Shown here: piece after piece, positions 1-64,000 of the stretch
How the letters are laid out: every line of letters begins with the position of its first letter
Numbering within the stretch: the first letter of the stretch is position 1
NCBI GenBank assembly: GCA_016930375.1
Contig: JAFGGU010000082.1
Span: 38,163-102,162 of the forward strand
DNA: 64,000 bases
Reading direction: 5' to 3'
Source of the DNA: Bacteroidales bacterium
Lineage (GTDB): Bacteria > Bacteroidota > Bacteroidia > Bacteroidales > UBA10428
Position numbers and translations under genes: made by a program
Notes under the pieces: model-generated
Told to the model about the DNA's origin: nothing
Databases searched by the model: none
What the model saw: only the letters and a program-made list of their open reading frames with translations

Positions 1-140
1 CCAGATTTTCATAATGTCTGCCTGAGTCGGAATATTCTCAACTCATTATAAGCATTCAAAAATACCCATTATTTTGACATCTGGAACAAAGCACGGGGAT
101 TTTCACCACGACGGGGTACTCTCAACTTGTCGGGGTGGAA

Positions 141-1805
141 TCAATAAGCTTTTACGTGAATATTCTTCACCGCCCTTCCCGACGGATCATTCTTGTTTCT
201 GAAGGACTCATCCCATGCCAATGCCTCGGAAGTGCTGCAGGCCACTGAAGGGACCGATGGAACAGACAATGCGGCAGCTACCGAGGGGAATTGCTCACTG
301 AAAATTGTACGGTAATAGTATTCCTCTTTGTTCCTGGGTGTATTATCCGGGAAACGGTATTTTGCGTTGGCGAGCATATCATCTGTAACTTCACGGGAGC
401 TAATCGCTTTAAGGGTATCGATCCAGCTGTACCCCACCCCGTCGGAGAACTGCTCTTTCTGTCGCCACGCCACACTCTCCGGCAAATAATCTTCGAAGGC
501 CTTTCGCAGAATATATTTTTCCATTTTACCGTTTTTCGCCATTTTATCCTCTGGATTCAACCGCATGGCAACATCCAGGAACTCCTTGTCGAGGAACGGA
601 ACGCGACCCTCAACCCCCCATGCAGCCAGGGATTTGTTGGCCCTTAAGCAATCATATAAATGCAGTTTGCTCAGCTTCCGGATGGTTTCTTCATGAAATT
701 CCCTGGCGTTGGGCGCTTTATGGAAATAGAGATAACCACCAAACACTTCATCCGCCCCTTCTCCCGAAAGGACCATCTTTACGCCCATCGATTTAATAAC
801 CCTGGCCATGAGGTACATGGGTGTGGAAGCTCGTATTGTGGTGACATCATAGGTCTCCAGGAAGTAAATCACATCTCGCAGGGCATCAAGACCTTCCTGT
901 ACAGTAAAATTTATTTCGTGGTGGACGGTACCGATGTGATTTGCCACTTTCTGAGCGGCAGCCAGGTCGGGCGAACCATCCAGTCCGATTGCAAAAGAAT
1001 GCAATTGCGGCCACCAGGCTTCTTTTTCATCATTGGTTTCAATACGATGGGGGGCGAATTTTTTGGCAACCGCAGAAATAATGGAACTGTCAAGCCCACC
1101 GGACAACAAAACGCCGTATGGAACATCTGACATTAACTGACGGTGCACAGCCTGCTCCAGGGCCTGGCGCAATTCATCAATGCTGCTGGTATTATCTTTG
1201 ACGGCATCATAGGACGACCAATCCCGCGTGTACCATTTTTTGAGTTCCCCTTCCTTGCTGTAATAATAATGCCCCGGAGGGAAAATCTCAATCTTTTTGC
1301 AAATACCTTCCAGGGCTTTTAACTCCGAGGAAAAGTAAAAATTCCCGTATGCATCCCATCCCATATACAAAGGAATTATTCCGATATGATCACGCGCCGC
1401 CAGGTAGCAATTGTTGGTCTCGTCATAAAGAACAAATGCAAAAATGCCGTTCAGATCTTCCAGGAAATCCTTTCCTTTATCCTGATACAAAGCAAGAATT
1501 ACTTCACAATCGGATTGTGTCATAAACCTGTATTTGTTTTTGTATTGGTCCCGGATATCCCTGTGATTGTATATTTCTCCATTTACCCCCAGCACCAGTT
1601 TCCTGTCACTGCTGAATAAGGGCTGACCGCCGGATTGCGGATCAACAATTGAGAGTCTTTCATGCGCGATGACGGCTCTCTCACCGCAATAAATGCCTGA
1701 CCAATCCGGTCCGCGATGTCTGACTTTTTTTGACATCTCCAGGACCTGCGACCTGAGATCCTGAGAAGGCACTTTCAAATCAAAAACTCCGACAATTCCA
1801 CACAT
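141..1805 (-). CDS. asnB: Asparagine synthase (glutamine-hydrolysing), AsnB type
   Basis: 554-aa ORF starting MCGIVG (N-terminal Cys nucleophile of class II amidotransferases). Has the SGGLDSS PP-loop motif. Full length, and only short antisense ORFs compete. Confidence 0.95.
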   Translation of the reverse strand: MCGIVGVFDLKVPSQDLRSQVLEMSKKVRHRGPDWSGIYCGERAVIAHERLSIVDPQSGGQPLFSSDRKLVLGVNGEIYNHRDIRDQYKNKYRFMTQSDCEVILALYQDKGKDFLEDLNGIFAFVLYDETNNCYLAARDHIGIIPLYMGWDAYGNFYFSSELKALEGICKKIEIFPPGHYYYSKEGELKKWYTRDWSSYDAVKDNTSSIDELRQALEQAVHRQLMSDVPYGVLLSGGLDSSIISAVAKKFAPHRIETNDEKEAWWPQLHSFAIGLDGSPDLAAAQKVANHIGTVHHEINFTVQEGLDALRDVIYFLETYDVTTIRASTPMYLMARVIKSMGVKMVLSGEGADEVFGGYLYFHKAPNAREFHEETIRKLSKLHLYDCLRANKSLAAWGVEGRVPFLDKEFLDVAMRLNPEDKMAKNGKMEKYILRKAFEDYLPESVAWRQKEQFSDGVGYSWIDTLKAISSREVTDDMLANAKYRFPDNTPRNKEEYYYRTIFSEQFPSVAAALSVPSVPSVACSTSEALAWDESFRNKNDPSGRAVKNIHVKAY

Positions 1806-2010
1806 ATTCTATACAATTTATAAATTATATTTATATCTAATAGTATTCTCATTAATATTCTGCAAATTTATAAGTAAATATCAATTTATATATATAATCA
1901 GTCATAATTATATTTATTTTTTACATTTATTCGTATATTACTTACGATTTATCATATTTAACGTGCTTTTTATTTAATATATTTATTAAAAACAGGAATT
2001 ATTAACAATA

Positions 2011-2043
2011 AAAAAAGCGTGAAGCCGATGCTTCACGCTTTTT
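2011..2043. terminator. Bidirectional intrinsic terminator
   Basis: aaaaaa-GCGTGAAGC-cgat-GCTTCACGC-ttttt: a perfect 9-bp GC-rich stem flanked by an A-tract and a T-tract, directly after the stop of the minus-strand TPR gene. Confidence 0.8.
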
Positions 2044-2073
2044 CTCAAAATATCTGTTATCTGAAAATTCAGC

Positions 2074-3051
2074 TTACTGGCATTTTAAATTCGTTCTTTG
2101 TGCTTTTGCGGCTTGCAGAAATGGACCATACATCGCATTTTTGTAGGCTTCACAGGCATCTGCTGTTTGACCCTTGCCAAACTGGGCCTGGGCGAGTTCA
2201 AAATAGAACTTGGCTTTTTCTTCGGGAGTTCCGGTTTCCAGTTCCAGTCCCTTTTTTGCATTCTCAATGGCCAGATCATACTTTTTCTGCTTATTGTAAA
2301 CGCTTGCATACTGATAATGAACGTTTTCGTCAGTGCCATATTTTGATGCAGTAGCCAGCAGACTAACGGCATCAGCAAGTTTATTGCCCTGGTTAGCTTT
2401 ACCGCCGGCAATTCTGAAATAATCACGCGCAATCTTCATGGCCTGTTCAGCTTTATCTTGGGCTCCTGCTGCCTGCATCTTTTCAATATACAGGTCAATG
2501 GTTTCGGCAAATTCAGTGTTTTTACTCATTCCTCTGTATATCAGAGCTTTATTATATATCGAAACTGTATGCTCGGGATTGATGGCCAGTACGCTGTCGA
2601 AAGTTAAAATGGCTTTGTCATATTCCTTGGCGGTCACAAAAGAGGAAGCCTTGGTTGAATAGGCCTGGATCATCAATGTTTCCGTGTTTTCTTTGGTTTG
2701 AACATCATTGTATTTGTTGGCTACTTCTAAAGTTTTAACAGAGGCATTCAGTGCTCCGTCGATATTCTTTTCGATTGTCAGCAAATCAAAAGCTTTCTGA
2801 TAATAAAGGTCAGGTAATACTTTTATGGCCTTCAGTTTGATATCGGCTGCTGAATCGCCTATCTGCTCACAAATCCTGATACAATTCTCAAACGCCTCAA
2901 CTGCGCGGGAATCATTTGCCTTCATCAATTCAACGCCCTCATTAAATACCTTGATCGCATCGTTCTTTTCCTGGGCAAACACGCCAAAGCACATTCCCGC
3001 AAACAATACTGTCAATCCGGCAATTTTCATTTTGTTATACATTGGTTTCAT
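2074..3051 (-). CDS. Exported TPR-like repeat protein, function unknown
   Basis: 325 aa with a signal-like N-terminus (MKIAGLTVLFAGMCFGVFAQ). The rest is A/K/Y/E-rich helical repeats with TPR-like periodicity. Confidence 0.7.
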   Translation of the reverse strand: MKPMYNKMKIAGLTVLFAGMCFGVFAQEKNDAIKVFNEGVELMKANDSRAVEAFENCIRICEQIGDSAADIKLKAIKVLPDLYYQKAFDLLTIEKNIDGALNASVKTLEVANKYNDVQTKENTETLMIQAYSTKASSFVTAKEYDKAILTFDSVLAINPEHTVSIYNKALIYRGMSKNTEFAETIDLYIEKMQAAGAQDKAEQAMKIARDYFRIAGGKANQGNKLADAVSLLATASKYGTDENVHYQYASVYNKQKKYDLAIENAKKGLELETGTPEEKAKFYFELAQAQFGKGQTADACEAYKNAMYGPFLQAAKAQRTNLKCQ

Positions 3052-3186
3052 ACAATTTTCATATTAAAGGTTAATACAATCGGCTTTTGTCTATTGGTCG
3101 TAAATATAAAAATTTCTTGATTGATATGATAAGAAAAACAGCAATAATCCCTTTTTGTTTAATGACCCTTACGGCACATTACCACC

Positions 3187-3663
3187 CTATACGCTTGTTT
3201 TTAGCAGGTTCAGTACATGCCTGTCAATTGGAAAACTCAGCTCTTCCTCACTTAATCCGGCAATATCAGCCCAGCGGAAAGATTGACTTCCGTTGACTCC
3301 TGCCGGAAAATCAAATGGTTTTCCCGATATTTTAAACAAGGGCTGTTCCAACAATCTGGCCCTGTAATAAATACTTATCAACTGGCTATCTTCAAAGAAC
3401 AATGCACGCTGAAAGAAGCCGGTGGTGTAAAAATGCGAAATGATCTCAATTTCCTGTCCGAATTCCTCCCTGGCTTCACGTTTCAGACAATCTTCCGGAC
3501 CTTCTCCGAAATGCAAACCTCCTCCCGGAAATTTTGTCATTTCCCGATCCAGCACAAATTCATCACTCAGCAAAATCTGTGCCTTTTCATTCATGATCAG
3601 GCCGTATACCCGAATGTTAAATCGTCTTATTTCCGGTAAATCCATCACCCGTTCATTTTGCAT
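3187..3663 (-). CDS. NUDIX hydrolase
   Basis: Nudix box GGGLHFGEGPEDCLKREAREEFGQEI (GX5EX7REUXEEXGU). An alternative start at 3645 (MDLPEIRR) forms a TGATG stop/start overlap with miaA, suggesting translational coupling. Confidence 0.8.
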   Translation of the reverse strand: MQNERVMDLPEIRRFNIRVYGLIMNEKAQILLSDEFVLDREMTKFPGGGLHFGEGPEDCLKREAREEFGQEIEIISHFYTTGFFQRALFFEDSQLISIYYRARLLEQPLFKISGKPFDFPAGVNGSQSFRWADIAGLSEEELSFPIDRHVLNLLKTSV

Positions 3664-4553
3664 TGAAGATATTTTACGATTGATTCTTTCTCATCAGGCT
3701 GGAACCATCTCAACTCTTTGTCCCTTCGAAACCAGGTGATCTGCCTCCGGGCATATTGCCGGGAATGTGCTTTAATCTGGTCCACCGCTTCTTCCAGGGA
3801 ACCTATCCCGTCAAAAAACCTGAAAAGCTCCTTATAACCGACCGTATTCAATGCATTCAAATGCCTGAATTTTCGCAGGCCATCTGCTTCCCGCAACAGT
3901 CCATCTGCCATCATAGCATCCACACGGTTGTTAATCCTGTTGTACAGGTCCTGACGGGGCATATTCAATCCGATCTTCAGGATTGAAAAGTTTCGTTGTT
4001 TTGCTTTGCCACTCAGGAAGGAAGAATAGGGTCTGCCCGTCATTTCAGCTATCTCCAGAGCTTTTAAAATACGTTTCGGATTACTCTGATCTACGGTGTG
4101 GAAATAAGCAGGATCCAATTCTCTGAGCCTTGTCTGTATGCCTGACAGTCCTATCTTCAGATATTCAGTATGAAGCTTATCACGTATTTGCTGGCTGACG
4201 GTCGGGATATCATCAATGCCCCTGCATACCGCATCGATATACATACCACTGCCGCCTGTCATTATCACTGCATTGAACTGCGTAAACAAGCGATCCAGCA
4301 GGCTAATCGTTTCATTCTCAAAAAAACTTGCGTTGTAATAGTCGTGAATGGATTTATGCCCAATAAAATGATGCTTTGCAACTGCGAGCTGATCAGCGGA
4401 AGGAACCGCCGTGCCGATGACCATCTCGCGATAGATCTGACGCGAATCAGCATTGATAATCTCGGTACCAAAATGCCTTGCCAGATGAATGGCAAGATCC
4501 GTTTTCCCTACAGCTGTAGGCCCGGCGATAATGATCAGGTGTTTGGAATTCAT
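3645..4553 (-). CDS. miaA: tRNA dimethylallyltransferase
   Basis: 302 aa with the N-terminal P-loop GPTAVGKT and MiaA-typical motifs (DSRQIYREM, ARRQITWFRRD). Confidence 0.95.
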   Translation of the reverse strand: MNSKHLIIIAGPTAVGKTDLAIHLARHFGTEIINADSRQIYREMVIGTAVPSADQLAVAKHHFIGHKSIHDYYNASFFENETISLLDRLFTQFNAVIMTGGSGMYIDAVCRGIDDIPTVSQQIRDKLHTEYLKIGLSGIQTRLRELDPAYFHTVDQSNPKRILKALEIAEMTGRPYSSFLSGKAKQRNFSILKIGLNMPRQDLYNRINNRVDAMMADGLLREADGLRKFRHLNALNTVGYKELFRFFDGIGSLEEAVDQIKAHSRQYARRQITWFRRDKELRWFQPDEKESIVKYLQCKMNG

Positions 4554-4580
4554 GGTATCACTACCGTGTCGACAGGATCT

Positions 4581-5897
4581 TTAACCGGCCAGGTGCTGCT
4601 TTCTCAGCAGGATCACCATAAATACCAGTCCGATTAAAAAGAAAACCGTTATAGCAAGAACAGAATATCGCATGCTGCCAGTTAAGGCTTCAATGATGCC
4701 AAAGCTGAAGGTCCCTCCAACCATGGCAAATTTCTCCATAACATCATAAAAACTAAAAAACGAAGTATGATCACGGGTTTCCGGAAGCATTTTTGAATAC
4801 GTTGATCGGGCCAGTGCCTGTGTACCGCCCATGACAACACCGACAAAACAGGCTACTATGATAAAACCCGTGGCTGAGTTTACAAAATAGACAGCCATGA
4901 TGACAAAAATCCAGATCACAATGGATATAATCAGACTCTGGATATTTCCGAATCTCCCGGACAACCGGGCAAAAAGCCAGGCGCCGAACATGCCGATAAG
5001 CTGGATCAGTAAGATAGTGGCGATCAGAATACTGTCACTCAATTGAAGCTCCTTGGTGGCAAAGGTTGCAGCCATTGACATTACGGTAAGCACGCCCATG
5101 GTCATAAAGAAGAATCCTATCAGATAAATCTTCAGGTGGTTCATCCTGCGGACCTGGTTAAAAACAGTCCGGAGTTCCTGGTAACCCCGCATAACAACGC
5201 GTTCCCCCTTTACCCTTTTGCCAAATGTGTATTTGGGCAACCGGTTGAAGGTGATCTGAGAAAATCCGATCCACCAAAGAAATACGGTAAGAAAAGCCAG
5301 TCTTGGCGCAAAACTATCATCTGTAATTCCGAAAACGCCGGGGAACATAACGAATACCAGATTAAACACCAGCAAAACAACACCTCCCAAATATCCCATG
5401 GAATATCCCCGTGCGCTGATCTTATCCTGGTCAGCATGCTCCGCGATTACAGGAAGAAATGAATTGTAGAACACCAGGCTTCCCCCATAACCGATAGTAG
5501 CAAAAACAAAGGCGATCAGGCCCAGTTCAACCGTATTCTTATTAAAGAAAAACAACATCCCGCAGGATATGGCGCCAATCCAGGTAAACACTTTCATAAA
5601 TGCTTTTCTGCGACCTGTATAATCTGCTATTGAGGAAAACAAGGGAGAAAATAGGGCCACTACAAAATAGGATAAGGCAATCGCCCAGGCATAAAGAACT
5701 GTATTGATGGCCTCGATCCCGAAAAAATTAATGGTGAAATCTTCGCCATTTCGGGTAACTGCATTATAATAAATTGGAAAGATGGTTGATCCGATGGTTA
5801 ACTGGTATACAGAATTTGACCAGTCATACATTACCCATCCCCTGATGGTTTTTTTGTCACCTTTGGGGATGGGCCGGAAGTCGGAAAGTCTTTTCAA
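4581..5897 (-). CDS. MFS transporter, UMF1-like family
   Basis: 438 aa, about 12 hydrophobic segments, with the N-terminal WVMYDWSNSVYQ motif typical of UMF1/Atg22-like MFS proteins. Confidence 0.8.
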   Translation of the reverse strand: MKRLSDFRPIPKGDKKTIRGWVMYDWSNSVYQLTIGSTIFPIYYNAVTRNGEDFTINFFGIEAINTVLYAWAIALSYFVVALFSPLFSSIADYTGRRKAFMKVFTWIGAISCGMLFFFNKNTVELGLIAFVFATIGYGGSLVFYNSFLPVIAEHADQDKISARGYSMGYLGGVVLLVFNLVFVMFPGVFGITDDSFAPRLAFLTVFLWWIGFSQITFNRLPKYTFGKRVKGERVVMRGYQELRTVFNQVRRMNHLKIYLIGFFFMTMGVLTVMSMAATFATKELQLSDSILIATILLIQLIGMFGAWLFARLSGRFGNIQSLIISIVIWIFVIMAVYFVNSATGFIIVACFVGVVMGGTQALARSTYSKMLPETRDHTSFFSFYDVMEKFAMVGGTFSFGIIEALTGSMRYSVLAITVFFLIGLVFMVILLRKQHLAG

Positions 5898-5961
5898 AGC
5901 AGCGTGGTGGTTATGTCAATACCTGTACTAAGATAATAAAACTTTAACAATTACAGAAAGG

Positions 5962-8229
5962 TCAGATATCTTTTGCCATTCTGATAAGATTCAGCGCCGA
6001 TCCTGCCCTGAACCATCCTATCTGATTATCATTGTAAGTATGGTTGGCTTTTATCTCGTCAATGGTTCCGTCTTTATGATGCAGTTTGATGACCAGGGGT
6101 TGATTGGCTGCAAAAGCATTCAGACCCACAAGGTCAATCAGGTCATCCTCCTGTACCTTATCATAATCTGCCTTATCCGCGAAAGTCAATGCCAGCATTC
6201 CCTGCTTTTTCAGGTTTGCCTCATGAATACGCGCAAACGAACGAACCAGGATGACTTTAACCCCGAGATACCTGGGTTCCATGGCGGCATGCTCACGTGA
6301 TGAACCTTCTCCATAGTTTTCATCACCCACTACAATACTTCCGATACCATTTGATTTGTAGTACCGGGCCACCTTGGGGACTTCGCCGTAGTCACCGGAA
6401 AGCTGATTTTTAACTGAATTGGTTTTATCGTTAAAATAATTCACAGCGCCTATCAGCATATTGTTGGATATGTTATCCAGATGTCCGCGGTATTTGAGCC
6501 AGGGACCAGCCATTGAAATATGGTCGGTTGTGCATTTTCCACGGGCCTTGATCAGCAATCGCAGACATGTGTAATCATTGCCGTCCCAGGGTTCAAAGGG
6601 TTCCAATAATTGCAGCCGATCGCTGCCCTCTTTAATGATCACCTGTATCCTGCTTCCGTCTTCAGCCGGGGCTTGAAATCCCTTGTCCTTAACTTCAAAA
6701 CCATCGGGAGGCATTTCCATACCCTGAGGTTCATCGAGTTTCACCGGGTTTCCGTTTTCATTCACCAGGCTGTCCGTAAGGGGATTGAATGTCAGGGAAC
6801 CTGCGATCGTAAAAGCCGTGACAATTTCAGGCGAAGCGACAAACCCATGGGTATTGGGATTTCCGTCTGACCGTTTGGCAAAGTTCCTGTTGAAGGATGT
6901 CATGATGGAGTTCTTTTCCTGCTTGTCGGCGCCCTGTCGCGCCCATTGACCAATACATGGACCGCAGGCATTGGCAAGCACTGTTCCCCCGATTTTTGTA
7001 AATACTTCCAGCAGGCCATCCCGTTCCGCGGTAAAACGAACCTGTTCTGAACCCGGCGTGATTGTAAATGCCGATTTGGCTTTCAGGTTTTTATTCAAGG
7101 CCTGTTTTGCAACCGATGCTGCTCTCGTCAGATCCTCATAGGAAGAATTGGTGCAAGAGCCGATCAATCCGACCTCCAGCTTTTCAGGCCATCCATTTTC
7201 CTTTACCAATGTTGCAAACCGTGAAACAGGCGTTGCCAAATCCGGTGTAAAAGGTCCGTTGATATGGGGTTCCAGTTCGGACAGGTTAATTTCAATCAAA
7301 TCATCGAAGAACTTTCCGGGATCATGATATACTTCTTCATCCGCCACAAGATTCATTTTGATTCCGTTTGCCAGGTCAGCCACCACAGCTCTTCCGGTTC
7401 CTCTCAGGTAACTTTCCATTTTTCCGTCATATCCGAAAACAGAAGTTGTCGCTCCAATCTCAGCGCCCATGTTGCATATCGTTCCTTTACCGGTACAAGA
7501 GATACTCTCTGCTCCTTCACCAAAGTATTCAAGCATGCAACCGGTTCCACCCTTGACTGTAAGTATACCTGCAACTTTTAGTATCACATCTTTGGCAGAT
7601 GCCCATCCGCTCAACTTTCCGGTTAGTTTTACGCCAATTAACCTGGGAAATCTGAGCTCCCAGGGAAGTCCTGCCATGACATCGCAGGCATCAGCACCAC
7701 CGACGCCGATGGCAATCATGCCAAGTCCGCCTGCATTAACGGTATGGGAATCGGTTCCGATCATCATGCCCCCGGGGAAAGCGTAATTTTCAAGAATCAC
7801 CTGGTGAATGATACCTGCCCCCGGTTTCCAGAATCCAATACCGTATTTATTTGAAACTGAGGCCAGGAAATCGTATACTTCGCTATTGCTGACCCGGGCA
7901 GCTGCCAGATCTGCTAATGCTCCGTCCCTGGCCATAATCAGGTGATCACAATGCACAGTGGAAGGTACTGCAACCTTTTTCCGACCTGCCTGCATAAACT
8001 GCAGCAAAGCCATCTGGGCTGTTGCATCCTGCATGGCCACCCGGTCAGGGAGAAAATTGACATAGTCCCGACCCCGTTGATAAACCGATTTCGCAGTTCC
8101 TTCCTCAAGATGGGCGTAAAGAATCTTTTCAGTGAGTGAAAGGGGACGACCGATGAGCTTTCTTGCAGACTCAATCCTCGAACCGAAATTTCCATAGACA
8201 CGCTGAATCAAATCCTGATCAAATACCAT
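5962..8229 (-). CDS. acnA: Aconitate hydratase (mitochondrial-type, ~755 aa)
   Basis: Has the Fe-S ligand motifs IGTDSHT, GSCTNSS and [10 protein letters not shown]. Its length and layout match the mitochondrial-like aconitase reported in Bacteroides. Confidence 0.92.
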
Positions 8230-8300
8230 GATGTATATTATTTATAATGCAAATTAACAGTTTCCCTGATTACAAATTAACACAATTCTCACTAAAATGA

Positions 8301-10268
8301 TCAAAGGGATGGTAAAATCTTTAACTCATCCAGCAATACCGAATCAACGACTGTTGAATCAGGTGCGGTAAATACCATGGCAGCCGGACCGGATAAATGG
8401 ACCTCCGGTACTATTCCTGTTGTATCCTCCGGAGCAATAAATTCCTTCTTTACCATCAGCACTTTAAGCCGGTCGAAGTAATTCCCGAAAAAAGGCTTCA
8501 ATACACCATTGGCTGTAAAAGAATACCTGTACCACTTGGGTTGAGGAACAATGCTGGCCAGGTAAACACTTTCAGGAAGGCTAAGTTCGGCAGGTGATTT
8601 ATTAAAATAGAACCGGCTGGCCTGGTTGATCCCATAAACACCGGGGCCCCACTCGATGATGTTAAGATATACTTCGTACATTCGCTGTTTTGATACCAGG
8701 TTTTTGCTTTCGATAAGCCAGACTATGATGGCTTCCTCAATCTTGCGGGCAAGTGTTTTATTGCGGGTGAGAAAGACATTCTTAACCAGTTGCATGGAAA
8801 TGGTGCTTCCTCCCCTGGCAAATCTTCCTTTTTTGATGTTAATCGCGATGGATTCCCTGAATGCATTCGGATTAAATCCATGGTGATAAAAGAAGCTGCC
8901 ATCTTCGGAAGTCATTACCGCTGCCCGCAGGAAAGGAGAAATCTGTTCCAGCGTTACGAAATCAGGATTCTCAGGACCTACGAAAAATGATGCAGCAAGC
9001 CGGCCACGCTCGTATACCTGATGACGGAAACCGGAATTCAGCATTCTGTAATCATCAACACCATAGCCTGCAATATGCAAATCGTCTGACCACAGCTTCG
9101 TATTAAAATACAAACTGTCGGTTTGTGCAAGATTCACCCTGAAATCCAGAAAATGGTGAAGTTGGCCTTTGGCCTGAAATCCAATGAGACTGGTGAACAT
9201 TCCCCGGGGCAAAGATCCGAAAAAATCATCCGCTTCCCAGATCTCGGGAAGAAGTCGGAATGATATGGTCGGACCATTTTCAAGATCTACGCTGAGATAA
9301 GGTGACAGAGTTAAAGTATTCAGGTCAGCCCTGGTTGCGCTGTCGAGTTCTACATGATGAGGCCCTAAACCAACAAGAAAGGATGATGTAAAATGGTCAA
9401 TCCTGATATCTTCCGTAGCAAGCCGTTCTCCGTTCAATACAAACCCGGCAAAACTGAAGGACCCTTTGAAATTAATGAGATGCCGGTGACGATCATCCAG
9501 ATTGATCATGAAGCCAAGGGAATCAAAACCGGTTGATACGCCGTACTTTTCCTGCAACAGAGGTATGGGAAACAGGCTGGTGTCCGTTTTGACCATATGA
9601 AATTCAATGACCGATGATGCCTTATCAAATCGGCCATCGACAGGAACTTCCACACGTGAATTGCCTCCTGCAAATACGAGGTTTGCGGTTAGTTTTCCAT
9701 GATTTAAAACCAGTCCGTGAATACCGATCAGCGTTGGATCGGTACTGGAAGAAATTCTCACCTGTACCCTGTTAATACGTGTTCTGGCAGGTGTATAGCT
9801 GAATAATCTGCGAATGTACCTGTTGGCGATCTCAGAAAGATCCTTGCTTTTTATTTGATCCAGCCTTCCTCCTGAATCTACCTTTTTTGCCCTGGCTTTT
9901 TCAATACTTTTCTTTTCTGTATGATAACGGATGGACACTAATCTGCAAGCAAATTCGCGTATTCTGATTTTTTTTACCAGTAGGGGTATAATCCTTACTT
10001 TTACAGAAACAGAATCCATGAAAAGTTCATTTCCCCCCTTCCTGCTCTGGATGTAGATACCTTTAACATAAACGGTATTCAGACCTCTGAACCTTGCACC
10101 GTCCCAGTGCGCAGAATACTGGTGACTCCTCACCCTGGCATTGACCGAATCGATCGCTTTATGCAAAATGAAGCCCCTGATGGCAAAAGATACCGCCAGT
10201 AATAATACTATCGGCAAAAGAACCAAAGCGAGATAAAGCCTTGGCTTTGGTATTTGTTTAATATCCAT
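8301..10268 (-). CDS. Peptidoglycan glycosyltransferase (GT51 domain) with a long N-terminal domain of unknown function
   Basis: The C-terminal ~200 aa carry the GT51 motifs EDGSFFYHHGFN and RGGSTISMQLVKN. The N-terminus has one TM segment followed by ~430 aa without a motif I recognise. No transpeptidase domain is present. Confidence 0.8.
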   Translation of the reverse strand: MDIKQIPKPRLYLALVLLPIVLLLAVSFAIRGFILHKAIDSVNARVRSHQYSAHWDGARFRGLNTVYVKGIYIQSRKGGNELFMDSVSVKVRIIPLLVKKIRIREFACRLVSIRYHTEKKSIEKARAKKVDSGGRLDQIKSKDLSEIANRYIRRLFSYTPARTRINRVQVRISSSTDPTLIGIHGLVLNHGKLTANLVFAGGNSRVEVPVDGRFDKASSVIEFHMVKTDTSLFPIPLLQEKYGVSTGFDSLGFMINLDDRHRHLINFKGSFSFAGFVLNGERLATEDIRIDHFTSSFLVGLGPHHVELDSATRADLNTLTLSPYLSVDLENGPTISFRLLPEIWEADDFFGSLPRGMFTSLIGFQAKGQLHHFLDFRVNLAQTDSLYFNTKLWSDDLHIAGYGVDDYRMLNSGFRHQVYERGRLAASFFVGPENPDFVTLEQISPFLRAAVMTSEDGSFFYHHGFNPNAFRESIAINIKKGRFARGGSTISMQLVKNVFLTRNKTLARKIEEAIIVWLIESKNLVSKQRMYEVYLNIIEWGPGVYGINQASRFYFNKSPAELSLPESVYLASIVPQPKWYRYSFTANGVLKPFFGNYFDRLKVLMVKKEFIAPEDTTGIVPEVHLSGPAAMVFTAPDSTVVDSVLLDELKILPSL

Positions 10269-10312
10269 CCTATTCTAAAACTGCGAAATTAAACAATAAA
10301 AATTCAACCGGC

Positions 10313-11383
10313 ATGGTATTTGTAAATAACGAATTGGTATCCCATCATGAAACTTTGAAGGGATACACTCGTAAACGAAAAAACATAATAAGAAAAGTGA
10401 ATTTTTTTGTGAAGAATTTATCCATTTCCGTGAAATCATCATTGATTCTGGCGCTGTTGCTGGTAATCCCGCCTGCCTTTTCCCAAACCACAGATGATTT
10501 AAAAATCAGGGAGGCTATTGCCCGCAACAAGGTGAAAAGTCAGATCAACTGGGATTATAAGTACGTTAAAGATAAACCCGAAAAAACAGGAGTGAAAACT
10601 TCTGTTACCCTGTATTCGGTTAACGGTGATATATCGCAGGTAAACGCTTTAAATCCGAAGGGGGCAGTTTTACACACCGAAAAATATACCTACGACTCGA
10701 AGGGGAATAAAACTGCATACAATCGGACATCCGGTGAAAACTCCTACCGCAAAACATATATCTATAACGAAAAGAATCAATTAATCGAAGAAAACGGTTT
10801 TGATGGTGTAGAGAATTTCAGGAACTTATATACCTACAACGAAAAAGGTGAAATGTCCGAGATCAGGTATATGAAAAAAACTGTCCTGCAGGAAAAGAGG
10901 GTGTTTGTGAAAGACAATACTTCCACCCGGGTCTCAGTCTACAATTCAACAGGAGCTTTGACTTCAAGATTGGTTTTGAAATACGACAGCAAGGGAAACC
11001 TGGTGGAGGAAGCCGTATATGGAATGAATCAAAGCGCACTCGAGAAGAAAACTTACCATTACGATGACAAAAGAAATCTGAAGGAAGAGGCCAGGTATAA
11101 ACTGGATAAGATTGCGCTTAAAACAACCTATAATTACAATGCTTCCGGTGCATTGCTCGAAATTCAGGAAGAAGCACCCGGGGTACCCCGGTATATCAAG
11201 AAGAGTCTTGCCTATGATTCAAAAGGCAATCTGCTTGAGATCAAATGGCGACGCAAGGGTACCGAGGAATTCAACAGTATTGCTTACCAGTATGACGAGC
11301 GGGGATTGTGCATATCGGCAGATACCTATTATCCGGCAACCAAATACAGGGTATTGACCAAGTATACTTACGAGTACTTTTGA
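10313..11383 (+). CDS. Exported protein built of YD/RHS-like short repeats
   Basis: At least 8 repeats of the type Y-x-YD-xKGN-x-xE (YTYDSKGNKTAY, YTYNEKGEMSEI, LKYDSKGNLVEE, LAYDSKGNLLEI ...). The signal peptide SLILALLLVIPPAFSQ sits ~40 aa into the ORF, so the real start is probably GTG at 10397 or 10409. Confidence 0.6.
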   Translation: MVFVNNELVSHHETLKGYTRKRKNIIRKVNFFVKNLSISVKSSLILALLLVIPPAFSQTTDDLKIREAIARNKVKSQINWDYKYVKDKPEKTGVKTSVTLYSVNGDISQVNALNPKGAVLHTEKYTYDSKGNKTAYNRTSGENSYRKTYIYNEKNQLIEENGFDGVENFRNLYTYNEKGEMSEIRYMKKTVLQEKRVFVKDNTSTRVSVYNSTGALTSRLVLKYDSKGNLVEEAVYGMNQSALEKKTYHYDDKRNLKEEARYKLDKIALKTTYNYNASGALLEIQEEAPGVPRYIKKSLAYDSKGNLLEIKWRRKGTEEFNSIAYQYDERGLCISADTYYPATKYRVLTKYTYEYF

Positions 11384-11476
11384 AATTTACCTACAACTTA
11401 CAACATACAACAAACAACCCTTCCAACCATTACAACTTTTACTACCTTTGCGCCTTCAATCGAATATCATTTCCGC

Positions 11477-12091
11477 ATGCTGCTGAAAATACATCCCGAA
11501 ACTCCGGGACTTAGACAAGTTCAAAAAGCCGTTGAGATACTACAGGATGAAGGTGTAATTATTTTTCCAACGGATACGGTATATGGCCTGGGATGCGATG
11601 TTTTTTGCCATAAGGCGGTAGAACGTGTGGCCAGGCTGAAAGGTATCAACCTGGAAAAGGCCAACTTCTCATTTATATGTCATAGCCTCAGTCAGTTAAC
11701 TGATTATGCCAAACATGTTAATAATCCCACTTTCAAATTGTTGAAACAGTATCTGCCTGGTCCGTACACCTTTATTCTTGAGGCGAGCAGCAACGTGCCC
11801 CGGATATTCCGGACCCGAAAGAAGACCATTGGCATCAGGATTCCGGATAATAAAATCATTCTCGAAATTACACGAAGCCTGGGTAATGCGATATTGACCA
11901 CGTCCATTCATGACGAGGACGAATTGCTCGACTATACAACGGATCCCGAATTGATACATGATCATTATAAAAACCAGGTTGATGCTGTAATCCACGGCGG
12001 ATATGGACACAATGTACCTTCAACTGTAATCGATTGTACCGGTCCTGTCCCCCATGTCGTCCGCCAGGGAATAGGCGAGGTCAACTTTTAG
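11477..12091 (+). CDS. tsaC: L-threonylcarbamoyladenylate synthase (YrdC/TsaC family)
   Basis: 204 aa with the YrdC-domain motifs PTDTVYGLGCD and GIRIPD. The 3' end overlaps the convergent comEC by 11 nt. Confidence 0.85.
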   Translation: MLLKIHPETPGLRQVQKAVEILQDEGVIIFPTDTVYGLGCDVFCHKAVERVARLKGINLEKANFSFICHSLSQLTDYAKHVNNPTFKLLKQYLPGPYTFILEASSNVPRIFRTRKKTIGIRIPDNKIILEITRSLGNAILTTSIHDEDELLDYTTDPELIHDHYKNQVDAVIHGGYGHNVPSTVIDCTGPVPHVVRQGIGEVNF

Positions 12092-14276
12092 AACCCCGCA
12101 TTTTATTTTTATGTTCCTGTAAAAAAGCTCCCTGTTCAGTAACATACCAGCACGGAACAGCCATTTGCTCACCTGAATTCTTCCATTGCAAAGCCTGAAA
12201 ACGGGTTACTGATGAATCAAGAACAAGAAGATCCATATCAAACAGTTTCGTAATGGATTCCAGGTCAGGTTTCACCTTGCCCGATACAATCACCCAATCA
12301 ACTTTCAGCCTGGCCGTTGAGTGATATACTGCTAACCGGTCATCCGACAGGAAAGCAATTCGCTGTCCGTCGAACTCCAGTATCAGGTTGTTGCCCATCC
12401 ACGGAAATTTACAAAATGAATGTCCTGAACCGGAAATTTTATCCCTGACCTTTTCCGGATCTGACAGGAAGAGCAGATGATCAGACACACCATGTTCAAT
12501 CCAGAAATCAGACAATGCATATTGTACGGCATTATTCTGCTGTGAAACTGCCGAATCGCTCCAGAATACTCCTGAAGTGCCCGATATAAAGCTCATAGAG
12601 GATATACCTTTTAGATTGCTGACAAGAAAGATCTTCTGATCAGCATTATCCATCTGATGGAAAATGCTTAATACCTGAAAAACCAGGATCAGCGAAAGAG
12701 ATATCAACAGCAGCCTATGATTCTTGTAAAGAAGAAAAAGGGCAAAGAAAAGAGTCAGTAAAAACAGAACTGCGGACTGACTCACACTGACATGAATGTT
12801 TTCCATAAGTGCGGCCGGAAGCATTTCCGTGAAAGAAACCGCACCATAAAGACCTCCCAGTAAAACAGCAAGGATTTTTCCCACAATCAGCGCCAAAGGA
12901 TGGATTGCTGAAACAATCAGAAATACAGCGGCAAAAATGATAATAAGGGATACCCATGGAATTACATAGAGATTTGTCAGCCAGAAATAAACCGGAAACT
13001 GGTGAAAGTAATACAGTGTAAATGGAAGCGTAGACAGCTGGGCCGCGCAGGAAACCGTGAACAAACGCCATATTTTGTCGGCCAGTTTATTCTTGAAAAA
13101 CAAGAAACGGTAAAGGATGGGATGATATACCAGTATCCCGAGTACGGCCGAGAACGACAATTGAAAACTGACATCTGCAAGCAATGCAGGTGAGAATGTC
13201 AGCAGGAAAAAGGCAGAAGCAAAAAGAATATTGTAGGTATTGATATGCCGTTTAAGAAGGTTCCCGGTCAGAACAAAACTTATCATAACCGCAGCCCTGG
13301 TCACTGAAGGAGAAAGACCGGTGACAAATGCGAATAACCAGACAAAGAGAATGATGATGGCGGTTTTGAATACCTTTCCCGCAACAGAGCGATCAAAAAT
13401 CAGGAGCACATATCCCAGGGCCATGGCAATAATGGCTACATTAAATCCCGATAAAGCCATCACATGCATGACTCCGGCCCGGGAAAATGCTTGTTTTGTG
13501 CTGGCCTCCAGATCGTTGCGGTAACCGAGGGTCAATGCTGCCAGGATGCCGTAAAGCCTGTTATTCAAACCAATAGTCTGATAAGCTCTTAGCAGATTGC
13601 CCTGTATGAGGCATGAAAGTGACTTTATTGATTTTCCACCTGAATACGTTGATAATTTCCAGTCACCTGATTTCATGTAGGTTTGCCTGTAAATATTTCT
13701 TAGGGCCATGTATCTTCGATAATCAAATTCACCCGGGTTACCCGGTGGTGGAATGTTACTGATGCGGATATTTGCCATCAACCAGTCGCCAGGTTTAAGT
13801 GCCGTTGAAGCTGAATCTCTCTCCATGTAAATCATGATTTTCTGGTTTTCAGGATTCCAGTTTTCATGGAGTATGTTCCATTTGATCCGGGCTGTGGCTT
13901 TTACGGTCCTTACCTTGATCTCAGGTGTATCGACGATCTGAAGGATATATATTCCGCGGATTTCAGCTTTTCTGCCTTCCCGGTCGGCGTAGAGATTCCT
14001 GATATCCATATTTATGTAGCCGGCGATGAATAAGATCAGGGCGGATAACAAACCAGAAAGCCAGTCAGTTTGCAGGTTTTTGCCGTAACCAATCAGCAAC
14101 ATAAGAATTGAAATCAGAACTGCAAGCGCTATAAACAGTAAAGGGAATGAAATCATGCTGAATCCATGGAAGAAATTTGCAGTAAGAATTCCGGCTGCAA
14201 GGAAGAAAAGAAGACGGGCAAAGGGACTTTTTCTAAATATTGGCAATAACTGCATGCAACAGGTAATTAATTGCAA
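12081..14276 (-). CDS. comEC: ComEC/Rec2 family competence channel protein
   Basis: 731 aa, polytopic, with a competence-domain motif (SRAGVMHVMALSGFNV). The C-terminal ~190 aa has no HxHxDH metallo-beta-lactamase motif. Confidence 0.85.
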   Translation of the reverse strand: MQLITCCMQLLPIFRKSPFARLLFFLAAGILTANFFHGFSMISFPLLFIALAVLISILMLLIGYGKNLQTDWLSGLLSALILFIAGYINMDIRNLYADREGRKAEIRGIYILQIVDTPEIKVRTVKATARIKWNILHENWNPENQKIMIYMERDSASTALKPGDWLMANIRISNIPPPGNPGEFDYRRYMALRNIYRQTYMKSGDWKLSTYSGGKSIKSLSCLIQGNLLRAYQTIGLNNRLYGILAALTLGYRNDLEASTKQAFSRAGVMHVMALSGFNVAIIAMALGYVLLIFDRSVAGKVFKTAIIILFVWLFAFVTGLSPSVTRAAVMISFVLTGNLLKRHINTYNILFASAFFLLTFSPALLADVSFQLSFSAVLGILVYHPILYRFLFFKNKLADKIWRLFTVSCAAQLSTLPFTLYYFHQFPVYFWLTNLYVIPWVSLIIIFAAVFLIVSAIHPLALIVGKILAVLLGGLYGAVSFTEMLPAALMENIHVSVSQSAVLFLLTLFFALFLLYKNHRLLLISLSLILVFQVLSIFHQMDNADQKIFLVSNLKGISSMSFISGTSGVFWSDSAVSQQNNAVQYALSDFWIEHGVSDHLLFLSDPEKVRDKISGSGHSFCKFPWMGNNLILEFDGQRIAFLSDDRLAVYHSTARLKVDWVIVSGKVKPDLESITKLFDMDLLVLDSSVTRFQALQWKNSGEQMAVPCWYVTEQGAFLQEHKNKMRGSKS

Positions 14277-14375
14277 ACAAAACCGTACCGAAAATTAGCT
14301 AATTTTTTAATACTATTATACCATACAAGGGTTTAATTATAATTAACCGATAAGGTTTTTAACGAATTAAATTTC

Positions 14376-14383
14376 TAAATTTG
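14376..14383 (+). promoter_or_regulatory. Candidate Bacteroidetes -7 box (TAaaTTTG)
   Basis: Exact TAnnTTTG match 50 nt upstream of the ATG at 14433. No clean TTTG -33 element is present. Confidence 0.35.
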
Positions 14384-14432
14384 CGATCGTGGTCAGACAA
14401 ATGAAAAATAAAATATCTTAAATACATTTAAT

Positions 14433-15446
14433 ATGGTTGATCTTAAAACAAAGTATCTTGGAATAGAATTAAAAAACCCTGTTATTCTCGGAGCGAGCAA
14501 TCTTGTCACTAAAATTGACAATATTAAGAGGGCTGAACAGGCAGGAGCCGCCGCAGTTGTATACAAATCTCTTTTTGAAGAGCAAATTCAGCTTGAGTCC
14601 GCGCAGATGGATGATGAGCTGGAGGAATACAATGAACGCAATGCTGAGATGGTCAAGTTGTTTCCAACCATTGAACATGCCGGACCGGAAGAGCATTTGC
14701 TTAACCTTCGCAAAGTAAAAGAGAGTGTTAAGATACCGGTGATTGCAAGTCTGAATGCCATTTACACCGAGTCATGGATTGAATACGCCGTTTTACTCGA
14801 AAAAACGGGTGTGGATGCACTTGAATTCAATTTTTACTTTGTTCCCAGGGATACCCTGACCGATGGTCGCGACGTCAAGGAGCAGCAGCTGGAGATTCTC
14901 AAAGCCGTTAAATCCAAGGTTAAACTTCCCATCAGCGTGAAACTGAGCCCATTTTATGCAAATCCTCTGAATGTTGTATCTCAGATGGATAAATTGGGTG
15001 TAAACGGATTTGTATTATTCAACAGGCTTTTCCAACCGGATATTGATATTAACAAGGAGGAGCATTTTTCGCCCTTCAATTTAAGTAACCCGGAAGACAA
15101 CAAGCTCAGTCTGCGTTTTGCTGGACTGCTTTATGGCACGATTTCCGGATCAATTTGCAGCAGCACAGGAATATACAGTGGTGCTGATGTGGCCAAGATG
15201 ATACTTGCCGGCGCTGATTGTGTGCAGGTTGTCAGCACTGTGTATAAAAATAAAGTTGAATACATTGCCACCATGCTGAAAGATCTGCAAACCTGGATGG
15301 AATCGAAGAACTACAATAAACTGACCGATTTCAAAGGCAACCTCTCCAATAAAAAGACCAATGATCCTTTTGTTTACAAACGGGCGCAATACATTGATCT
15401 GCTGCTCAAATCAGATCAGATATTCAAAAAGCATCCGATGATGTAG
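14433..15446 (+). CDS. Dihydroorotate dehydrogenase-like flavoprotein (non-canonical)
   Basis: 337 aa with TIM-barrel DHOD/DHPD-family similarity (LKNPVILGASN, PVIASL, LEFN). The canonical NLSCPN active-site loop is replaced by EFNFYFVP. Confidence 0.75.
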   Translation: MVDLKTKYLGIELKNPVILGASNLVTKIDNIKRAEQAGAAAVVYKSLFEEQIQLESAQMDDELEEYNERNAEMVKLFPTIEHAGPEEHLLNLRKVKESVKIPVIASLNAIYTESWIEYAVLLEKTGVDALEFNFYFVPRDTLTDGRDVKEQQLEILKAVKSKVKLPISVKLSPFYANPLNVVSQMDKLGVNGFVLFNRLFQPDIDINKEEHFSPFNLSNPEDNKLSLRFAGLLYGTISGSICSSTGIYSGADVAKMILAGADCVQVVSTVYKNKVEYIATMLKDLQTWMESKNYNKLTDFKGNLSNKKTNDPFVYKRAQYIDLLLKSDQIFKKHPMM

Positions 15447-15455
15447 ATATTATGC

Positions 15456-15480
15456 TAGGCGGAGTTTGTAACTCCGCCTA
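15456..15480. terminator. Stem-loop between convergent genes (no U-tract)
   Basis: TAGGCGGAGT-ttgta-ACTCCGCCTA, a 10-bp perfect stem located between the stops of the DHOD-like gene (+) and def (-). Confidence 0.6.
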
Positions 15481-15505
15481 AAATTATGGCTTTTGATAAA
15501 CACTT

Positions 15506-16060
15506 TTATTTTAAAACTTTAGTTTTATAAGGTACCTGCACCTTAAGTTTGGCAATATCATTCAATCTTCCTTTTAACAACTTCTTTCTGAGTGGGTTAA
15601 TTCTGTCTACGAACAAAATGCCATCCAGGTGGTCGTATTCATGTTGAATTACGCGTGCTTTCAGTCCCTCATATTCTTCTTCCGTGTAATTCCAGTGCTC
15701 ATCATAATACGTGATTCTCACCTTATTGTGACGATCAACATCTTCCCTGAGTTTAGGCAGACTCAAACAGCCTTCGTTCATCACAAGGGTTTCTTCGCCA
15801 AGGATTTGAAGTTTCGGATTGATAAACGCTTTCTTAAAGTCTTTTAAATCGGGATCTTCATCAGCCAGGGAAGTGGCATCCACCACGAAAATCCTGATTG
15901 ATTTGCCGATTTGCGGAGCCGCAAGTCCCATCCCATCGGATTTATACATGGTATCAAACATATCCGATATAAGCGACTTCAGATTCGGATAATCCGCATC
16001 TATTTCTTTCGCAACCTGCCGCAGGATTGGGGAACCATATACCACAATTGGATAGATCAT
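15506..16060 (-). CDS. def: Peptide deformylase
   Basis: All three signature motifs are present: GLAAPQIG, EGCLS and HEYDHL. Confidence 0.95.
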   Translation of the reverse strand: MIYPIVVYGSPILRQVAKEIDADYPNLKSLISDMFDTMYKSDGMGLAAPQIGKSIRIFVVDATSLADEDPDLKDFKKAFINPKLQILGEETLVMNEGCLSLPKLREDVDRHNKVRITYYDEHWNYTEEEYEGLKARVIQHEYDHLDGILFVDRINPLRKKLLKGRLNDIAKLKVQVPYKTKVLK

Positions 16061-16066
16061 GGATCG

Positions 16067-16510
16067 TTAGAAATTTGAAGTTATAGGTTTTATGTTGTTA
16101 TCCCTGTATTCCATGAAAGATTGAAGAATGATGGTGGCGCTAACTGCATCGATCAGCGCTTTGTTTTGCCTGTCTTTCTTTTTAACACCTCCTGAGATCA
16201 TGGCCTGCTGTGCAATTTTGGATGTAAACCGCTCGTCCATAAGATACACTTCTTTTTCAGGAAACGTTTTTTTCAGCACAGCGATAAACGGATCAATGTA
16301 TTTAACAGCTTCGGATGGAGAATTGTTCATTTGTTTCGGGTATCCGACAACAAAAGAATCGACCCTTTCTTTTACCGAATAGGCTAAAAGAAAGGGGATT
16401 ACCTCCGATGAGGGAACCGTGGTTATGCTGTTGGCAATCATCTGCATCGGATCTGTGGCAGCAATTCCTGTTCGTTTACGGCCATAATCTATGGCAACAA
16501 TTCTTCCCAT
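16067..16510 (-). CDS. ruvX: Holliday junction resolvase-like protein RuvX/YqgF
   Basis: 147 aa, N-terminal GRIVAIDYGRKRTGIA, YqgF family layout. Confidence 0.9.
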   Translation of the reverse strand: MGRIVAIDYGRKRTGIAATDPMQMIANSITTVPSSEVIPFLLAYSVKERVDSFVVGYPKQMNNSPSEAVKYIDPFIAVLKKTFPEKEVYLMDERFTSKIAQQAMISGGVKKKDRQNKALIDAVSATIILQSFMEYRDNNIKPITSNF

Positions 16511-16534
16511 CCAGGTTTGGTATTATATTAACGC

Positions 16535-16563
16535 GTAGAGACGGGTTTCAAACCCGTCTCTAC
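16535..16563 (-). terminator. Stem-loop downstream of nifJ
   Basis: GTAGAGACGGGTTTcAAACCCGTCTCTAC, a perfect 14-bp palindrome 23 nt after the nifJ stop. Confidence 0.55.
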
Positions 16564-16585
16564 ATGGTTTAATTTTGCATTATGA

Positions 16586-19500
16586 TTATTTCACCTGCCC
16601 CGAATAATCCATGGCCGCCATTCTCTTGTAGCTGTTGTAACGCCATAAAGCGTTTTCTTCAGCGGCTTTGAAGAGTTCGGCAGCATCTTTCGGAAATGCT
16701 TTTTTAAGAGAAGTATAACGAACCTCGCCATTCAGGAACTCCTGGAATTTGCTCCAGTCAGGTTCTTTGGAATCCAGTTCAAAGGGATTCTTACCTTCTT
16801 TTTCCAAAAGCGGATTATACCTGTAAAGATGCCAGTAGCCAGCCTCAACAGCCAGTTTCTGTTCTTCCTGTGATTTATCCATGCCCAGTCGCAAACCGTG
16901 ATTGATGCAAGGCGCATAGGCAATGATCAGTGATGGGCCCGGATAGGCTTCAGCTTCGCGAAGGGCTTTCAGATATTGATTCTGACTTGCACCCATAGCA
17001 ACCTGGGCTACATAAACGTAACCATAGGTCATGGCCATCGCCCCGAGGTCCTTCTTACGTACCCGTTTACCTGCTGCAGCAAATTTCGCAACGGCACCAA
17101 TCGGTGTGGATTTGGATGCCTGTCCGCCTGTATTGGAATAGACTTCTGTATCCAAAACCAAAATATTGACATTCTCGCCGGACGCTATTACATGATCCAA
17201 TCCGCCGTAACCAATATCATAGGCCCATCCGTCACCACCGAAAATCCAAACTGATTTCTTGATCAGATATTGCTGTAGATCAAGAATTTCCTTAGCAACC
17301 GGATTCTTTTCTCCGGACAATGCGTCAACAACCTTTTGGGACGCTACCTTTGAAGCACGGGCATCATTCCTGGATTCAAGCCATTCCTTGAAAGCCTCGA
17401 TGGATTTATCGGTCAATCCAGGATTGGATTGCACACAATCGTTCATCTTGCGTACAATCCTGGATCTCAATTTTTCGGCGCCCAGGGCAATACCAAGTCC
17501 ATATTCGGCATTATCCTCGAAAAGCGAATTAGCCCAGGCCGGTCCCTTACCTTCCTGGTTGGTACAATAAGGAGTCGAAGGAGCCGAACCACCGTATATG
17601 GAAGAACAACCCGTGGCATTGGCCACCATCATCCGGTCACCGAAAAGTTGCGTTACCAGCTTGATATAGGGTGTTTCACCGCAGCCGCCACAGGCGCCTG
17701 AGAATTGAAATAGTGGCTGTGCGAACTGGCTGTTCTTTACTGATTTATCAACTTCCACCAGATGGTCCTTATTGGTAACCTTGTCAGCCATGTATTCCCA
17801 GCGACCGATTTCTGCGCTCTGAGTACCCAGGTGCTTCATTACCAGTGCTTTCTCTTTTGAAGGGCAAACATCGGCACATACCCCACAACCGGTACAATCA
17901 AGCGGACTTACCTGAATCCGGTATTGAAGGGCTTCAAATCCCTTGCCGTTAGCCTTCAGCGTTACTGTATCGGAAGGCATACCTTTTACTTCTTTTTCAT
18001 CAAGGAGGAAAGGTCGTATGGAAGCATGGGGACAAACAAATGCGCACTGGTTGCACTGTATGCAATTGGCCGGTATCCATTCCGGAACATTCACGGCAAT
18101 TCCGCGTTTTTCATAAACTGTGGTTCCTGCCGGAAATGTACCATCTTCGCGACCTGTAAACGCGCTGACTTTAAGATCATCTCCCCTCATAACATTGATG
18201 GGTTCAACAACCTGCTTGATAAAATCAGGAATATTGCGGGTGTCTTTTTTGGCCTTAATTTCAATATTTGCCCATTCTTTCGGCACTTCAACCCGGGTGA
18301 CATCACTACCGCGATCAATGGAAGCAATGTTCATATTAACGATCTCTTCGCCTTTACGGCTAAAAGTCTTGATAACAGCCTTCTTCATCTGTGACGTGGA
18401 GTCCTCGAACGGGATAACGTTGGCAATCTTGAAAAAGGCCGACTGCATAATGGTGTTGGTACGGTTTCCCAGTCCGATTTCCTCAGCAATCAAAGTGGCA
18501 TTGATAATGTAGAAATTGATCTCTTTCTCAGCCAGTGCCTTTTTAATGTTGTCCGGTAACCGCTTCTTGGTTTCTTCCGCGCTCCAAATGCTGTTCAGCA
18601 GGAAAGTTCCGCCTTTTTTAATCCCCTTCAGCATGTCATATTTATCAAGATAGGAAGGCACATGACAGGCAACAAAATCAGGCGTATTAACAAGGTAAGG
18701 CGAACGAATGGGTTTGTCCCCAAACCGCAGGTGAGAAACCGTAATACCTCCGGATTTTTTGGAATCATAGGCAAAGTAAGCCTGCGCATACTTATCGGTT
18801 GAGTCGCCGATGATCTTGATGGAATTCTTATTGGCACCAACTGTACCATCTGAGCCCAGGCCATAGAATTTGGCTTCAAATGTGCCCTTATGAGAAATGC
18901 TGATTTCAGGCTTAACAGGAAGGGACAGATGGGTCACATCGTCATCGATACCGACTGTGAAGTGTAATTTTGGTTCTTTTGACGCCATGTTTTCAAAAAC
19001 ACTGACAAGCTGCACGGGAGTGGTATCTTTTGAGCTGAGTCCGTATCTTCCTCCCAGGATCAAGGGAGCATTGGCTTTTCCGTAGAACACCTCCTTAACA
19101 TCCAGATATAAAGGTTCTCCGTTGGCACCGGGTTCTTTGGTACGGTCAAGTACCGTTATTTTCTTAACGGATTTCGGGATCACCTTCAGGAAATGTTTCG
19201 TTGAGAACGGGCGGTACAAATGAACAACAACCACACCCAGCTTATCGCCTTTTTCATTCAGGAAATCTGCTACCTCACGCGCTGTTTCCGTAACAGACCC
19301 CATGGCAATCACGATATTTTCAGCATCGGGAGCTCCAAAATACTGAAAAGGAGCGTATTCACGACCGGTAAGTTTTGACATTTCCTTCATATAGTGTTCC
19401 ACCAGATCAGGAATTTTATCATAGAACGGATTTGCTGCTTCCCGGCTCTGGAAATAAATGTCAGGATTCTGCGCTGTACCGCGTGTTACCGGATGGTTGG

Positions 19501-20134
19501 GATTCAGAGCTCTGTCCCTGAATTCCTGCAAAGCTTTATAATCGACAAGTTTAGCCAGATCATCCATTTCGAGAACTTCAATTTTCTGTATCTCAGCTGA
19601 AGTTCTGAATCCGTCGAAGAAATGAAGGAAGGGTACTCTTCCCTTTATGGCAGTAAGGTGGGCTACTCCGGCAAGATCCATGATTTCCTGCACACTGCCG
19701 GTTGCCAGCATGGCAAAACCCGTTTGACGGGCACTCATCACGTCACTGTGATCACCAAATATGGACAGGGCCTGAGCGGCCAGACTACGTGCTGAAACAT
19801 GAAAAACAGCCGGAAGTAATTCGCCGGATATTTTGTACATATTAGGAATCATCAATAAAAGACCTTGAGAGGCTGTATAGGTTGTAGTAAGGGAACCCGA
19901 CTGGAGAGCACCGTGTAAAGCTCCTGCTGCACCTGCCTCAGATTGCATTTCAACTAACCTGACCTCTTCTCCGAAAATATTCTTCTTCCCGTTTGCTGCC
20001 CATTCATCAACATACTCGGCCATGGTTGAAGACGGGGTTATGGGGTAAATAGCTGCAACTTCACTGAACATATACGCAATATGTGCGGCAGCGTAGTTAC
20101 CGTCACAAGTTACAAAATTTTTCTTAGTGCTCAT
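16586..20134 (-). CDS. nifJ: Pyruvate:ferredoxin (flavodoxin) oxidoreductase
   Basis: 1182-aa single-chain PFOR with two ferredoxin motifs (CIQCNQCAFVCP, CTGCGVCADVCP) and the TPP-binding GDGWAYDIGYGGL. Confidence 0.95.
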   Translation of the reverse strand: MSTKKNFVTCDGNYAAAHIAYMFSEVAAIYPITPSSTMAEYVDEWAANGKKNIFGEEVRLVEMQSEAGAAGALHGALQSGSLTTTYTASQGLLLMIPNMYKISGELLPAVFHVSARSLAAQALSIFGDHSDVMSARQTGFAMLATGSVQEIMDLAGVAHLTAIKGRVPFLHFFDGFRTSAEIQKIEVLEMDDLAKLVDYKALQEFRDRALNPNHPVTRGTAQNPDIYFQSREAANPFYDKIPDLVEHYMKEMSKLTGREYAPFQYFGAPDAENIVIAMGSVTETAREVADFLNEKGDKLGVVVVHLYRPFSTKHFLKVIPKSVKKITVLDRTKEPGANGEPLYLDVKEVFYGKANAPLILGGRYGLSSKDTTPVQLVSVFENMASKEPKLHFTVGIDDDVTHLSLPVKPEISISHKGTFEAKFYGLGSDGTVGANKNSIKIIGDSTDKYAQAYFAYDSKKSGGITVSHLRFGDKPIRSPYLVNTPDFVACHVPSYLDKYDMLKGIKKGGTFLLNSIWSAEETKKRLPDNIKKALAEKEINFYIINATLIAEEIGLGNRTNTIMQSAFFKIANVIPFEDSTSQMKKAVIKTFSRKGEEIVNMNIASIDRGSDVTRVEVPKEWANIEIKAKKDTRNIPDFIKQVVEPINVMRGDDLKVSAFTGREDGTFPAGTTVYEKRGIAVNVPEWIPANCIQCNQCAFVCPHASIRPFLLDEKEVKGMPSDTVTLKANGKGFEALQYRIQVSPLDCTGCGVCADVCPSKEKALVMKHLGTQSAEIGRWEYMADKVTNKDHLVEVDKSVKNSQFAQPLFQFSGACGGCGETPYIKLVTQLFGDRMMVANATGCSSIYGGSAPSTPYCTNQEGKGPAWANSLFEDNAEYGLGIALGAEKLRSRIVRKMNDCVQSNPGLTDKSIEAFKEWLESRNDARASKVASQKVVDALSGEKNPVAKEILDLQQYLIKKSVWIFGGDGWAYDIGYGGLDHVIASGENVNILVLDTEVYSNTGGQASKSTPIGAVAKFAAAGKRVRKKDLGAMAMTYGYVYVAQVAMGASQNQYLKALREAEAYPGPSLIIAYAPCINHGLRLGMDKSQEEQKLAVEAGYWHLYRYNPLLEKEGKNPFELDSKEPDWSKFQEFLNGEVRYTSLKKAFPKDAAELFKAAEENALWRYNSYKRMAAMDYSGQVK

Positions 20135-20184
20135 CTTAACTCGCTTATAATTAGTATATTATATGGATATTTTAAAATAAAAGA

Positions 20185-20192
20185 CAAAAATA
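20185..20192 (-). promoter_or_regulatory. Candidate -7 box (TAttTTTG on the minus strand)
   Basis: Plus strand reads CAAAAATA, 51 nt upstream of the nifJ ATG. No -33 TTTG was found. Confidence 0.3.
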
Positions 20193-20323
20193 CAATAAAT
20201 CGGCTACATTCTGCTATTCTTTTCACACTACTGATATTATTTGGTTTCATTTTAAATAGGAAACAAAAAGTACCTGCTGAGCGTGGCTTGCAGATAACGC
20301 TGAGCGCAATTTATGAAACAAAC

Positions 20324-20348
20324 TGAGCGTAGTTTGTAACTACGCTCA
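20324..20348 (-). terminator. Stem-loop downstream of rho
   Basis: TGAGCGTAG-tttgtaa-CTACGCTCA, 40 nt after the rho stop. It has the same GTTTGTAAC centre as the 15456 hairpin. Confidence 0.5.
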
Positions 20349-20387
20349 TGGCTACTATTTCCAAATAATGACATATGAAAACAAAGA

Positions 20388-22223
20388 CTATTCCCCATTC
20401 ATCGAAATCAGGAATTCTTCATTGGAATCGGTCTTGGCCAGCCGTTCACGCAGAAACTCCATGGCTTCTATCGAATTCATATCGGTGAGGTATTTCCTGA
20501 GCACCCATATTTTATTCAGGAAGTTCTTATCAAGCAGCAGATCTTCGCGACGTGTGCTCGATGCAGTAATATCGATGGAAGGATATATCCTGCGGTTGGA
20601 AAGTTTGCGGTCAAGTTGCAGCTCCATATTACCGGTACCCTTGAATTCCTCAAAAATCACATCGTCCATTTTCGAGCCGGTATCGGTAAGCGCTGTGGCA
20701 ATAATGGTTAGGGATCCGCCATTTTCGATATTACGGGCAGCACCGAAAAAGCGTTTGGGTTTCTGCAATGCATTGGAATCAACACCGCCGGAAAGAACCT
20801 TACCCGAAGCCGGGGCGATAGTATTGAATGCCCTGGCAAGGCGCGTAATGGAATCAAGCAGGATCACCACATCATGACCGCATTCAACCAATCTTTTAGC
20901 CTTTTCAATCACAATATTGGCAACACGCACATGTCTTTCCGCAGGCTCGTCGAACGTGGAAGATACCACTTCTCCCTTTACATTGCGGGCCATTTCAGTT
21001 ACCTCTTCAGGTCGTTCATCAATAAGCAGGATGATCAGGTAGGCTTCAGGGTGATTGGATGCTATTGCATTGGCAATGTCCTGCAGCAGAATAGTTTTAC
21101 CTGTTTTCGGCTGCGCAACAATCAAACCACGCTGACCTTTGCCGATAGGAGAAAACATATCAACCACCCGGGCTGACATATTGGACTTTTCACCTGGTTT
21201 TACCAACGTGAATTTTTCGTTCGGGAAAAGTGGAGTAAGGTAATCAAAGGGAACGCGATCGCGTATAAATTCCGGATTGCGTCCGTTGATTTCTATAACT
21301 TTGATCAGCGGAAAATATTTTTCGCCCTCTTTGGGAGGTCTGATGGTACCTGTAACGGTATCACCGGTTTTTAAGCCGAAAAGCTTGATCTGCGATTGGG
21401 AAACATAGATATCATCCGGTGAATTCAGATAATTATAGTCCGATGATCTTAAAAAGCCATATCCATCGGGCATGATTTCCAGAACGCCCTGGCAGGTAAT
21501 TATCCCATCGAATTCAGTAGGTTTATCCTGGTTGGATTTTCTTTCGAAGGGCATTCTTTGCGGAGGTTCCTGTCTGGGCTTTGATTCTGCCGTTGGCAAA
21601 GAGACGTTTTCTGTTTCTGTTTCAAGGCCGGCAATCAAATTTTCTTCCAGATCGGTTTCAGGAACTATCAAATCTTCAAATTCAGGGTTTTTTATAGGTC
21701 TGTCATCATCATTGATTACCGGAGGCTTTTCAAAATTGTCCTCCCTGGGCTTTGCGTTTTCACCATGGAACCTGACAAACTCCTTTCTCTTTCTATAATC
21801 ACCATGCTGCCGGTTGTTGTCGTAAGGCCGTTTGAAAAATCCGCCCTTTTGCCTGTCCCTGTTATTGGATGATGCAAAATCATCAGGCCGGGATTCCGGA
21901 ATCCTGACCTCAGGTACGATATTTGATTTTGGTTCGGCCGGAACATCTGAAGTAGCATCCAGTTTTGCCTCACCAGCCAGGTCAGGTTTGTCATCTTCTA
22001 TGCGCCGGGGCCGGCGACCTCTTCTTTTGTGATTGGGATTGAAGGGCATCTCGGGTCTTCCTTCTGTCTTTTTGGACTCGGTAGCCCGAATGGCCTGCTG
22101 GTCAAGGATCTTATAAATCAGATCCTGCTTCCTGAGAATATCAGCCTTTTTTACATCCAATTCCTTGGCAATCTCTTTGAGTTCAGGGAGTAGCTTTTTA
22201 TTAAGCTCTAAAATATCATACAT
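20388..22223 (-). CDS. rho: Transcription termination factor Rho with a long N-terminal insertion
   Basis: 611 aa with the N-terminal helix bundle, the CSD-like RNA-binding segment (PDGYGFLR), Walker A AQPKTGKT and the C-terminal RecA-type ATPase. About 190 extra residues (46-238) are rich in R/K/D/E/P/N. Confidence 0.95.
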
Positions 22224-22609
22224 ACGATTTGGAGAAATTAATTATAAAGAATATTTGTTGCATTAAACCAGCTATTACGCATACAGGGTATAGAAAATAC
22301 CTTAGAAACTATGGAATCAGGATCAATAATAGATAGATGGAATTTTTAGGGAATTCACCTGCAATAATACGTAAATCCTAATTAATACCAAAGCAAATGA
22401 TATTTTTTTTTCCGTGAACAAGTAATAATAAAATTGTTTAACTTTATTTAGCTTGTGTTGTGTGAAGGTTTGAAGCTGTTTTGGATTCTAATATATTCAT
22501 TATCTTATGCATATAATTTCAAAACAGTTCATCTCATTTGCAGAGCATTGTTGTTTTATGCTCCTTTGTTTGTCTCTACACCCGAATCCGACAAATAATC
22601 CCTATCGTT

Positions 22610-23473
22610 ATGAGACAATTGAAGATTGTCAAACAAGTGACGAATCGTGAAACACCGTCACTTGATAAATACTTGCATGAGATTGGAAAAGTTGAGATGA
22701 TTTCTTCGGAAGAAGAAGTAGAACTTGCAAGAAGGATAAGAAATGGTGATGAAAAAGCACTCGACAAGCTGATAAAAGCCAATCTCCGTTTTGTGGTATC
22801 TGTTTCAAAACAATATCAGAATCAGGGTTTGAGTCTTCCCGACCTGATCAATGAAGGAAATGTGGGTTTGATAAAAGCTGCGCAGCGGTTTGATGAAACC
22901 CGCGGTTTTAAATTCATATCCTATGCAGTTTGGTGGATCAGGCAATCCATCCTCCAGGCGCTTGCTGAACAATCCAGAATTGTACGTCTGCCATTGAATA
23001 AGATTGGATCGATTAACAGAATCAACAAAGCGTTCTCCGATCTTGAACAATTGTATGAAAGGGAACCCTCAGTCCAGGAAATCGCAGATGTCCTCGAAAT
23101 GGCCTCCGATGATGTAAAAGAGGCGCTGAAAAGTGCCGGTCGTCATGTATCCATGGATGCACCTATCAAAGAAGATGAGGACAGTACCCTGTACGACATA
23201 TTGTTAAGCAAAGACACTCCCAGTCCGGATAAAGCTCTTCTGGCAGACTCCCTCCGACGTGAAATTGAGCGGGTATTATCGATTCTCACATACCGTGAAG
23301 CCAACATTCTCAGGTTATATTTTGGCTTAAATACAAAATACCAGTATACACTTGAAGAGATTGGCCAGGAATTCAACCTTACCCGTGAACGGGTCCGGCA
23401 AATCAAGGAAAAAGCCATCAAGCGGCTGAAAAATGCCACACGCTGCAAATTATTGAAAGCTTATCTTGGTTAG
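22610..23473 (+). CDS. rpoD: Primary RNA polymerase sigma factor (sigma-70 family, Bacteroidetes SigA type)
   Basis: Regions 2-4 are recognisable ([46 protein letters not shown]). The track ORF starts at 22538, but MRQLKIVKQ at 22610 gives the typical ~287-aa protein. Confidence 0.9.
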
Positions 23474-23522
23474 TCCTGTCGGGTTTTTTATTATTTTTAC
23501 ACAAACTCTCATACCACCGGTT

Positions 23523-24206
23523 ATGACCCGATTGATAGCGCCTTCATTGCTCGCAGCCGATTTTACCTGTCTTCAGAAAGATGTTGAAATGGTGAATGCC
23601 AGTGAAGCCGACTGGTTTCATATGGATATCATGGACGGGGTTTTTGTCCCCAATATTTCATTTGGCATACCTGTGGTACAAGCTGTGAAAAGAATTGCAG
23701 CAAAACCCCTCGACGTGCATCTGATGATCGTTGAACCGGAAAAGTACCTGCACAAGTTCCGCGATGCGGGAGCCGACATTCTTACTGTGCATATTGAGGC
23801 CTGCAGACATTTGCACCGAACCATTCAAGAAATCAAAGAACTGGGTATGAAAGCGGGGGTCACACTGAATCCCCATACACCGGCTGAATCCCTGAAAGAA
23901 ATAATATCTTTTGTGGATATGGTGCTGGTGATGTCGGTAAATCCGGGATTCGGAGGACAGAAGTTCATCCCGACTTCCTACGAAAAGATCAGAAAAACAA
24001 GATCGATGATTGAAGAATCCGGTTCCAGGGCTCTGATTGAAGTGGATGGCGGTGTGGATCTGAGCAATGCCGCCGCATTATTTGAAGCCGGTGTAGATAT
24101 CCTGGTTACCGGTACAACCGTGTTCAAAGCGGAAGATCCCGCAGGGATGATTCATCAATTGAAAACGGCGGGGTTGGGGAAGATAACAGTGAACAGTGAA
24201 AAGTGA
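23523..24206 (+). CDS. rpe: Ribulose-phosphate 3-epimerase
   Basis: Motifs PSLLAADF, HMDIMDG, VNPGFGGQKF and EVDGG. The start is taken as MTRLIAPS (23523), not the upstream 23466. The last codons lie inside a heptamer repeat. Confidence 0.9.
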   Translation: MTRLIAPSLLAADFTCLQKDVEMVNASEADWFHMDIMDGVFVPNISFGIPVVQAVKRIAAKPLDVHLMIVEPEKYLHKFRDAGADILTVHIEACRHLHRTIQEIKELGMKAGVTLNPHTPAESLKEIISFVDMVLVMSVNPGFGGQKFIPTSYEKIRKTRSMIEESGSRALIEVDGGVDLSNAAALFEAGVDILVTGTTVFKAEDPAGMIHQLKTAGLGKITVNSEK

Positions 24207-24247
24207 AAAGTGAAAAGTGAAAAATGAATAGAGTGTGAGTGCGAGTC
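24185..24247. repeat. Purine-rich heptanucleotide tandem repeat (AACAGTG/AAAAGTG)n
   Basis: aacagtg aacagtg aaaagtg aaaagtg aaaagtg aaaaatg, followed by degenerate units. It spans the rpe stop codon. Confidence 0.85.
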
Positions 24248-24256
24248 TTGAGGGAC

Positions 24257-24290
24257 AAAATCAGTTTGGAGTTAACTCCAAACTGATTTT
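24257..24290. terminator. Bidirectional terminator shared by rpe and ssrA
   Basis: AAAATCAGTTTGGAGTTAACTCCAAACTGATTTT is a perfect 34-nt palindrome with A/T tracts, located between rpe (+) and the tmRNA 3' end (-). Confidence 0.8.
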
Positions 24291-24291
24291 G

Positions 24292-24685
24292 TGGAGCTGC
24301 CGGGAATCGAACCCGGGTCCAAACAAACCGCCCATAAGTTTTCTACATGCTTAGCCCGATGTTGGTTTTCGTACACAGGCTGGCACCGGGCGGCCTACCT
24401 GTATCTTATCCCCTTTTATCTCATCCGGTTGCAGGGGTGTTTACCGGACCAGCTTTACCTTTTATGTGCTCCTTGATCCGCCGCCGTAAAGCAGGGTAGC
24501 GGAGGAACATCTCGTCCCGGCACCTGGTGTCGGGATAAAGCCTGAATCTACTTAATTCGATTAGGCAGCGAGCGCGTAATTTGCTTCGCCATTTAATTGT
24601 TTGCACTGCAGTTTTACGGGATGCCATGCGAAGCCCGGCATGCTTACTTACCTGCTAGCCTGCTGTCAAAGCCAGAACAGCCCCG
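24292..24685 (-). ncRNA. ssrA: tmRNA (transfer-messenger RNA)
   Basis: The minus strand starts GGGGCTGTTCTGGCTTTGACAGC. It ends with the T-arm CCGGGTTCGATTCCCGG plus acceptor CAGCTCCA, with a G3:U70 alanine identity pair. The internal reading frame ggc gaa gca aat tac gcg ctc gct gcc taa (24590..24561) encodes GEANYALAA*. CCA is not fully encoded. Confidence 0.92.
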
Positions 24686-24690
24686 ACTAG

Positions 24691-24715
24691 GGTGTGTGTG
24701 TGGGTGTGTGTGTGA
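24691..24715. repeat. (GT)n-type microsatellite
   Basis: gggtgtgtgtgtgggtgtgtgtgtg lies immediately upstream (in tmRNA orientation) of the mature tmRNA 5' end. Confidence 0.85.
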
Positions 24716-24730
24716 TCAAAGAACGAGATG

Positions 24731-24760
24731 CAAAGTTACTGATTAATCCCGATATTGCAA
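24731..24760 (-). promoter_or_regulatory. Candidate ssrA promoter (TTG-N19-TAacTTTG)
   Basis: The minus strand reads aTTG(24760-24758)-19 nt-TAACTTTG(24738-24731), 46 nt upstream of the mature tmRNA 5' end, in the 86-bp gap after gnd. Confidence 0.4.
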
Positions 24761-24771
24761 TTATAATGCCA

Positions 24772-26226
24772 TTATGCATTGTATGTCGAAGAGGCAGTGG
24801 TGCCTCCCCTGCCGGTCCAGTTGGTATGGAAGAACTCTCCCCTCGGCCTGTCAACCCGCTCATAGGTATGGGCTCCGAAATAATCACGTTGGGCCTGTAA
24901 CAAATTGGCAGGAAGACGTGCCGACCTGTAGCCGTCAAAATAGGCCAGGGCGGAAGAAAGTGCCGGAACCGGCAGGCCGTGCAAAGCAGCTGCAGCTATT
25001 ACGCGCCGCCAGCCTCCCTGGGCTTCGGAAACCCGACTCTTGAAATAGGGATCCAGCAACAGATTCTGAAGTTCTGCATTCCTGTCAAAGGCTTCTTTTA
25101 TCTTACCCAGGAACGCGGAGCGGATAATGCAGCCGCCACGCCACATCAGCGCTATTCCACCGTAGTTCAGGTTCCATTTATAGTCTTTTGCCGCAGTCTT
25201 CATAAGCGCAAATCCCTGTGCATATGACACAATTTTCGCAGCATACAAGGCATCACGGATGTCCCCGACCAGGGCTTTTTTGTCCCCTGTAAAAGGCACC
25301 GGAGGAATATCGAGAATACCGGATGCCTTTACTCTCTCTTCTTTCAGAGAGGATAATGACCTGGCAAATACCGCTTCCACAATGAGTGTTAACGGAACGC
25401 CCAGTTCTAATGCTTCAATGCCGGTCCATTTGCCTGTTCCCTTTTGCCCTGCCGTATCCAGGATCTTTTCAACCAGGGCCTCCCCATGCCCGTCCCTGTA
25501 CCCCAAAATGTCAGCGGTAATCTCTATCAGATAGCTGTTAAGCTCTCCCTGATTCCAGGATGAGAATACCTGGTGCATTTCGTCACTGCTGAGGCCACAG
25601 AGTTCCCTGAGGATGTGGTAGGCCTCGCAAATCAGCTGCATATCTCCGTATTCAATTCCATTGTGAACCATTTTGACGAAATGGCCGGCGCCGTTTTCTC
25701 CTACCCAATCACAGCAGGGAGTGCCATCTTCAACTTTTGCGGAAATTGCCTGGAACAGCGGCTTGACATGAGGCCAGGCTTCCGGTGATCCGCCCGGCAT
25801 GATGGAGGGACCTGTTAATGCTCCTTCCTCACCACCGGATACCCCGGTACCAATATATAATAATCCCTTGCTTTCTATGTATTTTGTGCGTCTGATGGTA
25901 TCGGGGAAATAGGAATTTCCGCCGTCGATTACAATATCACCTTGTTCCAGGTGCGGCAGAAGCTGTTCAATCAGCTCATCCACGGGTTGTCCGGCTTTTA
26001 CGAGCATCATGACTTTCCGTGGTCTCTTGATTGATTTCACGAATTCATCCATGTTGTGCGCGCCAATGAATTTTTTACCCTTTCCTCTGCCTTCAAGGAA
26101 TTTGTCAACTTTTTCAACCGACCGGTTAAAAACAGCCACGGTGTATCCTTTGTTCTCCATGTTCAATACCAGGTTTTCACCCATGACAGCCAGTCCTATT
26201 AATCCAATATCAGCTAAAGTGTTCAT
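24772..26226 (-). CDS. gnd: 6-phosphogluconate dehydrogenase, decarboxylating
   Basis: 484 aa with the N-terminal NADP fold IGLIGLAVMGENLVLN and conserved Gnd motifs (GAGHFVKMVHNGIEYGDMQLI). Confidence 0.95.
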   Translation of the reverse strand: MNTLADIGLIGLAVMGENLVLNMENKGYTVAVFNRSVEKVDKFLEGRGKGKKFIGAHNMDEFVKSIKRPRKVMMLVKAGQPVDELIEQLLPHLEQGDIVIDGGNSYFPDTIRRTKYIESKGLLYIGTGVSGGEEGALTGPSIMPGGSPEAWPHVKPLFQAISAKVEDGTPCCDWVGENGAGHFVKMVHNGIEYGDMQLICEAYHILRELCGLSSDEMHQVFSSWNQGELNSYLIEITADILGYRDGHGEALVEKILDTAGQKGTGKWTGIEALELGVPLTLIVEAVFARSLSSLKEERVKASGILDIPPVPFTGDKKALVGDIRDALYAAKIVSYAQGFALMKTAAKDYKWNLNYGGIALMWRGGCIIRSAFLGKIKEAFDRNAELQNLLLDPYFKSRVSEAQGGWRRVIAAAALHGLPVPALSSALAYFDGYRSARLPANLLQAQRDYFGAHTYERVDRPRGEFFHTNWTGRGGTTASSTYNA

Positions 26227-26245
26227 ATGTAATTGATTTAATTAA

Positions 26246-27373
26246 TTATTCCTGTATGTTAAAGCCCAATTTCCGGCATATTTTCTTAATCTCAGGATCC
26301 GCATGTTCGATTACCAGGTTATAGGCATTGAATTCACGCCGCAAGGGATAGTTTCCCCTTTGCTTTTCAAAATCACTTGCCTTCTCCCGAAGTCTCTTGT
26401 CATCCTCAGTGACCCTGTAGGTGTGCAGCACAGCCCTGGAGACGATCTCTTCAAGGGTAAGACCCTGTCCATTGATCCGGATTTCAGGATTTCCGGGTTC
26501 AGGAATATCATTTGTCTCCCAGTCATCCATCTCCAGGTTGAAATGCCTGCTGAGCTCACGAATAACCATGGCAGTTCCCCTGGCTTTTCCGTCGGCCGAA
26601 TATCCGGCAATATGCGGAGTGGCCAGAGTACACAAATTCATCAACTCCGGATCAATTTCCGGCTCATTCTCCCATACGTCCAGCACCAACCCACCAAGCC
26701 TGCTTTGATGCATGGCATCTTTCAGCGAATTACCGTTTGCCACCTCTCCGCGTGAAGTATTAATTAAGATCGTGCCGGGATTTACCCGGGTCAGCAGTTC
26801 ATTGTCAATGATGTGATAGGTCCTGTCCATGCCGCTGCGATTCAAAGGAACATGAAATGTAATGATATCACACTCCCTGAGAATCCCTTCGAGTGAAATG
26901 AAACCGCAGGAACTTTCATTACGCACCCTGGGAGGATCACAAAGGTATACCTGCATTCCCAACAACTCGCCTGTGCGCACAACCCGGGTTCCGACATTGC
27001 CAACACCCACAACACCGAGCACTCTGTCCTTCAGGGAAAAACCAAATCTGTCAGAAAGCGTTACCAGCGCTGAAGCAATGTACTGGTTGACGGAAGATGC
27101 ATTGCATCCCGGAGCACTTTTCCAGACAATTCCCTGCTTTTCACACCAGTCCGTATCAATATGATCACATCCAATGGTGGCTGTACCAATGAACTGAACG
27201 CTGGTTCCCTTGAGAAGTGTTTCATTGCAACGGGTGCGCGTTCGGGTAAGCAGTGCATCGGCGTTTTTCAGAATATTGTTAGTTATCCGGTCACCGGGTA
27301 CGTACACGACTTCAGCGAAAGGTTCAAGCACGCCTCGCAAATAAGGGATCTTATCATCAGCAATGATTATCAT
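26246..27373 (-). CDS. pdxB: 4-phosphoerythronate dehydrogenase
   Basis: 375 aa, collinear with E. coli PdxB as I recall it (FIGTATIGCDHID, GVVGVGNVG, HIAGYSADGKARGT), including the PdxB-specific C-terminal dimerisation domain. Confidence 0.9.
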   Translation of the reverse strand: MIIIADDKIPYLRGVLEPFAEVVYVPGDRITNNILKNADALLTRTRTRCNETLLKGTSVQFIGTATIGCDHIDTDWCEKQGIVWKSAPGCNASSVNQYIASALVTLSDRFGFSLKDRVLGVVGVGNVGTRVVRTGELLGMQVYLCDPPRVRNESSCGFISLEGILRECDIITFHVPLNRSGMDRTYHIIDNELLTRVNPGTILINTSRGEVANGNSLKDAMHQSRLGGLVLDVWENEPEIDPELMNLCTLATPHIAGYSADGKARGTAMVIRELSRHFNLEMDDWETNDIPEPGNPEIRINGQGLTLEEIVSRAVLHTYRVTEDDKRLREKASDFEKQRGNYPLRREFNAYNLVIEHADPEIKKICRKLGFNIQE

Positions 27374-27375
27374 AC

Positions 27376-28356
27376 TCAGATTTTACCTAAAATGGTGTCC
27401 ATAATCCAATTGGTGCGCATGGCCGCTTCACAGTTGTCATTCCTTTCCCGTTTGCCCTGAAGCTCTTCAATCATGTTTTTGATCAGCCAGTACTGAATGT
27501 TTTCGGGATTGGGGGGGAGATCCTCTGTTACGCCGTCTTTACTTATTAATTTCACCGGGGTGAAGGCAAAGGTGGAAAACTCGAGGGTGGCCTGGGTGCC
27601 GAAAATTCGGATGATATCCGTATTCTGACTGTCATCCGCAGCAAAGCACCAGGTACCTGCAAGCGGCAGACCTGTTTCATAAACGATGCGGGCGTAAACC
27701 AGATCTTCTGATTTGTACAATCCTCTCCGGTTGTAATGGCTGCCTGTTACTTCACGGGCTTTTCCGAAAAACCAGTCAAACAGATCAATCTGATGGCTGG
27801 CCAGGTCATAAAAATAGCCGGCTCCGGCAATCTCAGGGATTACCCTCCATGGAAGTTCTGCGGTATTATAGTCTTCTTTTCTCGGAGGAATGTGAAAATC
27901 CACCTGAACATAAAGCAACTGACCCAACTTTCCCTGCTCAAGTATATTCCTTACATGATTAAAATAAGGAAGGAACCTCCGGTAATAGGCAACATAAAGG
28001 GGGCGGCCCGTACGTTGAGATACCTGTTGCATTTCCTGGCATTCCCTGTAGCCGGAAGCCATGGGTTTCTCCACATAAACAGCTTTGCCATTTTGCATGG
28101 CACGAATGGCATATTCGGCGTGACTGGATGGCGGCGTGGCAACATATACCGCATTGACCCCGGGATCCTTTATCAGATCATCTGCCCGGGAATACCAGGC
28201 AGGAACCTGGTGCCGGCGGGCATAATCCCTGGCCTTTTCTGCATCCCTGCGCATTACAGCAACAACGCGGGATCCATCAACCTTGCTAAAAGCAGGTCCG
28301 CTCTTCAACTCGGTCACATTACCGCAACCAATTATTCCCCAGTTGATCTGCTGCAT
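27376..28356 (-). CDS. Gfo/Idh/MocA family oxidoreductase
   Basis: N-terminal Rossmann motif WGIIGCGNV and the EKPMA motif. Only 2 nt separate it from pdxB, so the two are probably co-transcribed. Confidence 0.85.
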   Translation of the reverse strand: MQQINWGIIGCGNVTELKSGPAFSKVDGSRVVAVMRRDAEKARDYARRHQVPAWYSRADDLIKDPGVNAVYVATPPSSHAEYAIRAMQNGKAVYVEKPMASGYRECQEMQQVSQRTGRPLYVAYYRRFLPYFNHVRNILEQGKLGQLLYVQVDFHIPPRKEDYNTAELPWRVIPEIAGAGYFYDLASHQIDLFDWFFGKAREVTGSHYNRRGLYKSEDLVYARIVYETGLPLAGTWCFAADDSQNTDIIRIFGTQATLEFSTFAFTPVKLISKDGVTEDLPPNPENIQYWLIKNMIEELQGKRERNDNCEAAMRTNWIMDTILGKI

Positions 28357-28498
28357 GAAAATCGAGGCTTAAATAGCGTACTAAGATACTATGTTTTTAA
28401 ATCCCTGCAAGCTTAACAGCATGAAAACGCAGCATCAGGGATAACTCTTGCTGTACTTTTTCGTATTATCACCATCTGAAAACTTATTTCTTATCCAT

Positions 28499-29281
28499 AT
28501 GAAAAGACACGCATTCAGCCTGATCCTCTGCTGCCTTTTTACGGCATGGCTTTCCGCAAACAACACTGATCATGAAAAGCAACCGATCGGTGAATTTCTT
28601 TCAGCGGATTGGCCAACTGTTCTTGCTGCCAAGGAAAAAATAGAAAGCGCAGGTAAAGATTATATCGATGATCTGCTTTCCGTGATGAACGATTGCCGGA
28701 TTCAAAAATTACAGAATACAGGTGATCTGATCTACCCGGGTGCAGAAAAGTATTTCGGACATGGCCAGATCATCGATTATGATATTGATGACATATGCGT
28801 CAGGGCCGGATGGTTGCTCGAAGATCTCACTTTCAGGAATTTCGGTTTTACCGGGATTCATTTACCGGATAATGAACTCACCGGATTTATTCGCAATAAC
28901 TTCCCCGAGTATTATAATGATCCTGTTAACCGGGCCAGCCTGGATGAATTGACTGTGCCGGGTGAAAGGAAACTTATCCGGACACTTAGTATTGAGAAAG
29001 CCAGGAAATGGTGGAATAACGCTTCCTCAGGTTGGAACAGGCTGGATGAACTCCGGGAGGCACTGAACAGCCATGATGAGAAATGCCAGGTAAAAGCCTT
29101 GTTCTATTTGCGGAACGGCAATACCCTGTGCAAAGGACTCACTGAAAAGTATTACAAGTCGAACCTGGAAAACACCGTAAAAAAACTGTCGCGGGTGAAA
29201 CAGGGACGGGTTTCCGAACATGCGAAACTGATCATGCTTGATAGTGATTTCGACTGGTTATCCATTAAACATGTTGAATAG
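28499..29281 (+). CDS. Exported hypothetical protein
   Basis: Signal peptide MKRHAFSLILCCLFTAWLSANN when started at 28499; the track start at 28448 is a TTG. No motif I recognise. Confidence 0.6.
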   Translation: MKRHAFSLILCCLFTAWLSANNTDHEKQPIGEFLSADWPTVLAAKEKIESAGKDYIDDLLSVMNDCRIQKLQNTGDLIYPGAEKYFGHGQIIDYDIDDICVRAGWLLEDLTFRNFGFTGIHLPDNELTGFIRNNFPEYYNDPVNRASLDELTVPGERKLIRTLSIEKARKWWNNASSGWNRLDELREALNSHDEKCQVKALFYLRNGNTLCKGLTEKYYKSNLENTVKKLSRVKQGRVSEHAKLIMLDSDFDWLSIKHVE

Positions 29282-29346
29282 TTTTGATAATTCACACTCT
29301 ATGAATCTATACTTTGCTTAATTTTACATGCAAATACTATTGGTCT

Positions 29347-29736
29347 ATGAGGCAGATTATAATTTGTTTATTCCTGCTGACGTTCACTTTCAGCAGCAGC
29401 AATGCCCAGCAGAAAGAAATATTCCTGAAACAAATTGAATTTAAGCTGGACAATGTTAGTGACCAGGATTTTGAGAATGAATATTTTATGACAATCAAAC
29501 TGAATAAGGGCACTTCTTATAAATTCAAGATCACGAACCATCGCGACAATTATGCGGGAAAAGCTGTCTTTGAACTGCTGGATGCCGATAACCTGATCCT
29601 CACCAACTCAGTCGGTGATAAGTATTTCGAAACCTTTGGCTTTGTTTGCAATAAAACGGCTTTCTACGATATCCTCATCCGGTATAAGGATAAGAAACCC
29701 GGCAATTCCGTGGTGGATATATCCATGCTGCAATAA
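29347..29736 (+). CDS. Small exported hypothetical protein
   Basis: Signal peptide MRQIIICLFLLTFTFSSSNAQ when started at 29347. About 110-aa mature part, beta-rich by composition. Confidence 0.55.
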   Translation: MRQIIICLFLLTFTFSSSNAQQKEIFLKQIEFKLDNVSDQDFENEYFMTIKLNKGTSYKFKITNHRDNYAGKAVFELLDADNLILTNSVGDKYFETFGFVCNKTAFYDILIRYKDKKPGNSVVDISMLQ

Positions 29737-29739
29737 CCG

Positions 29740-30168
29740 CTAAAAATCAAGAAAATCTTTCCTGATCCTGACATCAAGGTTTACATCTTCAATCACATAG
29801 CACTCTGCATCACAGGCATCCGTCACCTTCAGTATCCTGGGTTTTGAGGCGTCAACCGCATACAGGGTCCTATCCTCTTTTTCGTATTTGGCCATAACGG
29901 AATATTTCCGGTCTGCTTTAACAAATAGGTAATAAGGATTTTCAAACACGGTGTCAATATATTCAACCTGATTTTCTTCGATTTCACCGCGGTAAATGAC
30001 TATGGGAACTTCGGAATAACCGCCACTGAGGGTTACTTCAATAATCAGGTCCACTTCATCGGGCTTGTTTGTGTAACATTCATCACAATTCACATCACCG
30101 GTAAAGATTTTCTCACCGCACGAATAGCACAGTGCCGCCAGAATTACAAGTAAAATTGCAAAACGCAT
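29740..30168 (-). CDS. Hypothetical lipoprotein
   Basis: MRFAILLVILAALCYSCGEK is a lipobox-like signal with Cys. 142 aa, no recognisable domain. Confidence 0.6.
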   Translation of the reverse strand: MRFAILLVILAALCYSCGEKIFTGDVNCDECYTNKPDEVDLIIEVTLSGGYSEVPIVIYRGEIEENQVEYIDTVFENPYYLFVKADRKYSVMAKYEKEDRTLYAVDASKPRILKVTDACDAECYVIEDVNLDVRIRKDFLDF

Positions 30169-30179
30169 ATAATAATAGT

Positions 30180-31559
30180 TTACAACCAGTAAATAGATGG
30201 TGTCCTGAGGGTTCCCCTGTTTCTTTTGAAAAGGAACTCAAGCGAAAAACTAAACCATCCTCTTTTGATATCTGTGAGATGCAGATGCATGAATTCATAA
30301 TCCATTTTCAACCTGATAAACTTGTAATCAATTATCCCCCCGATTTTCGGATTTATAACCAGTCTAACCTCCGGGTTTTTACCGGAACCCCTGTATCCGC
30401 CAAAAGTAAGCACTTCGCTGAAGCCGCCAAAAACACCCGTCCGTACAGCGGCAATTTCAAGCGGCATATAAAATGCCTTTTCAAGGGTCAGGGAGATAAA
30501 ATGCCGTTTTTCCCAGAACTGATAGTACTCCGTTTCCGAAGTCTGTTCGAGAACGCGTATGGCTTTGGCTCGAACGCCGTAACCAATGCCTGTCATCAGG
30601 TTGTATTTGTTGTCACTTAACCCCAGGGAAAAACCCGTATGTACATCATCCGCATTAAACCTGACTTGCGCTCCCATTGTAAATTGATTCAAGTTGGGCT
30701 TAAGAACGGGAGTTGCTTCCTGATTTCTGAGCATCTTCACCAGAGAATCACTTTGGTTCTCAAGGGCAATGGTCAACGGATTCAGTGAGGGGCTGATCCT
30801 GCTGTTCACATCAGCCCCGTATCCGATCAGCAATTTTGCGGCCGCATAATTGTTCAGGGCCACGGCCAGGGATAGCGGCGTGTATCCAGTTGCAGTGGAA
30901 GATTCCAAAGAAGCGCCGTTTAAAATTAACAGATCCATGATATCCGCATTACCGGCCAGTGTGGCATAATGCAGGGGAGTCCATTTGCGCTCATCAGCGG
31001 AATTGATATCGGCTCCGGCCTCGAGCAGCGAAAAAACAATTTCGTATCTTGTAAGCCATGAAGCAAGCATCAGGGCATCCATTCCCTGTTTGTCCCTCCG
31101 ATCAACCGCTGCCCCATAATACAATAACATACCAGGCATATAAAAACTGTCAATGGCAATGGCATGCATCAGGGGAGTAACCTCATCATTGTCAGCCAGG
31201 TCAATATTTGCCCCGTTCCTGATTAAATACTCCGCTGTTTCAATATATCCGCTTCGGATGGCCGAGATGAGAGCAGTATGGCCGTTAACAAAGGGTTTGA
31301 GATCAGGATCGGCCCCATGCTGAATCAACAATTTCACCATTTCGGTATAACCGTTCTGGGCAGCGAACATAAGGGAAGTTACACCCTCGTAAGTGGTCGC
31401 GTTCACGCGAGCTCCCGACCGGATCAGAAGCTTTGCGGCGGCCGTATCCCCCTGATCGGCTGCTACCATTAACTTCGAATCACGGTCATCTTCCTGTGAA
31501 AAAACCTTTACCGGGGATGATAACAGGATTGTCAATCCTATCACATGAAACCATTTCAT
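30180..31559 (-). CDS. Exported ankyrin-repeat protein with a C-terminal beta-barrel-like domain
   Basis: Signal peptide MKWFHVIGLTILLSSPVKVFSQ, then about 8 ankyrin repeats (GxTALMxAAxxGxxxxVxLLLxxGADxN pattern). The last ~170 aa show alternating aromatic/hydrophobic beta-strand patterning. Confidence 0.8.
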   Translation of the reverse strand: MKWFHVIGLTILLSSPVKVFSQEDDRDSKLMVAADQGDTAAAKLLIRSGARVNATTYEGVTSLMFAAQNGYTEMVKLLIQHGADPDLKPFVNGHTALISAIRSGYIETAEYLIRNGANIDLADNDEVTPLMHAIAIDSFYMPGMLLYYGAAVDRRDKQGMDALMLASWLTRYEIVFSLLEAGADINSADERKWTPLHYATLAGNADIMDLLILNGASLESSTATGYTPLSLAVALNNYAAAKLLIGYGADVNSRISPSLNPLTIALENQSDSLVKMLRNQEATPVLKPNLNQFTMGAQVRFNADDVHTGFSLGLSDNKYNLMTGIGYGVRAKAIRVLEQTSETEYYQFWEKRHFISLTLEKAFYMPLEIAAVRTGVFGGFSEVLTFGGYRGSGKNPEVRLVINPKIGGIIDYKFIRLKMDYEFMHLHLTDIKRGWFSFSLEFLFKRNRGTLRTPSIYWL

Positions 31560-31635
31560 TTGCTAAGAGCCGTTGAACTTTAACTGCATAATTAGCGAAT
31601 TTTTGGTATTTTTATATTGATTTTAAATAGATTTT

Positions 31636-33165
31636 ATGAAAGTATTGGAAAATCAACTTATTGTTATTTTTGGCGCCTCAGGAGACCTTACAAAACGTAA
31701 GTTGATTCCTGCGTTGTATCAATTGTACAGGCAGAACCTCCTTCCAAAACACTTTGCCATTCTCGGCATTGGCAGAACCCATTTATCCACTGATCAGTTC
31801 CGGGAAAAACTGCTGGTTGGATTGAATTCCAAACCGGAAGGTGAGTCGGGCATACTCAAAGAATTCAAGCCTTTTGCAAATCTCTTGCATTATCTTCCCG
31901 TAGAAAACTATGATCCGGCCGGATATTCCGGGATCAGTGAAAAGATCTCCGAACTGGAGCATACCTTCCAAACAGGTGGTAACTGTATCTTTTATCTGGC
32001 CACACCGCCTGAGCTGTATAAAGTGATTACCGCGGGCCTTGACATGCATGGTTTGAACAGGCAGGAAAAAGGATGGCGACGGATTATTATTGAAAAACCT
32101 TTCGGGATCAACCTGAGATCCGCACGGAATCTGAATCATCATTTACTGAACTGTTTCACTGAAGAACAGATATACCGCATTGACCATTACCTGGGTAAAG
32201 AAACCGTGCAGAATGTCATGGTCACCAGGTTCTCCAATGGGATTTTCGAACCTCTTTGGAACAGAAACTACGTACATCATGTTGAAATTACATCGGCTGA
32301 AAATATCGGTGTGGAGGGTCGCGGAGGATATTACGATAAAGCGGGAGCGCTTCGTGATATGGTGCAGAACCACCTGCTGCAGCTTGTTACCCTGGTCGCC
32401 ATGGAACCACCTACCATGATTCATTCACTGTCAATCCGCAACGAAGTTCTCAAAGTATTGCAGTCAGTCAGGCCTATCCAGGCCGGGGATATTGAAAAAC
32501 AGGTTATCAGAGGACAATATACCGGATCAACGATAAAGGGCATCAAGCGCAGTTCATACCGCGAAGAACCCGGAGTTTCTGCCGAATCGCGCACCGAAAC
32601 CTATGTGGCCCTTAAACTGTTTATAGATAACTGGCGCTGGGGCGGTGTTCCTTTTTTCATCCGGACCGGAAAATATCTTCCCACCAAGGTTACTGAACTG
32701 GTTGTGCATTTCAAGCCCACCCCGCATCGTTTGTTTTGTTTTGACGAAGGCCGGTTTAATTCCGACAATCAGCTGGTGATCCGTATTCAGCCCGATGAAG
32801 GAATCCTGCTCAAGTTTGGCATGAAAGTGCCGGGAGCTGGTTACAATGTGCAGGACGTGAACATGGACTTCCATTATGCCGATCTGGCCCAAACGGACCT
32901 TCCGGAAGCATACCAGCGTCTTTTATTGGATTGCATGCAGGGGGATGCCACCTTGTTTTCAAGGGGCGATGCCATTGAACAGAGCTGGAAAATCGTAGAT
33001 CCGATCCTGACTGCCTGGGAAAATAATCCCGAAATACCCATATTCGGATATCCTGCCGGTACATGGGGGCCGCAACAAGCAGACAGCCTGATTGATGAAC
33101 GCGACATGACCTGGCGATATCCCTGTAAAAATTTATCCGATGACGGCATATTTTGTGAGCTTTAA
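31636..33165 (+). CDS. zwf: Glucose-6-phosphate 1-dehydrogenase
   Basis: Motifs IFGASGDLTKRKL, EKPFG and RIDHYLGKE. 509 aa. Confidence 0.95.
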   Translation: MKVLENQLIVIFGASGDLTKRKLIPALYQLYRQNLLPKHFAILGIGRTHLSTDQFREKLLVGLNSKPEGESGILKEFKPFANLLHYLPVENYDPAGYSGISEKISELEHTFQTGGNCIFYLATPPELYKVITAGLDMHGLNRQEKGWRRIIIEKPFGINLRSARNLNHHLLNCFTEEQIYRIDHYLGKETVQNVMVTRFSNGIFEPLWNRNYVHHVEITSAENIGVEGRGGYYDKAGALRDMVQNHLLQLVTLVAMEPPTMIHSLSIRNEVLKVLQSVRPIQAGDIEKQVIRGQYTGSTIKGIKRSSYREEPGVSAESRTETYVALKLFIDNWRWGGVPFFIRTGKYLPTKVTELVVHFKPTPHRLFCFDEGRFNSDNQLVIRIQPDEGILLKFGMKVPGAGYNVQDVNMDFHYADLAQTDLPEAYQRLLLDCMQGDATLFSRGDAIEQSWKIVDPILTAWENNPEIPIFGYPAGTWGPQQADSLIDERDMTWRYPCKNLSDDGIFCEL

Positions 33166-33182
33166 ATCAACAAATCCTGATC

Positions 33183-33929
33183 ATGACCCATTGTTATCCA
33201 TCGACCGATGAACTGGTTGAAAATCTCAGCATCGACTTTCTGGATTACATCTCCCAGGGAAATAAATCAGGACGCGTTATCAATATTGCCCTTTCGGGAG
33301 GTAACTCACCCAAAGCTTTTTTTGAACGGATTGCGCTTAACCAGTACAAAGCAAAAACAACGGTTGAATGGCCGAAGGTCCATCTCTTTTGGGTAGATGA
33401 AAGGTGCGTTCCCCCGGATCATGCTGACAGCAATTACGGCATGGCCCTTTCTGCACTTTTGCAAAAAATTGATTTGAAAGAAAGCAGTATCCACCGTATC
33501 AGGGGCGAGAACAATCCGGGTACGGAAGCCCGGCGGTATGGCGAGGAAGTTAAAATGCTTGTTCCCCTGAAAGAGGATATACCGGTATTCGATTTAATTT
33601 TTCTCGGAGTGGGAGATGACGGTCATACAGCATCCATTTTCCCGAACCGGATGGATTTACTCGATGCTGATAAAATCTATGAAACAGCTGCGCATCCTGA
33701 TACCGGCCAAATCAGGATCACGATGACCGGAAAACCTATTTTAAGGGCAAAAAAAATAATCTTCCTGGTTACAGGCCTGTCTAAAAGCACGATTGTAAGA
33801 CAGATCATGAATCGGGAACCTGAATCTTCCCGTTATCCGGCTGCGTATTTTTATCTAAACAGGCATGATGCCGACTGGTACCTGGATTCAGCTGCTGCCA
33901 AATTTCTCAAATCTCCAAAGAAATGGTAA
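33183..33929 (+). CDS. pgl: 6-phosphogluconolactonase
   Basis: Motifs LSGGNSP, WVDERCVP and LGVGDDGHTASIFP. Starts 17 nt after zwf. Confidence 0.9.
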   Translation: MTHCYPSTDELVENLSIDFLDYISQGNKSGRVINIALSGGNSPKAFFERIALNQYKAKTTVEWPKVHLFWVDERCVPPDHADSNYGMALSALLQKIDLKESSIHRIRGENNPGTEARRYGEEVKMLVPLKEDIPVFDLIFLGVGDDGHTASIFPNRMDLLDADKIYETAAHPDTGQIRITMTGKPILRAKKIIFLVTGLSKSTIVRQIMNREPESSRYPAAYFYLNRHDADWYLDSAAAKFLKSPKKW

Positions 33930-35299
33930 ATATTAAGAGAGTCAGAAACCTGAAAAAAGGACGGCCTGGTAACGGTTGGGTATTGTATTGGATGAGCAGG
34001 GATCAGCGCGTGCATGATAACTGGGCTTTGTCCTATGCCATAGAGGTGGCGGAAAATGAGGACCGGCCAATTATGGTGGTCTTTAACCTGGTGGAAAAAT
34101 TCCTCGGTTCTACCTGGAGACAATACGATTTTATGATCAAGGGACTCCGGAAAGTTGAATCGGGATTGGCAGCTCTGAATATACCCTTTATGATTGTCCT
34201 CGGTGATCCGGCAATCAACATCCCCCAGTTCATCAAGCTACATCACATCAGTCGTCTTGTAATTGATTTTGATCCTCTTAAAATCAAACAACAATGGCAA
34301 AAAGAGGTCATCCGGCAAATCGATATTCCAGTGGATGAAGTTGATGCGCATAATATCGTTCCCTGTCGCATCGCATCTGATAAAGAGGAATATGCCGCTT
34401 CAACATTCAGACCTAAAATTACCCGCCTGCTGCCTGAATTCCTCGACGAATTCCCGCCACTGGTGCGGCAACATGAAAGTTTTAATAAACACAGAATAAA
34501 CTGGGAGGTGGTCACCATAACCCTGCAGACAGATCATTCCGTAAGGCCTGTTGAATGGCTTACTCCCGGTGAGAAAGGCGCCAGGGCGGTTTTTGATAAG
34601 TTTCTCGAAAACTCAATGAATGTCTATGCTCATAAAAGGAATGATCCCAATGAAAAGCACGTTTCCGGTTTGTCGCCTTACCTGCATTTCGGCCATATTT
34701 CCGCCCAGCGGATTGCCCTGGATGTTCTCAAGAACCTTCCCCGCAATGAGCATACGGAGGCATTTCTCGAGGAGCTGATCGTACGAAGAGAACTTTCGGA
34801 CAATTTTTGCTTGTATAACCACGGGTACGACAATATCTCCTCGTTCAGGCCATGGGCACTCAAATCGCTCAATGATCACCAGGATGATCAGCGGGATTAT
34901 GTTTATTCTGTCAGGGAATTTGAAAATGCACTTACGCATGATCCGCTATGGAACGCAGCCCAGAAACAAATGGTATATACAGGTACCATGCCGGGTTATT
35001 TGCGCATGTACTGGGCGAAAAAGATCCTGGAATGGTCCGCCAGTCCCGAAGAAGCGTTACATACAGCCATTAAGCTGAATGACAGGTATCAGCTGGATGG
35101 TCGCGACCCGAACGGATATACCGGATGTGCCTGGTCAATCGGGGGAGTGCATGACAGAGCCTGGGGTGAGCGCAAGATATTCGGGAAAATCAGATATATG
35201 AACCGTAAAGGGTGTGACAGGAAGTTTGACACAGAACGGTACATCTCACGCATTAATACGCTGGTGCGGAATCTATCAAAGTCACCTTCTCCACAGTAA
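33923..35299 (+). CDS. phr: Deoxyribodipyrimidine photolyase, class II
   Basis: 458 aa with N-terminal VLYWMSRDQRVHDNWAL and C-terminal FAD-binding block MPGYLRMYWAKKILEW, typical of class II CPD photolyases. The start overlaps the pgl stop by 7 nt. Confidence 0.9.
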   Translation: MVNIKRVRNLKKGRPGNGWVLYWMSRDQRVHDNWALSYAIEVAENEDRPIMVVFNLVEKFLGSTWRQYDFMIKGLRKVESGLAALNIPFMIVLGDPAINIPQFIKLHHISRLVIDFDPLKIKQQWQKEVIRQIDIPVDEVDAHNIVPCRIASDKEEYAASTFRPKITRLLPEFLDEFPPLVRQHESFNKHRINWEVVTITLQTDHSVRPVEWLTPGEKGARAVFDKFLENSMNVYAHKRNDPNEKHVSGLSPYLHFGHISAQRIALDVLKNLPRNEHTEAFLEELIVRRELSDNFCLYNHGYDNISSFRPWALKSLNDHQDDQRDYVYSVREFENALTHDPLWNAAQKQMVYTGTMPGYLRMYWAKKILEWSASPEEALHTAIKLNDRYQLDGRDPNGYTGCAWSIGGVHDRAWGERKIFGKIRYMNRKGCDRKFDTERYISRINTLVRNLSKSPSPQ

Positions 35300-37160
35300 A
35301 GTCATTTTTATACTGTATCAAAACAAAATTGCTGTTCATATAACCTCCCGCCCCTTCCCTGGCAAAGCGGAAACGCGTCATCAATTGGTCCGCGCTGACC
35401 TGATCGAGACATGGCAGAAAGCTTTTGCCGTATTGCCTGAGCGCAGAAAGAAAATAAAGGCCGATATCATATCCCAGCATGCTGTAACTATAACCGAGCG
35501 GAGTTACATCATAAGGTTCATAGCCAAAGACCTCCCGGGATCTTGATAAAAACCTTCTGATCTTCGGATCGTTGTTGTCAATATAAAACGGCGTAATCAG
35601 ATTGACCTGCAAATGGTGAAAATAATTCAGCAGATCAATGGATTTCCAGGTTTGCCATGTGGGCATGCCGTACAATTTGACAGGGTACAGTGAAGAGATG
35701 CTCTGAAGCCTGGTAATAAACTGGGAAACCACAGGTTCATCATCGGAGAAAACCACAATATAATTTTCCAGATCCCTGGACAATACCTTGCCAAGCACTC
35801 TGAATAAACTGTCGTTTAAATTGTAATCCTTAAAAATAAAGGGCTGTGTCATGGAATCCGGTGCCATGCTCTCAAGAATATACTTTTTAAAAATCCAGCT
35901 GTTACTCATGGATGCGCTGTCGGTGCCCCGCACCAATATGAGCTGACCCCGGGCAGAACTTCGTATATATCGGGCCAAAGCCAGACTTTCCGCCTGCCTT
36001 GAAGGAATTACCTGCAGGATATTCGAGTTGCCTGCAACAAGGCGATGACGGGTTGAAAGAGGCGAAACCAGGCTTATCTCCTGGTATCTTGCAAACCGGC
36101 CCGCGATATTCACATCCTCGGTATAAACCGGACCAATGATCAGATCAGGCTGCAGGACTGAAAGTTCCCTCACGATTTTTTTAATTTTCACCGTATCACG
36201 CTCTGTGTCCTTAACATGAAGATTTACAGAGAATCCTGTCTCCCTCAGCGAATCCAGGGCCAGCATAAATCCCTCATAAAACTCGGCAAAAGCACGGCCT
36301 CGCAATCCCTGCTGTCTTACAGCCGGCACATAGGTTCCTTCCTCGACCATGGTATCCGTAGGAAGCGTAATCTCCTCCATGTTGAATTCCGCAAAGAAAG
36401 GCAACATTAGTGCTACGTTATAAACAACCTGTTGATCCAGAGGCTGGCAGGGAAGAGCTATACTGTCCAGTGAATCTGCAACAGCATCAAGATCGGGTTC
36501 AGGTGCCTTTATCCTGGGGATCTTCAAAACCTGGCCTGCCTTCAAGCCTTCCCTCAATTCAGGATTGGCATTTATGATATCCGGAATTTCCACACCATAT
36601 AATAGGGCTATGGAATACAGGGTATCTTTTTCTTTTACGGTGTAATAGAAGAACAGGTCACTGGACCTGGCTTCCTCGGAAATATCAAGCATTTCCTTTT
36701 TCCGGGGTATCCATATGGTCTGATCGTCCCTGATTCCTTCGCGGGCCCAGGGATTATAGTGATAGATCACTTCTTCGGTTACTTTGTACTTTCTTGCAAG
36801 CGAGTATACGGTTTGTCCACGTTTTACAGTATGCGCATAAAAATCTTCGCGGTTTTCAGGATAAACAGCCACTGTTTTGGGTTTCGATTCCGGAATCCTG
36901 ATTGCCAGACCTTCTTTGAGGCTTACAGGATCAATTTCCGGATTTTCTCTGATAACATCTTCCTGGGTTACGCCATAAACCCTGCATATAGAATAGAGGG
37001 TCTGCCCTTTCTGCACGGTATGAATATAATACACCTTCCCGTTGATCATGGTTCTCTCCTGTGAACGAATGACCTCAGTTGGCTGAAACTGCGCTGAGAC
37101 TGGTAGCGATATCAATAGGATCAACTGAATTATCGCTGTCAAACCAATGATTTTTTTCAA
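35253..37160 (-). CDS. LysM-repeat protein fused to a periplasmic-binding-protein-like domain
   Basis: Three LysM repeats (YIHTVQKGQTLYSICRVYGV, YAHTVKRGQTVYSLARKYKV, YYTVKEKDTLYSIALLYGV) followed by a ~400-aa PBP type-1-like region. The track ORF extends to 37241, but its first ~27 codons are the reverse complement of a heptamer repeat. A TTG at 37160 gives a clean signal peptide (M)KKIIGLTAIIQLILLISLPVSAQ. Confidence 0.8.
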   Translation of the reverse strand: MKKIIGLTAIIQLILLISLPVSAQFQPTEVIRSQERTMINGKVYYIHTVQKGQTLYSICRVYGVTQEDVIRENPEIDPVSLKEGLAIRIPESKPKTVAVYPENREDFYAHTVKRGQTVYSLARKYKVTEEVIYHYNPWAREGIRDDQTIWIPRKKEMLDISEEARSSDLFFYYTVKEKDTLYSIALLYGVEIPDIINANPELREGLKAGQVLKIPRIKAPEPDLDAVADSLDSIALPCQPLDQQVVYNVALMLPFFAEFNMEEITLPTDTMVEEGTYVPAVRQQGLRGRAFAEFYEGFMLALDSLRETGFSVNLHVKDTERDTVKIKKIVRELSVLQPDLIIGPVYTEDVNIAGRFARYQEISLVSPLSTRHRLVAGNSNILQVIPSRQAESLALARYIRSSARGQLILVRGTDSASMSNSWIFKKYILESMAPDSMTQPFIFKDYNLNDSLFRVLGKVLSRDLENYIVVFSDDEPVVSQFITRLQSISSLYPVKLYGMPTWQTWKSIDLLNYFHHLQVNLITPFYIDNNDPKIRRFLSRSREVFGYEPYDVTPLGYSYSMLGYDIGLYFLSALRQYGKSFLPCLDQVSADQLMTRFRFAREGAGGYMNSNFVLIQYKNDFTVEKVTLIDSAPAY

Positions 37161-37199
37161 CGGAATGTAATTTACATTGGGCTCAAAAGTAGTAAAAAA

Positions 37200-37233
37200 A
37201 ATAGTAATGAGTAATGAGTGATGAGTGAGGAGC
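37200..37233. repeat. Purine-rich heptanucleotide tandem repeat (AATGAGT/GATGAGT)n
   Basis: aatagt aatgagt aatgagt gatgagt gaggagc, with the same AGT-every-7-nt register as the repeats at 24185 and 40816. Confidence 0.8.
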
Positions 37234-37239
37234 AGGAAC

Positions 37240-37291
37240 ACCCTTCAAGCGGTCTTAAGACCCTTACCCTTCAAGCGGTCTTAAGACCCTT
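37240..37291. repeat. Perfect 26-bp tandem duplication containing a palindrome
   Basis: ACCCTTCAAGCGGTCTTAAGACCCTT occurs twice back to back. Each unit contains the palindrome GGTCTTAAGACC. The following GAAGGGTG (37292-37299) can pair with CACCCTTC (37239-37246). Confidence 0.9.
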
Positions 37292-37371
37292 GAAGGGTGT
37301 GACATTCTGTCATCCAATTTACAATGGTCTGATTTTAGTTAAAGAATTTTTACTAAAAACGTGCATTATGA

Positions 37372-37608
37372 CTAGACTCGCCAAAATACACGACACAGGA
37401 ACTCTCGGACGGTTCTTCTTATAAAGCCGAAGCAGTAGGTGAAGATCCGTCAACAGATATAGCCTTCATCCGGGTTTATGGACACAACTTTGCGCACGCA
37501 AGATTGTATATTCAGCTGAATGAACAGGTCATTGGGAAAACTGTTGAAATGGATATCCTAAAAAAAGGCATTAAAAAGACGGTTAGTGTCATTCTTGGAG
37601 AAGCCTGA
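37372..37608 (+). pseudogene. Relic of an HtrA/DegP-family serine protease gene
   Basis: A start-less 78-codon frame reads ...LSDGSSYKAEAVGEDPSTDIAFIRV... (classic HtrA strand before the catalytic Asp). It then jumps directly to a PDZ-end-like ...GKTVEMDILKKGIKKTVSVILGEA*. The His and Ser catalytic regions are absent. Confidence 0.5.
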
Positions 37609-37623
37609 AAGGCGTTATCAGAA

Positions 37624-38649
37624 TTACTGTTGCTGTGTTCTGCCCTGCCCCTGACGTTCTATCATCCATGCCGGATATTCCGGTATAAGGGCACTTTTTT
37701 CATCCAAGGACTTCATCTCCCCGGGAGAGATATTCAAATCCACGGATGCAATATTATCTAACAGTTGTTCAAGTTTTTTAGCACCGATTATTACACTGGT
37801 AACTCCGGGTTTATTCCGAAGCCAGGCCAGTGCAACCTGTGCAATTGAAACATTGTGGTTGCCGGCTATCCTGCCCATCAGATCAATAATTTCATAGGCT
37901 TTTTCCTTGTTAAGCGGAGGAAAATCGAAAGAATCCCTCCGGCTGTCTCCCGCCTGATTAACTTCCCGAGTAAATTTCCCCGTCAGGAAACCTCCGGCCA
38001 AAGGGCTCCATGGCATTAAGGACATTCCTTCGCTCAATGCCATTGGAACAATTTCTCTTTCCACATCCCTAGTGGCAATGGTATAGTAATTTTGAAGAGC
38101 CACAAATCTGGTCCATCCCATATTATCAGCGATGCTATTGGCCTTGACAACCATCCAGGCCGGATGATTGCTGATGCCAAGATACCTTACCTTACCTGAC
38201 CTCACCACATCTTCGAGTCCACGCATTGTTTCTTCGAGAGGAGTGATCATGTCAACTCCATGTATGTATAACAAGTCAATATGATCCAGTTCAAGCCGCT
38301 TTAAACTGTCACTTACAGCATCAGCGATGTGAAGTCGTGAAAGACCAACCTGATTGACACCCACACCCATCCTGGCCCTGAGTTTGGTGGCAATGAACAC
38401 CAGCTGCCTGTTAATACCAAGATCTTTGAGTGCTTTACCCAACAGGATCTCTGATAAACCCTCAGAATATGCATTCGCGGTATCTATAAAGTTAATACCC
38501 TTATCCATTGCGGCTTTTACAAGATTATTGACTTCCTTCTGGGTCTGTTCACCAATGGCTTTCCAAATACCTTTACCACCGAATGTCATGGTTCCGAGAC
38601 AAAGTTCGGATAACAGAACACCTGTATTTCCAAGCAGATTAAATTTCAT
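37624..38649 (-). CDS. Aldo/keto reductase
   Basis: 341 aa with AKR family motifs (LGTMTFG, GINFIDTANAY, LDHIDLLYIHG, GISN). Confidence 0.9.
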   Translation of the reverse strand: MKFNLLGNTGVLLSELCLGTMTFGGKGIWKAIGEQTQKEVNNLVKAAMDKGINFIDTANAYSEGLSEILLGKALKDLGINRQLVFIATKLRARMGVGVNQVGLSRLHIADAVSDSLKRLELDHIDLLYIHGVDMITPLEETMRGLEDVVRSGKVRYLGISNHPAWMVVKANSIADNMGWTRFVALQNYYTIATRDVEREIVPMALSEGMSLMPWSPLAGGFLTGKFTREVNQAGDSRRDSFDFPPLNKEKAYEIIDLMGRIAGNHNVSIAQVALAWLRNKPGVTSVIIGAKKLEQLLDNIASVDLNISPGEMKSLDEKSALIPEYPAWMIERQGQGRTQQQ

Positions 38650-38684
38650 GACACTTCATGTATTACAATAGAGTGTAAAACAAA

Positions 38685-39878
38685 CTATTCAAGCTCCACC
38701 GCTGCCACCAGATCCGGCAATATCCCGTCAATGGCTGATTCCACCCGTTTCCAGTCGGGTATCAGCGGTGACCCGAAATGCTGGTCGGCGAAATCCATGA
38801 CACCCGAATCAATCGCTTTTGCAAATACCTCCACGGTTTTTAGCTCTTCATGAAAATCAAAATCGATCCGTTTATCGTACATGTCAGCCAGTGATTCATA
38901 GATGCCAACCATCTCGCGGGCGTGTTTAAGGTATGTCAGCCTGACGGTGCGGAACAGGTCCGCATTCAATGCCACACCGTTACTGGCCAGGTGTGTGAAA
39001 AATGTTCTGGCAATATCGGAGGCCATTTTGTACAATCCCTTCTCACTTTCTGAGCCGACATTCTGGTGTTTATGATCATACCGGTTTGTCAGCTCAATCT
39101 GGCAGATCCTGGATTCTCTTACCAGCCGGTATATCTCACCCAGCAAACCCACTTCAATACCCCAGTCGGAAGGGAATTGCATCATACGGGCCTGGCTGGT
39201 GTAAGTGGCAAATTCACCGGACAAGGGGTACCTGAAATCACCCATGTAATCCAAAAATTCTGTGCTGCCGAACATATCCTTCAGGGTTCTGACCAGCGGA
39301 AAATAAAAAAGGCGGGTTACACGTCCAAAAAGCTTCTTGTCATAACGGATGTAATATCCCTTGGAGAACTGGAACCTGAGGTACATCAGGGGAAAGAGCA
39401 ACCGGGTCAGAAAATCCCTGTCATAGGTAAGTATATCAGCATCGTGAAAAGCAATGGCCGATACCTCGGATTTCCCGATGATATAACCCAGGCATGTCCA
39501 AACTGCCCTGCCTTTACCCCGGATGCCCAGTGGCAACTGTTTTTCGATGCGCTGAATGACAGCCGACACCTCAGGTTTATCGTTCCATACCAGCACAGCA
39601 CGATTGCCCAGTGGAGCAACAATCTTTTGGGCATTGATGAACTCCTCCTTCTTGGCCTGGTCAAGTGAAATGTATATTTTACTCACGTAGGGTATGCTCC
39701 CGAGTACTTCAATAATATGATGCATGGCATCACTGGAAAGGTCATGGTACAAAGCCGGTATAAGAACTCCAACAGGAATCCTGGCAGAAGCTTTCATTAC
39801 TTTGGCTTCCATACTTTCACAACTCTCATCCTGAAGGAGGGAGAAAGTTGGTACTTTATTAATGTGAAAATCGGCCAT
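38685..39878 (-). CDS. Glucosyl-3-phosphoglycerate synthase-like glycosyltransferase (GT81-like)
   Basis: Collinear blocks match my recollection of mycobacterial GpgS: GKGRAVW, FHDADI (DxD), SKGYY..GRVTRL, YPLSGEFA, DWGIEVGLLGE and YDHKHQ. Confidence 0.65.
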   Translation of the reverse strand: MADFHINKVPTFSLLQDESCESMEAKVMKASARIPVGVLIPALYHDLSSDAMHHIIEVLGSIPYVSKIYISLDQAKKEEFINAQKIVAPLGNRAVLVWNDKPEVSAVIQRIEKQLPLGIRGKGRAVWTCLGYIIGKSEVSAIAFHDADILTYDRDFLTRLLFPLMYLRFQFSKGYYIRYDKKLFGRVTRLFYFPLVRTLKDMFGSTEFLDYMGDFRYPLSGEFATYTSQARMMQFPSDWGIEVGLLGEIYRLVRESRICQIELTNRYDHKHQNVGSESEKGLYKMASDIARTFFTHLASNGVALNADLFRTVRLTYLKHAREMVGIYESLADMYDKRIDFDFHEELKTVEVFAKAIDSGVMDFADQHFGSPLIPDWKRVESAIDGILPDLVAAVELE

Positions 39879-39990
39879 GATTATGTGTATTTAGGATTCT
39901 TTAACCTTAACTGCCCTATTGAAAATCAATATAAAAATACTACTTTTATTTTTTAACCTTGTCATTAACTGTAACGAAAACCTATCCGAT

Positions 39991-40824
39991 ATGAAGCATT
40001 TAAGGTATTTTTTAGTTGCAACTATTTTTGCAGCAGGCCTTTACAGCTGCAAAAACGCAAAACCGGCAAAAGAAGAAACTACCCCTGATCTCAAAGGCTG
40101 GGAACTGGTTTGGTCCGATGAGTTTGATTATTCAGGACTGCCCGATTCCGGTTCATGGGCCTATGATGTTGGCGGTCATGGCTGGGGTAACCAGGAAAAA
40201 CAGTATTATACCGAATCCAGGGCTGAAAATGCCAGGGTTGAGAACGGCCTGCTGATAATCGAAGCCAGGCAGGAATCCATGGACACTAACGATTATTCCT
40301 CGGCCCGACTCGTAACCAGGGGAAAAAATGAATGGCTCTATGGTCGTTTTGAGATCAGGGCCAAATTACCCAGGGGAACCGGAACTTGGCCTGCCATTTG
40401 GATGCTGGCTGCCAGTCAAAGCTACGGCGACAGTTACTGGCCCCACAATGGTGAAATTGATATCATGGAACATGTTGGTTTTAACCAGGGATTTATCCAT
40501 GCCTCAGCACACAGTCTCAAATACTTCTGGCAGATCGGCACGCAGCGGACCGATACAATTTTTTCGGCTGACGTTTCCGACACCTTCCACAATTATATCC
40601 TGGAATGGTACCCCGAAAAAATGGACATATTCATGGATGACAAGCTGTTTTTTACCTCCACGAATGACAACACCGGCTGGGAGGCATGGCCATTCGACAA
40701 ACCCTTCTACCTTATTCTCAACATTGCTGTGGGCGGTGCATGGGGCGGACAGAAAGGCGTTGATGAAGGCATCTGGCCGCAGCGGATGGAGGTGGATTAT
40801 GTGAGAGTATATAAAAAGAAGTAA
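39991..40824 (+). CDS. Glycoside hydrolase family 16 lipoprotein (beta-glucanase/laminarinase-like)
   Basis: Catalytic motif EIDIME, WPAIWML, and lipoprotein signal MKHLRYFLVATIFAAGLYSC when started at 39991 (track start 39919). Confidence 0.9.
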   Translation: MKHLRYFLVATIFAAGLYSCKNAKPAKEETTPDLKGWELVWSDEFDYSGLPDSGSWAYDVGGHGWGNQEKQYYTESRAENARVENGLLIIEARQESMDTNDYSSARLVTRGKNEWLYGRFEIRAKLPRGTGTWPAIWMLAASQSYGDSYWPHNGEIDIMEHVGFNQGFIHASAHSLKYFWQIGTQRTDTIFSADVSDTFHNYILEWYPEKMDIFMDDKLFFTSTNDNTGWEAWPFDKPFYLILNIAVGGAWGGQKGVDEGIWPQRMEVDYVRVYKKK

Positions 40825-40857
40825 AAAGTAAAAAGTAAACAGTAAACAGTAAAAAGT
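40816..40857. repeat. Purine-rich heptanucleotide tandem repeat (AAAAAGT/AAACAGT)n
   Basis: aagaagt aaaaagt aaaaagt aaacagt aaacagt aaaaagt. It spans the GH16 stop codon and fills the gap to the convergent gene. Confidence 0.85.
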
Positions 40858-40877
40858 AATCGTTAGTCAGGATTTAA

Positions 40878-42824
40878 TCAGGTTTCATCCTCAAATCTGT
40901 TCGCATAGTCCTCCACGGTCAGGAATGAGTATTTATAACTCATGGGGATGATCGTGTTGTAGTCCTCCACGGAGGCTCCCGATAAGCAGGCTTCAATGAT
41001 CTTGCGACCGGTTGCCGACAATTCCGGAACCAGGTATTTTGGCAGTTCCTTTCTGAAAAAATTATAAAGAATCTGCGCCCCTGCATCATAACCCTGGGGG
41101 CCTACTTCGGATTGCCGGTACACCTGCAGAAACCTGGATGGTATCTTGGCTCCTTCAATGGTAAGGTAATTCAGTTCATAACCCAGCAAAGGACAGCGGG
41201 CTTCCTGGTACTGATCAAGTCGCAATTTGGCATTCCCCCTGCGTGTAAGGTACTCGCGCATCAGGAGCTGCGGTTTGAATCCCACCTTCCAAACGCCGAT
41301 GTATTGATTGGGAACCAGTGTGTATTTGGTGCGCGGAGTCTGTATGATCTGTTCCAGAAGAAGGTTGGCATGCGTCACCATTTTGCCCGCTGCAAAAGGC
41401 CAGTAGGAGCCAACTCCCTCCGATTCCATTCCTTCGCCGCCAACGATACTCGGATTGGCATGTCCGCGGGGTGAGACCAGTCGCCACAACCACGCCAGCG
41501 CCGGGGGTAATATATGAAACAATCCGAGGATCCCGTAATTCGGATTTTCCAGGGTGAAGGGAGGCGTGCGTACGCCAAAACTCCTTACATCCACGCTAAC
41601 CGGACGGTTAATGATCCCGGGCACAATATCCCTGGGCAGGATCACCCTTGGATTGGGACATCTTTTCCCCGGCTGATCCTCTATGTGATCCCATATTAGC
41701 GCCGTACCGCCGGGATGACTTTTTATGTTCAGAAACAGTAAAGGCTTTTTGGGCTTAATGGTGATTTTTTCCAGAAATGGATCGTCTCCATAATCGGTAA
41801 TGCTGTCGACTCTTATGAACCAGGCGTTTTCGGCATCAAGCAATGCCAGTTTTCCATTGTCCTTCTGAACCGATGGGTGACACAGAGCCATGTCATCGGT
41901 AACCGGATTGAAAGAACAGAATAAAGGCAGACTGATCAGCCTTTTTTCTCCGTTGGTAATGTTCTCACCGATTAATATCTGTCCGTCTGACTCCCTGACA
42001 ATATTTTGCAGCATCTCACTTTTGCCTCCGCCGCTTGCTCCCTCATGCATAAAAGTGGTGATATTATCGTATGGACTTACAACCTCAACCGTTGAGCAAT
42101 GGGCAGTAATCCAGCCCTCTCTTTCTCCTTTGGTCAGCAGGGCACCATATAAACCTTTTTTAGCACTCGGTCCCGGGTAAAGGTTGTAGGCATACATCTC
42201 GTGCAGGTTTTCCGATCGCTTGTGGACCACAACCTGTTTGCCTTTAAAATGAGTGTGTCTGAAAGTAGGCGCTACATAAATCACCGTATCAATGGTAAAA
42301 TGCTCCGGAAGACTTTCCACCGGTATGATCCTTTGCAACATCGACAATCCCATGGCGAAAAAACCCGCATTTGCCGGTGCAATGGCGATCCCTCCCACAC
42401 CAATCTTTTCTCCGCCTGCAAAATAAAAAAAGGCAACCAGTTCCTGATCCTTGAGCCACTGAAAAGTCTCCTCCCCGAGAACCTCGAAATCATAACCAAA
42501 TTTCTCTTTAAACCGGATCTTGTCGCTGGGAAGATCATCGGCCACGACCATGGTATCGGGATCGCGACGCCGCATATAAGCTTCTGTGTAATTGGCTGAA
42601 ATGCCATTGGTCACCTTATGCACAACAGCTTCGGTAAATTCTCCCTTCCCGGGTATGTTGTACCTGACTTCGAATGCTTCATTCTTCTCACCTCCAACAG
42701 CAGCGACGGCCAGTTGATCCACACTGTCGTACAAAGTCAGTCTTTTACAGTTTTTCATTATTCCGGAAACCTCTGCCGGTAGCATGATCTTCCTTTGTTT
42801 TAGTTGTTCAAAAATGTTGTTCAT
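40878..42824 (-). CDS. Large P-loop protein of unknown function (possibly DUF4914-like)
   Basis: 648-aa uninterrupted ORF. The only motif I recognise is HEGASGGGKSEM, which resembles the GxSGxGKSE P-loop of HPr-kinase/PEPCK-fold enzymes. The family name is from memory and unverified. Confidence 0.6.
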   Translation of the reverse strand: MNNIFEQLKQRKIMLPAEVSGIMKNCKRLTLYDSVDQLAVAAVGGEKNEAFEVRYNIPGKGEFTEAVVHKVTNGISANYTEAYMRRRDPDTMVVADDLPSDKIRFKEKFGYDFEVLGEETFQWLKDQELVAFFYFAGGEKIGVGGIAIAPANAGFFAMGLSMLQRIIPVESLPEHFTIDTVIYVAPTFRHTHFKGKQVVVHKRSENLHEMYAYNLYPGPSAKKGLYGALLTKGEREGWITAHCSTVEVVSPYDNITTFMHEGASGGGKSEMLQNIVRESDGQILIGENITNGEKRLISLPLFCSFNPVTDDMALCHPSVQKDNGKLALLDAENAWFIRVDSITDYGDDPFLEKITIKPKKPLLFLNIKSHPGGTALIWDHIEDQPGKRCPNPRVILPRDIVPGIINRPVSVDVRSFGVRTPPFTLENPNYGILGLFHILPPALAWLWRLVSPRGHANPSIVGGEGMESEGVGSYWPFAAGKMVTHANLLLEQIIQTPRTKYTLVPNQYIGVWKVGFKPQLLMREYLTRRGNAKLRLDQYQEARCPLLGYELNYLTIEGAKIPSRFLQVYRQSEVGPQGYDAGAQILYNFFRKELPKYLVPELSATGRKIIEACLSGASVEDYNTIIPMSYKYSFLTVEDYANRFEDET

Positions 42825-42967
42825 AAGCTATTAATTTAGCATTGTGTCAAATAGCGTTGTTTTTTTGCATTAAAGCAACCTTTAAGATCACTTTATCGTC
42901 ATAAGGTTATGAATTTCCGTTCGAAAACTCGTAAAATAATCTCAACAGCAAATTTAAAATTTATTGT

Positions 42968-43984
42968 ATGAAAGATGCTATCGGCAAACTCGTTCTTATG
43001 GGGTTATTATTCACCCTGGTGTTTTTTTCCTGTAACAGGGAAGAGAAATCTGATCCACAACAAAGTGATGTTGTAGAAAGATACCTGGAATTCAAAACCA
43101 AAATGAATGCCATGAATGCAAGCATGGGGCAAATGAGTAATTTTCTTGCCGTTATTGGTGCCAGCCAGATGCGAAATAACGGATTTCGGCTGAAATCAGC
43201 CCATGGCGATTCTGTTTATACCGACAGCATTCCCTGCGATACTTCGGGTTACTGGGATTACTATACATGTGCAACGGTATCGGAAACTGATAACGGAGAC
43301 GGCACCCATACAACCATTTATGACTATGGAGATGGCTGTGATGAATTTGGATCGCTGACCAAAGGAAAGATCACTTACATCTGGAAGAATGACGGTGATG
43401 ATTATTATTCAAAAGTTCTATACGAGCAATACTACAGTTATGGCATGGAAATGAACGGCTTTTCGGAATACACTTTTACATCCGATGGAAATTCATACTT
43501 TGAATACGATTCAACGAATGCCGGAAAAGATACAGGCTCATCTCCGGGTGTGATATTCAACTGGTCAGGAACCTCAACCGGAAAAGATAATATGAGCATT
43601 GAATATGACAACGGTGAAAAATACACCTATACATCCAATTACTCTAATACATGGGACAATTCCTCCTATACGGTTCTGGAAGGTGAATTCACCTGTACCA
43701 GCGAGCCTGATGATTACGATTACCATTATCTTGTCACGCTGCCGATTTTTTACAATTACGAATGTTCGGAAACCTGGATCCCGGTTTCGGGTATCGAAAC
43801 CATCCACTACAAGGACGCCAACGAAACCTATGACTTTATAATCGATTACGGCAGCGGAAGCTGCGATAATCTTGCCACGGTCACAGAGAATGGAGAGACC
43901 TCCATCGTTGACTTTGGTGAGCTGATTTACCAGTACTGTGAAGATGCGGTGAGCGACAGTTCGACGGTGAATCTTAAGAGATAA
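42968..43984 (+). CDS. Hypothetical lipoprotein, D/Y/T/G-rich
   Basis: Lipobox signal MKDAIGKLVLMGLLFTLVFFSC. 338 aa, no recognisable domain. Confidence 0.6.
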   Translation: MKDAIGKLVLMGLLFTLVFFSCNREEKSDPQQSDVVERYLEFKTKMNAMNASMGQMSNFLAVIGASQMRNNGFRLKSAHGDSVYTDSIPCDTSGYWDYYTCATVSETDNGDGTHTTIYDYGDGCDEFGSLTKGKITYIWKNDGDDYYSKVLYEQYYSYGMEMNGFSEYTFTSDGNSYFEYDSTNAGKDTGSSPGVIFNWSGTSTGKDNMSIEYDNGEKYTYTSNYSNTWDNSSYTVLEGEFTCTSEPDDYDYHYLVTLPIFYNYECSETWIPVSGIETIHYKDANETYDFIIDYGSGSCDNLATVTENGETSIVDFGELIYQYCEDAVSDSSTVNLKR

Positions 43985-43998
43985 AATACGGTCATTTT

Positions 43999-44028
43999 GC
44001 AGGGGACAGGTTTCGACCTGTCCCCTGC
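43999..44028 (+). terminator. GC-rich stem-loop after the lipoprotein gene
   Basis: GCAGGGGACAGGT-ttcg-ACCTGTCCCCTGC, a 13-bp perfect stem 15 nt after the stop. Confidence 0.6.
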
Positions 44029-44037
44029 GCTGGGAGT

Positions 44038-44335
44038 AGTTTTCTTAACCATAGCTGTCAACTTAAGGATTGAATTGCTGTTAAATTACTATCCAAAAGA
44101 ATAAGCACGGAGTGCTTAAATATGAATAACGCCGGGTGAAACCCGGTGTCAAGTAAGCGAATGAAAAACTCACAACCACGGAGTGGTTGAATATTAATAA
44201 AAAGTATCTCAACTTCAAATTCAACCACTCCGTGGTTGGAAAGCCGTACGCATGGATTACCCCGGGTTTCACCCGGGGTTATTCAAATTCAACCGCTTTG
44301 CGGTTAAATCTTAAGTTGACGGCCTTGGTTGCAAA
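44038..44335. repeat. ~300-bp MITE-like element made of nested hairpins with terminal inverted repeats
   Basis: The ends GTCAACTTAAG (44057-44067) and CTTAAGTTGAC (44310-44320) are inverted. Internal hairpins occur as mirror pairs: CCGGGtgaaaCCCGG / CCCCGGGtttcaCCCGGGG and CAACCACggaGTGGTTG / CAACCACtccGTGGTTG. The end module recurs at 45263, 45385 and 49670. Confidence 0.65.
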
Positions 44336-44361
44336 CTAGCTTAACATACATACAATCTGAT

Positions 44362-44393
44362 TATTATGCTAGGCGGAGTTTGTAACTTTGCCT
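44362..44393. repeat. Second, degenerate copy of the 15448 terminator module
   Basis: TATTATGCTAGGCGGAGTTTGTAACT (26 nt) is identical to 15448-15473. Here the right arm is decayed (TTTGCCT instead of CCGCCT). It lies just downstream of the GNAT gene stop. Confidence 0.7.
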
Positions 44394-44429
44394 GGAAGCC
44401 CACTTATGATGAAGTCCCTACCATTACAA

Positions 44430-45233
44430 TCATCCGAAATTTCCCCCAATCCTGCTGAAAATCATTTCAGGCTGCCAGGTGAGATTTTCACCCAGAACCA
44501 TCCTGGTTCCTTTTATGGGGGTTTCGGCATAACCGTTTTGTTTCAGGAATTCAATGCCGGTAATATTTTCTGATGGCAGCACTATTCTTTCGGCTTGTGT
44601 AAACTTTACTTTCAGCAATTCCATTCCGGCCTCCGGATTCTCAGCAATAACAGGCCCTTCTTTCAGACCGGGGATAAAGTAACCCTGTACAATTCCATTT
44701 TTCAGATATACCTGTGAACCCTCCAAATGAGTAATTAAAAGCCGCTCGCGGTTTTCCGCACTGACTCTTCTGTCCATTTGAAGGATCTGTGCCCTGTGTT
44801 GCGCATTATATTCAACAATGTTTGGTGCCACCGGGTAATCTAATCCGGATTTTTCACGGTTCATGAAAATATATTCCGAGACAGTTCTGAATCCCGCTTT
44901 TACATATACAGGTTTACCAAGTTCTGTGGCAGTAAGCATACAGGTCGTCACCGGATAGTCCCTGAGACCCTGCAACAATTCTGAAACGATTCCCAAACCG
45001 ATACCCCTGTTTCTGAAGGAAGCATCCACAATAATATGAGCCAGCCAGGCTGTGTTATCGTAAACGATCATAACGCCAATTCCGGCAATACGATTATCCA
45101 CACAGGCTTTTACGGTCCGGCAGAATCCGGACCGGATGTAAAATTCCATGTCGGGAATAATATCTGACCAGTCCTCGGGCTGCAAATGCTTGATTTCGTC
45201 AAGATCGTAACTGGTTATTGGCAGGAATTTCAT
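44430..45233 (-). CDS. GNAT family N-acetyltransferase
   Basis: 267 aa with the acetyl-CoA binding motif FRNRGIGLGIV (R/Q-x-x-G-x-G/A). Confidence 0.8.
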   Translation of the reverse strand: MKFLPITSYDLDEIKHLQPEDWSDIIPDMEFYIRSGFCRTVKACVDNRIAGIGVMIVYDNTAWLAHIIVDASFRNRGIGLGIVSELLQGLRDYPVTTCMLTATELGKPVYVKAGFRTVSEYIFMNREKSGLDYPVAPNIVEYNAQHRAQILQMDRRVSAENRERLLITHLEGSQVYLKNGIVQGYFIPGLKEGPVIAENPEAGMELLKVKFTQAERIVLPSENITGIEFLKQNGYAETPIKGTRMVLGENLTWQPEMIFSRIGGNFG

Positions 45234-45261
45234 GTTTTAGATCTTAATGCTAATGGGGCAA

Positions 45262-45403
45262 AGTTAAGAAAACCATAGCCATCAACTTTAAGGATATTTG
45301 CAATTGATATTTTGCAGAAGTTATTATGGATTCTACTCAATATGCTAAATGTCCTGTAATAGGATCTACTTTGCTAAAGATGTCGGCTATGGTTTTCTTA
45401 ACT
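45262..45403. repeat. Inverted-repeat element of the same family
   Basis: AGTTAAGAAAACCATAGCC (45262-45280) and GGCTATGGTTTTCTTAACT (45385-45403) form a perfect 19-bp inverted repeat 104 bp apart. The left end continues ATCAACTTTAAGGA, homologous to the 44038 end. Confidence 0.6.
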
Positions 45404-45415
45404 ACGCCTTGTGAG

Positions 45416-45793
45416 TTACTTCGTATACTCCTCAAAGTGTACCTGCGCCCATTCTATCATCATTTGAACGGCAGGCATAATGCTTTTACCCATTTCGGTA
45501 AGGGAATATTCTACTCTGGGCGGTATTTCCGCATAAGCCTTTCGTGTCAGAAGATGGTCTCCTTCCAATTTTCTCAGGGAATTGGTAAGCATCTTGTGGG
45601 ATATGTCCGGAATACATTTTCTGAGATCTTTGTACCGCATTTTATCATTGGCCTGCAATGTGCACATAATAAGCAGCGACCATTTATCCGAAAACCGGCT
45701 TAGTACATTTCTAATCGGACAGGTTGGAAAATTTAAATCGAGTTCCCTCATGTTATTTTCATTTGAAAGGGCAAACATACAAAAAATCTCCAT
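45416..45793 (-). CDS. HxlR (DUF24) family winged-helix transcriptional regulator
   Basis: CPIRNVLSRFSDKWSLLIM...MRYKDL...ISHKMLTNSLRKLEGDHLLTR...PPRVEYSLTEMG is the HxlR signature, including the conserved N-terminal Cys. An alternative start is MRELDL at 45751. Confidence 0.85.
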   Translation of the reverse strand: MEIFCMFALSNENNMRELDLNFPTCPIRNVLSRFSDKWSLLIMCTLQANDKMRYKDLRKCIPDISHKMLTNSLRKLEGDHLLTRKAYAEIPPRVEYSLTEMGKSIMPAVQMMIEWAQVHFEEYTK

Positions 45794-45918
45794 TAGAGAG
45801 TAATATCCTTTATAAAATATTATAATCTATTTAGAAAGTGTATAAATTATAATTATTTTGTTCTTATAACTATCTATCAATCAATAATACTAACCTCTAT
45901 GGTGAGTAAGAAACCGTG

Positions 45919-45949
45919 TTGCATATTAATCCCTGTCAGGATACTTTTG
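45919..45949 (+). promoter_or_regulatory. Candidate promoter of the peptide/rSAM operon (TTG-N20-TActTTTG)
   Basis: gTTG at 45918-45921, a 20-nt spacer, then TACTTTTG at 45942-45949, 31 nt before the ATG at 45980. This matches the Bacteroides TTTG/TAnnTTTG consensus apart from one base in the -33 box. Confidence 0.45.
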
Positions 45950-45979
45950 ATCGAAATTCAAATTTAAAACAGAAATGCA

Positions 45980-46261
45980 ATGAACAGACTTAGTAAACTT
46001 AACAGTTGGGCTCATTCCGGTGATTTTTGCTCGCCGAGATCTGCCCAGGGTTACCTGAATCCAAATCCTGTAAACCTGGCAAATTCAGGCTGCGGATCAT
46101 CCTGCGGTTCCAAGGAAGGTGACGAAAAACCGAAATCTTCGGCCTGCGGTGCAGGTGATGATGACAAGAAACCAAAACCCTCGGCCTGCGGTGCCGGTGA
46201 CGAAGGAAGCAAGCCCAAGCCCAGTGCCTGTGGCTCTTCCTGCGGAAGTGACGGCAAATAG
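45980..46261 (+). CDS. Cys-rich repeat peptide, candidate RiPP precursor
   Basis: 93 aa with a leader-like N-terminus (1-35). The core is SGCGSSCGSKEGD / EKPKSSACGAGDDD / KKPKPSACGAGDEG / SKPKPSACGSSCGSDGK. Repeats are conserved in protein but differ at synonymous sites. The ORF ends 15 nt before a radical SAM/SPASM gene. Confidence 0.7.
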   Translation: MNRLSKLNSWAHSGDFCSPRSAQGYLNPNPVNLANSGCGSSCGSKEGDEKPKSSACGAGDDDKKPKPSACGAGDEGSKPKPSACGSSCGSDGK

Positions 46262-46276
46262 AATCGAGGATTCCCC

Positions 46277-47305
46277 ATGGAATATTTCGCCTTTCAATGG
46301 CACATTACCGACAGCTGCGACCAACGCTGCCAGCATTGCTATATTTTTTCGGAAAACAACCATATTCAGTTGAATGAGATGTCCTGGACTGAAATGGGGC
46401 ATGTTTTCGAAAACTGCCTCGACATGTGCCAAAAGGCCAGCCGGTTGCCTTACTTTTACATTACCGGGGGCGACCCCATCCTGCACAGCCGGTTCTGGGA
46501 GCTCATGCAACTGCTCAAGTCGAATGCCATTCCTTTTACCATCCTGGGCAATCCTTTTCATCTGAACGACCAGGTTTGCCAAAGGCTTAAATCATATGGG
46601 TGTGAAAGGTACCAGCTGTCTATTGACGGCCTGCGGGACACCCATGATATGATCCGTAAACCCGGATCGTACGATACAACGCTTGAAAAGATCAAATGCC
46701 TTCGCGATGCAAGAATCCGGTGTGCCATCATGACAACGGTTTCGGGCTCCAACAAGGACGAGATCCCGTGTATCATTGATGTGGTAGTGGAGCACCAGGC
46801 CGATGTTTTTGCCTTTGCCAGGTATTGTCCCACCAGCAACGAGAAAAGCGCTCATCTTACTGCACTGGAGTACCGGGGTGTGCTAGAAGCTAGCTGGCAG
46901 AAGTTTGAACACTACAAGGATTGTGGAACCAGCTTTAACCTGAAGGACCACTTATGGACCCTTTTCCTTTATGAGAAAGGATTGTTTAAAATTCCCGAAG
47001 GCCTGCAGGAAGATATGATGTATGAAGGGTGTAATTGCGGCAATTGCCATCTGACCATCCTGCCAAAAGGAGAAATATTTGCCTGCAGGCGCTTCGAGAG
47101 CAATGTAGGGAATGTCTTCAAGGAGCGTCTGCACGATATATTCACAGGTGATACAATGGATGGTCTGCGGGACTATGACAGGTTCGAAAAATGTTCTTCC
47201 TGCGAACTGCTGCGATTCTGCAGAGGCTGTCCCGCCGTGACATATGGCTATACCGGTAATTTTTATGCTGCGGACCCACAGTGCTGGAAGGTGATGGAAA
47301 ACTGA
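46277..47305 (+). CDS. Radical SAM enzyme with C-terminal SPASM domain (peptide-maturase architecture)
   Basis: CDQRCQHCY (CX3CX2C at residues 14-21), ITGGDPILH (GGE-like SAM motif), and SPASM cysteines C254-X10-G-X4-C270, C306-X2-C-X5-C-X2-C318 and C336. Confidence 0.9.
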   Translation: MEYFAFQWHITDSCDQRCQHCYIFSENNHIQLNEMSWTEMGHVFENCLDMCQKASRLPYFYITGGDPILHSRFWELMQLLKSNAIPFTILGNPFHLNDQVCQRLKSYGCERYQLSIDGLRDTHDMIRKPGSYDTTLEKIKCLRDARIRCAIMTTVSGSNKDEIPCIIDVVVEHQADVFAFARYCPTSNEKSAHLTALEYRGVLEASWQKFEHYKDCGTSFNLKDHLWTLFLYEKGLFKIPEGLQEDMMYEGCNCGNCHLTILPKGEIFACRRFESNVGNVFKERLHDIFTGDTMDGLRDYDRFEKCSSCELLRFCRGCPAVTYGYTGNFYAADPQCWKVMEN

Positions 47306-47321
47306 TTTTAATAAATCCTGA

Positions 47322-47498
47322 TATAATTCAACCTCTACAAGGTTGTTAATATGGGTGGTCAGAATTTTGATTCTACAATAATTCAACTTCTACGAAGTTG
47401 TTTTGTATCCTCGTGAAGTTGTTTTATATCCTCGTAGAGGATAAATTATTGTAGAATAATTAAATAGCATACTCCAACCTCGTAGAGGTTGAATTATA
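47322..47498. repeat. ~180-bp nested palindrome / hairpin cluster after the rSAM gene
   Basis: The outer perfect 17-bp inverted repeat is TATAATTCAACCTCTAC (47322-47338) / GTAGAGGTTGAATTATA (47482-47498). The inner inverted repeat is TCTACAATAATT / AATTATTGTAGA. Local hairpins: CAACCTctacaAGGTTG, CAACTTCtacGAAGTTG, TATCCTCgtaGAGGATA and CAACCTCgtaGAGGTTG. Confidence 0.7.
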
Positions 47499-47520
47499 GT
47501 CGGATAATTATGAATAATTT

Positions 47521-48495
47521 ATGAAAGCAGTTGTTCTATATAAAACCTGCTCACCCCTCGAACTTACCGTGAGTGACATTCCGATTCCTGAGATGAAGCC
47601 GGGATGGGTGCTGATCCGTGTAAAAGCATTCGGACTGAACCGGTCAGAACTCATGATGCGCGAATATGAAGGCAATGCATCCTATATCAGGTTACCCCGC
47701 GTATTGGGCATCGAATGCGCCGGCGAAATTGCGGATCCGTCTGACAGTGCATTCCATGAGGGACAACAGGTAGTGGCCCTGATGGGCGGAATGGGAAGAT
47801 CATTCGACGGCAGTTATGCCGAATACACACTGGTTCCGGTAAAAAATGTTTTTACAGTTGATACTGATCTGAACTGGAATGAGCTGGCAGCCATTCCCGA
47901 AACTTACTTCACCGCTTATGGTTCTCTTTTTCAAAGTTTGCAACTCTCCTCCTCAGACATACTGCTGGTCAGGGGAGGAACAAGTGCAGCCGGTCTGTCT
48001 GCCATACAACTGGCAAGATGTACCGGAGCAACCGTGTTGGCGACAACGAGAAAGGATTATAAACGCGAGGTATTACTTCGTCAAGGTACTGATAATGTCT
48101 TGATTGAAGATGGAACCATTAAAGAACAGGTATTAGAAATACGTCCGGATGGCGTTACAAAAATCCTTGAACTGATTGGACCTGCCACACTCTTTGAATC
48201 GATGTCTCTGGTTAAACAACACGGTATTGTTTGTGTGACCGGAATTCTTGGTAATCAAGGTACAATTGCGGATTTCTATCCCATCAAGGACATCCCTTCG
48301 GGAGTTTATTTAACGGGATTTTCCAGCAATCACCCTACCCAGAAACTCATTGATGAGATTTTCAATCATATCAAAAGGCACAACCTGCGCCCAACCATTT
48401 CAAAGGTTTTTGCCCTCTCAGATATCGGTCAGGCCCATCAACTGATGGAAAACAATACCGCCAATGGAAAAGTAGTTGTCAGTCTGAACTTATAA
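47521..48495 (+). CDS. Zinc-type alcohol dehydrogenase / quinone oxidoreductase family (MDR superfamily)
   Basis: 324 aa with a GroES-like N-terminus (VLIRVKAFGLNRSE) and a Rossmann region (VRGGTSAAGLSAIQLAR). Confidence 0.85.
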   Translation: MKAVVLYKTCSPLELTVSDIPIPEMKPGWVLIRVKAFGLNRSELMMREYEGNASYIRLPRVLGIECAGEIADPSDSAFHEGQQVVALMGGMGRSFDGSYAEYTLVPVKNVFTVDTDLNWNELAAIPETYFTAYGSLFQSLQLSSSDILLVRGGTSAAGLSAIQLARCTGATVLATTRKDYKREVLLRQGTDNVLIEDGTIKEQVLEIRPDGVTKILELIGPATLFESMSLVKQHGIVCVTGILGNQGTIADFYPIKDIPSGVYLTGFSSNHPTQKLIDEIFNHIKRHNLRPTISKVFALSDIGQAHQLMENNTANGKVVVSLNL

Positions 48496-48526
48496 TTGTT
48501 ATGAACATAATGTAATGCTTTATCCT

Positions 48527-49615
48527 ATGAAACCAATAAAAAACTTGCTTTTAAGCGCATTGCTTATACTCTTATTTGATCTGGCCATGACAGCTCAAAT
48601 AAACGACATCTTTATCAATCCAAACACCGGTAACGACCAAAACGCCGGATCGGCCGACCAGCCTTTGAAATCGATGTTTGAAGCAGCTGAAAGAATCAAC
48701 CGGGCTAACGGCAGCGGATCCATTACCGTATTTCTCTCAGAAGGAATTTACGGTTTGGATGCCACCGTGACTTTTCACCCGGCGAACTGGCACTTTACCA
48801 AAGAAAATCGACTAACCATCCGTGCTGCTGTTCTACCCGATGAGGCAAACTGGAATCCCGGGATGATGCCGGTAATTGTATCAACCATGCCCCTTGATTT
48901 TAAGCCCAATGGCAGGCAGGATCCGCTGGGAGGAACATCTTATGGGATCCAGATAGAGACCAGTCATGTTACCATTCAGGGATTTAGGGTTTTAGGCACA
49001 CCTGTACATGAAAGGCCTAAGGAAGGAATGGTAAGGAGAAATTATCCTATTGTCCGGGAAGGCAGGGATCTTGACGACCTAAGAGTTACCCAGTGTCTTT
49101 TCGTCGGGGATCAGCATGTCATTCCCAACCACCTTGCCATACTGGCAAGCGGTCAGGGTGTGGTTGTTGATCATTGTGTTTTCTACCATTGTAAAGATGC
49201 CATTGTCTTTTGGTTTTCTGACGAACCTGCCAGGAATTGTGAAGTGCACCATAATCTGTTTGTTGGCAATTATGGCGCAAATATCTGGTCCTGGTCTGCT
49301 GCCGAAGATTTAAAATTTTACAATAACGTTGTGGGGAATACCAATGTCTTTTGGATTTTAAACAGGGATGAGAAGACTTCTTTCTCGCTGTCAAACTCCC
49401 TGATTATGGGCTACAACGAACTTGTAAACAAAGGAGGTGGTCCGGCAGGTTTTGGTGAAAAAGCCAATCCGGATAAACTGAAATTTGGCAACGATGTTAT
49501 TGTTAAAAAGGAAGGGTCCGTTCAAATAGAAGAAGATCCTACCAGGCGCAACTACCTGCATCTGATGCCAGGCACACCGGGTTCCGATCTGGGAGCGGGA
49601 CTGTTTACCAAATAG
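48527..49615 (+). CDS. Exported protein, probable right-handed beta-helix fold
   Basis: Signal peptide MKPIKNLLLSALLILLFDLAMTAQ (start 48527; track start 48515). Contains repeated coils of the type VDHCVFYHC / VHHNLFVGN / FYNNVVGNT. Function unknown. Confidence 0.55.
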   Translation: MKPIKNLLLSALLILLFDLAMTAQINDIFINPNTGNDQNAGSADQPLKSMFEAAERINRANGSGSITVFLSEGIYGLDATVTFHPANWHFTKENRLTIRAAVLPDEANWNPGMMPVIVSTMPLDFKPNGRQDPLGGTSYGIQIETSHVTIQGFRVLGTPVHERPKEGMVRRNYPIVREGRDLDDLRVTQCLFVGDQHVIPNHLAILASGQGVVVDHCVFYHCKDAIVFWFSDEPARNCEVHHNLFVGNYGANIWSWSAAEDLKFYNNVVGNTNVFWILNRDEKTSFSLSNSLIMGYNELVNKGGGPAGFGEKANPDKLKFGNDVIVKKEGSVQIEEDPTRRNYLHLMPGTPGSDLGAGLFTK

Positions 49616-49648
49616 TTCTTATACCGGAAATACCTATTGCTTGGTAGT

Positions 49649-49696
49649 TTTCAACCGCTCTGCGGTTAAACCTTAAGTTGACAATGGTTAAGAAAA
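49649..49696. repeat. Solo end of the MITE-like family
   Basis: TTCAACCGCTCTGCGGTTAAACCTTAAGTTGACAATGGTTAAGAAAAC is ~85% identical to 44287-44335. Its 3' half is the reverse complement of 44038-44069. Confidence 0.65.
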
Positions 49697-49710
49697 CTTC
49701 GCTGAGCAGT

Positions 49711-49798
49711 GAAAACACCGAAAAAGGAACACCGAATGATGAATTTTGAAGAATGCACTTCGTTATTCTTAAATCAGTGCTCCTTGTTCAGTGTTTTC
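49711..49798. repeat. Imperfect nested palindrome between convergent genes
   Basis: GAAAACAC/GTGTTTTC (49711/49791), AAGGAACAC/GTGCTCCTT (49724/49777, 1 mismatch) and AAGAAT/ATTCTT (49749/49765). Lies between the beta-helix gene (+) and the AraC gene (-). Confidence 0.4.
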
Positions 49799-49848
49799 CC
49801 ATTTTGAAATACTATGTGATCGCCTGGGGTTGAATAACAACTCATTCT

Positions 49849-50745
49849 CTAATTCATCGACCTGTATTCATTGGGGGTATATCCCGTCTCATTTTTAAAC
49901 ATCCTGCTGAAATGCTGCGGATGTTTAAACCCTAATTCATAGGCGATTTCACTCAGCGTTTTGCTCTTGTCAAAAATTCTCTCCTTGGCAATGCTCATAA
50001 CCTTTAGCTGGATAGTTTCCTGGGCGGATTTCCCGGTTTCTTTTTTGATCAGATCGCCAAAATAATTGGCCGACAAATGCAACTGATCAGCGCAATACTT
50101 CACGGTAGGCAAACCCTCGGTCCTGACTATTTCCGATTGAAAATAATTATCCAGCAGATGCTCAAATTTTACCAGAATGTCCTTATTGACGTCACCACGG
50201 GTAATGAACTGTCGGTCGTAAAACCGCAGGCAATAATTGAGGAGCAACTCGATATTGTTAGCAATAAGTGTTTTACTATGTTTGTCAATCGACTGTAGCA
50301 GCTCATGATCTATTTTTGCCAGACAATCCAATACAATTTGTCGTTCTTTTTCAGAAATGTGGAGGGCTTCATTGGCTTCGTAAGTGAAAAAAGTATATTT
50401 TTTAATATACTGGCCCAACGAGGTGCCCCGGATCAAATCGGGATGAAAAAGCAGCCCCCAGCCCTTGGGTCGTGGACTATCCGGTTTGCTTCCAATACCT
50501 ACCACCTGACCGGGAGCCAAAAAAACCAGTGTGCCTACCTGGTAGTCGTAATAATTACAGCCATATTTCAAATCGCCGCATTTTGCCTCTTTGAGAAAAA
50601 CACAATAAAAGCCATAGTGAGCCATGGCTTCCGGAATCAGCTTCATTTTTGAAAAGTCAAATACGCTTACCAAAGGATGAAGGGTTTCGATTCCCCGCAA
50701 TGTATTAAACTGCGTAATATTCTCCAATTTGATAATTTCATCCAT
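49849..50745 (-). CDS. AraC family transcriptional regulator
   Basis: 298 aa with an N-terminal ligand-binding (cupin-like) half and the C-terminal double HTH (LSEIAYELGFKHPQHFSRMFKNETGYTPNEYR). Divergent from the esterase block. Confidence 0.9.
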   Translation of the reverse strand: MDEIIKLENITQFNTLRGIETLHPLVSVFDFSKMKLIPEAMAHYGFYCVFLKEAKCGDLKYGCNYYDYQVGTLVFLAPGQVVGIGSKPDSPRPKGWGLLFHPDLIRGTSLGQYIKKYTFFTYEANEALHISEKERQIVLDCLAKIDHELLQSIDKHSKTLIANNIELLLNYCLRFYDRQFITRGDVNKDILVKFEHLLDNYFQSEIVRTEGLPTVKYCADQLHLSANYFGDLIKKETGKSAQETIQLKVMSIAKERIFDKSKTLSEIAYELGFKHPQHFSRMFKNETGYTPNEYRSMN

Positions 50746-50904
50746 CGCTCTTGCTGTTATAATTTACGTCAAAGTTAAAGCATATTTAACTGTAAGATAC
50801 ACATAGGAATGCAATATCAGTAATCGGGGTACAAAAAACAGTAATTGGTATACAATCGCTCCGGTTATTTCGTCTCACCTTTGTAATGTTTAATATGAAC
50901 CACC

Positions 50905-52527
50905 ATGAAGAAATTATCATTAGGAATCGCATTAATTTTTATGGCATGCAGCTTTCATGCCCAGCAAACGAGTGTCAGTACTTCTCCGGAAGTTACTACC
51001 GCCTCCGGAGTCGTTCGTGGCGTAACAGACGGGGGTGTCGAAAGTTTCAAGGGAATTCCCTTTGCTGCTCCGCCGGTAGGGGAATATCGCTGGCGTCCTC
51101 CACAACCCGTTGCCCCGTGGCAGGGAGTTCGTGATGCGAGCAAGTTTGGCGCGACCTGCGCAGCAGCAGGATGGGGTGCCGCTGCAGGATCAATTCAGGT
51201 AGGCTCCTCGGAAGATTGTTTGTTTCTCAATATTTGGCGCCCTGCCGGGGCTGCAAAGAATGCAAAGATGCCCGTCATGGTGTGGATTCACGGCGGTGCC
51301 TTCGTGGGCGGCAGTGGTAACACTTCCGGAGATGGGTTTGCCAAACAAGGAGTCATCCTGGTTTCCATCAATTACCGCCTGGGGCGCCTAGGGCATTTTG
51401 CATTCCCGGCGTTGAGCAAGGAGCATCCTGAAGAACCCAAGGGCAGTTACGCTTTCATGGACCAGATAGCAGCCCTCAGGTGGGTGAAGCAAAACATCGC
51501 CGCATTCGGTGGCAATCCTGAAAATGTTACCATTTTCGGTTTTTCAGCCGGCGGCGTTTCGATACATTCACTCCTTACCATACCGGAGGCGAAAGGTCTT
51601 TTCCAAAAGGCAATCAGTCATTCCGGCGGTGGCCGGGATGGTGTTCTGACCGGCAGGCCGATCAGTAAAGAAAATGCAAGTCCATACTACCCGGTTTCAG
51701 CGGAAACAATCGGAATAAACTTTGCCCGTAAACATGGAATAGAGGGCACAGATGCGGCTGCACTGGCCAAGCTGCGCACGCTGAAAGTGGAAGAGATTGT
51801 TGACGGGGGACAGGAAAATGATGGCCAGGGAGGTTCGCGTATCTATTCAGGTCCGATTCTCGACGGTAAACTGGTCGTTGAAACTGCAGAGAGTGCATAC
51901 AAGGCAGGCAGGCAGGCGCACGTTCCACTCATGATCGGGTGTAATAGTGCAGAAATAGGCGGAAACTTTGTTAATGCCAGCAATTCAAAGGAAGAACTTT
52001 TTTCTCTGTTCGGGGAGCTGAAAGATGAGGCTAATGCCGCCTATGATCCTGATGGTAAAAAAGAATTCGCTGAGGTACAAACAAGGTTTAACACGGACAA
52101 GGTATGGGCAGAGCCTGCGCGGTTCACCGCAAAATCTTTTGCCACCGTTGGTGATCCGGCCTACATTTTTCTTTTCTCTTACGTGCCTGCGTCCATGAAG
52201 GAGCGGATGCGGTTTGGCCCTGGACACGGAACCGATATTTCTTATGTGTTTGACAACCTTAGAGCTCCAGAGGGAACAACCGTGGCACCCGAGGACAAAG
52301 AGGTCGCCAGGATGATGAACGCCTATTGGGTAAACTTCGCCAAAACTGGCGATCCCAATGGTAAGGGTCTGCCTAAATGGTCATTGTACAGTCCCAAATC
52401 GAACGAGATACTCGATATCCAACCCGATGGCAAACCTGTGAGTAAACCAGATCCAAGAAAAGCGAGACTGGACGTGATTGAAAAGGCAGTGAACATGGGG
52501 GATAAACTTCAACCAAATGGTATTTAA
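50905..52527 (+). CDS. Exported carboxylesterase, type B family
   Basis: Signal peptide, [16 protein letters not shown], and nucleophile elbow GFSAGG. 540 aa. Confidence 0.9.
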
Positions 52528-52591
52528 CCAGTAGCTTGAAACAATGAAAAAAAGCGAATCACACGACTAATTCCATTTAACTATCAACCGT

Positions 52592-53692
52592 ATGAAAGCA
52601 ACAATTCTGGTTCTGTTTTTATTCATGGGTGTGCCCTGTTCTTTTACGCAGCAAATAAATACAAATGCTGAAGGTACTACTCAGAATGCAAAAAAACAAA
52701 AACCTATTCTGATTCAGGAACAAGGCAGTTTTGCCGTGGGCGGTAATGTGATAACCAACCCGGGAACATTTGATCCCTTTAAACCTACTCCCGAAGGACA
52801 AACTTTCCGTGGCGATCATGCATACATTTTTTATCAGATCCCGGTAAAAGCCCGAAAATATCCCTTGGTGATGTGGCATGGAATCGGACAGTTTTCTAAA
52901 ACGTGGGAAACAACACCCGACGGGCGTGAAGGCTTTCAAAATATTTTCCTGCGACGGGGTTTCGGGGTATATCTCATTGACCAGCCCAGGAGAGGCAATG
53001 CCGGCCGCAGCATGGAAGCTGCCAGCATTACACCAACACCAGACGAACAGCAGTGGTTTGGCACTTTCCGTGTTGGAATTTGGCCCGACTATTTCAACGG
53101 AGTGCAGTTTGCACGCGATCCGGCCACGCTGGACCAATACTTCCGCCAGATGACGCCCAATATCGGACCCATTGATATAAACGTTAATACTGATGCTATT
53201 TCTGCGCTTTTTACCAAAATTGGTCCCGCCATCCTGGTGTCGCATTCCCATTCTGGAGGCATGGGCTGGGCAACTGCCATCAAAAACCAAAACGTAAAAG
53301 CCATAGTCTCTTATGAGCCGGGTAGTGGTTTTCTTTTTCCCAAAGGAGAGGTGCCCGCACCTATACCCATGGCCGGGGGTACACTCACCGCTTTTGAAGT
53401 GCCTTTATCAGATTTCTTGAAACTCACCAAAATCCCGATAATTATATACTATGGTGATTTTATTCCCGATAAACCTATGGATAACCCGGGCCAGGATGGT
53501 TGGCGGGCACGGCTTGAAATGGCCAGGTTATGGAGGGATGCTGTGAACGGGCATGGCGGTGACGTAACCGTGGTGCATTTGCCTGAGATCGGGATTAAAG
53601 GCAATACGCATTTCCCGTTTTCAGATTTAAACAATGTTGAAATAGCCGACATCATGTCGGAATGGTTAAAGAAAAAAGGACTGGATAAATGA
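52592..53692 (+). CDS. Exported alpha/beta hydrolase
   Basis: Signal peptide MKATILVLFLFMGVPCSFTQ and a nucleophile-elbow-like SHSGG. 366 aa. Confidence 0.7.
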   Translation: MKATILVLFLFMGVPCSFTQQINTNAEGTTQNAKKQKPILIQEQGSFAVGGNVITNPGTFDPFKPTPEGQTFRGDHAYIFYQIPVKARKYPLVMWHGIGQFSKTWETTPDGREGFQNIFLRRGFGVYLIDQPRRGNAGRSMEAASITPTPDEQQWFGTFRVGIWPDYFNGVQFARDPATLDQYFRQMTPNIGPIDINVNTDAISALFTKIGPAILVSHSHSGGMGWATAIKNQNVKAIVSYEPGSGFLFPKGEVPAPIPMAGGTLTAFEVPLSDFLKLTKIPIIIYYGDFIPDKPMDNPGQDGWRARLEMARLWRDAVNGHGGDVTVVHLPEIGIKGNTHFPFSDLNNVEIADIMSEWLKKKGLDK

Positions 53693-53757
53693 CAGACAAT
53701 TAGCCTGTTTTGAAATGATTCTGAAAATAAATTACTTATGAAAGGGAGGAGTTAACC

Positions 53758-54810
53758 ATGAAAAGAGAAATTAAATCCAATTTTTTGATAGTACTTTTTA
53801 TGACGACAACATTTATATCTTCGGCACAAACAAAGCTCGTCAATCCTTTTGGACTGGTTTACCAGGATGCCATTACAGAAAATGCATCAGGCAAGGTGAA
53901 TATTCATCCCGTGACCTATAAACTGAATGGTATTGATATAGCAGCCAATATTTACACCCCCGCCAATTATGACCCTTCAAAGAGTTATCCTGCGGTGGTT
54001 GTTGCTCACCCCAATGGCGGCGTAAAAGAACAGGTTGCAGGATTATACGCACAGCATCTGGCTGAATCGGGTTACATCACGATTGCTGCCGATGCGTCGT
54101 ACCAGGGAGCCAGCGGCGGAGAGCCACGTAATGTAGATAAACCGGCCAATCGCGTTGAAGACATTCGCGGTATGGCCGATTTTATTACACATTATGCCGG
54201 TGTGAATGCTGACCGCCTGGGCATATTAGGAATCTGCGGTGGCGGTGGCTACACATTAAAAGCATCTCAAACCGATAAACGCTTTAAAGCCGTGGCTACC
54301 TTGAGCATGTTTAATTCCGGCGTGGTCAGGCGCAACGGATACATGAATTCCGGACTGTCCACTATTCAGGAACGGTTAAAACAGGCTTCAGAAGCCCGGG
54401 CACAGGAAGCGGCCGGCGGGGAAGTGCTTTATGCTGCCAATACAAAATCGACCGATGAAGAAGCAGACAAAATGCCGTTTGATCTGTATCGTGAAGGTCA
54501 TTATTATTACAACAGAACCCACGCCCACCCCAATTCCACATTCAGGTACACCATGAGCAGTCTGCTCGACCTGATGGCATTTGACGCTGCCTCGAACATG
54601 GATCTGATCAATCAGCCCCTGTTGATGATGGCGGGAAGTAAAGCCGACAGCTATTACATGACTGATAATGCATTCCATCTTGCTACTGGCACAAAGGAGA
54701 AAGAATTATTCCTGATCCCGGGAGCTACCCACATTCAGACCTATTATGTTCCTGAATATGTAACTCAGGCGATGAATAAACTCAATGCGTTTTTTGGTAA
54801 ATATCTGTAA
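53758..54810 (+). CDS. Exported alpha/beta hydrolase, dienelactone-hydrolase-like with Cys at the nucleophile elbow
   Basis: Signal peptide, then the elbow G-I-C-G-G (Cys160, nt 54235-54237) where serine hydrolases have GxSxG. Confidence 0.7.
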   Translation: MKREIKSNFLIVLFMTTTFISSAQTKLVNPFGLVYQDAITENASGKVNIHPVTYKLNGIDIAANIYTPANYDPSKSYPAVVVAHPNGGVKEQVAGLYAQHLAESGYITIAADASYQGASGGEPRNVDKPANRVEDIRGMADFITHYAGVNADRLGILGICGGGGYTLKASQTDKRFKAVATLSMFNSGVVRRNGYMNSGLSTIQERLKQASEARAQEAAGGEVLYAANTKSTDEEADKMPFDLYREGHYYYNRTHAHPNSTFRYTMSSLLDLMAFDAASNMDLINQPLLMMAGSKADSYYMTDNAFHLATGTKEKELFLIPGATHIQTYYVPEYVTQAMNKLNAFFGKYL

Positions 54811-54859
54811 GAGACGAGGCTGGGTATGACACCGACTAACAACTGATAAATAAAACAAA

Positions 54860-55573
54860 ATGAAAATTCTGATAATTTTTATTCTTGTATTTTCAAATAT
54901 CATCAATGCTCATGCCATGACCTTGTATGATCAAAACCTGAGTGCGAAACAGAAAAGCATTATTCTCATTTCTGCGCATACAACAAAGGGCGATTTAACC
55001 AAATTGAAAACGGAGTTGAATGCCGGCCTTAACGCCGGTCTCACGATTAACCAGATTAAGGAAGCCCTCGTTCATCTTTACGCCTATTGCGGATTTCCAC
55101 GCAGTATCCGGGGATTGCAAACATTTATGGAAGTGCTCGATGAACGAAAAGCCAAAGGTATAATCGATGAAACAGGTGCCGGTGCATCACCTGTAAATCA
55201 GGATGGCAGCAAATATGACCGGGGTAAAAAAGTTCTCGAGGAACTCCAGAAAACACCTCAAAGTGGCACCCTTACGGGTTATGCTGCATTTGCGCCGGTA
55301 ATGGATACCTTTCTGAAAGAACATCTGTTTGCCGATATTTTCGAACGGGATGTTTTAACCTATGCCCAAAGGGAATTGGTCACCATTTCTGTGCTGTGTG
55401 CAATTGGCGGCGCAGAGCCAATGCTTCGCAGTCATCTGGCCATTTGTCTGAATGTAGGTTTAACTCCCGAACAGTTGACTGAATTTGTGGATATCATTCG
55501 ACCGATAGTAGGCAAAAAAGAAGCAAAAACAGTCAAAAATATTATGGATGAGGTACTTGATAACAAGAAGTAG
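54860..55573 (+). CDS. Carboxymuconolactone decarboxylase (AhpD-like) family protein, two-domain
   Basis: Signal-like N-terminus and CMD-type helices (IKEALVHLYAYCGFPRSIRGL; RELVTISVLCAIGGAEP). Confidence 0.75.
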   Translation: MKILIIFILVFSNIINAHAMTLYDQNLSAKQKSIILISAHTTKGDLTKLKTELNAGLNAGLTINQIKEALVHLYAYCGFPRSIRGLQTFMEVLDERKAKGIIDETGAGASPVNQDGSKYDRGKKVLEELQKTPQSGTLTGYAAFAPVMDTFLKEHLFADIFERDVLTYAQRELVTISVLCAIGGAEPMLRSHLAICLNVGLTPEQLTEFVDIIRPIVGKKEAKTVKNIMDEVLDNKK

Positions 55574-55599
55574 CCGGTACGAAATAATAAACAAAGGAA

Positions 55600-56082
55600 A
55601 TGATGAAAAGTAAATTAATTGTCGTTGCAATATCTGCAATGGTTTTAATGGTTGGTTGCACTAATCAGAAACCTGAGACCCCGAAGGAACAAGAAGCAGA
55701 ACTAGCTTTTCCCAAAGGAGAAATCATTGCCAACAACAACTTTACAGGTACAGCATGGCTTCAAATGCTTGTGAACAATGATAGTACGTACAATACCTCC
55801 ATTGGTAATGTAACTTTTGAACCCAAGGCAAGAACCAACTGGCACAAACATCCGGGTGGGCAAATACTCCTTATTACAGAAGGCCGGGGTTATTACCAGG
55901 AAAAAGGTAAACCTGCCCAGTTATTGCATAAAGGCGATGTTGTAAGAATCCCCCCCGATGCAGAGCACTGGCACGGTGCCGCAGCCGAATACAGTCTTAC
56001 CCATATAGCAATAAGTCCCAATACCGATAAAGGAAGTGTTGTATGGTTGCAGCCTGTTTCGGACGAGGAATACAATAGATGA
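55600..56082 (+). CDS. Cupin-domain lipoprotein
   Basis: Lipobox MVLMVGC and cupin metal motifs WHKHPGGQ ... HWHGA. Confidence 0.8.
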   Translation: MMKSKLIVVAISAMVLMVGCTNQKPETPKEQEAELAFPKGEIIANNNFTGTAWLQMLVNNDSTYNTSIGNVTFEPKARTNWHKHPGGQILLITEGRGYYQEKGKPAQLLHKGDVVRIPPDAEHWHGAAAEYSLTHIAISPNTDKGSVVWLQPVSDEEYNR

Positions 56083-56296
56083 GAGATAAAAGATGTCCAG
56101 CCAATGCTTTAATGTAGGATTTTTTCATAACCCCTATGGGGGAGATCCCTGCACCATAAAAATCTAGTCCCGCAACGAAACAATGTGTTGAATGGAACAT
56201 TCAAAGTGGATTCATGATTTTCTAAAAAAGGCCGCCCTGTCAGTCTAGTAGTTGAAAGGACAATTAACCCCTACTTTGTAAAATGAGAGCAGCCTT

Positions 56297-57502
56297 TTAT
56301 TTACCTGTAAATTCAGTAACCGGAATGACCTTGTTTTTCTGTAACGGCATCTTGCTAATGATAAAAATACCCAGTATTGCCATGAAAAATACAACATAGA
56401 ATATTATATCGTATTTCCCGGTTATTTCTTTTACTTTCGAAGCAAGAGTAACACCTGTAATAGCTCCAAAACCATAAGCAGTAAAGAGTTTACCATAATT
56501 CTTTGCCGAATTTAATTCACCGAACAATTTGATTACAGAAACGGGAGCGATGGTAAGCCACCCACCGAAAACGCCCCATAAAATTGCCATTGAAATTACA
56601 AACTTCATTGATTGTCCTGGTGACAGCGTAGCGATTGTCAGGGAAGAAAAAATCAGCAATAAATAAGAAATGATTAGTGTAATCCTGAATCCGGCTTTAT
56701 CCAGCATAAAACCGAATAACAAACGACCCATTCCATTGAAAAGCGCCAGCAATGAAAGGATCATTGCAGCATCAGTGCTACTAATATTTAAAAAAGACTG
56801 ACTAAAAGGACTGGATATGCTTATGGCCATAAGACCGGAAAAGGTAACAATGAAAAAAAGCAACCAAAGTAAATAAAAACTGCTGTATCTTGTTACCGGC
56901 AGATTATCCCCATATACAGCCACGCTAGGTTTTTGTTTGGAATAATCTTCGGGATTTGTAAAAAATAAAGCCATTACAGGCAGTAACAATAAAAATCCAA
57001 TGCCAATCAGTACGAAGGCATCAGATACTCCATAATTTTCAATAAAAGTTGAAGCGACCGGGGCAGTTACCAATGGAGATAAGCCAAAGCCAAGCAAGAT
57101 TCCCCCGGTTGCAATTCCTTTGGAACCAGGAAACCACCTGGAAGCCATAGCAACAGGTACACCATAAAGCATTCCAACTCCTATACCACCCAAAACACCA
57201 TAGCCAATCACAAGTTGATGTATTGTACTACAATAACCTGATAAAAGATAACCGGCGGATAGCAAAAGACTACCCGTTATTGCAATAAGAGACGGCTTAA
57301 ATCTCTCTATGAGTTCTCCGGCAACTGGCATGGTAAATGCATACAAGGCGAGGAAAACAAGAAATGGTAGTCCGCTTTTTGAGGATGATATGCCAAGTGA
57401 ATTTTCCAATGGAACTCTAAAAACACTCCACGAATATACAGTTCCCATTAAAAGCGCTGATAAAAATCCTAAAGGGATAATAAGGTATTTCCTGGAAATC
57501 AT
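56297..57502 (-). CDS. MFS transporter, oxalate/formate antiporter (OFA)-like
   Basis: 401 aa, 12 predicted TM segments, with an N-terminal GTVYSWSVF motif typical of OFA-family MFS proteins. Confidence 0.8.
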   Translation of the reverse strand: MISRKYLIIPLGFLSALLMGTVYSWSVFRVPLENSLGISSSKSGLPFLVFLALYAFTMPVAGELIERFKPSLIAITGSLLLSAGYLLSGYCSTIHQLVIGYGVLGGIGVGMLYGVPVAMASRWFPGSKGIATGGILLGFGLSPLVTAPVASTFIENYGVSDAFVLIGIGFLLLLPVMALFFTNPEDYSKQKPSVAVYGDNLPVTRYSSFYLLWLLFFIVTFSGLMAISISSPFSQSFLNISSTDAAMILSLLALFNGMGRLLFGFMLDKAGFRITLIISYLLLIFSSLTIATLSPGQSMKFVISMAILWGVFGGWLTIAPVSVIKLFGELNSAKNYGKLFTAYGFGAITGVTLASKVKEITGKYDIIFYVVFFMAILGIFIISKMPLQKNKVIPVTEFTGK

Positions 57503-57656
57503 TTTTTAACAATAGTTATTTTGAATTGAAAAAATATGAATTACTTGTCAAATAAATTAAATATTATTTACTTTAACAAATTAATATTAAATTATATTTA
57601 ATGGATGAAATTCACCGATTCAATACAAATAGTTAATTTTGTTAAAACTGAATCTT

Positions 57657-58211
57657 ATGAACAAGCTTGGTGAAAGGATACGAAAACGAAGAGAACATCT
57701 TGAAATACCAATGAATGTTTTGGCCAAAGGCATTGGGATAACTCCCAGTATGTTGTCTCAGATAGAAAATGCCAAGGCTTTTCCATCTTTGCACACCATA
57801 AAACACATTGCTGATTATTTGAATACTTCAGTAGGAGCGTTGATTGGTGAGAACGATACTTTTGCCTCAAATCCTGTAATTTCCTGGGACGAAAAAAAAT
57901 TCGTAAAGCGAAATGAAAATGGTGCAACCTTATATTTGCTGGCTCATTACAGTCCCGTTCAAACCATGGAAATATATGCGCTAGAGCTTGAAAAAGGAGG
58001 TATTTCCATTGGATTAATAGACCATCGGCGAAACGGGCAGGAATTTTGTTTTGTAATAAGCGGGGTTTTATCGGTTATTTTTAAAGATTCGTCGCATGAA
58101 CTTGCCAATCAAGGAAGTATTTATTTTTATTCACATGACTTAAAATACTTCCAGAATAATTCTACTGATAAAACCTATATATTATGGGTTCTTTCACCTT
58201 TAAAGACTTAG
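57657..58211 (+). CDS. XRE-family HTH regulator with a C-terminal cupin sensor domain
   Basis: HTH_3 (LGERIRKRREHLEIPMNVLAKGIGITPSMLSQIENAK) plus a ~90-aa cupin-like C-terminus. The ATG at 57657 is preferred over the TTG at 57639. Confidence 0.85.
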   Translation: MNKLGERIRKRREHLEIPMNVLAKGIGITPSMLSQIENAKAFPSLHTIKHIADYLNTSVGALIGENDTFASNPVISWDEKKFVKRNENGATLYLLAHYSPVQTMEIYALELEKGGISIGLIDHRRNGQEFCFVISGVLSVIFKDSSHELANQGSIYFYSHDLKYFQNNSTDKTYILWVLSPLKT

Positions 58212-58392
58212 GAACTAAATTTTGATTTTATTTTGAATGCGGTGCAATAATTATTGATTTCCCCCACTATTAAATAATATTTAATATATTTGCGATAAAT
58301 TAATTTCTATTTAATATAAGTCAAAAAGGCAAAAAGTTAAATTATCTTAAATGATCACCATGAATGGTTACATCTATTATATTTAACCCGAC

Positions 58393-58695
58393 ATGAGAAT
58401 CCTAAAGAAATTAATATTTCCAGTATTTTTATTCGCTTTCATATCCTTTTTCCTGGCACATGATATTGCCAATCACTGCCATCACGAAAAGGATAAAATT
58501 GAAAATACTGCTGGTGGTTCCGGTTCCCGCGATTTTTTTACCTCAGAAACCTCAGCAGAAGAAGATGTTTCCTTTTTCATACAATATTGTACTGCACAAT
58601 GTATAAAAGCAGGTGGCAAAAATCTGTCATCGCCGGTTTCTATGTTACCTCCACAGCTTTATTATTCCATTTGGCTTCCGCCTGACAATTCCTAG
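58393..58695 (+). CDS. Hypothetical small membrane-anchored protein
   Basis: 100 aa with one N-terminal TM segment. No other support beyond ORF length and the absence of a competing frame. Confidence 0.35.
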   Translation: MRILKKLIFPVFLFAFISFFLAHDIANHCHHEKDKIENTAGGSGSRDFFTSETSAEEDVSFFIQYCTAQCIKAGGKNLSSPVSMLPPQLYYSIWLPPDNS

Positions 58696-58830
58696 AACTT
58701 ATCTTTCACAATGGGCAATTATTTGTGGTGACCTGCCAATTGAATTAGGTCCACCGCTACTAAGATCTTATGACGGCTAGGATCTTGCGTTAAAGTTCTA
58801 TACTAAAGATATGTTATTGACACAGTATTT

Positions 58831-59445
58831 ATGAAGGATTGGCTTAAGGAGTTATATACCGGGAGTCTGATATGGGCAGGTACAAAATGGAGCGCATGGG
58901 CACTGTTTTTTTGTGCATTTGCAGATGCCTCATTCTTACCGTTGCCAACTCCAATGTTTTTCCTGACATTAACACTTATAGATATCTCTAAAGCTTATAG
59001 GTATGCATTCTTTGTAACAATAGGAACACTTGTTGGTGCTATTGCAGGTTATTCCATTGGTTATTTTGCCTGGCTTACAATAAATGGAGAGTTCACCAGG
59101 CTTGCACAGTTTCTGTTTGAAAATATTCCCGGATTTTCTGAAACAGCCTACAATAATATCCAAATTCAATATGCAAAATGGGATTTTGGAGTATTGTTTT
59201 TAGCATCGTTAATGCCTGTTCCCTATAAGATATTTTCAATTTCGTCGGGCGTATTTGACCTTAATATATTCATGTTTTGTATTGCCACGCTAATTAGCCA
59301 GGGTGTAAAGTATTATTTGTTGGCACTCTTAGCAATAAAAATTGGACCTAGAGTTAAAGAACTGCTTAAACTACGGCTAAGGGCAGTTGCAATTATTGCT
59401 ACAGCATGTATTGTTGTTACCATTTTAGCAATTGGAGTTTTTTAA
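58831..59445 (+). CDS. YqaA/DedA-superfamily membrane protein (paralog 1)
   Basis: 204 aa with FADASFLPLPTPMF (the YqaA-type F-x-E/D-x-x-F-x-P-x-P motif) and 4-5 TM segments. Confidence 0.75.
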   Translation: MKDWLKELYTGSLIWAGTKWSAWALFFCAFADASFLPLPTPMFFLTLTLIDISKAYRYAFFVTIGTLVGAIAGYSIGYFAWLTINGEFTRLAQFLFENIPGFSETAYNNIQIQYAKWDFGVLFLASLMPVPYKIFSISSGVFDLNIFMFCIATLISQGVKYYLLALLAIKIGPRVKELLKLRLRAVAIIATACIVVTILAIGVF

Positions 59446-59453
59446 TTAAGGAC

Positions 59454-60068
59454 ATGAATGGGTTGAAAAAAATATATGATTGGGTGCTTAAATGGGCTGA
59501 AACTCCTTATGGTATTTATGCACTATTTATTCTTGCATTCTCCGAATCTGTATTTTTCCCGATTCCCCCGGATGTTTTGCTTATTGCACTAGCCATGGGA
59601 AGTACGGTAAAATCATTTCGATATGCGGCAATTTGTACCATCGGTTCGGTATCCGGGGCCTTTATGGGATATGCCATTGGACATTTAGTATGGATTTCAT
59701 CTGACGGAGAACTCACGGGTTTTGCCAATTTCTTTTTCAACAATATACCCGGATTTTCTTTCAGTTTATTTAATGGTATCAAAGCATTGTATACTGAATG
59801 GGATTTCTGGGTAATATTCACAGCTGGTTTCACCCCAATTCCATACAAGGTATTCACGGTTACCTCAGGGATTTTTGATATTAATCCTGTGATGTTTCTG
59901 GTAGCATCATTTATAAGCCGTGGCGCAAGGTTTTATCTGGTTGCATGGCTCATATGGAGATACGGCCCGGATATCAAACGGTATATAGAAAAATATTTCA
60001 ATTTGTTTGCCTTTGGCTTTATGATTATTTTAATCGGAAGCTTTGTAATAGTTAAATATTTAATTTAA
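59454..60068 (+). CDS. YqaA/DedA-superfamily membrane protein (paralog 2)
   Basis: 204 aa from MNGLKKIYDW (track start 59406 is inside paralog 1). Has FSESVFFPIPPDVL and is roughly 35-40% identical by eye to the upstream paralog. Confidence 0.75.
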   Translation: MNGLKKIYDWVLKWAETPYGIYALFILAFSESVFFPIPPDVLLIALAMGSTVKSFRYAAICTIGSVSGAFMGYAIGHLVWISSDGELTGFANFFFNNIPGFSFSLFNGIKALYTEWDFWVIFTAGFTPIPYKVFTVTSGIFDINPVMFLVASFISRGARFYLVAWLIWRYGPDIKRYIEKYFNLFAFGFMIILIGSFVIVKYLI

Positions 60069-60079
60069 AATGTATTACT

Positions 60080-60331
60080 ATGAATTGTCCAAATTGCGAT
60101 GTAACATTGGTAATGTCCGACAAGCAGGGCATTGAAATCGATTATTGTCCCAGGTGCAGAGGGGTATGGCTTGATCGTGGTGAACTTGACAAAATCATCG
60201 AACGTTCAGCAGAAATCCAAAGCAGACCCAATTTTAATCCTCACAACCATATGCATGATAATCATGACTACAAGCAACATGGCTATGAAAAACACAGGAG
60301 AAAAGGATTCCTAGAAGAATTTTTTTATTAA
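60080..60331 (+). CDS. Zinc-ribbon (TFIIB-type zf) protein with a His-rich tail
   Basis: CPNC...CPRCRGVWLDRGELDKI is the transcription-factor zinc-ribbon signature. The C-terminus is HNHMHDNHDYKQHGYEKH. Confidence 0.75.
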   Translation: MNCPNCDVTLVMSDKQGIEIDYCPRCRGVWLDRGELDKIIERSAEIQSRPNFNPHNHMHDNHDYKQHGYEKHRRKGFLEEFFY

Positions 60332-60342
60332 ATATTTCGTAT

Positions 60343-60882
60343 ATGGCAAAGTATCCGGCGATATTTCTGGACAGAGACGGGACAATAATTGAAGATACAG
60401 GATATATTAAAAATCCATTGGATATGATTTTCTTTTCCGAGAGTTTTAAGGCTCTTCGTTTAATGCAGGATTATTATCTACTTTTTATAATTACCAACCA
60501 ATCCGGGATAGCCAAAGGTTTTATCACAGAAGATGAGGTGAAAAGTGTTAACAAATATCTTGTTGAGAGCTTTAAATCCAGGAACATCATAATCCATGAG
60601 ATTTTTTATTGTCCGCATAAAAGGGAAGATAATTGCACATGCAAAAAGCCCTTTCCCTATTTCATAAATATGGCAGCTGAATTATACAATTTAAGTCTGA
60701 AGGATTCATATATTATTGGCGATCACCCATCTGATGTAGATTGCGGCTTAAACGCCGGAGTTAAGCCGATATACCTTTTAACCGGTCATGGCAGGAAACA
60801 TTGGGAAGAAATAGCCCCTTATATAAAAACCTGCGAAAATATCCTTGCTGCTGCTCATTATGTAACCAACAATTCTAAATGA
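60343..60882 (+). CDS. gmhB: HAD-IIIA phosphatase, D,D-heptose 1,7-bisphosphate phosphatase-like
   Basis: FLDRDGTI (DxD nucleophile motif), ITNQSG, the Zn-binding insert CPHKREDNCTCKKP, and GD..SD. Confidence 0.8.
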   Translation: MAKYPAIFLDRDGTIIEDTGYIKNPLDMIFFSESFKALRLMQDYYLLFIITNQSGIAKGFITEDEVKSVNKYLVESFKSRNIIIHEIFYCPHKREDNCTCKKPFPYFINMAAELYNLSLKDSYIIGDHPSDVDCGLNAGVKPIYLLTGHGRKHWEEIAPYIKTCENILAAAHYVTNNSK

Positions 60883-60928
60883 CAGCGCTGGTTGTGATCA
60901 ATAACAATTAAATTAAGCATTAAAAAAG

Positions 60929-63505
60929 ATGAACTGGCACCGATTAAGTATTCAGGAAGCATTTGAATTGCTGGGAACAAACCAGGATGGTTTAAGTACA
61001 TCCGCAGCTGAAATAAAACTGATGCAGACAGGCCCGAACGAGTTGGACGAAGGTAAAAAGAAAAGCATAGCCGGTATGCTTTTAGCTCAGTTTAAAGATG
61101 TGATGATATTAGTATTAATGGCTGCCGCGATTATATCAGGGATTATTGGGGATGTAACAGATACCATTGTTATCCTAATTATAGTCCTTTTAAATGCATT
61201 CATAGGCTTCATTCAGGAGTATCGTGCTGAAAAGGCAATGCAGGCGCTGAAACAAATGGCAGTTACACAGGCAAGGGTATTGCGTGATGGAATTGTCATC
61301 TGGTTACCTGCAACTGAATTGGTCCCGGGTGATGTAGTTTTGCTGGAGGCAGGTAATTCTGTTCCTGCAGACCTGCGCATTATTGAATCAATTAATTTGA
61401 AAATTGAGGAAGCTGCACTAACCGGCGAATCCCATGCCATTGAAAAAAATACCCAGGCGCTGGACACAGATGATATATCAGTTGGCGATAAGAAGAATAT
61501 GGCTTTCAAAGGCACTTTTGTTACCTATGGCCGTGGTAAGGGAGTAGTTATTGCCACCGGCATGCAGACAGAATTGGGCCGGATTGCGAAAATGCTGCAG
61601 GAGGAAGAATCACTCACTCCACTGCAACAACGCATGGCATCATTTGGAAAGAAACTTTCAATACTGGTACTGTTCTTATGCATTGTTTTTTTTGTTGCAG
61701 GATGGTTGCGGGGCGAGGATATCATTAAAATGGTGCTCACGAGCATTTCATTGGCTGTTGCAGCAATTCCCGAGGCCTTACCTGCAGTCATTACCATCTC
61801 GCTTGCATTGGCTGCAAAAAGAATGATTCGTTTCAACAGCCTGATCAGAAAACTTCCTGCAGTAGAAACATTAGGTTCTGTTACATATATATGCACTGAT
61901 AAGACCGGTACCCTTACAAAAAACAAAATGCATGTAGAGCAAGTGTTTGTAAACGGTCAACTGTATGAAAGAGATGAATTGATCGCTCACAGGCAAAAGG
62001 AAGCAGTCAGTTTACTACTGCATGCTTTTGCATTAAACAATGATGCTTTCGAAGATAAGGATAAGAACATTAAAGGTGACAGTACTGAAATTGCGTTGTT
62101 GGAGGTGGCCCTGGAACATAATGTACTACCAGATGTGTGGCCCCGTTTGGCAGAAATTGCATTTGATTCGGACAGAAAACTGATGACCACTTTTCACCGT
62201 TATAACAGCAGTATTATTTCACTGACAAAAGGTGCACCTGATATTCTTCTGCAGCGCTGTGACGATATAGATTCAGGAGCGATGCAGAATCAGGTGGAGG
62301 AGATGGCTGATAAAGGGCATCGTGTGTTGGGCTTTGCTTATCGGATCTGGGATGATTTGCCGGAAAACCCCAGTAGCGAGTTTCATGAATCAGGATTACG
62401 GTTTATAGGATTAACAGGCATCATTGATCCACCCAGGGAAGAAGTATTTGATGCAGTAAGTCAATGCAAAACGGCCGGTATTGTTCCTGTCATGATAACC
62501 GGTGATCATCCGATTACAGCGAAGACCATCGCACAACGAATCGGAATATTAAGCAGTGAAAATGATATTGTAATTACCGGACAGCAACTGGCTGCAATGG
62601 ATAATGAGAGCTTTTTATCAAAAGTAGATATGATTAAAGTATACGCCAGGGTTTCACCGGATCAAAAACTTCAGATTGTAAAAGCGTTGCAGGAGAATGG
62701 CCACTATATTGCCATGACTGGCGATGGTGTTAATGATGCTCCTTCGCTGAAAAGAGCGAATATTGGAATCGCCATGGGAATAACAGGTACCGATGTTTCC
62801 AAGGAGGCAGCCCATATGATTTTATTGGATGATAACTTTTCGACTATTGTAAAAGCTGTAAGAGAGGGCAGAAGAATCTATGATAACATCCTCAAATTTA
62901 TTAAATACCTGATGACGACGAATTCAGGAGAATTATGGACATTGCTTTTAGGTCCGATGTTAGGTTTACCCGTCGCACTGTTACCCATACATATATTATG
63001 GATTAACCTGGTTACAGACGGCTTACCTGCCATATCGTTGTCATTTGAGAAAGCAGAAAAAGATATCATGAAACGACCGCCACGTCCGCCACAACAGAGT
63101 GTTTTTGCCAATGGAAGAGGACTTCATATGATTTGGGTAGGCTTACTAATGGCAGTTATTACACTGGCAGCACAAGGCTGGGCCATTAATAGGGGACTGC
63201 ATTGGCAGACCATTGTTTTCAATATTCTTTGCTTAAGTCAGATAGGACATGTTTTAGCAATCCGTTCAATGAGGCAGTCCTTCTTCAGTTCAGGTATGTT
63301 CTCCAATAAGGCACTTATAGCCGCCGTGGTATTGGCCGTAGGATTGCAATTTGTTGTGACCTATATACCATTTTTACAACCGATTTTTCAGACTGAAGCA
63401 CTAACCCTAAAAGAAGTCACCATTGTTTTCATTCTCTCTTCACTTGTATTTTTTGCCGTTGAGATTGAAAAGGCGATTTCAAGGAGAGGAAATAGAAATT
63501 ATTAA
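60929..63505 (+). CDS. P-type ATPase, P2 (Ca2+/cation-transporting) type
   Basis: 858 aa with TGES, the phosphorylation site CTDKTGTLT, the hinge TGDGVNDAPSLKRANIGIAMG, and 10 TM segments. Confidence 0.93.
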   Translation: MNWHRLSIQEAFELLGTNQDGLSTSAAEIKLMQTGPNELDEGKKKSIAGMLLAQFKDVMILVLMAAAIISGIIGDVTDTIVILIIVLLNAFIGFIQEYRAEKAMQALKQMAVTQARVLRDGIVIWLPATELVPGDVVLLEAGNSVPADLRIIESINLKIEEAALTGESHAIEKNTQALDTDDISVGDKKNMAFKGTFVTYGRGKGVVIATGMQTELGRIAKMLQEEESLTPLQQRMASFGKKLSILVLFLCIVFFVAGWLRGEDIIKMVLTSISLAVAAIPEALPAVITISLALAAKRMIRFNSLIRKLPAVETLGSVTYICTDKTGTLTKNKMHVEQVFVNGQLYERDELIAHRQKEAVSLLLHAFALNNDAFEDKDKNIKGDSTEIALLEVALEHNVLPDVWPRLAEIAFDSDRKLMTTFHRYNSSIISLTKGAPDILLQRCDDIDSGAMQNQVEEMADKGHRVLGFAYRIWDDLPENPSSEFHESGLRFIGLTGIIDPPREEVFDAVSQCKTAGIVPVMITGDHPITAKTIAQRIGILSSENDIVITGQQLAAMDNESFLSKVDMIKVYARVSPDQKLQIVKALQENGHYIAMTGDGVNDAPSLKRANIGIAMGITGTDVSKEAAHMILLDDNFSTIVKAVREGRRIYDNILKFIKYLMTTNSGELWTLLLGPMLGLPVALLPIHILWINLVTDGLPAISLSFEKAEKDIMKRPPRPPQQSVFANGRGLHMIWVGLLMAVITLAAQGWAINRGLHWQTIVFNILCLSQIGHVLAIRSMRQSFFSSGMFSNKALIAAVVLAVGLQFVVTYIPFLQPIFQTEALTLKEVTIVFILSSLVFFAVEIEKAISRRGNRNY

Positions 63506-63688
63506 ACCATACAAAATAAAGCTTGTATTTAGGAATATGGTTAAAGCTTTAGGCAATAAGAGTGGGATTACTGCGTGATCCCGCTTGGGGGGATCCTTGC
63601 AGCAGTGAATAAATCCCGGGCTTCGAAACGGGATTTTATTGCCTCAGGATTCTTATCCAAATAATGTTCAAAAATATTTTTAAAATAT

Positions 63689-63720
63689 TTTGGTTTATAA
63701 TATAAACTATTTTATATTTG
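63689..63720 (+). promoter_or_regulatory. Consensus Bacteroidetes promoter (TTTG-N20-TAtaTTTG)
   Basis: TTTG at 63689-63692, a 20-nt spacer, then TATATTTG at 63713-63720, 31 nt upstream of the ATG at 63751. Confidence 0.55.
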
Positions 63721-63750
63721 TAGCATATTAATAACTAATATAAATCCTAT

Positions 63751-64000
63751 ATGGATAGCAAGGAACTCACACCAAACGAAAGTTTAGCCCTGATAACCAA
63801 CGTAATATTGGAGGCTAAATCCAGATTCCGGGACAATGGTTTTTCCTTCATACTCCTCGGAATATGCAGTTTTGCCGCCAGTCTGGGTCAGTTTGTCCTG
63901 CTCAAACTTGAATTTTATCAGATCAATTATTTTCCTTACTTCATCATGCCGGTCGCCGGGGCAATAACCTTTTTTTATTATCAGAAGAAAGGACGAATGG
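63751..64000 (+). CDS. Hypothetical membrane protein (5' partial, runs off the window)
   Basis: ATG at 63751, open to the window end (83 codons). Has two hydrophobic segments (FSFILLGICSFAASLGQFVLL, YFIMPVAGAITFFYY). Absent from the ORF track because it is truncated. Confidence 0.5.
   Translation, partial: MDSKELTPNESLALITNVILEAKSRFRDNGFSFILLGICSFAASLGQFVLLKLEFYQINYFPYFIMPVAGAITFFYYQKKGRM

Follow-up and report, generated by a model that had tools for sequence, protein, structure and literature searches.

What does the repeated, cysteine-rich coding segment at positions 46085..46258 (+) of the window, the whole 64,000-nucleotide stretch of DNA that was analysed, encode, and which chemistry might act on it? 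The original prediction saw here three 14-residue repeats of exact period in the substrate region of a radical SAM peptide system. Translation of the ORF at 45980..46261 on the forward strand gave a product of 93 aa plus stop (MNRLSKLNSWAHSGDFCSPRSAQGYLNPNPVNLANSGCGSSCGSKEGDEKPKSSACGAGDDDKKPKPSACGAGDEGSKPKPSACGSSCGSDGK), which is identical to NCBI entry MBN1791332.1 ('hypothetical protein JW830_12600'); a mate of this peptide in the same 90% cluster carries the IMG name 'ACGX-repeat protein'. The flagged segment is the core of an ACGX-repeat precursor peptide and makes up its cysteine-rich tail, with base 46085 as the first of Ser36 and base 46258 as the last of Lys93. This core (residues 36–93) comprises SGCGSSCGSKEGD, three 14-residue units and a CGSDGK end. 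Units 1 (46124..46165, EKPKSSACGAGDDD) and 2 (46166..46207, KKPKPSACGAGDEG) are followed by unit 3 (46208..46249, SKPKPSACGSSCGS), a paired-Cys C-X3-C variant running into the C-terminal DGK, all on the forward strand. The translation places KPK at residues 50, 64 and 78, and the two CGAGD and two CGSSCGS motifs were all found, exactly as first read from the sequence. The 58 residues of the core are rich in Gly, Ser and Pro and contain nine acidic residues and seven Cys in C-X3-C and C-X3-D spacings, with Gly after every Cys. Its motifs are ACGA (twice), ACGS (once), GCGS and SCGS, while C-X3-D/E occurs as CGSKE and as the two CGAGD; the last Cys has its Asp at +3. An example of a single-unit peptide is KPKPSACGAGDEG.

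Tandem Repeats Finder detected only one period-42 array (46120-46200, 1.9 copies, 84% matches). Units 1 and 2 differ at 10/42 nt, with three codons showing a synonymous-only change, and unit 3 differs from unit 1 at 26/42 and from unit 2 at 20/42 positions, each time with six codons changed only synonymously. At the nucleotide level this makes the repeat an old one, even if the kinship of units 1 and 2 can still be recognised. The alternative codons listed at the outset (Pro CCG/CCA/CCC, Lys AAA/AAG, Ser TCG/AGT, Cys TGC/TGT, Gly GGT/GGC) are all present. By the Nei-Gojobori method, comparison with orthologue L026 yielded a dN/dS of 0.21 for the whole peptide and 0.18 for the core at a dS of 0.52. 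The peptide is thus under purifying selection (omega about 0.2), and together with the synonymous divergence among the units this bears out the proposal of a translated product under selection rather than recent slippage. Three further ORFs across the repeat, 46051..46278 (-), 46097..46582 (-) and 46119..46373 (+), are by-products of the GC-rich repeat, and none is conserved as a family.

The gene starting 16 nt past the peptide stop codon (46277..47305, +) encodes a radical SAM/SPASM enzyme of 342 aa, 100% identical to MBN1791333.1 ('radical SAM/SPASM domain protein, ACGX system'). The enzyme scored 587.4 bits against TIGR04340 ("radical SAM/SPASM, ACGX system"; cut-off 400), with residues 2-339 of 342 aligned. 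Given an enzyme far above this cut-off and a peptide with A-C-G-X repeats directly upstream of it, the locus is almost certainly an ACGX system (TIGR04340/TIGR04341, Pfam PF27855). Such systems are already catalogued in NCBIfam/TIGRFAMs and Pfam, so the system is not new. The peptide itself reached 23.1 bits (E 8.6e-5) with TIGR04341 ("ACGX-repeat peptide"), below the cut-off of 28, and the same model matched 23 of 25 relatives at E <=0.01 (best 9.8e-21); we read the sub-cut-off score as a sign of a divergent sub-type, not of a non-member. The window peptide belongs to a longer Prolixibacteraceae/Marinilabiliales sub-type with an LNxW-containing leader and single-Cys KPxPSACGAGD units of 14-residue period, in contrast to the compact ACGSACGAGEK pairs of gut-type ACGX peptides. 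When the peptide and its Bacillota and gut-type relatives were run against Pfam, in a version that apparently lacks PF27855, no match was returned; the precomputed Pfam annotation assigns the Bacillota peptides to Target_ACGX.

In a scan of species-representative genomes, 413 stretches encode a relative of the enzyme, and 378 proteins among 50%-identity representatives match it at E <=1e-30. The carriers include many gut Bacteroidales (Alistipes, Bacteroides, Muribaculaceae, Odoribacter, Butyricimonas) as well as clostridial and Negativicutes anaerobes; among the cultured ones are Labilibaculum manganireducens, Butyricimonas virosa, Sporomusa silvacetica and Clostridium akagii. The family is defined by bioinformatics only: literature searches retrieved no published experiment, chemistry or function for any ACGX system, and a paper on RiPP mining in Bacteroidales (PMC10352776) does not mention it.

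A Cys-rich ORF lies directly upstream of the homologous enzyme gene in all 80 of 80 related loci. This shared arrangement places the repeat architecture in the window far beyond chance and agrees with its assignment as the substrate region of a radical SAM peptide system. The number of core Cys varies from 3 to 8 per peptide, in line with the expectation that repeat number would vary among orthologues. The positions around 342 core Cys of the family were compared. Position +1 is Gly at 338/342 (99%) and position -1 is Ala, Ser or Gly at 339/342 (99%), while position +4 is occupied by Cys in 138 (40%), Asp in 134 (39%), Glu in 50 (15%) and other residues in 20 cases. The strictest constraint is therefore the local (A/S/G)-C-G and not C-X3-D. 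An acid, Asp or Glu, stands at +4 for 184 (90%) of the 204 core Cys that have no second Cys there, compared with an acidic residue at +3 in only 4% and at +5 in 19%. C-X3-D/E is thus conserved, yet only part of the pattern. The alignment check proposed at the outset comes out largely in favour of the original prediction, which is weakened by the 40% of Cys followed by another Cys at +4.

The leader of the peptide carries a conserved motif, R-S-A-Q-G-Y-L, at residues 20-26 (46037..46057, +). The 71 family peptides share the general form [RH][ST]AQxY[LM] in their leaders, and it also occurs in the Bacillota peptides; alignment A1 shows Ala22 in every sequence and Gln23 in at least 90% of them. 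RSAQGYL is likely the recognition element for the enzyme.

Pfam annotates the enzyme with Radical_SAM plus SPASM domains. It contains CX3CX2C at residues 14/18/21, eight invariant Cys in the SPASM region and four more invariant Cys at positions 47, 51, 101 and 109, and has no N-terminal RiPP recognition element (RRE) domain. Against the NCBIfam profiles, no characterised family reached its cut-off. The second-best family was SbtM, with 171.5 bits (cut-off 350) and only profile positions 198-515 covered, whereas the PapB model (NF047865) gave 57.6 bits (cut-off 340); the SbtM, AhbD and NirJ models all scored above PapB, and QhpD was absent from the 25 best families. The suggestion that the adjacent enzyme is a ranthipeptide synthase is therefore not borne out by the profile scores. 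The models of MftC (cut-off 265) and anSME stood at 71.7 and 56.3 bits, respectively; one Sporomusa homologue has been auto-annotated as MftC. Ten more distant ACGX-like representatives all scored best with the ACGX model, followed by SbtM at 158-217 bits. Sequence searches of the PDB gave distant hits only (SkfB, 2e-11; CteB, 5wgg, 1e-8; SuiB, 3e-7) and no close solved structure. The long N-terminal extensions of ACGX-like relatives of 594-811 aa were inspected for a fused reductase, which would have formed a Rosetta-stone link, and none was found; one extension holds a methyltransferase domain, one Fer4_12, and the rest are unannotated.

Besides peptide and enzyme, the locus holds two further genes. 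Divergent from the peptide lies an HxlR/DUF24-family transcriptional regulator (45416..45793, -; PF01638 HxlR, 102 bits), whose start is likely Met15 at 45751, giving 111 aa. Its N-terminal Cys-Pro sensing motif reads FPTCPIRNV. An HxlR homologue is located divergently upstream in 65 of the 74 loci with enough flank, also in four Bacillota loci, and C-P-[IVF]-[RK]-N is present in all 65 of these neighbours. The fourth gene (47521..48495, +) encodes a zinc-ADH/MDR-family NAD(P)H oxidoreductase of 324 aa, quinone-oxidoreductase-like, with ADH_N, ADH_zinc_N and ADH_zinc_N_2 in Pfam and 180 bits, below cut-off, for TIGR02824 (PIG3 quinone oxidoreductase family). In 42 of 69 loci the enzyme is followed, on its own strand, by a homologue of this reductase; in 28 of 69 it is replaced by a nitroreductase. 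One type or the other is present in 68/69, and both occur interchangeably with the same peptide type. A conserved cassette is made up of a divergent HxlR/DUF24 regulator, the peptide, the enzyme and an NAD(P)H reductase (quinone type or nitroreductase); it spans anaerobic Bacteroidota and Bacillota. The same gene order is seen in Sporomusa, Clostridium, Desulfotomaculum and a Caldicellulosiruptoraceae genome. Enzyme and reductase are separated by 215 nt in the window, compared with 60 nt or less, or an overlap, in most relatives; in three of four Bacillota loci the reductase start overlaps the enzyme stop codon. A nitroreductase-like ORF was found 4 nt upstream of a 50%-identical relative.

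Between the enzyme and reductase genes, a terminator-like hairpin (47384..47400, +; CAACTTCTACGAAGTTG, then TTTTG) was identified, which may give the reductase a transcript of its own in this genome. The element TACTTTTG (45942..45949, +), 31 nt before the peptide ATG, matches the Bacteroidota -7 consensus TAnnTTTG. It is a weak candidate for the promoter of the peptide gene, with only its position being suggestive, since TAnnTTTG is not enriched across the window (44 found vs. 55.5 expected). A second match is present near the regulator (45779-45772, -). A sigma-70 promoter scan, which is the wrong model for Bacteroidota, was uninformative (7 found vs. 7.1 expected). The AT-rich intergenic palindromes could serve as an operator but are indistinguishable from low-complexity AT sequence, and Rfam contained no RNA element near the locus.

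For the chemistry we tentatively prefer, by analogy with the closest characterised enzyme family, a thiooxazole product. SbtM/SbtMa (TIGR04082; Geobacter, Desulfobacteria) matches the enzyme over the radical SAM and SPASM region. SbtM acts on a conserved GGUG/Gly-Cys-Gly motif (PMC9204691), and its product is 4 Da lighter and still reactive towards iodoacetamide (PMC9204691; PMC11002830). In GGUG a small residue precedes Cys or Sec and Gly follows, which resembles the (A/S/G)-C-G found at 99% of core Cys; the rank of SbtM as the nearest characterised family counts for a thiooxazole, and this resemblance may do so. In the proposed mechanism, the peptide would be modified by the dedicated enzyme encoded directly downstream, which would bind the leader motif RSAQxYL despite having no RRE domain. 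The enzyme would then abstract hydrogen at the Cys of each (A/S)-C-G unit, with the register presumably set by the Cys, Asp or Glu at +4. An SbtM-like, Cys-centred oxidation would convert X-Cys into a thiooxazole, a sulfur-retaining heterocycle, with the loss of 4 Da per Cys. The product would stay in the cell and act in a thiol, quinone or electrophile stress response together with the HxlR-type regulator and the reductase.

Several observations speak against this SbtM-like oxidation or set the locus apart from the SbtM system. The enzyme scores well under the SbtM cut-off and, at 342 aa compared with about 516 aa for SbtM, lacks the roughly 197-residue N-terminal region of that family. The window peptide contains no selenocysteine codon or SECIS element, and ACGX peptides differ from the SbtM substrate in their many repeated sites with Cys, Asp or Glu at +4. 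Thioethers are also the product of most SPASM enzymes characterised on Cys-rich peptides. In addition, the cross-phylum retention of Asp or Glu at +4 would be explained directly by a PapB-type thioether and only indirectly by a thiooxazole. We consider the SbtM-like thiooxazole a possible reading, somewhat below an even chance.

A PapB/QhpD-like reaction, in which the sulfur of Cys would be joined to Asp C-beta or Glu C-gamma at +4 after hydrogen abstraction there, would yield a string of small C-X3-D/E macrocycles with KPKP linkers between them. This is close to what had been proposed from the repeats, and the statement made there on CX3D/E motifs in the ranthipeptide freyrasin (PapA/PapB) is correct (PMC9413430). 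Freyrasin has six Cys-X3-Asp/Glu S-C-beta/gamma thioethers, and both it and the QhpD/QhpC system share with ACGX the repeated C-X3-D/E, the interchangeable Asp and Glu and a SPASM enzyme encoded beside the peptide. The concentration of acids exactly at +4, at 184 of the 204 eligible Cys, is what such a linkage would predict. The commonest C-terminus is CGAG(D/E)K (42/71 peptides), and the +4 Asp/Glu pattern is retained in the Bacillota peptides. Acids are at least as numerous as Cys in 63 of 71 cores, and where an orthologue has lost a Cys from a C-X3-C pair, it is usually the first one, which has no +4 acid of its own. The exchange of Asp and Glu also fits the tolerance of PapB, which makes in-line as well as nested links (PMC9413430).

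However, the 138 core Cys with Cys at +4 lack an acid at that position, the C-terminus of several orthologues reads CGSGGN, CGSGGK, CGAGGK or CGVGQ without any downstream acid, and in the window the acid next to the last Cys is displaced to +3. The near-invariant +1 Gly would be left unexplained, since PapB needs none and accepts CSANDA as a minimal substrate (PMC9413430). The enzyme scores for PapB and QhpD argue in the same direction, with SbtM, AhbD and NirJ ranking higher. Unlike freyrasin, ACGX has its context in an HxlR regulator and a reductase rather than in a natural-product cluster, and thioether formation would consume the thiols, which would fit poorly with a thiol-stress-like cassette. 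Taken by itself, a thioether product appears rather doubtful; in a direct comparison with the thiooxazole, the sequence evidence leaves the two about even. Since the nearest characterised enzyme is SbtM and not a thioether synthase, a mass change of minus 2 vs. minus 4 Da per Cys separates the products. The further idea that several products would be released from the repeats gained no support, as neither a protease nor an exporter recurs in the neighbourhoods of 81 loci.

It is also conceivable, though unlikely, that the enzyme alters the peptide by yet another chemistry, or that the peptide gives rise to a redox cofactor used by the reductase, as in mycofactocin. Candidates would be an anSME-like conversion of Cys into formylglycine or thioaldehyde, epimerisation, sactionine-type S-to-C-alpha links, or a desulfuration/dehydrogenation of Cys followed by reduction through the adjacent MDR reductase or nitroreductase. 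Consistent with this, the ACGX enzymes form their own clade, with all ten tested relatives best on the ACGX model and no characterised family at its cut-off, and the four additional invariant Cys hint at an unusual cofactor complement. The near-universal adjacency of a reductase, often overlapping the enzyme gene and of two interchangeable types, would find a reason here, whereas the thioether and thiooxazole routes both need no such reductase. Furthermore, the enzyme is about 70% identical between Bacteroidota and Bacillota, which would suit a housekeeping or cofactor system better than an antibiotic. The mycofactocin system (MftA, MftC, dehydrogenases) likewise combines a small peptide and a SPASM enzyme with NAD(P)-dependent oxidoreductases, has no exporter and is widely conserved. 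In contrast, the mycofactocin substrate is a C-terminal Val-Tyr and not a set of repeated Cys units, the MftC and anSME scores are low, no MftB, MftD, MftE or MftF homologue recurs in the ACGX neighbourhoods, and the peptide has no sulfatase motif C-x-P/A-x-R. No positive evidence favours any specific alternative of this kind, and the reductase is explicable as an ordinary target of the DUF24 regulator.

An unmodified, thiolate-rich metal-binding or metallothionein-like peptide beside an incidental enzyme gene, which the seven Cys, nine acidic residues and C-X3-C/C-X3-D spacings of the core might suggest, is very improbable given the peptide-enzyme adjacency in every related locus of two phyla, the conserved RSAQxYL leader that a plain chelator would not need, and the absence of recurring metal-homeostasis genes from the locus neighbourhoods. 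Metal binding by a modified product remains compatible with the other explanations.

The gene neighbourhood bears on the role of the product, whatever its structure. DUF24 regulators sense quinones, diamide or hypochlorite via an N-terminal Cys, and their targets include the nitroreductases YodC and HypO and the quinone oxidoreductase QorA (PMC3351151). The ACGX cassette resembles the modules YodB-azoR1/yodC, HypR-hypO and QorR-qorA in its sensing-Cys regulator and its divergent operon ending in a nitroreductase or quinone oxidoreductase. It differs from them by the Cys-rich peptide and radical SAM genes inserted between regulator and reductase, an arrangement for which we know no precedent among the described DUF24 regulons. 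The placement of peptide and enzyme within a regulator and reductase cassette without export genes suggests a function inside the cell, related to stress or redox, and not an antibiotic. Regulator and reductase could also be a mere neighbouring stress module, chemically unlinked to the peptide; in the window the reductase gene is set apart from the enzyme gene by the 215-nt gap and the hairpin. Taken as a whole, the explanation that combines ACGX identity with the inferred leader recognition, Cys chemistry and intracellular stress role seems plausible to us, if slightly more apt to fail in some part than to hold throughout.

A bolder and rather improbable extension of the thiooxazole reading would see in the cassette a defence or redox system that strict anaerobes keep under thiol-stress control, with the peptide turned by the radical SAM enzyme into a sulfur-retaining, highly nucleophilic or redox-active species, for example a poly-thiooxazole. 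Such a species might trap quinones, electrophiles or soft metals, or shuttle electrons, and would be serviced by the NAD(P)H quinone reductase or nitroreductase. If true, it would be a product of ribosomal origin that takes the part of a low-molecular-weight thiol or cofactor, and the oxygen-independent equivalent of the thiooxazoles from multinuclear nonheme iron oxidases (MNIO enzymes). The ACGX system is widespread and its enzyme unusually conserved, yet no published chemistry or function was found, and the invariant (A/S/G)-C-G motif with Cys, Asp or Glu at +4 now offers experimenters a handle. If the stress role holds, gut anaerobes would be putting a radical-SAM-modified peptide to a physiological use that is new.

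The ORF at 45980..46261 (+) encodes a 93-residue peptide, MNRLSKLNSWAHSGDFCSPRSAQGYLNPNPVNLANSGCGSSCGSKEGDEKPKSSACGAGDDDKKPKPSACGAGDEGSKPKPSACGSSCGSDGK, and the gene of a 342-aa radical SAM/SPASM enzyme (46277..47305, +) starts 16 nt past its stop codon. The enzyme matches NCBIfam TIGR04340, 'radical SAM/SPASM domain protein, ACGX system', with 587 bits (curated cut-off 400). Its exact sequence is NCBI MBN1791333.1, which carries the same ACGX name and derives from a 106-kb Bacteroidales MAG contig. The peptide matches TIGR04341, 'ACGX-repeat peptide', with an E-value of 8.6e-5 and 23.1 bits, under the cut-off of 28. While its exact sequence, MBN1791332.1, is named 'hypothetical protein', one member of its 90%-identity cluster is an 'ACGX-repeat protein' in IMG, and the precomputed Pfam annotation of the relatives is PF27855, Target_ACGX. 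Combined, these matches and names place the locus in a catalogued family. It has the enzyme score, the peptide motif and the gene adjacency of an ACGX system, with the peptide HMM score just short of its cut-off; the window peptide is a divergent sub-type just below the naming threshold.

The interval 46085-46258 corresponds exactly to residues 36-93, the core of the peptide. The original prediction described three exact-period 14-residue repeats, and the KPK starts at residues 50, 64 and 78 indeed define three units with an exact period of 14 residues (42 nt), at 46124-46165, 46166-46207 and 46208-46249 (all +). Every synonymous codon difference claimed between the units was found. Units 1 and 2 differ at 10/42 nt, whereas unit 3 differs from them at 26/42 and 20/42 nt, respectively, and uses other codons for 6 conserved residues. 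Tandem Repeats Finder reports just one array of 1.9 copies with 84% matches. Given these differences and the weak array, the description of the repeats is accurate and their claimed divergence in DNA holds, with the nuance that the kinship of units 1 and 2 can still be recognised in their DNA. Selection on a translated product had also been claimed, with dN/dS as the suggested check. Against the same-length orthologue in the related locus L026, dN/dS of the peptide gene is 0.21 (core 0.18; dS 0.52), and therefore the ORF is a translated product under selection. For the enzyme gene, dN/dS is 0.06-0.07 against the related loci L001 and L002.

The L002 peptide contains one more KKPKPSACGTGDDD unit than those of L026 and the window (107 vs 93 aa); L002 and L026 are two MAGs, both from sample MFD02979. 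Close relatives therefore gain or lose units, although the existing units have diverged in DNA. In L001, the nearest genome (enzyme 87% identical), the orthologous peptide gene (2382-2930) is broken by an N run within the repeats, read as X in translation. The repeat region appears to disrupt short-read assembly, and repeat counts from MAGs thus need caution.

A scan of species-representative genomes gave 413 stretches encoding an enzyme relative. The best 80 of the 413 are all Bacteroidia with 63-87% enzyme identity, and precursor and enzyme are paired throughout: a small Cys-rich ORF lies just 5' of the enzyme gene in 80/80 of these best loci. Bacillota members with an enzyme identity of ~70% (Sporomusa silvacetica, Clostridium akagii, Desulfotomaculum defluvii and a Caldicellulosiruptoraceae genome) have peptides of the same plan, e.g. 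...RSAQSYF...SGACGSSCGAGDKDKPEPKPTACGSACGAGDD...TACGAGDK. The leader motif [RH][ST]AQxY[LM] is conserved. The 71 distinct peptides each hold 3 to 8 core Cys, 342 in total, which are followed by Gly at +1 in 338/342 cases and preceded at -1 by Ala (272), Ser (48) or Gly (19). Position +4 is occupied by Cys (138), Asp (134), Glu (50) or another residue (20). Acidic residues are strongly position-specific, with 4% at +3, 54% at +4 and 19% at +5, and Asp or Glu takes +4 in 90% of the 204 core Cys without Cys at that position. The most frequent C-termini are CGAGEK (31) and CGAGDK (11), and the CGSDGK type of the window occurs 6 times.

An invariant C-X3-D with varying repeat number had been predicted. 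The number does vary and C-X3-(D/E) is largely retained, but this spacing is neither the strictest feature nor universal. The local (A/S/G)-C-G is the tighter invariant, position +4 is Cys rather than acidic for 40% of core Cys, the C-termini of some orthologues are acid-free (CGSGGN, CGAGGK, CGVGQ), and the last Cys of the window peptide has Asp at +3. For the original prediction of Cys-Asp thioethers, the data confirm the observation and support the interpretation in part. Tyr stands in for a single core Cys in the loci L009 (ACGSSYGSDGK) and L063 (ACGSAYGASDEK), as does Phe in L084 (TAFGSACGAGDK), and in Prolixibacteraceae peptides the leading Cys of the first pair is often Val, Gly or Ala. 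Individual Cys, chiefly ones that have no +4 acid themselves, are therefore dispensable.

Using HMMER, 378 relatives of the enzyme at E <= 1e-30 were found among 1.84 billion cluster representatives. After ACGX, the best-scoring family is the thio(seleno)oxazole maturase SbtM (171.5 bits), followed by AhbD (128.7), TIGR04053 (120), NirJ (102), MftC (71.7), the freyrasin Cys-Asp thioether synthase PapB (57.6) and anSME (56.3). In 10/10 tested relatives (33-50% identity), ACGX is likewise best and SbtM second (158-217 bits). The locus falls outside the PapB, SbtM and MftC families because its scores lie under every cut-off; the enzyme may nevertheless act as one of these does. Since CX3CX2C begins at residue 14, there is no N-terminal RRE-like domain. 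The SPASM region contains eight invariant Cys, sufficient for two fully ligated clusters. Outside these motifs, 110 family members conserve C47-x3-C51 and C101-x7-C109 at 98-100%, and these four Cys could form an additional metal or Fe-S site. No close solved structure of the enzyme was found. Five ACGX-like enzymes among the representative relatives (P0124, P0125, P0130, P0131 and P0165; 36-47% identity) carry N-terminal extensions of ~270-470 residues without a Pfam match, and in a sixth, P0224, a methyltransferase domain takes their place. They have the look of unexplored sister systems.

Clustering of every ORF up to 3 kb to each side in 81 loci gave three recurrent neighbour families. A divergent HxlR-family regulator is present in 65/74 loci with enough upstream sequence. 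Directly downstream on the same strand lies a zinc-ADH/MDR quinone-oxidoreductase-like reductase (42/69 loci) or, in the same slot, a nitroreductase (PF00881; 28/69); two loci have both and one has neither. The same peptide type accompanies both reductase types (21 vs 24), and in a 50%-identical relative a nitroreductase-like ORF is located 4 nt upstream. No recurring protease or exporter was found among these ORFs. In 4/4 Bacillota loci the genes follow one order, HxlR, peptide, enzyme, MDR reductase; the reductase start overlaps the enzyme stop codon by 4 nt in three of them, while Clostridium akagii has a 35-nt gap. The N-terminal motif C-P-[IVF]-[RK]-N is retained in 65/65 regulators. In DUF24/HxlR proteins, the N-terminal Cys senses quinones, diamide, hypochlorite or aldehydes, and typical targets are nitroreductases (YodC, HypO), azoreductases or the quinone oxidoreductase QorA (PMC3351151). 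The pair of peptide and enzyme thus lies in what would otherwise pass for a canonical module of the thiol or electrophile stress response.

Beyond the cassette, three Bacillota loci (L081 6091-8655; L083 6038-9026; L084 6038-8115) carry on the same strand a 187-278-aa ORF, weakly SIR2-like in L081 only, and then a DUF1848 gene, with a Macro-domain gene also in L081 and L084 and a glyoxalase-family gene next in L081. These genes look tied to NAD/ADP-ribose metabolism. On either side of the window cassette lie genes for a two-domain GNAT acetyltransferase (44430-45233, -) and a secreted right-handed beta-helix protein (48515-49615, +). As the former does not recur and the latter occurs in just 12/81 loci, neither is counted in the system.

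In the window, the reductase lies 215 nt downstream of the enzyme gene with a terminator-like hairpin between them, a gap that most relatives lack, and may therefore be transcribed separately. The gap holds two 17-nt perfect hairpins, CAACTTCTACGAAGTTG (47384-47400, then TTTTG) and TATCCTCGTAGAGGATA (47427-47443). The Bacteroidota -7 consensus TAnnTTTG has one match 31 nt ahead of the peptide ATG and another 21 nt ahead of regulator Met15 (45751), weak promoter evidence because the motif is not enriched overall. The regulator ORF (45416-45793, -) is mechanically called at 125 aa, its homologues have 111-114 aa, and it is probably 14 codons overlong; its exact 125-aa sequence was not found in the protein collection searched. 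The AT-rich divergent intergenic region (45752-45979) contains several imperfect palindromes, e.g. 45814-45830 paired with 45842-45858, which could be an HxlR operator, indistinguishable from low-complexity AT sequence. Elsewhere in the window, a promoter-like box, TAACTTTG (24738-24731), lies just 5' of a full-length tmRNA gene (24289-24684, -; Rfam RF00023, 156.7 bits).

The enzyme would recognise the leader and act on each (A/S)-C-G unit. By analogy with SbtM, its closest characterised kin, we tentatively favour a Cys-local reaction, at somewhat less than an even chance. SbtM targets a conserved GGUG (Gly-Cys/Sec-Gly) motif, removes a hydrogen at C-beta of the Cys, and its product is 4 Da lighter, absorbs at 304 nm and is still iodoacetamide-reactive (PMC9204691; PMC11002830). 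The near-absolute small-Cys-Gly motif is akin to GGUG, this model makes no distinction among the Cys, so that it also covers the 40% that have no acid of their own, and a sulfur-retaining product would better fit the thiol-stress cassette. A PapB-like thioether at C-X3-D/E is more doubtful. PapB, distant from the enzyme as is QhpD, forms S-C-beta/gamma links, both in-line and nested, in six C-X3-D/E motifs and tolerates Glu; in CSANDA, the minimal PapB substrate, Cys is not followed by Gly (PMC9413430). The position-specific +4 acid, conserved across phyla with Asp/Glu exchange, argues for such links. A prior points the same way, as most characterised SPASM enzymes acting on Cys-rich peptides form thioethers. 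Speculatively, both patterns would be reconciled if the +4 Cys, Asp or Glu, all potential iron ligands, held the substrate in register by binding to an Fe-S cluster. All other chemistry taken together, with a step coupled to the reductase or a role as cofactor among the options, seems unlikely, and an unmodified chelator peptide is highly improbable.

The kind of system is already known and is annotated on the very same contig. No paper was found in the literature searched on the ACGX system, and the quantitative motif with its +4 Cys/Asp/Glu, the SbtM kinship and the HxlR and reductase cassette shared by Bacteroidota and Bacillota appear absent from searchable papers. The locus is no new kind of element; it belongs to ACGX, a catalogued, uncharacterised system that is very widespread in gut anaerobes.
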